Assembly (NCBI GenBank): GCA_964401105.1 | Contig: CAYNXM010000357.1 | Location: 1-20,004, forward strand | From: an uncultured Lyngbya sp. | Lineage (GTDB): Bacteria; Cyanobacteriota; Cyanobacteriia; Cyanobacteriales; Microcoleaceae | DNA: 20,004 nt | Reading direction: 5' to 3' | Part shown: positions 1 through 20,004 of the stretch, in pieces | How the letters are laid out: every line of letters begins with the position of its first letter | Numbering within the stretch: position 1 is the stretch's first letter | Translations under genes and position numbers: made by a program | The notes under the pieces: generated by a model | The model's database searches: none | What the model was told of the DNA's origin: nothing | What the model saw: the letters and a program-made list of their open reading frames with translations, nothing else

Positions 1-660
1 TGTAATTCCGGCTGGCAATAGTGTTGGGTCAATTGATAAACTTTCAACATCATCCCCATCTGGACGTGCTGTCAGGACAATGGTTGCCGAGACCATGTTA
101 GGACTATCGGTATCGGTGATAGTAACATCTGTATCCCCAATTGCAACAGGTGTTCCCCCAACGGTAAATGTTGTCGTGAAGTCATTTCCCGCGATAGTGG
201 TATCATCCCCGTCTAAGTCTAATATTGGAGGGATTGTTTCGGCGAAGGTGATAGTAGCGATCGCTGTATTACTGTCAAGAATCCCATCATTGACCGTAAC
301 TTGTACGATGCGATCATCTGGAGTAGGATTGTCGGCAGTGTTATTATAAACAATCTGGTTAATTGCGGTTTGATAATCTGCTTTTGTCGCAACACCTTCA
401 AGAATTAGAGTTCCAGTCTCTGGGTCATAATTACTGGCTGTAATTCCTGGCGGGAGTGTTCCGTTAACCGCTAAACTTTCAACATTATCCCCGTCAAGAG
501 GATTTGTTAGAACCAGGGTAGCCGAAACCATATTATCACTGTCATCATCAGTAATGACAACATCCACATCCCCAACAGGAACTGGATCTCCAGCAAACGC
601 ATCCGTAAAGTCGTCCCCTGTCGCTGTACTATCATCACCATCCAAGTCCAATACAGGGGG
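1..660 (-). repeat. Tandem coding repeats with a 429-nt (143-aa) period; acidic cadherin-like/T1SS-adhesin-type modules
   Basis: ATCATC(A/C)CC(A/G)TC(C/T)AAGTC(C/T)AATA occurs at 631-655 and again at 202-226, an offset of 429 nt. The peptide PP(V/I)LDLDGDD..F...PV.(V/I)GD.DV.ITD.DS.NMVSAT(L/I)VLT..(L/P)DGD(N/D)VESL recurs. The second copy is cut by the window edge. Confidence 0.7.
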
Positions 661-2250
661 TTGTGTACCAGCACGGGTGAAGACAACACCCCCCGCAATT
701 AAGTCCATTCCACCAATATCTTCATCGGTGTCAGTTGGAAAGCTATTAAAGTCAACTAAATCTGGGTTGTTCCCAAGATCTGTTGGAAATAGAGAATATC
801 CAAAGAAATTATCACCTTGCTGTAAACCCAAGTCCCCGAAGCTGACATAAACCCCTGATATGGGTTGTCCGTTTGGCTCACCAACAGTCGTGATCCGTCT
901 TAAGCGATTATCATTATCATCTACCAGAGTAGCTTGATCTCGGCGCAGAACTTCGGCAATGACTGAGGTGTTTGAGTCTCCCCATACCCCGTCATCGACA
1001 TTAACTAACTGTCCATATTGGGATGGAACTCCATTGACTAACTCTGTAATAACGGCAATCTGAAATGGATCGTTACCACCCCGTTCTAAAATTAAGAATC
1101 CAGCGTCTACCGGGTCAATCGTAACACTTAAGGCATTGGTGGAAATGTAGTCAACCCGCTCAATATTGTTATTATTACCTTGATCGTTACCTTGGTTGCT
1201 GAAAACATTATCTGTACCCCGGTTAATGATCTCCCCAAACAGGGCATCTTCCATGATGCTGGTAAAAGGAACATCAGTGTATTGAGGTCTGATGAGAACA
1301 TTCTCGTTCGTGCTACCCTCGGCTTGTTCAAACCATACCAGTTGTCGTCGTCCTTGCACCTGATCTTCGTTAGCTGGGTCAAAAACCCGCCTCAAAGCAA
1401 ACTCATCTAGGGTGTCCCCGGCTAGAAATTCCTCACCGCCATCTAGAGTGAAACCTGTAACTCGAATATCATTCCCATCACCCTCCCGAAAGCTGTAATT
1501 TACGCCCTCTAATTCATACGTCCTTCCCGGCTCAGTTAGATTGACTACCTCGGTTGTTACATCATCAATTCCTTCGGGAAAGACAAAATGGTAGTGATTT
1601 TGGGTTTCCGCAGTCAGGGCTAACTGCGGTTCAAAATCTGATGTCGTCACTTCCAGATGCCAGTCTCCCCCTAATCTTGGGTTGCCGGTGCGGTTGGCTG
1701 AGGCCGCAATTTCTGCACCCGTTAAACGATGCAGTTTTTCAATAAATTCTGTTCCGGCATCCCCTGCAGCGACATTACACCCATAAAGCAGTAAGGATCT
1801 CTTGAACCCCCTTTGAATTCCCCCCTTGGTAAGGGGGGTGGAGGGGGGTAAATAAGCAGCCTTGAACCAATTTTTTAGATGTTCTGCGTATTTTCCGAGG
1901 GTCTCTAAACTGAGGTGAGTATTTCCTAACTGTAAGCGACCCGGAGAGCCGTGAGAAATAATATGCAGTGATGAAACAGCAGGATTTTGTTCGAGTGCTT
2001 CAGTAATTTGTGCAATCCCATCTTGATAAGAATTTAAAATAATAGTCTTAGCCTGGGGAATTGTTCCCTGCAAAAGAATCTCTGCTTTTTCTACTCCTGA
2101 ATCAATGATGACTAGGATTTTTGAGGGAGACTGAGTGCTTAGATCAACTGACTCAAGCTGCTGCGAGTCTCTCAGTTGATTCATGGAACTTAATACTTTT
2201 ATAGGATGGTAATTACTGTAATCTTGCATAGCGTTTTGGATGGTATACAT
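1..2250 (-). CDS. DUF4347 domain-containing giant repetitive surface/adhesin-like protein, N-terminal 750 codons (3' end lies beyond the window edge)
   Basis: The ORF is missing from the track because it has no stop inside the window. I checked every in-frame triplet on the minus strand from 2250 to 1 and found no stop. The ATG is the reverse complement of 2248-2250, with GAGGAG 13 nt upstream and an in-frame stop just upstream at 2266-2268. The N-terminus reads ILVIIDSGVE...SSLHIISHGSPGRLQLG...LLLYGCNVAAGDAG...TGAEIAAS...GGDWHLEV, which matches the DUF4347 signature. The distal part consists of acidic LDLDGDD repeats. Confidence 0.8.
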   Translation of the reverse strand, partial: MYTIQNAMQDYSNYHPIKVLSSMNQLRDSQQLESVDLSTQSPSKILVIIDSGVEKAEILLQGTIPQAKTIILNSYQDGIAQITEALEQNPAVSSLHIISHGSPGRLQLGNTHLSLETLGKYAEHLKNWFKAAYLPPSTPLTKGGIQRGFKRSLLLYGCNVAAGDAGTEFIEKLHRLTGAEIAASANRTGNPRLGGDWHLEVTTSDFEPQLALTAETQNHYHFVFPEGIDDVTTEVVNLTEPGRTYELEGVNYSFREGDGNDIRVTGFTLDGGEEFLAGDTLDEFALRRVFDPANEDQVQGRRQLVWFEQAEGSTNENVLIRPQYTDVPFTSIMEDALFGEIINRGTDNVFSNQGNDQGNNNNIERVDYISTNALSVTIDPVDAGFLILERGGNDPFQIAVITELVNGVPSQYGQLVNVDDGVWGDSNTSVIAEVLRRDQATLVDDNDNRLRRITTVGEPNGQPISGVYVSFGDLGLQQGDNFFGYSLFPTDLGNNPDLVDFNSFPTDTDEDIGGMDLIAGGVVFTRAGTQPPVLDLDGDDSTATGDDFTDAFAGDPVPVGDVDVVITDDDSDNMVSATLVLTNPLDGDNVESLAVNGTLPPGITASNYDPETGTLILEGVATKADYQTAINQIVYNNTADNPTPDDRIVQVTVNDGILDSNTAIATITFAETIPPILDLDGDDTTIAGNDFTTTFTVGGTPVAIGDTDVTITDTDSPNMVSATIVLTARPDGDDVESLSIDPTLLPAGIT
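1801..1868. mobile_element. MITE-like G/C-hairpin mini-element (52 bp) with an 8-bp direct duplication, inserted in frame in the DUF4347 domain
   Basis: CTTGAACC at 1801-1808 and 1861-1868 brackets 52 bp. That 52 bp contains a C6-N7-G6 hairpin (1820-1838) and further G runs. The element plus one repeat copy totals 60 bp, or 20 codons, with no stop. Confidence 0.55.
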
Positions 2251-3275
2251 AACTCTGATAGCTCCTCAAACAAGAACCTAGACTAATAAGTGTTTCTACA
2301 AGTTTCCGAAAAATGATTATTGGCTTAACTTCTTATACTTTCAACAAGAGTTAAAGTCCTCTGGTGAAGGGGATTAGCCCTACTTAGTGCAAGGGTAAAG
2401 GTCTCCTGCTGCAACAGATTAAAAGCCAAAAGTTAAGTCTTAGCATACCAGACTTTTACCTAGGGCTACTGTAGCGGAATATTGGAATCTAATCAATTGA
2501 TGTAGCGTATTTTATTACACTGCGTAAATGCTACATAAATTTGAGGCTTCCGAATCGCATTCCGAGTCGCATCTATTTTAAAATTTTTATTGATAAGTAC
2601 ACACAATTAGCCTCCAGCTTCGTAGCAAATAGGGTAGAAAATCTGGAGACAACAAGCTCTATTTGTATACAACTATTTTAGAGAAGATACTGAATTTAGT
2701 ATTGAGTTAACCAGCTCTACACGGAAAGTTGGCTCACGCCAAACATTTTCCTAAATGAGTTGATGCTCGCTTGAGCGGCAAGAAACAAGGTGACTCTTCC
2801 CCCTGATTTAAACTCAACCTGCTCGACATCTAGCTATTGACCCTGCCTCTAGCAAGCTGCAATCTAACTCTCAAGCTACTAAGGCTTAAACCTCAGCATC
2901 AACTTAATACTATCAGTATTTTACTCTTAATTGTATTTTTCTGACAAGAATTTATCAGTGGTTCTACATAATGGACATATAACCTTGATTTTGCTAGTTC
3001 CGTGTATCTTCTTATGCCAGTTATAAAACTGTCAACTTCAGACTTGACAAAAATATTGTTATACAAGTGATATAGACTAAATGATAGTTATGTTATATTA
3101 CATTATATGTGTTCTAAGATTTGTATCCCAGTGACTAACCTAAAGCGTAAAATCCTAGGTTATATTAAAGTATTTTGATTACATAAACTTTTATTGATAA
3201 AAAAGATAAAATTGAATTGTTGCAGAATCAAAAACATAAATGATATTTTATATTAATGAGTTTCTCAATTAACAT

Positions 3276-4202
3276 TTAAGTCAAAAAATTAAGCATTGTC
3301 GATGCTAACCACTGTTGTAATATTTTAGTTAAGGATATCGCTTGCAGATATTGTTTTTGATTACCTTGCTGAAAAAAGTATTGAGTGGCTTGATTAAAGT
3401 CTGCGAGTGCAAGAGCGTAAAGTCTTTGTTGTTGGTACAATTTTCCGCGACTTAAATAAGCTTGTGCATAGAACGGATCTAAACTTAATGCAGTATTAAA
3501 ATCTTGAATAGCATTTTTAATCTCTCCCTGATGAGAACAACTACAGCCTCGATTATAATAGGCTCTATAGTTGTTAGGATTGATTGCAATAGCGGTTGAA
3601 AAATCACTCATTGCTTTAGATGTTTCTTGATTTAATAAATAAGCCACACCTCGATCTATGTAAATCTCTGCAATTTCTGTATTTTCTAACGGCTGAGATA
3701 ACTTTAATGCTTGGTTATAATCACTAATTGCTGTCAAATAATCTTTCTTATCTACAGAAACTAAAGCCCGATCATAATAACCCCTTGCCTCATCAGGATA
3801 TTGCTGAATTAGTTGATTATAAGTCGATGTTGCTAGATTGAAATTATTATTTCTATAATATGCAATTCCTAAATTGAGATAGGATTCAATATCATTTTTA
3901 TTCAAATCAATTGCTTTCTGACAATCTATTGTTGCTTTAGCATAATTCTCAGTTTGGATATCTACCCAACAGCAACCTCGATAAGCTTCCGCAGAATTAG
4001 GGTTAATTTGAATAGCCCGGTCGAAGTAGTGAAGTGCTTTTGAATAATCAGAAAGTTGAATCTGCTCTATGCCAATTTGGAAGAATTGATGTGCAGCAAC
4101 TTGCTCCGGACTTATCTTGAGTGCTTGCACAGGCATAGTGTTGAGAAACCATACAATTATTGTACTGCTAATAATCCAAGGGATAGAATTCATGTAATTC
4201 AT
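3276..4202 (-). CDS. Tetratricopeptide (TPR) repeat protein with an N-terminal signal/anchor segment
   Basis: The ORF track gives 308 aa. A hydrophobic N-terminus (IPWIISSTIIVWFL..VQA) is followed by about 7 degenerate 34-aa TPR units. These include AEAYRGCCW, IESYLNLGIAYY, ARGYYDRALV, YRAYYNRGCS and AQAYLSRGKLY, each followed by A...F..AI..(N/D)P. Confidence 0.85.
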   Translation of the reverse strand: MNYMNSIPWIISSTIIVWFLNTMPVQALKISPEQVAAHQFFQIGIEQIQLSDYSKALHYFDRAIQINPNSAEAYRGCCWVDIQTENYAKATIDCQKAIDLNKNDIESYLNLGIAYYRNNNFNLATSTYNQLIQQYPDEARGYYDRALVSVDKKDYLTAISDYNQALKLSQPLENTEIAEIYIDRGVAYLLNQETSKAMSDFSTAIAINPNNYRAYYNRGCSCSHQGEIKNAIQDFNTALSLDPFYAQAYLSRGKLYQQQRLYALALADFNQATQYFFQQGNQKQYLQAISLTKILQQWLASTMLNFLT

Positions 4203-4281
4203 AGACTTTTAGAAAATCATCAAGATCAGATTGAATTGCTCAAAATTTCATGTCGTTCATTACAAAAAGTAGAGCTCAAAT

Positions 4282-4331
4282 AAAAAAAATAAGACTCAGG
4301 TCAATACAACTGAAAAACTTGCATGAGTCTT
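4282..4331 (-). terminator. Candidate intrinsic terminator of petJ
   Basis: On the minus strand AAGACTCA pairs with TGAGTCTT (8 bp; plus-strand coordinates 4324-4331 and 4291-4298). A T8 run (4282-4289) follows immediately, 43 nt past the petJ stop. The 25-nt loop is long, so the hairpin is only moderately strong. Confidence 0.45.
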
Positions 4332-4373
4332 AAATAATAAAAAATACTAAATTTGAAGTTGTTTATAACCGAT

Positions 4374-4721
4374 TTACCAGCCTTTCTCAGCTTTATCAAC
4401 AACGTAAGCAGCGACATTTTCAATTTGATCCGGCTTTAAACGTCCTTTGAAAGCAGGCATAGCACCCTTACCATTTGTGACTTGATAAGTAATTGCGGCT
4501 TGAGCGTCTTCACTAAATCCTTTTAAATACTTAGCCAGTGCCTCTTTCTTGAGGGTTTTGTTTGCCATAACTACATTTTTTCCTCCTATATGACAACTAG
4601 CACAATAGGCACTAAAAACCTGAGCGCCTTTTGCTGGATCGCCATCGGCTAAGGCTGGAGACTGTAAAGCGAATGAAAAAAAGAGAAGACCTAATAGTAC
4701 GAAAGAAAGTAACTTTTTCAA
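4374..4721 (-). CDS. petJ: Cytochrome c6 precursor (c-type haem CxxCH, Met axial ligand)
   Basis: The mature part is [38 protein letters not shown]...[12 protein letters not shown]...[16 protein letters not shown], a classic c6 sequence. I trimmed the 179-aa track ORF to the TTG at 4719-4721, which has GAGGAA 7 nt upstream. This gives the signal peptide (M)[24 protein letters not shown]. The longer ORF would overlap the petR start. Confidence 0.85.
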
Positions 4722-4789
4722 CGGAATGTTCCTCAACAGAAATAAATCGACAGAATATCGTGCCAAGATTTTGCTATACTGGGCTAACC

Positions 4790-4810
4790 TTGTCAAAAGA
4801 CAACGTGTCA
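4790..4810. promoter_or_regulatory. Candidate operator in the petJ/petR divergent intergenic region
   Basis: A perfect palindrome TTGTC-AAAA-GACAA lies at 4790-4803 and is followed by a second TGTCAA at 4806-4811. TGTCAA therefore occurs twice, 15 nt apart, between the divergent starts at 4721 and 4898. Its function is inferred only. Confidence 0.3.
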
Positions 4811-4897
4811 AACTTAAAGATTCAATAATAAAGTCTAAAATTAATTGCTTTACCCTAGGATAATAACGGTTAATCCCATTAATACCCAAAAATACAG

Positions 4898-5320
4898 ATG
4901 ACTTCTCTACCAAATTATCGTCCTAAAAAACTGTCAGTCGGCCCATTAGAACAGGAAATTTTAAATATTATCTGGGAATTAGATGGGGCAACCACAAAGC
5001 AAATTCATCAGTATATTCTGGCTGACCCGGATCGGGAATTGTCTTATCCGACCGTAACAACAGTATTGCAACGCCTCACTCAAAAAGGTTGGCTGGCCTG
5101 TGATCAAAGCGATCGCGCCTTTGTCTGGCAACCCTTACTCTCTCAAGCCGAAGCCCAACTCCTACAGGCCCATGAACGCCTCAATCAGTTTCTGGCTGTG
5201 ACAAACCCCGATATGGTCGCCGCTTTTGCGGATGATTTGGATCGGGGGAGTTTAAACCAACTCGAAGCGATCGCAGACCGGATACAAGCCATTCGTCAAG
5301 CCAGACAGGAGGAGGAATAA
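4898..5320 (+). CDS. petR: BlaI/MecI/CopY-family winged-helix transcriptional repressor (PetR-like)
   Basis: The ORF is 140 aa. [24 protein letters not shown]....[19 protein letters not shown] is the BlaI/CopY winged-helix pattern, followed by a C-terminal coiled dimerisation region. The gene is divergent from petJ, and its stop overlaps the start of the next gene (TAATG). Confidence 0.75.
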
Positions 5321-6168
5321 TGCATTTATTCATGTTAGGAATTGCCTTAACACTGGCTGTAGGAGTACAATCCATTAATCTAGCAGAGCAACCTACCCCC
5401 AGACAGCGGCTACAGCGGTCGCTGATCGGAATTTTAGTACCACCATTATTATTAATCATTACTGCGATCGCAGTGATTTGGATGGGGCCACAAGGAAAAA
5501 TGCTGGGACAATCTACAGGTCTGTTAGGCTATGGCTTAGCTTGGGGATTTTGTGGATGGGCGCTAGTATTAGCGGGTATTTTAATGATACAAGCCGTCAG
5601 ATCATTACAACAAATTCGCTCTTTTCCCACCCAACAGTTACACGGGATTAAAGTTCGAGTTTTGGATCAACCGATTTTATTTTGTGCTCAAATTGGTTTA
5701 TGGCATCCTGAATTAGTGGTAACAGAAGGCTTCATCCAAACCTTAAGCCATCAACAACAGCAGGCGGTTTTAACCCATGAGCAAGCCCATTATTATTACC
5801 GAGATACCTTTTGGTTCTTTTGGCTGGGTTGGTGTCGTCGCTTAACGGGATGGTTCCCCCAAACTGAAATATATTGGGAAGAACTGCTATTATTACGGGA
5901 ATTACGAGCCGATCGCTGGGCTGCACAACGGATCGATCCATTACTGTTGGCGGAGTCATTAGTGTTGATGGTTCGTCATCAGACCATTACCCCACCCGCA
6001 CATTGTGCAACCTTTAGTGCCGCCACGCCACAAAATCGCTTAGCTGAACGGATCGAGGCATTGTTAACAGAAAATATACCACCTCAGGAAAATTATTGGG
6101 AGGCTTGGGGTTGGATTGGATTTGTTTTACTACCTTTATTGACTATTCCATTTCATCACTATTTTTAG
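5320..6168 (+). CDS. petP: M56-family BlaR1-like membrane metalloprotease (PetP-like)
   Basis: The ORF is 282 aa with several hydrophobic segments. It carries the HExxH zinc motif within LTHEQAHYYYRD and a downstream ELRADRWA. It is translationally coupled to the BlaI-type gene, with GGAGGAGGAA directly upstream. Confidence 0.75.
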   Translation: MHLFMLGIALTLAVGVQSINLAEQPTPRQRLQRSLIGILVPPLLLIITAIAVIWMGPQGKMLGQSTGLLGYGLAWGFCGWALVLAGILMIQAVRSLQQIRSFPTQQLHGIKVRVLDQPILFCAQIGLWHPELVVTEGFIQTLSHQQQQAVLTHEQAHYYYRDTFWFFWLGWCRRLTGWFPQTEIYWEELLLLRELRADRWAAQRIDPLLLAESLVLMVRHQTITPPAHCATFSAATPQNRLAERIEALLTENIPPQENYWEAWGWIGFVLLPLLTIPFHHYF

Positions 6169-6203
6169 ATGTTTATAGAACCGTTATCAGATCTTTGTGA
6201 GAG

Positions 6204-6609
6204 AATCAATTGAAAATAGATCTCTAACTTGTCACATTAATCAGTTTGGATTAACTGCTAAGTACAAAGATATTGGAAATTGATATACTTGTTAAATTTT
6301 GATGACATTGTAAAGAAAAATAATGAGTTGGGATGACACGAGTTTACTGAGTTGACAGCTTCCAGTTGGGTTCTGTATGATATGAGATATAGAGTAAGAT
6401 TGGGTATAGGTATGCCTACAAACTCAAATTAGAGTAGATTTATTCTTTAAACCCTGATTATATCGAAGCAACTCTTACCATTAAACTCAGTAGAACTTAT
6501 TTTCTCTACAGCTAGGAAATACAGATATTAAATACCCTACTGTGAGGCAGGGGTTGACAAAACTACATAAATATGATGGCGGGGTGCGTCAATGACTGCG
6601 GCTCAGTCT
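6204..6609. repeat. Noncoding tandem module, copy A (406-bp period)
   Basis: It aligns colinearly with 6610-7127, as detailed in the findings. No ORF is conserved between the copies. Confidence 0.85.
6352..6381 (+). promoter_or_regulatory. Sigma70-type promoter candidate in copy A (TTGACA-N18-TATGAT)
   Basis: TTGACA lies at 6352-6357, the 18-nt spacer at 6358-6375 and TATGAT at 6376-6381. Both hexamers are identical in copy B, whereas 4 of the 18 spacer positions differ. Confidence 0.5.
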
Positions 6610-6757
6610 AATCAACTGAAAATAGATTTCTAACTTCTCACTACAATAAGTTTGGATTAACTGCTAAGCATAAAAATATTGAAAATTGATATACTTGTTA
6701 AATTTTGATGACATTCTCAACAAAAATGATGAGTTGGGATGACACGAGTTTACTGAG

Positions 6758-6787
6758 TTGACAGCTCCCCATCGGGTTCTGTATGAT
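6758..6787 (+). promoter_or_regulatory. Sigma70-type promoter candidate in copy B (TTGACA-N18-TATGAT), pointing toward the 3' end of acs
   Basis: TTGACA lies at 6758-6763, the 18-nt spacer at 6764-6781 and TATGAT at 6782-6787. Confidence 0.5.
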
Positions 6788-6852
6788 ATGAGATATAGAG
6801 TATGATTGGGTATAGGTATGCCTACGAACTCAAACTTTAGTAAGTATTCTCT

Positions 6853-6977
6853 GAGAGGAAATATTAGGCGAGACGGGAAATGCTTGGCGTGACGGGAAAT
6901 GTTTGGCGCGCGCGCCAACCCGTCAAGATAGCCAACCCGTCGATAGCCCAACCCGTCAAGACAGCCAACCTATTAAT
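6853..6977. repeat. Palindromic MITE-like insertion, present only in copy B
   Basis: The centre is TTGGCGCGCGCGCCAA (6903-6918). The left arm carries 2-3 GACGGGAAATGYTTGGCG units. The right arm carries 3 inverted CCAACCCGTC(A/G)A(G)ATAG units. Copy A has no equivalent sequence at this position. Confidence 0.55.
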
Positions 6978-7113
6978 TTCAAACCCCAATCGTATCGAAG
7001 CAACTCTTACCATTAAACTCAGTAGAACTTATTTTCTCTACAGCTAGAAAATACATAAATTAAATACTCTACGGTGAGCGGGAGTTGACAAAACTACAAA
7101 AATATGCAATTTG

Positions 7114-7132
7114 GGTGCGTCAATGACGCACC
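7114..7132 (-). terminator. Palindrome immediately downstream of the acs stop (weak terminator candidate)
   Basis: GGTGCGTCA-a-TGACGCACC starts 10 nt past the acs stop. A usable stem would be about 7 bp. On the minus strand the T run (TATTTTTG) begins only about 12 nt after the stem. Confidence 0.3.
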
Positions 7133-7141
7133 TGAGAGTGA

Positions 7142-9109
7142 TTATGCACCACCGCGTAATTTTTCCAGTACACTGAGATCTTGTAAGGTGGAAGTATCTC
7201 CGGCAATTTCTTCACCTGCTGCTAGGTTTCGTAAAAAGCGCCGCATAATTTTACCGGAACGAGTTTTAGGTAAATCATCGGTAAAGCGAATTTCACCTGG
7301 ACGGGCAATCGGCCCAATTTCTTGCACGACGTGTTGTTTTAGGGTTTTATTTAATTCCTCACTAGCTGCCTCATTTCCTTCTAAGGTGACAAAAGCAACA
7401 ATTTCCTCCCCTTTGACTTCATCAGGTCTGCCTACTACTGCGGCTTCTGCTACTGCCGGATGAGACACTAAAGCCGACTCAATTTCCATCGTTCCCAAAC
7501 GGTGTCCGGCTACACTAATAACATCATCCACACGACCCATTACCCAGAAATAACCATCTTCATCTCTGTGAGCACCATCTCCAGCAAAATAAACATAATT
7601 GCCATCTTTAGGGGGAATAAACTCCCAATAGCTGCGACGATAGCGTTCTGGGTTACCATAAACCGTTCGCATCATACTCGGCCAGGGATGTTTTATGACT
7701 AAATATCCGCCGTCATTGCCTTCAACAGGGTTGCCTGAACCATCGACAATATCAGCAATAATTCCAGGGAAGGGTAACGTGGCTGAACCAGGTTTTGTGG
7801 GGGTTGCACCGGGTAACGGGGTTAACATAAATCCTCCAGTTTCCGTTTGCCACCAGGTATCCACAATCGGACAGCGTTCAGCACCAATTACGCGATGATA
7901 CCACATCCAAGCTTCGGGATTAATCGGTTCGCCAACCGTTCCCAATAGCCGCAAAGACGATAAATTACGGGCGTTAGGATGCTTGTCTCCCATTTTCATC
8001 AATGCCCGAATAGCAGTGGGGGCAGTATAAAAAATCGTTACCCCTTGTTTTTCCACCACATCCCATAAACAGCCAGGGTTAGACGGACGAGGGGCACTTT
8101 CATACATCACCGTCGTTGCCCCATTCGATAACGGCCCATACACAATATAACTATGACCTGTAATCCAACCCACATCAGCAGTACACCAAAAGACATCTGT
8201 ATCTTGTAAATCAAACGTCCATTTGTTGGTCACATGAGTATAAAGGTTATAACCACCTGTCGTATGAACAACACCCTTAGGCTTTCCAGTCGTACCACTT
8301 GTATAAAGGATAAATAGCATATCCTCACTATCCATTGGTTCAGCCGGACAGTCGGGTGAGGCATCCGCTTTTAATTCATGCCACCAATGATCTCGACCCG
8401 CTTCCATGTTAATATCCTGACCAGTGCGTTTCACCGTTAACACATTTTCAACACTGGAAGCGCCTAATTCTATCGCTTTATCGACTTGATCTTTCAGCGC
8501 AACAATAGCATCTTTACGCCAACCGCCATCAGCCGTAATCACTAATTTTGCTTCAGCATCCACTAATCGATCTTTTAACGCTTCGGCACTAAACCCACCA
8601 AACACAACCGTATGCGGCGCACCAATTCTGGCACAAGCCAACATCGCGATCGCGGCTTCTGGTATCATCGGCATATAAATTCCGATGCGATCGCCTTTTT
8701 GCGCCCCCAACTGCTTCAGCACATTTGCCATTTGACAAACTTCTCGATGCAGTTGAGCATAAGTTAAAGTGCGAGAATCTCCCGGTTCCCCTTCCCAAAT
8801 TAAAGCGGCTTTGTTACGTCGCCAAGTCGCCAGATGCCGATCTAAACAATTGTAGGAAATATTAATTTTACCACCGACAAACCACTTGGCAATTGGCGGT
8901 TGCCAGTCCAGTACTGTATCCCATTTCTCAAACCAGTGTAATTCTTTTTCTGCCAATTCTGCCCAAAATCCTTCCGGGTCGGCTTTCGCTTGATCGTAAA
9001 GTTGTTGATATTGCTCTAAACTTTGAATATGGGCATTTTGCGAGAACTCTGTCGGCGGCTCAAACAGGCGTTGCTCATGTAAAATCGATTCAATAGTAGG
9101 TTGTGACAT
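7142..9109 (-). CDS. acs: Acetyl-CoA synthetase (AMP-forming)
   Basis: The motifs [34 protein letters not shown] and [11 protein letters not shown] are present. I trimmed the start to the ATG at 9107-9109 ([19 protein letters not shown]...), the usual Acs N-terminus. The 33 extra codons in the track ORF look like upstream read-through. Confidence 0.95.
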
Positions 9110-9357
9110 TATCGCTGATTGTAACTTTAGACACGATGCTTGATTATCTCTACATTTTGTATCGAAAGCGGCTTGTAGAATCTTTAGTTTAGTTAAAAAA
9201 TGCCTCAATTCTCAACAATTTAGTTATATAGCGCGATACGGCTAACGCCACTAGAAAAGCGAACGCAGTCAGCTTTATAACAATTTTCAAGAATACCCGG
9301 AATTGGATTCATATAACAGAAAGTATAAGTTATCGTCCTTAATAGCCACCTAAACTG

Positions 9358-9828
9358 ATGGAACCGATAGAATTGACTGTTGCCGCATTAGCATCCTTAA
9401 TGATAACGAAAGCCACAGGAAAAGTTGGAGACAAATTGGGGGATAAGATATTTGAACAAGGCGGAAATTTACTGCAACAGCTTCGCCGGAAGTCTCCTCA
9501 AACTGCATCGGCAATTGAAAAAGTTAACCAGACCCCTTTAAATTGGGATCAAGCGGTAATAGATGTTAAGGCAACAGCAGCAGACTATCCAGAGGTTGCC
9601 CAAATAGTTGAGGAAGTAGAAGCAACTATTAGTGATGATACAGAATTGAGAAAAACGTTAGAAGAAATTGCTGCAACGATTAAATCTCAGCCTGCAACCG
9701 TTCAGAATTCCGCCCAGTTAGCCGAGAAAATTAATGCTTTATTTCAGGGAACAACTATTACAGGTGGAAACGTTGGTAATACAGGCATGACAGGCAGTAC
9801 CATTCAAGGCGGTACATTTAATATATGA
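9358..9828 (+). CDS. Small alpha-helical protein with a hydrophobic N-terminal helix and a G/N/T-rich C-terminal tail (possible NLR-associated executioner/adaptor domain)
   Basis: The ORF is 156 aa. It begins MEPIELTVAALASLMITKATGKVG and continues with a charged helical body. The tail is FQGTTITGGNVGNTGMTGSTIQGGTFNI, followed by a TGA stop. It sits directly upstream of, and in the same frame as, the ancestral 5' end of the NB-ARC gene. Confidence 0.6.
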   Translation: MEPIELTVAALASLMITKATGKVGDKLGDKIFEQGGNLLQQLRRKSPQTASAIEKVNQTPLNWDQAVIDVKATAADYPEVAQIVEEVEATISDDTELRKTLEEIAATIKSQPATVQNSAQLAEKINALFQGTTITGGNVGNTGMTGSTIQGGTFNI

Positions 9829-9945
9829 CTGAATAGCCCTCAAACCTCTGCCCCCAAACCCCCAAAATTGGGGGCTTTGAGAGATTGGGACTTTGAGTCC
9901 GGTTCCCCCCAGAATTGGGGGGCTAGGGGGGCAAAACCCTATGAA
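9829..9945. repeat. Cluster of G/C-run hairpin mini-repeats between the helical ORF and the NB-ARC gene
   Basis: CCCCC-AAAATT-GGGGG lies at 9859-9874 and CCCCCC-AGAATT-GGGGGG at 9905-9922. CTTTGAG is duplicated at 9875-9881 and 9891-9897. The style matches the element at 1801-1868. Confidence 0.5.
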
Positions 9946-11544
9946 AACCTAGATCGACGCGGTATTACTGAACGCGATAAATTTGTTGGACGCGATTCTC
10001 TTGACAGAGAGGCTACGCCAACGCACACTTACAGAACTGTATCAATTATTGCAGCAAAATACCCAAGTTGCGATTACTGCCGCAGTCGTGGGTATGGGCG
10101 GCGTAGGTAAAACAGAACTGGCTATTCAATACGCCCGTCAACACCTCAATGACACTTACAAAGGCGGCGTATGCTTCCTGACTGGCAATAGTTTTATCTT
10201 GGAGTTAATTCAATTTGCCCGTCCTCGCTTCTTCCCGCAGAAGGACTTTAGCGGCTTTTCTGAAAAGGAACAATTAGACTATTGCTGGACACATTGGGCA
10301 GAAGGGAAAGTATTGTTAATTGTAGATGATGTCACAAACTACAAACAACAGGTTAAGCCCTATTTACCCAGTTCTCCTCGGTTTAAAATATTAGTTACCA
10401 CAAGAGAACAGATCTCTAACGTTACTCCTCTCAATTTAGAAGTCCTGCATCCCGAAGATGCCTTAAAATTACTTGAGTTTATCGTAGGGAAAAATCGCAT
10501 CGAAGCAGAAGCCGAAACCGCAAAAGAGTTGTGTCAATGGTTAGGCTATTTACCGTTGGGGTTAGAATTAGTTGGGCAATATTTAGCAGAAGATGAAGAT
10601 CTGTCTTTAGCGAAGATACTACAACGCCTGCAACGTAAACGCCTACAACATTCTTCACTAAAAGATGCAGATACAGCAGAAACCGCAAAATTAGGAGTCG
10701 CCGCAGCCTTTGAATTAAGCTGGGAGAGGTTGCAACAACAACCCGAAACCCAACAATTAGGCTGTTTATTATCGCTATTTTCTCCTGATGAGATATTGTG
10801 GGACTTAGTGGAAGCAGTATATCTCTATTGGCAAGGGAAGGATATTGATAGCGAAGATATTGAAGATAGCAGACGCAAATTAGTTAAACTCAGCCTATTT
10901 CAACAAAGCAAAGAGAAAGAGAACACCTATCGCCTGCATCAACTACTGCGGGAGTTTTTCCGCGACAAACTAGAACAACAAGCAGAGGCAGCGGCAATGA
11001 AACAAGCCTTTGTTACCACAATGGTTAATATTGCTTCTCAAATTCCTTACAATATTACAACGAAACAAATTAAACAAGTTGAACCTGCTATTAAACATAT
11101 CGAAGAAGTGGCTAACACTTTTGTTGAATTGTTACCCGATGAAAATTTAATTTTGCCATTTATTGGTTTAGGTCAGTTTTATGAAGGTCAGATCTTGTAT
11201 TCAGAAGCCGAACCTTTCTTTACTCCTCACAAGGGCGTTACAGTGAAGCTGAACCGTTGTTCAAACAAGCTTTAACAATGTATCAACGGCTATTTAAGGA
11301 AGATCATCCTGATGTGGCTAGAGGACTGAATAACTTAGGCGGACTTTACTCCTCTCAAGGACGTTACAGTGAGGCTGAACCGTTGTACAAAGATGCTTTA
11401 GAAATATTGATAAAAACAGTCGGTGAAGATCACCCTAATACTAAAACTTGTAGAGGAAACTTAATCAGATTTTCTAAGACAGTTAATGAATTGATTGAAT
11501 CTTTCATGTCTCAGTTTCAACAGTCAGAAAATTCATCCGAATAA
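9938..11544 (+). pseudogene. NB-ARC/TPR STAND NTPase (bacterial NLR-like), disrupted by a frameshift near 10000 and a collapsed, frameshifted TPR array
   Basis: The pre-P-loop motif NLDRRGITERDKFVGRD is in frame 1 (9944-9996). Walker A GMGGVGKT (10091-10114), Walker B VLLIVDDV and KILVTTRE are in frame 2. No ATG-initiated frame covers both segments. The frame-2 ORF stops at 11275, and the TPR motifs (LNNLGGLYSSQGRYSEAEPLYKDALEI) continue in frame 1 to 11544. Confidence 0.75.
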
Positions 11545-11560
11545 TAAGCTAAATTTTCTC

Positions 11561-11595
11561 ATCCCTGATTAAAATAAAAAACTAAATCATGGGAT
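11561..11595 (+). terminator. Hairpin downstream of the NLR remnant (weak terminator candidate)
   Basis: ATCCCTGATT (11561-11570) pairs with AATCA-t-GGGAT (11585-11595), followed by TATATCCTTATTTTA. Confidence 0.3.
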
Positions 11596-11764
11596 TATAT
11601 CCTTATTTTAGAATATTTTTGCAGAGAGTAAGTTGATTAGAATATGGATAATTGTGGATTCCTACCTACGTGGGAATGACAACTTATAGTCTGTCCTCTG
11701 TGTTATCAGTGTCTTTGTGGTTCTTTTCTTAAAATAAAATTCCTAAAAATTTAAATAGTAATAT

Positions 11765-12187
11765 CTACATATCGGGTTCAAAAAAATATTCAAATCCCTT
11801 CTGTTTTAATCCAGCTTTAAGTTTTTTGTCTCCTGTCCACAATAAACCTTGCAATTGCAATGTTAAAGCCACATGAGGTGTATCACTTACATCCACATCG
11901 CGACAATATTCATAAGCTAATGAGCGATTTTCAATTGCGATCAAGTCTTCTTTGTATAAATTAATCCGCCTCAATAAAATATGATAAACTTTAATCACTT
12001 CATCTTCTGTTAATTGACTACGCTGAATAATTTTTTCTTTTCGTTTAAAAAGTTCAACTAAGACTAGCTCACAAACAAATAAATTGTACTCTGATTTAAA
12101 AATAAATTCAGTGAACCGAGATTGCTCCCTTAGTAGTGAAGAAAATAAAATATTCGTATCAATAATTATCGGTGGCATCGACATCAT
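11765..12187 (-). CDS. PIN-domain ribonuclease toxin (VapC-like)
   Basis: IIIDTNILFSSLL is the first acidic PIN motif, and DVSDTPHVALTLQLQGLLWTGDKKL is the distal PIN motif region. The ATG overlaps the stop of the upstream small gene (TGATG). Confidence 0.8.
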   Translation of the reverse strand: MMSMPPIIIDTNILFSSLLREQSRFTEFIFKSEYNLFVCELVLVELFKRKEKIIQRSQLTEDEVIKVYHILLRRINLYKEDLIAIENRSLAYEYCRDVDVSDTPHVALTLQLQGLLWTGDKKLKAGLKQKGFEYFFEPDM

Positions 12188-12414
12188 CAATAACCAGTAA
12201 ACTTAGATTGAATACTTTCCCAAACTGCTTGATCAATCTCCAAGGCTAATTGATCTGCTTGTTCTCCTGTTAATTGACTTCGCTTGCGAATGGACTCTAA
12301 CTCTAGATAATCTAAAAACATTCTGAGTTGCTCTAAGTCGATTGACTCTCGGTTTAGCCGAACAACAATATCTTTATTTTCTAGTCTAATTGTGTAGTTT
12401 GATTGTTCTGACAT
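12187..12414 (-). CDS. Cognate small antitoxin-like protein of the PIN toxin
   Basis: I trimmed the track ORF to the ATG at 12412-12414 (MSEQSNYTIRLENKD...), giving 75 aa. The protein is acidic and helical at the C-terminus and is coupled to the PIN gene. No family is recognised, so the call rests on operon architecture. Confidence 0.55.
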   Translation of the reverse strand: MSEQSNYTIRLENKDIVVRLNRESIDLEQLRMFLDYLELESIRKRSQLTGEQADQLALEIDQAVWESIQSKFTGY

Positions 12415-12569
12415 TTTATTTTGAGAACTTGTCATTGATCTATCATTATTATAAATGACTCTCACTAAAACAGAGATAAAATTATGCGATCGCGTAATTG
12501 ACTTCACCATAAGTGGCTTTGTGATACTATATTATCATCAAGGTAAAATGCAGTCCTTAAAATAAGATT

Positions 12570-12860
12570 ATGCTAAATGGTATCAAACAACGAGGAGTTG
12601 TGAGTAAAGATGGCAAAATTGAAATTCAAATACCTGAACTCCCAGAAGGAACAATTGTTGAGGTTATCGTTTTAGTTGAGAAAGAAATAATAGAATCAGA
12701 TTGTAGTTCGCAAATTCCACAAGATACAACAGAATATTTACTCTCAAATGGATCTAATCGTCGTCATTTAATGACTGGAATTGAAAATATAGAAAATAAT
12801 ACTAATCTTGTTAGTTTTACTCAAGAGAAATGGGATGAGGAACATAACATTCACTCCTAA
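12570..12860 (+). CDS. Chimeric antitoxin with a YefM-type C-terminal toxin-binding tail on a non-YefM beta-rich N-terminal domain
   Basis: The C-terminus TTEYLLSNGSNRRHLMTGIENIENN resembles the E. coli YefM segment [22 protein letters not shown]. The N-terminus GVVSKDGKIEIQIPELPEGTIVEVIVLVEKE lacks the Phd/YefM fold signature and resembles AF2212/DUF104-type antitoxins. The gene overlaps the yoeB-like start. Confidence 0.65.
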   Translation: MLNGIKQRGVVSKDGKIEIQIPELPEGTIVEVIVLVEKEIIESDCSSQIPQDTTEYLLSNGSNRRHLMTGIENIENNTNLVSFTQEKWDEEHNIHS

Positions 12861-13098
12861 AGCCTTTGAAGATTTTAATAATTGGGCAATACAAGATAAG
12901 AAAACTTCTCGTAAGATTATTACTCTGATTAACGATATACTTCGTCAACCTTTTACTGGGTTGGGTAAACCTGAACCTTTGAAACATGAGCTGAAAGGAT
13001 ATTGGTCACGGCGCATTACTGATGAGCATCGTTTAGTCTATAAGGTTAGTGAGAATGCAATTATTATTCTAAGTTGTCGATTTCATTATGATGACTAA
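12835..13098 (+). CDS. yoeB: YoeB/Txe-family mRNA interferase toxin
   Basis: [33 protein letters not shown]....[10 protein letters not shown] is near-identical in pattern to E. coli YoeB ([31 protein letters not shown]...CRYHY). The start is set at the ATG at 12835 ([14 protein letters not shown]). Confidence 0.85.
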   Translation: [87 protein letters not shown]

Positions 13099-13107
13099 CC
13101 TGAAAGA

Positions 13108-13297
13108 GATTCTATATTGAGGCTAAATCATTATAGAAAGTTAAATGAAAACTATACAATTATACCTTGCAGTTCCGATAGAAACATATCGCTCTTTTTT
13201 CAGTCGAGATTTAGCACAGGCATCTGTACAAGAATATCAAGTTAAAATGATTATTTATGATTCTATGAATGAGGTAATAATACAATGGATAAACTAG
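13108..13297 (+). pseudogene. xisH: xisH remnant (C-terminal third only, with an internal frameshift)
   Basis: IQLYLAVPIETYRSFFSRDLAQASVQEYQVKMIIYDSMNEVIIQWIN matches the XisH C-terminus (..LYLAVP...Y..FF........YQVK(L/M)I.(F/Y)....E.I.QW.N). LNHYRKLNENY lies just upstream in another frame. The stop overlaps the xisI ATG, as in intact xisHI pairs. The N-terminal ~90 aa are absent. Confidence 0.6.
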
Positions 13298-13449
13298 AAA
13301 AAAAACGTCAAATAATTCAAGAATTTTTAATCAAGTACAGTGACTTTCAAATAAAAGAAGAACATATTGAAACTCAGTTAATATTTGATCCTGAACGAGA
13401 TCATTATCAAATATTAGAATTAGGTTGGGAAGGTTATGATCGAATTTAC
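13285..13449 (+). pseudogene. xisI: xisI remnant (N-terminal half)
   Basis: MDKLEKKRQIIQEFLIKY......IETQLIFDPERDHYQILELGWEGYDRIY fits the XisI N-terminal pattern. Past 13449 the plus-strand reading is merely the antisense of the MNT remnant. Confidence 0.7.
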
Positions 13450-13659
13450 AAAGGAAAGATGCATAAAGTTATCAAACGTTTTTTGATTCGGCTTAAACAT
13501 CACTAGAATATCAACATCACTTTGATTATTAATCTCAGTATCACGGACAAATGAACCGAAAATACCACAACGACTGATTCCAAAAGGTTGTAAATCCTGT
13601 TGATTTTTTTGCAGTAAAGATCAAACTTCAGCTTTCGTTTGTACAGGTATTGTTTGCAT
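13450..13659 (-). pseudogene. MNT-type nucleotidyltransferase (HEPN/MNT antitoxin-like) remnant, frameshifted and 3'-truncated
   Basis: The minus strand reads MQTIPVQTKAEV and then a stop. After a 1-nt shift it reads SLLQKNQQDLQPFGISRCGIFGSFVRDTEINNQSDVDILVMFKPNQKTFDNFMHLSF, which carries the GSxxRG..x..SDxDhhV nucleotidyltransferase motif. Homology stops at the junction with xisI. Confidence 0.65.
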
Positions 13660-13729
13660 AGATCATTAATTTGCGACCGAGGCGATCGCAAAGGAAATTA
13701 ATACAGAATATTTTATCTAATTTTTCTGA

Positions 13730-14704
13730 TTAAGGTGTTTGCCAAATTCGTTGATGATAATCTTCTAATTTCTCATAAGGATCGACGCTATCATGATTGT
13801 GGTTATGATTATGATCGTGATGATGGTGATGATGATGACCGTTAGAATCATCCGAAACCGCAGCTAAACGGAATTTACAAGCTTCACAATTCATCTGGAC
13901 TTGTCCGAGTTGGGTTTCAATTTCGCGATCGCGCAACAGATATAATAATTCTGAATGAATTCCCATTTCCGGTAAACAGTCCATCTGTACTTCAGGATGT
14001 TGCTGTTGTTGAAGGGTAGTAATATCAAAGATTTTCTTGACTAATACCCCTGTAAATAGGAAATAAGGCAAGACAATAATTCGTTTGGGTTTGTACAATA
14101 ACGCCCGACGAAAGCCTTCTTCTAGGCGCGGATGGGTAATACCGATAAAACAGGTTTCTACCGTGGAATAACCGCTGCCTTCCCACACCATCCGTGCTAA
14201 TTTATAAACATCGCCATTAGCATCCGGATCGCTTGCCCCCCGTCCGACAAATAGCAATACGGTCTCAGACCGAGGAATTTGCTGAGGATTATGTTGAGGG
14301 GAGTCTAATTCTGCTAAGCGAGTCTTCCAGAGTTGTAAAATTCTGGGGTGAATGCCGAAATGACGGCCATAATGAAACTGAACTTGAGGATAATGTTGGC
14401 GGGCATGGTCGAGTTCGTTAGTGATATCAAATTTGTTGTGGCGGGCGGCAAATAAGAGTAAGGGTAACGCCGATAAATCAGTATAACCTTGTTCGAGACA
14501 CTGAGTCACACCGTCTTCAATGGTGGGGGTGGTTAATTCCAAAAAACAAGGAATAACGGGGCGAGACTCATCTAAATTTTGATAAGCGGTAGCAAAGTCT
14601 AAAAAAGTTTGACGACCTTGATGATCGCGGGTGCCATGGCCAATCAGCAGTAAAGGACGTTGTAGCGGCAGTGGCGTCAAAGAATGTGTTGTGTTCAATT
14701 CCAT
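13730..14704 (-). CDS. cbiX: Sirohydrochlorin cobaltochelatase, long form (CbiX-type) with a His-rich C-terminal tail
   Basis: There are two chelatase halves ([10 protein letters not shown] and [17 protein letters not shown]). These are followed by NCEACKF and [17 protein letters not shown] cobalamin riboswitch lies in the 5' leader. Confidence 0.85.
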
Positions 14705-14744
14705 TTTGTTAAACTTCTTTCCTTGTGACAGGCAGGATTGAGAG

Positions 14745-14905
14745 TATGAATGACTAACTCATTGGCATTCTGGCTTGTTGGTTTTAAAGGCTATTTAGAG
14801 GAATAATTGAAACAGTCCAACTCACAGTTGCCGCACAGCCCCGGACTTTCACCGATGTTTCCCTATCAGTTAGCAATGCCCATCATAACAGGTTCACCGA
14901 GAAAT
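14745..14905 (-). promoter_or_regulatory. Cobalamin (B12) riboswitch in the cbiX leader
   Basis: The reverse complement reads ..CTGATAGGGAAACATCGGTGAAAGTCCGGGGCTGTGCGGCAACTGTGAG.. This matches the conserved core AGGGAA/GGTGAAA.TCC/GCTG..CGGCAACTGT. It is followed by a B12-box-like AAGCCAGAATGCC (14763-14775). The element ends about 40 nt upstream of the cbiX ATG. Confidence 0.8.
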
Positions 14906-15020
14906 AATCATTAAATTTCCTTGAATTCATCGATGGTAGACTGGCAGGATCAAGAACATGAGGATACAATTCTGTGTGATAGACTCTACTTCTAACCTTG
15001 CTGTCTTGGATTCTGCTGAC

Positions 15021-15290
15021 ATGAATGAACCAACCATTGATACACAGGAAAGCTTACCGCGTGAGGTCAGGGTTAACCAATTACGGAACCTGATTGAAAC
15101 CTTACACGTTGCTGATGAAATTGCTGCTAAAGGCTACTTAATCAGTAGTTCTGAATTAGCTGATTTGATGGATGTTAATGCCAGTGCTGTTACCAGCCGT
15201 GGGGATAACTGGGCTTGGCGCAATTGGGAAGTCTCCCGAGTCAGACGTGAAGGCAATCAAATTTTGTGGCAATTAGAACGAGTAGATTAA
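15021..15290 (+). CDS. Small conserved-looking hypothetical protein with an HTH-like segment
   Basis: I trimmed the track ORF to the ATG at 15021 (MNEPTIDTQ...). The longer version would overlap the riboswitch promoter region. LISSSELADLMDVNASAVTSRG looks like a helix-turn-helix. No family is recognised. Confidence 0.5.
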   Translation: MNEPTIDTQESLPREVRVNQLRNLIETLHVADEIAAKGYLISSSELADLMDVNASAVTSRGDNWAWRNWEVSRVRREGNQILWQLERVD

Positions 15291-15714
15291 TCTTCTTGAC
15301 TAGTTCGACTGAATTCACATCTGATAACCTGCCTTCAGGATAAGCTAAGTTAACCCTCGCATATTGACCCCAAACTATTGGGTTTTACACCTTCGCTCCT
15401 CACTTTTTACAGGTTAAGTTTGATCTCTATTTGTCTTCGGCTTAACCCAGGGTTACATCAAGAAAAATCATGATGATCGACCTCACCATCACACTGACCG
15501 TTGCTTCTTTTTCTTGCCCCAAGCTATGAGATTGGTGCAAGAATTTTATTGCTAATCACAAATAGCATTGCTCAGGGCTGCATTATATGTGAATCACACT
15601 CACAACTGCAACCTCAACGAATGATTCTGCTAATGGGTTCGACTAACCCAATTAATTCAGCAATACTAAAAGCGGCTAATAAGATAGTATTTCTTAGCCG
15701 TCGATTATCTATTA

Positions 15715-16974
15715 TTATCCATAAACTCTTCCACGCCATTTTTGCGGTTGACGAGTGGCTGAGAGAAATAGCCGGATGACTGCTAAACTATCAGCAAACG
15801 GAGACAGCCAAAAAACCCAGGGTGTTGAGGCGGTTTTTAGATCATAGGAGGACACAATAGCACCACACAAGGCAAAGCGAATAATGACTAAAAATCCATT
15901 GAACAACAGCAAAATTTGTAGGAATAAGGGCATCGGCGTTTGAGAAAATCCGACCCAACTTAGCAGTAATAACAATAGGGGTAAAGGTAATCCTTGGACT
16001 ACTAATAATAGCCCTAAATCTCCCCACAATTGCCCTTTTGAACAGGCATCTTTAAGATCTAGCGATCGCCCCCAACCCTCCCAAGTGTCCCAAAAGCCAT
16101 CATACATTCGCACTTTTAACACATTTCCCCCATCCAAAAAGCCGACTTTGAACCCTTTGGTTGCTACATTACGGGCTAAGGTAACATCATCACAAAATGA
16201 ACCTTTAGCTGTGCTATAGCCTTCTAATTGCTCTAAAATAGAACGACGACACAAAAACCCTTGGCCGTTTGCCATCACTCTTTCGGGACTGCTGGGGGTG
16301 ATATCCGGTGGGCCGTAACGGTAGACTAAAGTGATCAGTAAAGCCGGTTGCAGCCACAACTCACCGGGAGACTTAAGGATGAATTGAGAGGATAAAGAAA
16401 TCAGATCGTATCCTTCCTCAGTTGCGGTTTTGAGTAAACTGGCGCTTAAGCCGGGATGGGGTTGAGTATCGGCATCAATTCCCAGTATCCACTCACTTTT
16501 GGGGGAACTACATTGAAACCCGGTATGCAATGCCCAGGGCCGCCCTACCCAACCGGGAGGCAGGGGATCGTCGGTAATCAGGCGAAACCGAGGATCGTTT
16601 TGGGCGGCGGCTTTTACCATCTCCTGCGTTCCATCCACGGAGTGGCTATCTACAACCAATATTTCGCGGACTTCATAGCTTTGACGGGTTAACCCCTGTA
16701 AACAAGGAGAAAGCCGTTCTGCTTCATTTAACGTGGGCACAACAATACTCACTTTGCCCAACATTTCTCCTGTTGCAGTTTGGGGTTGAAGGGGGGGGCG
16801 ACGAGTTAAGCCTTTGAATAAACGGGAGAGTAATATAGCAGTTGCTGGAACTTGTAAGAATAGTAGAATGAAGGCGATCGCACTCAATTCTACGGTTAAA
16901 TTTGATATTTCAATCATAAAAATTAGGGAATAACAAATAACAAACCCCACCCATTTTGGGAGGGGCTGCTTCAA
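15715..16974 (-). CDS. Membrane-bound family 2 glycosyltransferase (GT-A fold flanked by TM segments)
   Basis: VSIVVPTLNEAERL....L..Q.....EILVVDS.S.DGT is the GT2 N-terminal signature, and GIDADT is the DxD-like motif. Hydrophobic segments occur at both ends. An alternative start is the ATG at 16917. The architecture resembles carotenoid/lipid glycosyltransferases (CrtQ/CruG type), but I cannot confirm that assignment. Confidence 0.8.
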   Translation of the reverse strand: MKQPLPKWVGFVICYSLIFMIEISNLTVELSAIAFILLFLQVPATAILLSRLFKGLTRRPPLQPQTATGEMLGKVSIVVPTLNEAERLSPCLQGLTRQSYEVREILVVDSHSVDGTQEMVKAAAQNDPRFRLITDDPLPPGWVGRPWALHTGFQCSSPKSEWILGIDADTQPHPGLSASLLKTATEEGYDLISLSSQFILKSPGELWLQPALLITLVYRYGPPDITPSSPERVMANGQGFLCRRSILEQLEGYSTAKGSFCDDVTLARNVATKGFKVGFLDGGNVLKVRMYDGFWDTWEGWGRSLDLKDACSKGQLWGDLGLLLVVQGLPLPLLLLLLSWVGFSQTPMPLFLQILLLFNGFLVIIRFALCGAIVSSYDLKTASTPWVFWLSPFADSLAVIRLFLSATRQPQKWRGRVYG

Positions 16975-17009
16975 TTAGCTTACAAGGTTATTGTAATCTG
17001 CTGTAAGTA

Positions 17010-18602
17010 TTAGGACTGATAACTGATCTTTAAACTCTCAGGTTCAGCTAAATTTCCTTCTAACATTACCCCACGTTCATTGGCGGCTAAATGACGGATA
17101 ATTTTGTAAGCGGCTTCAATTTCGTCTGTGGCGCTTGCTTTTTCCACTAATGTCGTTAAAGGTAAAGCAGTCTCTGTTTCTTTCAGCACATTTAACAGAC
17201 GAGTTTGCAGATCTAAAATAGCGGCGGCAGCTTTTTTTCCAGCTTCTACACCGGGTTGATGATAAGCGTTAATTCCCACCAAAAATGCATATAAACTAAC
17301 TGCCCGTTCATATAACGCAATTAAAGCACCGACCATTTTTGGCGTAACTGCTGGAACAGTAATAGTGATTGAGTCTCGCTTGTTTTCGTACAAAGCCGCC
17401 CGAGTTCCTTGTAGAAAACCCGACAAATAATCTCCAGCGGTGACATCGGGTTCTAATTCAGGAGAAGAACTTCTGCGATCTTTTAACACTTCAATAAACG
17501 TCACGAAAAAGTTAGCAATACCATCCCGGAGTTGCTGAACATAAGCGTGTTGATCGGTCGATCCTTTATTGCCATACACGGCTATTCCCTGATTAACAAT
17601 ATTACCTTCTAAATCTTTTTCTTTCCCTAAAGACTCCATTACCAATTGTTGTAAATATCGACTAAACAACAGCAACCGATCTTTGTAGGGCAACACTACC
17701 ATATCTTTTTTCCCTTGTCCGTCTCCGGCATAATACCAAGACATTGCCAGTAACGCCGCTGGGTTGGTTTTGATATCCGGTTTACGGGTGGCGACATCCA
17801 TTTCTTTTGCCCCGGCCAACATTGCCTGTATATCAATGCCCTGCAACGCCGCTGGTAATAACCCCACTACCGATAACTCTGAAGTTCGTCCCCCTATCCA
17901 GTCTGCCATCGGGAAGATCTCTAACCAGCCTTCTGAGTCTGCTTGTTTGTAGAGTTTACTACCGGTCATGGTGGTGGCGATCGCGTGTTGGCTAAAATTT
18001 AACCCTCTGGCTTCATAGGCTAACTTCACCTCTTTCATGCCGTTGCGGGGTTCGGGGGTGCCTCCCGACTTAGAAATAACCAGGGTTAACGTACTATGAA
18101 GCTGATCTCTGAGGCGATGTAATATCCGATCTATTCCAGCCGGATCGCTATTATCAATAAAATGAATATTAATGGGTGGATCGAGTGGGGCTAAGGCTTC
18201 CGCAACAAATTGCGGCCCTAATGCGGATCCCCCAATACCAATAGACAATAATTCAGTAAATTTAGGGGCAGTGGGGGGTTTAATGTTGCCATTATGAATT
18301 TTTTTCACAAATGCGGCAATTTGTTCGAGAGGTTGAACAATTTCTTGTTTAATATCCGCCGAAGGGGCTAATTCTGGATCGCGCAACCAATAATGGCCCA
18401 CCATCCGATCTTCATCGGGGTTGGCAATTTCCCCTGCTTCAAGTGCTTCCATGTCCTCAAAAGCCTGTTCAAACTTGGGTTTCATGCTTTCAAAGAAGGC
18501 ATCATCAAACCGCATTCGACTGACATCGAGGTAGAATTCTAACCCTTCATGGTAATACAGCCAATTTTGGTAACGTTGCCACAGTGCAGAAGCGTCCATC
18601 AT
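17010..18602 (-). CDS. pgi: Glucose-6-phosphate isomerase
   Basis: The ORF is 530 aa with the cyanobacterial-type PGI N-terminus [23 protein letters not shown]. It also carries [20 protein letters not shown] and [11 protein letters not shown]. Confidence 0.95.
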
Positions 18603-18835
18603 AATATCTATTTTCCACTATCGAGATAGGAATCAAAGCCGCGTTGATTACAAATTACCGCAGGATCAGCCTGCTGTACTCTTGCACAGTTGGCGATCGC
18701 CTCCAGTAATTCAGCCCTAGCGCCCCTAATCTACCATGAGTTAACAACTTCAAGATACTTCATTCAGAAAATCTACAGATTATATTATCCTTACGCCTTG
18801 TTTTTCGGGGACTTCTCGAGTCAGTCCACATCAAT

Positions 18836-19489
18836 TCACTGCTGAAATTGACTCATGAGTTTAGCTAAAACTTCTGATTGGTCGGTTTCTCGGCTGCGAC
18901 GCAATGCTTCTTCCAATACAGTTAAATTTAGACCACTGAGAACTTGAGACTGTTGAATTCGTTGGCTACCTAATTCTCTCTCAGAATTTAATATTTTATA
19001 AGCAATAATTTCAGGAGTATTAACATCAACAATCCAATATTCTTTTACCCCTAACTCTTCATACAAGCTTCGTTTTGTTCCCAGATCGTCAAGTAAAGAA
19101 CTTTTAGCAATTTCAATCACTAAATCGGGTGGTGGATACTGATCTAAATTCACAATTCCAGTCCCCGCTGGAATGGCTTTAGTTTTTTCTTTAACATAGC
19201 AGGCAATATCCGGTTGACACTCTCGAAGACCCGATTTCCGAAAGGAACAAGTATCTAGGCTATTGACAGAAATCTGTTTTAGTGCTGCATAGAGTCCAAT
19301 TGCAACAATAAGTATAACGTGATCTTTTCCATGGTCAAAACTTACAGGTAGCATTTCAATCCTCAGATTTCCTCGATAGTAATAACTCTTTGATTTTTGA
19401 TAAATGGGATCTTCTATCAATTCAATATATTGCTTCCAGGGAATTTTTATCCAAGTCTCAGTTTGTAGTTGAGTTTCCAGTTGAGCCAT
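18836..19489 (-). CDS. Uma2-family (DUF820) PD-(D/E)xK endonuclease-like protein
   Basis: Pattern elements are YYYRGNLRIEM.PVS.DHG, QPDIACYV, PPDLVIEIAKSS...D...K..LYEELGVKEYWIVD. Confidence 0.85.
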   Translation of the reverse strand: MAQLETQLQTETWIKIPWKQYIELIEDPIYQKSKSYYYRGNLRIEMLPVSFDHGKDHVILIVAIGLYAALKQISVNSLDTCSFRKSGLRECQPDIACYVKEKTKAIPAGTGIVNLDQYPPPDLVIEIAKSSLLDDLGTKRSLYEELGVKEYWIVDVNTPEIIAYKILNSERELGSQRIQQSQVLSGLNLTVLEEALRRSRETDQSEVLAKLMSQFQQ

Positions 19490-19731
19490 CTCTGCATCTC
19501 CATTAATGATTTTATTATAATACTATTTTTCTATAAAATTACACTCGATGGCGATTATCTCAATCGTTCTATAACTCCCCGAGGGTTTAATTAAGGGGAT
19601 ATAAGGAGGTGATAATGGCAACAATCACCCATAAATTGATATCCGTTACTTTAATAATTTTAACGCCATAAGTACTAAGCATTTTTGAGTCTAATTTATA
19701 ATGAATTTTATTCAATAATTAGTTAGTCAAT

Positions 19732-20004
19732 TTAATTCGAGAAATTAATAGTATTTGTATTGGCGTTCGCGTAGCGTGCCTTCAGGCATATCGCGCTAAT
19801 AGTATTAATAGAAACTTCTGAAAAGTATTGACGGATAAATTGTTCTTCTTGGATGGCATTAATAAAAGCTTGCAGTGCCGGATAGCAGTCCGAATTAGAG
19901 AGATTTTTAATATCTTCTTTTTGATTTATATAGAAAGCGAGATCCCTATATTTAATTTCAAATCCAAGCTGCTGTAAACATTCAAATCCTAACTTTAATG
20001 GTAT
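19732..20004 (-). CDS. Hypothetical protein, C-terminal 90 codons (5' end beyond the window)
   Basis: My translation of the minus strand from 20004 is stop-free to the TAA (reverse complement of 19732-19734). It reads IPLKLGFECLQQLGFEIKYRDLAFYINQKEDIK...QYFSEVSINTISAICLKARYANANTNTINFSN. No family is recognised. The last ~20 codons read through a GC-rich repeat-like patch. Confidence 0.45.
   Translation of the reverse strand: MPLKLGFECLQQLGFEIKYRDLAFYINQKEDIKNLSNSDCYPALQAFINAIQEEQFIRQYFSEVSINTISAICLKARYANANTNTINFSN

Follow-up and report, generated by a model that had tools for sequence, protein, structure and literature searches.

In Trichodesmium erythraeum IMS101, seven tandem repeats of 736-973 bp lie directly at the 3' end of a gene on the reverse strand and give rise to the most abundant ncRNA of this organism, ~260 nt long, the repeats being similar to nothing else (Pfreundt et al. 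2014, Sci Rep 4:6187; PMC4143802). The transcripts of these repeats were proven by dRNA-seq and Northern blots (PMC4143802), and the case has stood unexplained since 2014. Tandem sibling sRNAs are known as well, e.g., PrrF1/PrrF2 in Pseudomonas aeruginosa and the NsiR1 array upstream of hetF in Nostocales (PMC4211561, PMC7948967, PMC6596454).

Here, a stretch of 20,004 nucleotides (the window) from an uncultured filamentous cyanobacterium of the Microcoleaceae is considered, in which a 973-bp gap separates convergent M56-peptidase and acs genes and harbors two diverged copies of a non-coding unit (Table 1). Since each copy carries a near-perfect promoter-like site, the unit may encode an orphan ncRNA. 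Judged from its sequence, a candidate pair of orphan ncRNA genes is our first, if tentative, choice, held at less than an even chance and with weak evidence for function.

The Trichodesmium array, also from the Microcoleaceae, is the closest precedent, the two loci being likened by architecture alone. Both consist of ORF-free direct repeats located right at the 3' end of an opposite-strand gene (here acs), and the repeat unit includes 3'-end material of that gene, represented here by the left palindrome arm in copy A. A promoter or transcription start lies in each unit (predicted here), about 200-260 nt from the unit end; one copy is diverged (repeat 0 with ~87% identity there, A vs. B with 87.8% here), and the rest of the unit resembles nothing else known. 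In contrast, the Trichodesmium array comprises seven copies, mostly >96% identical, vs. two here, 406 bp long or, with the insert, 532 bp, and coding 3' parts of Tery_0080 are repeated there, whereas only the post-stop flank of acs is repeated here.

The sibling sRNAs share with the present units the head-to-tail arrangement of small non-coding copies with their own promoters (predicted here) and, in the case of PrrF, possible read-through from the first copy into the second, as in PrrH. However, PrrF and NsiR1 end in intrinsic terminators and are driven by regulated promoters (under Fur in the case of PrrF, under NtcA/HetR in that of NsiR1), whereas the units described here lack a U-tract terminator and a recognisable regulator site and exceed the usual length of an sRNA gene by far. 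The known families are also conserved among species (NsiR1 in at least 19 further cyanobacteria), and their targets are known, whereas homologues of the present units were not found in the collections and related loci searched.

Table 1. Features of the gap and its flanks (positions in the window unless an accession is given)
Feature	Position	Strand	Basis or remark
BlaI-type repressor gene	4898-5320		Overlaps, and stands before, the M56 gene; Pfam
M56/BlaR1-like metallopeptidase gene	5320-6168	+	Pfam; homologues named M56 family metallopeptidase, Microcoleaceae
Copy A, ~406-bp non-coding unit	6204-6609	+	Repeat search, MAFFT alignment
Copy B	6610-7141 (core 6610-7127)	+	Reaches the acs stop codon; includes the 126-nt extra block
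Identical block, 38 nt	6323-6360 = 6729-6766 in B	+	Spans the -35 hexamer and 29 nt upstream
Promoter-like site, copy A	6352-6381	+	TTGACA-18-TATGAT, 11/12; predicted TSS near 6387-6389
Putative ncRNA of copy A, about 215 nt	6388-6605	+	Inferred TSS to degenerate end hairpin 6574-6614
Longest identical block, 55 nt	6461-6515 = 6993-7047 in B	+	Alignment
Promoter-like site, copy B	6758-6787	+	Hexamers and spacer length same as in A; predicted TSS near 6793-6795
Putative ncRNA of copy B, about 340 nt	6794-7135	+	Would end at the palindrome or continue into acs antisense
G+C-rich block, B only	6852-6977	.	Alignment gap, TRF, repeat search
Perfect palindrome GGTGCGTCAATGACGCACC	7114-7132	.	9 nt past the acs stop codon; repeat search
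acs, acetyl-CoA synthetase, 655 aa	7142-9109	-	Pfam ACAS_N, AMP-binding, AMP-binding_C; gene call in contig L001
T. erythraeum repeat array	CP000393, about 103,000-110,200

Two diverged copies of a non-coding unit

The gene upstream of the gap had been taken for petP in an earlier, sequence-only reading of this DNA; according to Pfam, this identification is wrong, and the gene encodes the M56/BlaR1-like peptidase. The same reading had described two tandem copies offset by 406 bp and about nine-tenths identical, the second with some 125 extra bp. This duplication is real: the copies form colinear direct repeats, first over 6204-6436/6610-6842 (offset 406, 90% identity) and then over 6446-6596/6978-7127 (offset 531-532, 82-90% identity), with 87.8% identity overall (48 mismatches in 392 ungapped columns of the MAFFT alignment) and a 126-nt block present in copy B only, bringing its unit to 532 bp vs. 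406 bp. Clear homology in copy A is confined to a core at 6204-6596, the tail at 6597-6609 being a diverged junction, and weak similarity between the copies continues to about 6611. The G+C content of copy A is 33.6% vs. 40.3% for the window.

The sequence TGAGAGAATCAA (6198-6209) lies near the start of the duplicated segment and a similar 12-nt motif, TGAGAGTGATTA (7134-7145), at its far end; as read from the sequence, such motifs at both ends fit a microhomology-mediated duplication. Self-search of the window and of the 37-kb contig L001 with the gap masked returned zero further copies.

The contigs L001/L117, L002 and L119 all contain the A/B junction, including the 13 nt unique to it (6597-6609); they belong to three different ENA assemblies made from different samples and with different assemblers and show zero mismatches to the window within 6169-7141. 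SRR6854573, SRR6854577, ERZ27263989, ERZ23498879 and ERZ23500150 are the runs and assemblies of origin. Hence, the arrangement is not an assembly artefact. A chimera of two strain haplotypes might nevertheless be suspected, as a number of contigs break off within the repeats (L003 at 6306, L004 at 6410, and L002 and L118, from one sample, at 6906/6907), and contig L005 collapses the two copies into a single one. The latter is a clean A/B recombinant with the crossover inside the 38-nt identical block, a hybrid that shows or mimics exchange between the copies. The companion suspicion, that the unit encodes a small protein, might draw on a 56-codon stop-free frame common to both copies (minus strand, 6261-6428). 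However, this frame is without a start codon in A, its 14 nucleotide differences cause 11 amino-acid changes, and neither Pfam nor an alignment search of a 5.8-billion-protein set gave a match. Thus, the earlier statement that no ORF is conserved stands: the copies share no ORF of at least 20 aa, and the 16-codon ORF starting at 6382 in A indeed stops after five codons in B, owing to the A-to-T difference at 6397. A small-protein gene was rejected as a candidate because no start codon is kept in both copies and the differences are almost only non-synonymous. The stop-free frames gave nothing in Pfam, and no transposase remnant was found in any frame. Taken together, artefact and coding explanations are largely refuted and hardly credible, and the non-coding nature of the module is supported.

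The sampled population is 99.6-99.97% identical, and the gap is free of mismatches in the assemblies covering it, the L005 hybrid excepted, so population polymorphism is uninformative on constraint. Compared with this near-identity, the copies are 12% diverged, and the tandem state is therefore older than the variation of the population. Recombination normally removes identical tandem duplications quickly, and ordinary duplicates arising between short direct repeats are usually young and nearly identical. The present pair resembles such ordinary intergenic duplicates in its short diverged junction, similar 12-nt end motifs and recombination in L005, and differs from them in its 12% divergence and near-consensus promoter.

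The mismatches fall into the patches listed in the sequence-only reading, and the four identical blocks quoted there are all present (the identical runs measure 55, 38, 33, 29, 22 and 20 nt); the 55-nt block holds a GUAGA/UCUAC hairpin and also provides one arm, the 5' one, of a predicted long-range helix. Of the block-wise conservation deduced from this pattern, the clustering of differences per site holds (p = 0.0005-0.02 in permutation tests), but it is not robust at the level of events: p rises to 0.04-0.11 with adjacent mismatches collapsed to single events and to 0.11-0.17 with the badly aligned indel flank dropped in addition. An identical run of at least 55 nt occurs in 2% of per-site permutations and in 11% of event-level permutations. 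The patchy constraint proposed as a sign of function thus fails event-level testing, and multi-base mutation, gene conversion or faulty alignment next to the indel explains the patches equally well.

These are the processes invoked by the strongest rival explanation, i.e., that of a neutral duplicated spacer: junk DNA at a rearrangement junction would have been copied by slippage or unequal recombination without any functional product, the identical blocks would reflect multi-base mutations, indel-side misalignment and partial gene conversion, and the promoter-like site would be a chance match in 34% G+C DNA, copied along. We rank it second, also short of an even chance. The event-level p-values (0.04-0.17), the crossover of L005 in the 38-nt block and the TGAGAGAATCAA/TGAGAGTGATTA microhomology at the segment ends all fit it; on the other hand, a tandem duplicate reaching 12% divergence needs luck or selection.

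The block that distinguishes copy B consists of 2.7 copies of a 19-nt unit (6857-6908) followed by 3.4 copies of a 17-nt unit (6914-6970), the latter partly complementary to the former, with the GC palindrome GGCGCGCGCGCC (6905-6916) amid the two repeat types; the G+C content over 6843-6977 is 52.6%. If the predicted TSS is correct, the block is situated at about +58 of the putative B transcript. Its interpretation as a hairpin MITE was rejected: the DNA fold is not significant (z = -1.5), and a second copy was not found.

Promoter-like sites, putative transcripts and their folding

The two copies had been credited with a preserved promoter, and each does carry the same strong promoter-like site: the two sites are the only ones in the 20-kb window reaching at least 11/12 matches to TTGACA-N16-18-TATAAT. 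They differ by four substitutions, all in the spacer (at positions equivalent to 6361-6367). An 11/12 site appears in just 2.5% of dinucleotide shuffles of copy A, which, along with its occurrence nowhere else in 20 kb, speaks against the neutral spacer. The further claim that the preserved promoter betrays selection does not follow, since at 12% divergence all 12 hexamer bases would remain intact with a probability of ~21% (0.88^12) under neutrality. Moreover, tens of chance sites this good would be expected in a genome whose A+T-rich spacers total about 1 Mb.

The palindrome GGTGCGTCAATGACGCACC is likely the terminator hairpin of acs and possibly also a stop for plus-strand transcripts. The RNA of 7105-7160 folds with -22.1 kcal/mol (z -3.8) on the plus strand and -18.8 kcal/mol (z -2.6) on the minus strand. 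Copy A had been described as ending inside this palindrome; this is right in that the left arm alone is intact there, but a weaker hairpin still forms in A, with the stem core GCGUC/GAC.GC (6585-6599). No plus-strand terminator-like site with a U-tract was detected in 6000-7400, the end hairpins having no U-runs after them.

Single-sequence folding gave z-scores of -0.5 to -1.6 on both strands, not significant, the exception being +0.33 for 6463-6562 on the minus strand; the plus strand accounted for -0.5 to -1.3, also not significant, and the putative A transcript for -0.5 to -1.1. The A+B consensus fold, compared with column shuffles, was somewhat better on the plus strand (6386-6436: z -2.75, p 0.013; 6446-6612: z -1.95, p 0.047; 6463-6562: z -1.66, p 0.06) and not better than shuffles on the minus strand (z -1.67, -0.30 and +0.74). 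This weak signal falls on the promoter's strand and was therefore counted in favor of an ncRNA; its strand specificity counts likewise against a neutral spacer. In the 3' part of the alignment (A5, columns 24-159), two double-sided and three one-sided changes keep the pairing, and zero predicted pairs are broken. The observed covariation value was reached in 128 of 500 shuffles (alifold structure, two rows only): with two sequences, covariation is statistically powerless. Duplex folding of the putative RNAs with 19 local translation-initiation regions gave targets not above shuffles (fraction at or below the observed value, 0.30-0.55).

The orientation of the sites suggests another explanation, namely, cis control of acs: the tandem promoters would be read through the palindrome into the acs 3' end, lowering its expression by transcriptional interference or duplex formation, with the RNA sequence itself irrelevant. 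Both promoters face acs, which is convergent with them (stop codon at 7142-7144, minus strand), and the predicted B start (about 6794) is ~348 nt from this codon. The absence of a U-tract after the plus-strand hairpin would facilitate such read-through, and neither the 126-nt insertion nor the lack of structure and homologues would be at odds with it. Antisense transcription is common in cyanobacteria (reviewed in PMC6596454), which speaks for this explanation as well. Still, a hairpin this strong (-22 kcal/mol, z -3.8) may halt most transcripts before acs, and acs of the relatives does without such a unit; hence, we consider cis control improbable.

In the preferred ncRNA reading, the gap is junction DNA specific to this lineage, situated at a synteny break. 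Nearly all of it (about 406 bp) was duplicated in tandem, as far as the acs stop codon, the 126-nt repeat block being later gained by B or lost by A. A near-consensus sigma-70-type promoter on the plus strand of each unit would fire in both copies, yielding ncRNAs of ~0.2 kb (from A) and ~0.34 kb (from B) directed towards the acs 3' end. Each RNA would stop at, or partly pass, the stem-loop closing its own unit, the duplication would double the RNA output, and the RNA might act in trans or through antisense or transcriptional interference on acs; an independent ncRNA is somewhat more likely than antisense control of acs.

The points counted in favor of an ncRNA are the sole 11/12 sites, their hexamers and spacer length kept despite the four spacer substitutions, the pairing-keeping changes, the old tandem state and the Trichodesmium precedent, where the most abundant RNA comes from a like architecture (a point held against the neutral spacer, too). 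Counted against it are the empty Rfam search (see below), weak z-scores, the missing plus-strand U-tract, powerless covariation and non-robust clustering, as well as the interruption of the B transcript by the 126-nt block, the ~21% chance of intact hexamers, the chance sites expected genome-wide, and the lack of homologues and of notable complementarity to local translation-initiation regions. The lack of a significant fold, plus-strand U-tract terminator and covariation power is also what a neutral spacer would show.

Search for relatives of the unit and origin of the gap

No known RNA family had been recognised in the unit, and Rfam 15 agrees, with zero matches at the gathering threshold in the whole window; a permissive search of 6100-7250 gave at best 24.4 bits vs. 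the gathering value of 90, with E-values at chance level (0.26-9.7). ARAGORN found no tRNA or tmRNA in the window. Distant-mode BLASTN with copy A, the insert and the whole gap had no match in PLSDB plasmids and INPHARED phages. Exact-pattern queries (19-20-mers from the conserved blocks) returned zero genome contigs for ACCATTAAACTCAGTAGAAC, zero metagenome contigs for ACGAGTTTACTGAGTTGACA and zero viral contigs for three more patterns. With TTACCATTAAACTCAGTAG, six matches in metagenome contigs and three in viral contigs were obtained, each ending at a 19-21-nt word and therefore ascribed to chance.

The syntenic flanks gave a similar picture. Eighty acs loci from GTDB species (best 83% amino-acid identity) showed no similarity to the gap; homology with the members of the 90% Acs cluster to which the window's own protein belongs (85-89.5% nucleotide identity) stops at the acs stop codon, and that with the closest M56 homologues (77-82% nucleotide identity) at the M56 stop codon. 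The A+B nhmmer profile retrieved nothing significant from 111 foreign loci (1.58 Mb; best E-value 0.26). Overall, conservation of the unit in related species was found neither at the acs or M56 flanks nor in the collections or the 1.58 Mb of loci. The sequence-only reading had proposed a duplicated ncRNA gene or regulatory module and had named a lack of homologues outside the strain as evidence against it; in the collections and at the syntenic flanks, precisely such a lack was found, and the proposal is weakened accordingly.

Since the homology of the relatives breaks off precisely at the stop codons of acs and M56, the gap is a synteny-break junction. Both this coincidence, seen in every relative, and the failure to find homologues anywhere in the collections searched favor the neutral spacer. 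A bolder form of the ncRNA reading is that of a young, de novo-born gene: rearrangement junction DNA beside acs would have gained a near-consensus promoter and become highly expressed, and, by analogy, its tandem amplification would be an early stage of the process behind the seven-copy array of Trichodesmium. We regard this scenario as unlikely. If true, it would describe a recurrent route of Microcoleaceae to abundant lineage-specific ncRNAs from duplicated gene-3' flanks.

If transcribed, the units would represent a second, independent orphan ncRNA of Microcoleaceae in tandem repeats derived from the 3'-flanking DNA of a convergent gene, and a simpler, two-copy locus with the duplication dated at 12% divergence would help to show how such repeats originate and whether their amplification is driven by dosage. 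If not, what fills the gap would be a duplicated spacer of the ordinary kind at a site of rearrangement, and a warning that a near-consensus promoter and "block-wise conservation" in two paralogous copies are weak evidence alone.

A junction of this kind could also be the relic of a mobile or foreign element (MITE, IS end, phage or plasmid scrap), which joined the M56 and acs blocks and was then duplicated. The gap corresponds exactly to the novel sequence between the two synteny blocks, the acs context differs in every relative compared, the unit is A+T-rich relative to the window, and an IS605-type gene resides near acs in one relative (L098). Nevertheless, such an origin appears very improbable: terminal inverted repeats and a target-site duplication were not found for the unit, no further copy turned up in the window, the 37-kb contig or the 1.58 Mb of related loci, and matches to plasmids, phages or viral contigs were lacking, as was a transposase remnant. 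A MITE or another non-autonomous element was rejected for want of inverted repeats and of dispersed copies within the window, L001 and the related loci. As for acs itself, the hairpin following this gene in the relatives differs from that in the window.

Tandem units between the M56 gene and acs

The 973 bp between the stop codons of an M56/BlaR1-like metallopeptidase gene and acs (6169-7141) are taken up almost entirely, up to the acs stop codon, by a duplication: a repeat search resolved 6204-7127 into three colinear pairs, i.e., one unit present twice, head-to-tail. In the MAFFT alignment, copies A and B differ by 48 mismatches in 392 ungapped columns (87.8% identity), and copy B alone carries an additional 126-nt block (6852-6977). 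This insert is internally repetitive (a 19-nt unit, 2.7 copies, followed by a partly complementary 17-nt unit, 3.4 copies), and the G+C content over 6843-6977 is 52.6% vs. 34% in the units and 40% in the window. The two subrepeat arrays are centered on the GC palindrome GGCGCGCGCGCC (6905-6916). This palindrome acts as an assembly or sequencing break point: L002 and L118, which come from a single sample, stop there from opposite sides, at 6906 and 6907.

The gap is covered by assemblies of three ENA samples: ERZ27263989 (L001/L117), ERZ23498879 (L002 and L118), and ERZ23500150 (L119). The unique 13-nt A/B junction is crossed by L001/L117, L002, and L119, L118 covering the acs-side part only, from 6907; none of these contigs shows a mismatch to the window within 6169-7141. 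The tandem arrangement is not an artefact, and what the sequence-only reading observed is correct in essence; its name for the upstream gene, petP, fits neither the M56/BlaR1-like gene nor the BlaI and cytochrome c genes. Short-k assemblies break within the repeats (L003 at 6306, L004 at 6410). A-type to 6360 and B-type from 6361, the Logan contig L005 is a flawless hybrid of the two copies, with the crossover inside a 38-nt identical block; it is a true deletion allele with a single copy or else a k=31 chimera.

Coordinates of the genes, repeat pairs, promoter-like sites, and folds at the locus
Feature	Position	Strand	Remark
Cytochrome c gene	4374-4913		divergent from BlaI/M56 pair
BlaI-type repressor gene (Penicillinase_R)	4898-5320		overlaps M56 gene by ATGA at 5320
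M56/BlaR1-like metallopeptidase gene	5320-6168	+	upstream of units
acs	7142-9109	-	convergent with M56 gene
Repeat pair 1	6204-6436 / 6610-6842		spacing 406, 90% identity
Repeat pair 2	6446-6546 / 6978-7078		spacing 532, 90% identity
Repeat pair 3	6547-6596 / 7078-7127		spacing 531, 82% identity
Promoter-like site, copy A	6352-6381	+	TTGACA-18 nt-TATGAT
Promoter-like site, copy B	6758-6787	+	TTGACA-18 nt-TATGAT
End fold, copy A	6574-6625	+	-12.8 kcal/mol, z -1.4
End fold, copy B	7105-7160	+	-22.1 kcal/mol, z -3.8
Consensus fold	6386-6436		+ z -2.75 (p 0.013); - z -1.67
Consensus fold	6446-6612		+ z -1.95 (p 0.047); - z -0.30
Consensus fold	6463-6562		+ z -1.66 (p 0.06); - z +0.74

Origin and distribution of the unit

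In acs relatives of 85-89.5% DNA identity, similarity vanishes right at the acs stop codon, which is followed there by another, mutually conserved terminator hairpin (GAGGGYAC...GTRCCCT) and by genes differing between lineages; in BlaI/M56 relatives (77-82% DNA identity), it is gone at the M56 stop codon, with other genes beyond. The 973 bp are therefore new sequence, a synteny-break junction linking two blocks that lie apart in the relatives; the exact break at the acs stop also indicates that the acs surroundings are rearrangement-prone in this clade. The duplicated segment is flanked by a similar 12-nt motif, TGAGAGAATCAA at 6198-6209 and TGAGAGTGATTA at 7134-7145, fitting a putative microhomology-mediated origin.

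Among the relatives in the same 90% protein cluster (L086-L099), each has acs in a different neighborhood, the NB-ARC side being shared by L087 only. In one relative, L093, the acs terminator is directly followed by a near-perfect tandem array of 5.2 copies (12038-12166). Its 25-nt unit, CAATAAATATAGTGACGGGCGCATG, has a core, GTGACGGG, that recurs at window positions 6889-6896 in the 19-nt subrepeats of the B insert. Short tandem repeats containing GACGGG may be typical filler of this clade at the 3' ends of genes.

Neither Rfam nor ARAGORN returned a match, and the unit thus corresponds to no known RNA. No ORF of at least 20 aa is common to both copies; a shared 56-codon minus-strand open frame was rejected as a small protein, having no start codon in A, almost exclusively non-synonymous changes, and no relative in Pfam or the protein database. 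That the units are an artefact or coding sequence is extremely improbable. A relic of a mobile element is a poor candidate as well: terminal inverted repeats are absent from the unit, and neither the contig nor 1.58 Mb of related loci contain a further copy, so that a recognizable element was dismissed. No homologue was found among plasmids and phages, in the GTDB genome collection (exact 20-mer), in JGI metagenomes (two patterns, with six chance matches to the second), in IMG/VR (four patterns, one giving three chance matches), or in any syntenic flank of the relatives; such exact-word scans would overlook diverged copies, and in the relatives loci were covered rather than whole genomes. The units appear to be lineage-specific, which is well supported for the locus and provisional for the genome.

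Promoter-like sites, folds, and constraint

Each unit carries a plus-strand promoter-like site, and these two are the only matches to at least 11 of the 12 consensus positions in the 20-kb window. When one unit was dinucleotide-shuffled, only 2.5% of the shuffles contained such a site. All four A/B substitutions in the promoter region are mid-spacer; still, neutral change at 12% divergence would leave 12 hexamer bases intact with a chance of ~21%, which gives their preservation little weight. The tentatively preferred reading is a pair of promoter-bearing non-coding units, probably yielding plus-strand RNAs convergent on acs. A neutral reading, in which the junction spacer was duplicated and its promoter arose by chance, is nearly as likely, while antisense control of acs is unlikely.

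Block-wise conservation, claimed earlier, exists as a per-site pattern, but its strength does not hold. The identical blocks quoted are all present in the alignment (runs of 55, 38, 33, 29, 22, and 20 nt), and per-site permutation gave p 0.02 for the longest run, 0.0005 for the top four, and 0.0015 for the variance of run lengths. Many differences are neighboring bases (e.g., 6236-6238, 6576-6581), and the poorly aligned indel flank 6429-6460 holds 13 mismatches in 32 nt. With neighboring mismatches counted as one event, p became 0.11, 0.04, and 0.07, respectively, and 0.11-0.17 with the flank also removed. Gene conversion between the copies would likewise yield long identical tracts; the clustered differences are not good evidence of constraint.

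No U-tract terminator was found on the plus strand; both units end in a stem-loop, which is strong in copy B but weaker in copy A. Single-sequence folds of the units were unremarkable, and the A+B consensus fold slightly beats column shuffles on the plus strand only. Pairing in the 3' part is kept by two double-sided and three one-sided changes, a count without statistical power because, with two sequences, 128 of 500 shuffles reach it.

By architecture, as laid out in the literature, the best match comes from the same cyanobacterial family: in Trichodesmium erythraeum, seven tandem repeats (736-973 bp, forward strand) directly adjoin the 3' end of Tery_0080, a gene on the reverse strand, an internal TSS gives rise to an ~260-nt ncRNA making up 44.7% of all primary reads, and the remainder of the repeat is similar to nothing else (PMC4143802; review PMC6596454). 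The locus resembles a two-copy miniature of this layout and would represent an unproven new case of an already known locus type. The tandem sibling sRNAs PrrF1/PrrF2 and the NsiR1 array follow the one-promoter-per-copy plan predicted for the units (PMC4211561, PMC7948967, PMC6596454), but they possess terminators and are conserved, whereas the units are neither terminated in this way nor conserved.

Surrounding genes and further features of the window

Cluster and homologue names identify the organism as an uncultured Microcoleaceae cyanobacterium, with Acs at most 83% identical to that of the nearest GTDB species representatives. The BlaI/M56 pair is also divergent from a TPR gene, and the four-gene block (BlaI, M56, cytochrome c, TPR) is kept in three relatives (L100, L104, L105).

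At 9384-9451, within the 5' end of a 156-aa ORF (9358-9828), the window differs from L118 and L119 (>99.6% identical elsewhere) by 13 SNPs in 68 nt, a pattern resembling a small tract of recombination or a hypervariable patch. The accessory cluster at 11765-13500 (PIN-domain toxin and partner, YoeB-type toxin and partner, XisH/XisI) adjoins an NB-ARC/TPR gene and is the kind of island-like content typically seen in filamentous cyanobacteria. Positions 1-495 belong to a 2553-aa minus-strand ORF that extends beyond the window; these initial ~500 nt match a second site ~440 nt further along the same ORF (L001 4244-4738; L117 19050-19547) at 82% identity, and the protein therefore has internal tandem repeats.

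Follow-up and report, generated by a model that had tools for sequence, protein, structure and literature searches.

Genes and features of the locus

We analysed a stretch of 20,004 nt from an uncultured Lyngbya sp., in the following called the window. It carries a small effector gene on the forward strand, followed by the remains of an NLR receptor gene. All features are listed in Table 1.

Table 1. Features of the locus; positions are those of the window.
Feature	Position	Strand	Basis and remarks
Bell-like effector gene with BASS5-type tail	9358..9828	+	156 aa, stop included; ORF list, homologues, dN/dS, AF2
Hydrophobic N-terminal helix MEPIELTVAALASLMITKATGKVG, MEPIS-like signature	9358..9429	+	near-invariant residues; AF2 helix
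Expanded BASS5-type amyloid-signalling tail (putative) AQLAEKINALFQGTTITGGNVGNTGMTGSTIQGGTFNI	9712..9825	+	conserved core; NLR copies in two-gene relatives; bass_05 rows
In-frame stop in weak context TGA-C, putative read-through site	9826..9829	+	conservation across loci
Post-stop linker in the effector frame, ending at the NB-ARC entry motif KFVGRD (9979-9996)	9829..10002	+	frame-1 translation; alignment with the Limnoraphis NLR and virtual read-through products
GC-rich palindromes CCCCCAAAATTGGGGG / CCCCCAGAATTGGGGG	9849..9933	+	repeats; in this clade found where the canonical post-stop hairpin would be
Part of the NLR pseudogene with NB-ARC and DUF7779, in frame 2	9983..11275	+	Pfam NB-ARC 4.7e-18, DUF7779 7.8e-07
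Insertion of 25 nt compared with the intact Limnoraphis orthologue	10003..10027 (about)	+	DNA alignment, tblastn frames; NLR shifts from frame 1 to frame 2
85-nt deletion site, second frameshift	11214..11215	+	DNA alignment with the intact Limnoraphis orthologue
TPR sensor array remnant, about 2 repeats (about 10 in Limnoraphis)	11257..11544	+	Pfam TPR_12, TPR_10

The effector ORF was recovered exactly as the original prediction had described it, i.e., with identical coordinates, strand, start (ATG), stop (TGA at 9826-9828) and length. Its protein begins with MEPIELTVAALASLMITKATGKVG and ends with TITGGNVGNTGMTGSTIQGGTFNI. We identified 50 small homologues (best E-value 7.6e-88), which are cyanobacterial without exception, and a profile search with the effector family provided 439 cluster representatives. 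The dN/dS ratio between the ORF and its Limnoraphis orthologue is 0.18, which on the sequence level indicates that the effector is under purifying selection. Given the number of homologues, the profile representatives and this ratio, the ORF is a real gene and no chance ORF.

Next, we consider the architecture of the protein. A hydrophobic first helix, a helical body and a G/N/T-rich tail had been proposed, together with a structure prediction as a check, and the AF2 model agrees on all three parts. That is, it shows a bundle of seven helices within residues 3-130, the first of which (residues 3-20) is the MEPIE helix, while the tail (residues 133-156) is disordered with a pLDDT below 50. The pLDDT is about 90 across most blocks of the bundle, notably for most of residues 1-110. 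Within the family alignment, M1, E2, P3 and E5 are nearly invariant, and the effector starts with MEPIE. Bell effectors are small all-alpha proteins (about 120-160 aa) whose N-terminal helix is hydrophobic and whose position 2 or 3 is acidic, and the ORF product agrees with this description. A MEPIS N-terminal motif characterises Bell, Hell and Bab domains (10.1101/2024.11.07.622273).

The tail of the effector family has a conserved core LAEKI[NG]..QG. In the window it reads QLAEKINALFQG...GGTFNI, in agreement with the BASS5 consensus KLA[DE]KIG.VV..GG...I (about 25 aa), and carries a G/N/T-rich insertion of 14 residues. The motif matches the bass_05 rows in Table S2 of Dyrka et al. The bass_05 proteins of this table passed the authors' Bell HMM and have motif and architecture in common with the effector family. 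We therefore take the tail to be a putative BASS5 amyloid motif, for which the amyloid-related data are the AF2 disorder and the composition. The assignment of the ORF to a Bell-like family of cell-death effectors with BASS5 tail is thus supported by sequence comparison.

Pfam, NCBIfam and PADLOC, which are without a Bell model, returned only noise for the ORF and all 31 aligned relatives. Matches of the effector or its relatives to JetC, ZorA and Sec10_N were discarded as coiled-coil-like noise. A sequence profile search against PDB gave no usable fold (best match MCP, E-value 5e-4, low-complexity helical), and Foldseek found no significant match of the effector model within PDB (best E-value 1.3).

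The downstream gene had been predicted to encode an NB-ARC/TPR STAND NTPase, which is confirmed by the Pfam domains NB-ARC, DUF7779 and TPR. Its NB-ARC and DUF7779 fragment shares 75% identity with the Limnoraphis NLR (residues 46-448). In Limnoraphis, NB-ARC and the subsequent TPR repeats form one intact ORF; in the window the domains are present without such an ORF. Many repeats of locus L001 collapse onto a single window segment within tblastn alignments. The window NLR is a dead gene, i.e., a pseudogene, and the same decay (25 nt gained, 85 nt lost, TPR loss) is observed for the near-identical relative L047 (98-99% identical). The earlier picture of an intact effector beside a decaying NLR is accurate for both loci.

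The GC-rich palindromes are predicted to fold with -50.2 kcal/mol (z-score -1.8), and no further copies are found elsewhere in the window. They are also present, in frame, within the intact 890-aa reading frame of the Limnoraphis NLR, such that no motif was displaced by them. The canonical post-stop hairpin of the family (see below) is absent from both the window and Limnoraphis according to its covariance model, which scores 19 bits in the window and 19-22 bits for window and Limnoraphis together, compared to 47-77 bits at most canonical cassettes. With a broken receptor and no canonical hairpin, the module of the window cannot work as a whole. That is, the window holds an effector gene and a receptor pseudogene but no complete functional module.

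The stop codon and the frame behind it

In the window, frame 1 is open for 93 codons past the TGA, through ...NLDRRGITERDKFVGRD. Effector and NLR 5' segment thus share one reading frame with the TGA in between, as stated by the original prediction. Despite this shared frame, the NLR breaks off after 58 codons.

We studied how this arrangement is distributed within the family. Among 43 genome loci, the stop is TGA-C in 29, TAA in 13 and TGA-G in 1 case, while TGA-C is found at 33 of the 47 loci examined. All loci that have an in-frame extension, the window among them, show TGA-C; the counted loci are phylogenetically related, so these numbers represent non-independent events. A P-loop STAND NTPase follows in frame behind the single stop at 23/29 TGA-C loci. 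The junction precedes NB-ARC-TPR, NACHT-HEAT and NACHT receptors alike. TGA-C is conserved down to 28-40% protein identity, and many downstream frames are intact (600-1267 aa). Termination is inefficient when the stop is followed by C at position +4, for UGA above all (PMC5289835).

The codon behind the stop varies among the TGA-C loci (CTG, CTA, CTC, CAG, CCG, CCA), so there is no conserved start at this position. At 17 loci (15 distinct), neither ATG, GTG nor TTG is found from the TGA to FVGR, and the first canonical start of Limnoraphis and of loci L053 and L081 is located at or adjoining the Walker A motif. An alternative start at the valine codon of FVGR was rejected, since this codon is GTG in just 17/35 loci. 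The length of the spacer varies from 25 to 51 codons across loci with the frame strictly kept, and the substitutions within the start-less spacers are distributed over codon positions 1/2/3 as 62/37/110, i.e., with coding periodicity. Virtual translation across the stop gives products with the same order of elements as the N-termini of two-gene NLRs (motif, SSGxxP, NLPxSG, FVGR). For the family, we hence find what is expected for read-through: the downstream ORF keeps the frame, shows a coding signature and lacks a separate initiation site.

Two-gene relatives provide the counterpart. In 12 TAA-ending relatives, a separate downstream STAND NTPase gene (NB-ARC or NACHT) begins with the same motif as found in the effector tail; these NLR copies are recognisable, although degenerate at some loci. 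The expected recurrence of the tail at NLR N-termini of related loci is therefore observed, and together with the bass_05 match and the MEPIS-like N-terminus it bears out the suggested Bell/BASS reading. Relatives had been proposed to reveal whether both parts are separate or fused. Separate genes were found (TAA), while a Bell-BASS5-NB-ARC fusion via a sense codon is not among the best 150 of the 439 representatives. No BASS5 repeat is present at the N-terminus of the window NLR nor at any TGA-C locus. The reported absence of a motif from the NLR 5' end thus stands but not its attribution to repeat elements: the missing motif is normal for the TGA-C architecture and no repeat-driven loss.

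The post-stop cassette

In most relatives, a hairpin of 5 bp begins 8 nt past the stop, and the whole cassette spans about 35 nt. The stem is paired in 97.6% of the cases with compensatory changes at two pairs, i.e., UA to CG/GC at one and GC to CG (five times) or UA (three times) at the other. No start codon is found within the cassette. Given the conservation of TGA-C, the STAND NTPase in frame and the conserved post-stop hairpin, the TGA-C stop is, as far as sequence comparison can tell, ancient and selected.

We also scanned metagenomes using a DNA-only pattern of the cassette, which resulted in 50 matches. For 27/50, the cassette coincides with the stop of a Bell-like ORF, and all 27 show TGA-C and an in-frame continuation. 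The respective ORFs form at least 4 sequence subfamilies. The remaining 23 matches are unrelated sequences without Bell-like ORF and were discarded. Conservation is higher within the cassette than in the coding sequence on either side, and the cassette links different receptor classes with at least 4 effector subfamilies.

For a pseudoknot, in which the G-rich loop would pair with a C-rich tract located 8-16 nt past the stem, the support is only suggestive: shuffling each locus' own sequence never reached the observed pairing (0/2000), permutation across loci did so in 434/5000 cases, and the pairing is absent at two loci. Folding single cassette sequences revealed no stability above that of shuffled sequences, and no Rfam family, SECIS included, matches the cassette at E-values up to 10. 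Two further candidates were dropped. An outer helix, in which UGACU at the stop codon would pair with a downstream AGUUA, is contradicted by the 3' arm, which is AAAA at many loci. The Shine-Dalgarno-like loop GGAGG as ribosome binding site of the NLR is followed by no start codon, and the loop sequence is unconserved. The 5-bp stem alone is a weak read-through stimulator.

Interpretation and related systems

We consider it rather likely that the ORF represents the Bell-BASS5 effector half of an NLR module whose receptor is located behind a read-through TGA-C. The module would belong to an NLR immune or cell-death system of filamentous cyanobacteria, within which the TGA-C branch would have a receptor without own start codon or motif, in the same frame directly behind the stop. 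Based on the sequence comparisons, programmed UGA read-through probably yields a rare Bell-BASS5-NLR fusion beside the abundant free effector. Most ribosomes would terminate at the UGA and release a free effector of 16 kDa, while a minority would read the UGA, probably via a near-cognate tRNA such as tRNA-Trp, to produce a Bell-BASS5-linker-NB-ARC/NACHT-repeat fusion. The effector's own BASS5 copy would in this way also serve the receptor. On a trigger, the receptor would oligomerise such that the clustered BASS5 segments could nucleate an amyloid fold, which would then template the free effector pool and free the N-terminal helix for membrane attack. We infer read-through, the inserted residue, amyloid templating and membrane attack alike. 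We further lean slightly towards a more general view: many NLR modules for immunity or cell death in cyanobacteria may be single recoded genes, in which the cassette (UGA-C, 8-nt spacer, covarying hairpin, possibly a pseudoknot) programs read-through, such that one mRNA would provide both the free Bell-BASS effector and the rare sensor nucleating it.

Alternatively, both genes might be translated separately, with termination at the TGA and reinitiation of the NLR at or near the stop (coupling). The hairpin would then be a coupling or standby element and no fusion would arise. For other BASS families, the Bell and NLR genes frequently overlap or lie at most 10 bp apart and are presumed to be polycistronic (Dyrka 2020, 10.1101/2020.01.06.895854), a gene caller set the Limnoraphis NLR start right behind the stop, and CTG is next to the stop at many loci. 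But many loci have CTA, CTC, CAG, CCG or CCA there, the 17 loci (15 distinct) offer no ATG, GTG or TTG before FVGR, and the cassette is without a start codon. Unlike in the two-gene relatives, the receptor would also have no BASS motif to contact the effector, and the invariant feature is the +4 C, which belongs to the termination context and not to initiation. Overall, we regard coupling as unlikely. The post-stop element could also have another role, e.g., as an RNase processing site, an mRNA stabiliser, an effector/receptor recombination site or a small-RNA target, with the shared frame being a by-product. Its conservation above the flanks and the combination of at least 4 effector subfamilies with different receptor classes would suit a recombination or shuffling junction. 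The invariant TGA-C, the frame kept over spacers of 25-51 codons, the missing starts and the coding periodicity of the spacers are, however, left unexplained, and we rate such a role as distinctly unlikely.

The original prediction had offered a once-fused Bell-NB-ARC-TPR gene split by a nonsense mutation, i.e., the TGA as a mark of a pseudogene. All-in-one Bell-NLR proteins are indeed known (Dyrka 2020, 10.1101/2020.01.06.895854), the frames are shared with a single stop in between, and the window NLR has decayed independently. This reading is nevertheless very improbable and does not hold against TGA-C at 29 genome loci and 27 metagenome contigs, many of them with intact downstream frames and coding periodicity, nor against the nucleotide conservation and covariation behind the stop with its conserved hairpin; a sense-codon version is also missing from the best 150 of 439 representatives. 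We likewise give very little credence to the UGA encoding selenocysteine with the hairpin as a bacterial SECIS element. It would account for an in-frame UGA and a stem-loop with G-rich loop just 3' of it. But the UGA is positioned in an inter-domain linker without a redox role, no homologue has Cys there, relatives show TAA and a separate gene instead, and no SECIS or other Rfam family matched the cassette at E-values up to 10. Furthermore, its stem at 8 nt is nearer to the UGA than in the minimal SECIS of E. coli fdhF, where the spacing is 11 nt. In the literature covered, no Sec trait had been detected for Cyanobacteria.

If the read-through model is true, it adds one more rare case of bacterial programmed read-through and the first that is structure-stimulated among bacterial chromosomal genes; we know of no documented structure-stimulated read-through in bacteria. 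Within the literature covered, which is incomplete such that an earlier description is possible, we found no account of read-through at Bell/NLR loci. The model would also imply a new amyloid wiring, in which the motifs of sensor and effector are identical by construction and the stoichiometry is set via recoding efficiency. Such loci would be missed by motif-pair screens, since these demand a motif in the NLR. If the cassette is a read-through signal, much of the family is mis-annotated as orphan small proteins and N-terminally undefined NLRs. Fungal HET-S/NWD2 and RHIM signalling have their bacterial counterpart in Bell/BASS-NLR pairs, for whose mechanism receptor-effector matching and dosing are central.

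Similar signals are found in viruses, i.e., the alphavirus-type UGA-C with a 3' stem-loop and the UAG of MuLV gag-pol with a pseudoknot after an 8-nt spacer. They resemble the cassette loci in the leaky UGA-C, an RNA structure about 8 nt past the stop and an extension with the enzymatic or sensor part, and, given read-through, also in a constant proportion of short and extended product. They differ in that these are viruses of eukaryotes depending on eRF1, whereas the cassette loci are bacterial chromosomal genes (RF2) with a 5-bp stem, a putative pseudoknot and predicted read-through. For coliphage Qbeta A1, bacterial ribosomes read a UGA at low rate, so that a small, abundant protein is accompanied by low amounts of an extended form with which it cooperates. 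This is a phage gene with unrelated proteins, and to our knowledge no stimulatory RNA structure is known for it.

Among the closest systems are the Bell-domain/BASS5-NLR pairs of cyanobacteria (10.1101/2020.01.06.895854), which share the small helical protein with hydrophobic N-terminal helix and acidic position 2, the C-terminal KLAEKIG..QGG-type motif, the collinear NB-ARC/NACHT partner and the filamentous cyanobacterial hosts. In the published BASS5 pairs, 86-573 bp separate two genes and the NLR N-terminus carries a second copy of the motif, whereas at TGA-C loci the receptor is without motif, usually without start codon, and in frame behind a single TGA-C. The fusion predicted from read-through has the architecture of all-in-one Bell-NLRs and of the MEPIS-bearing antiphage NLRs Avast2 and bNACHT02/11/23 (10.1101/2024.11.07.622273), where an N-terminal Bell-like domain is fused to a STAND NTPase. 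In contrast to the cassette loci, these are uninterrupted ORFs without free effector pool or amyloid motif at the junction. Finally, Bab/Agp of E. coli ECOR25 (Babybell and BASS11; 10.1101/2024.11.07.622273) is a two-gene system with a TPR-GreA/B-C-PIN sensor, another motif and a shorter domain (about 80 aa), to which neither the sequence nor the fold searches with the effector gave a match. It is alike in its MEPIS-like helix, a helical bundle that cups helix 1 and an amyloid motif, common to the sensor, at its C-terminus, and its abortive-infection function was demonstrated experimentally (10.1101/2024.11.07.622273).

The effector gene and its Bell/BASS5 assignment

The 156-aa ORF of the original prediction exists as described, including its TGA stop, and is a genuine gene. 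Its N-terminus reads MEPIELTVAALASLMITKATGKVG and its C-terminus TITGGNVGNTGMTGSTIQGGTFNI. A word-indexed search returned 50 homologues (best E 7.6e-88), which are all small (128-176 aa) and, where named, come from filamentous cyanobacteria only, e.g., Limnoraphis, Symploca/Caldora, Okeania, Dapis, Pelatocladus and Microcoleaceae. When a profile was searched against 1.84 billion cluster representatives, 439 representatives were found at E<=1e-3. Compared with the Limnoraphis orthologue, the window effector shows a dN/dS of 0.18. Within the family alignment, the start M-E-P-x-E is nearly invariant and the conserved C-terminal core is LAEKI[NG]xxxQG. Given this alignment as input, AlphaFold2 predicts a helical bundle (pLDDT ~90 for most of residues 1-110) with helices reaching residue 130 and a disordered tail (133-156). 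The ORF has no family match in Pfam, NCBIfam or PADLOC, and no solved structure matches it by sequence or by fold.

We compared 43 genome loci of the family, in which the effector stop is TGA-C (i.e., TGA with C at position +4; n=29), TGA-G (n=1) or TAA (n=13). In 12 of the 13 TAA loci, a separate ATG, GTG or TTG start located 10-377 nt downstream opens the next gene. It encodes a STAND NTPase of NB-ARC or NACHT type with a copy of the effector motif, degenerate in some loci, at its N-terminus. For instance, an effector ending in ...NSAKLAEKIGLVVQGGKVEIQNFSF* is followed by an NLR starting with MNQFGKLAEKIGILVQKGGKV... A motif shared in this way is what operationally defines a bacterial amyloid signalling sequence. 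The respective motifs match bass_05 rows in Table S2 of Dyrka et al. (NLR-side example MPEDSGKFAEKIG...), who report BASS5 for two-gene pairs only, 86-573 bp apart (10.1101/2020.01.06.895854). Furthermore, the window effector's N-terminus fits 'MEPIS', a signature described for the Bell, Hell and Bab domains (10.1101/2024.11.07.622273). The suggested Bell/BASS identity is thus supported by motif pairing, bass_05 matches and N-terminal signature, and the window tail is a variant of BASS5 expanded by an insertion of 14 G/N/T-rich residues.

In Nodosilinea (L022 6001-7104 / P0070), a charged coiled-coil-like region extends a Bell-BASS5 protein to 364-367 aa; the protein carries a second motif-like tail at its end (...DININDFNF) and has no NLR nearby.

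The in-frame TGA-C at the effector-receptor junction

For 23 of the 29 TGA-C loci, the frame leads directly past the single stop into a P-loop STAND NTPase, i.e., 21 of NB-ARC type (FVGR and Walker A) and 2 NACHT (Pfam). Other continuations are a GUN4-like domain (one locus) and an unassigned 133-aa extension (two loci). The arrangement is conserved in loci whose protein identity to the window ORF is as low as 28-40%; the Limnoraphis orthologue shows it with an intact frame of 890 or 848 aa in two assemblies. Among the best 150 of the 439 representatives, no protein joins Bell-BASS5 to NB-ARC through a sense codon at the junction. Given this conservation across divergent loci and the lack of sense-codon fusions, the comparison indicates that the in-frame TGA is ancient and maintained. 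A recent nonsense mutation splitting a fused gene, which had been considered as an alternative, is therefore ruled out.

The codon 3' of the stop is CTG, CTA, CTC, CAG, CCG or CCA and hence no conserved initiator; the invariant feature is the +4 C. Between the TGA and FVGR, the conserved opening of the NB-ARC domain, no in-frame ATG, GTG or TTG is present in 17 loci (15 distinct). The earliest canonical start lies at or adjoining the Walker A motif in Limnoraphis and two further loci (L053, L081), and only 17/35 loci use GTG as the V codon of FVGR. The receptor of TGA-C loci is thus predicted to be unable to start on its own. Its start-less spacer varies between 25 and 51 codons, always in multiples of three. 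With substitutions distributed 62/37/110 over codon positions 1/2/3 (42 close pairs), the spacer behaves like coding sequence in the effector frame. Virtual read-through products are collinear with the N-termini of two-gene NLRs (motif, SSGxxP, NLPxSG, FVGR). That is, read-through would put the effector's BASS5 motif exactly at the NLR-side motif position of the classical architecture.

Several loci deviate. The GUN4-like continuation (L045 6382-7107; Pfam 1.3e-25) follows a TGA-C and hairpin junction in frame in place of a STAND NTPase. In Tolypothrix and Spirirestis (L013, L014 6400-6801), the Bell-BASS5 ORF ends with TGA-C without the canonical hairpin; the 133-codon extension has no Pfam match and no P-loop, and a 391-aa ORF comes next. 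Locus L084 (3080-3520) has a broken Bell-like gene upstream of a canonical cassette, with a frameshift after ~30 codons and, 21 codons ahead of the junction stop, another in-frame TGA-C; this reflects either decay or low assembly quality. Rare uninterrupted fusions (P0099, P0152) join a Bell-like domain to TPR (257 aa) or HEAT repeats (700 aa), without BASS5 motif or NTPase domain, and are probably deletion derivatives.

The RNA element after the stop and a proposed read-through

The 33 nt past the stop are conserved at the nucleotide level, including third codon positions (consensus TGA CTG GAG TCG TCG GGA GGG GCA CCG ACA AAG). They contain a 5-bp stem GUCGG/CCGAC that starts 8 nt past the UGA and is paired in 97.6% of cells (25 sequences). 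Two stem pairs covary by compensatory double changes (UA to CG or GC; GC to CG, n=5, or UA, n=3). An H-type pseudoknot could form if the G-rich loop paired with the C-rich tract located 8-16 nt downstream. None of 2000 own-sequence shuffles pairs as well, but 434/5000 cross-locus permutations do, such that the pseudoknot is possible but unproven. No Rfam family, SECIS included, fits the cassette (TGA-C, 8-nt spacer and hairpin).

With a covariance model of the cassette, each searched TGA-C locus with canonical hairpin yields exactly one hit (47-77 bits; one with 42 bits), and two-gene loci yield none. We also scanned metagenome contigs with the DNA-only pattern TGACN6CGTCGGN8CCGACAAAG, which is blind to flanking proteins. 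For 27 of the 50 matching loci, the TGA terminates a Bell-like ORF (124-159 aa if complete; hydrophobic start M[EDIL][EP]...); the other 23 were set aside as unrelated sequence. The frame goes on in all 27, running up to the contig end or through 180-848 codons that include FVGR and/or a P-loop. Their upstream ORFs represent at least four sequence subfamilies, which differ in their Q/N-rich tails; strong matches to the BASS5 profile are limited to some of these ORFs.

A structured RNA some 8 nt past the stop is the hallmark of viral read-through signals. Bacterial termination is inefficient with +4C, especially at UGA (PMC5289835). We propose that most ribosomes would stop at the UGA and release free effector, while a minority would decode it, probably as Trp, to yield a Bell-BASS5-NLR fusion. 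Once activated, the fusion might oligomerise such that its BASS5 segments cluster, nucleate an amyloid fold and template the free effector pool. By analogy to Bell/Bab and HET-S systems, for which this step was proposed or shown, templating could free the N-terminal helix for membrane attack. The comparison itself establishes the architecture, its conservation, the common frame, the lack of starts, the periodicity and the covariation of the stem; read-through, the inserted residue, amyloid templating and toxicity are inferred.

Other explanations account less well for the junction. Termination-reinitiation at the NLR is disfavoured by the non-initiator codons after the stop and by a cassette without any start codon. 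UGA-encoded selenocysteine is disfavoured as well, since there is neither a SECIS match nor a Cys homologue, the UGA position is a linker, and a survey detected no Sec-decoding trait in Cyanobacteria (PMC1794560). A purely RNA-level role, i.e., a processing or recombination junction, leaves frame maintenance and TGA-C unexplained, and simple pseudogenisation is contradicted by the conservation of the arrangement.

Read-through at Bell/NLR junctions is not mentioned in Dyrka et al., the Bab/Agp preprint, later ASM-detection papers or a survey of prokaryotic in-frame stops, and literature searches for read-through together with NLR, NB-ARC, NACHT and cyanobacteria gave nothing relevant. Within the literature covered, the TGA-C Bell-BASS5-NLR arrangement is thus an undescribed variant of a known system.

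The window locus

Features of the window locus and its downstream neighbourhood
Feature	Position	Strand	Remark
Bell-like effector ORF	9358..9828	+	156 aa, TGA stop 9826-9828
TGA-C	9826-9829	+	retained in window
GC-rich palindromes	9849-9933	+	replace canonical hairpin, as in Limnoraphis
NB-ARC + DUF7779 part of NLR	9983..11275	+	frame 2
25-nt insertion	~10003-10027	+	vs. Limnoraphis NLR
85-nt deletion	11214/11215	+	vs. Limnoraphis NLR
TPR remnant, two repeats	11257..11544	+	frame 1 again
PIN-domain ORF	11765-12190		overlapping partner 12187-12510
YoeB-like toxin ORF	12808-13098		upstream partner 12570-12860
Short XisH- and XisI-like ORFs	13145-13506
CbiX-type chelatase ORF	13730-14704	-	histidine-rich C-terminal run

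The effector frame stays open for 93 codons beyond the TGA (including ...NLDRRGITERDKFVGRD), in agreement with the predicted shared frame of effector and NLR 5' segment. At this junction, the cassette model reaches no more than 19 bits. The palindromes are in frame, have no copies elsewhere in the window and are predicted to form a strong fold (-50 kcal/mol, z -1.8). Two insertions, 11 and 16 nt long, distinguish the post-stop linker from that of Limnoraphis; together they add 27 nt and thus keep the frame.

NLR lesions were called from an alignment in which the intact NLR of Limnoraphis (890 aa) served as reference. Given the insertion, the deletion and the collapse of the TPR array (~two repeats vs. 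~ten), the window receptor is, as judged from this alignment, a pseudogene beside an intact effector ORF, as originally suspected. The same decay is found in L047, a metagenome contig 98-99% identical to the window. Since its NLR is broken, the window locus cannot be a complete module; its effector may be a relic, or a different receptor with BASS5, encoded outside the window, may serve it in trans.

In two Limnoraphis robusta assemblies, the same NLR measures 890 aa (L001, 6472-9144) vs. 848 aa (L002, 6472-9018). The difference is exactly one 42-residue TPR unit, so that the number of repeats in the sensor array is variable.

Between the window and L047 (2452-2922), all 13 nucleotide differences in the otherwise identical first 1.4 kb of L047 fall inside the effector ORF, while the 140 nt past its stop are identical. 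Five changes alter amino acids, clustered at residues ~22-33 (window 9421-9456; GKVGDKLGDKIF vs. GKTGEKLGEKLV), which resembles the patch that gene conversion by a paralogue would leave. Directly downstream of the NLR remnant, small genes of mobile or addiction type cluster at positions 11765-13506; their domain names are taken from the orthologous L047 annotation.
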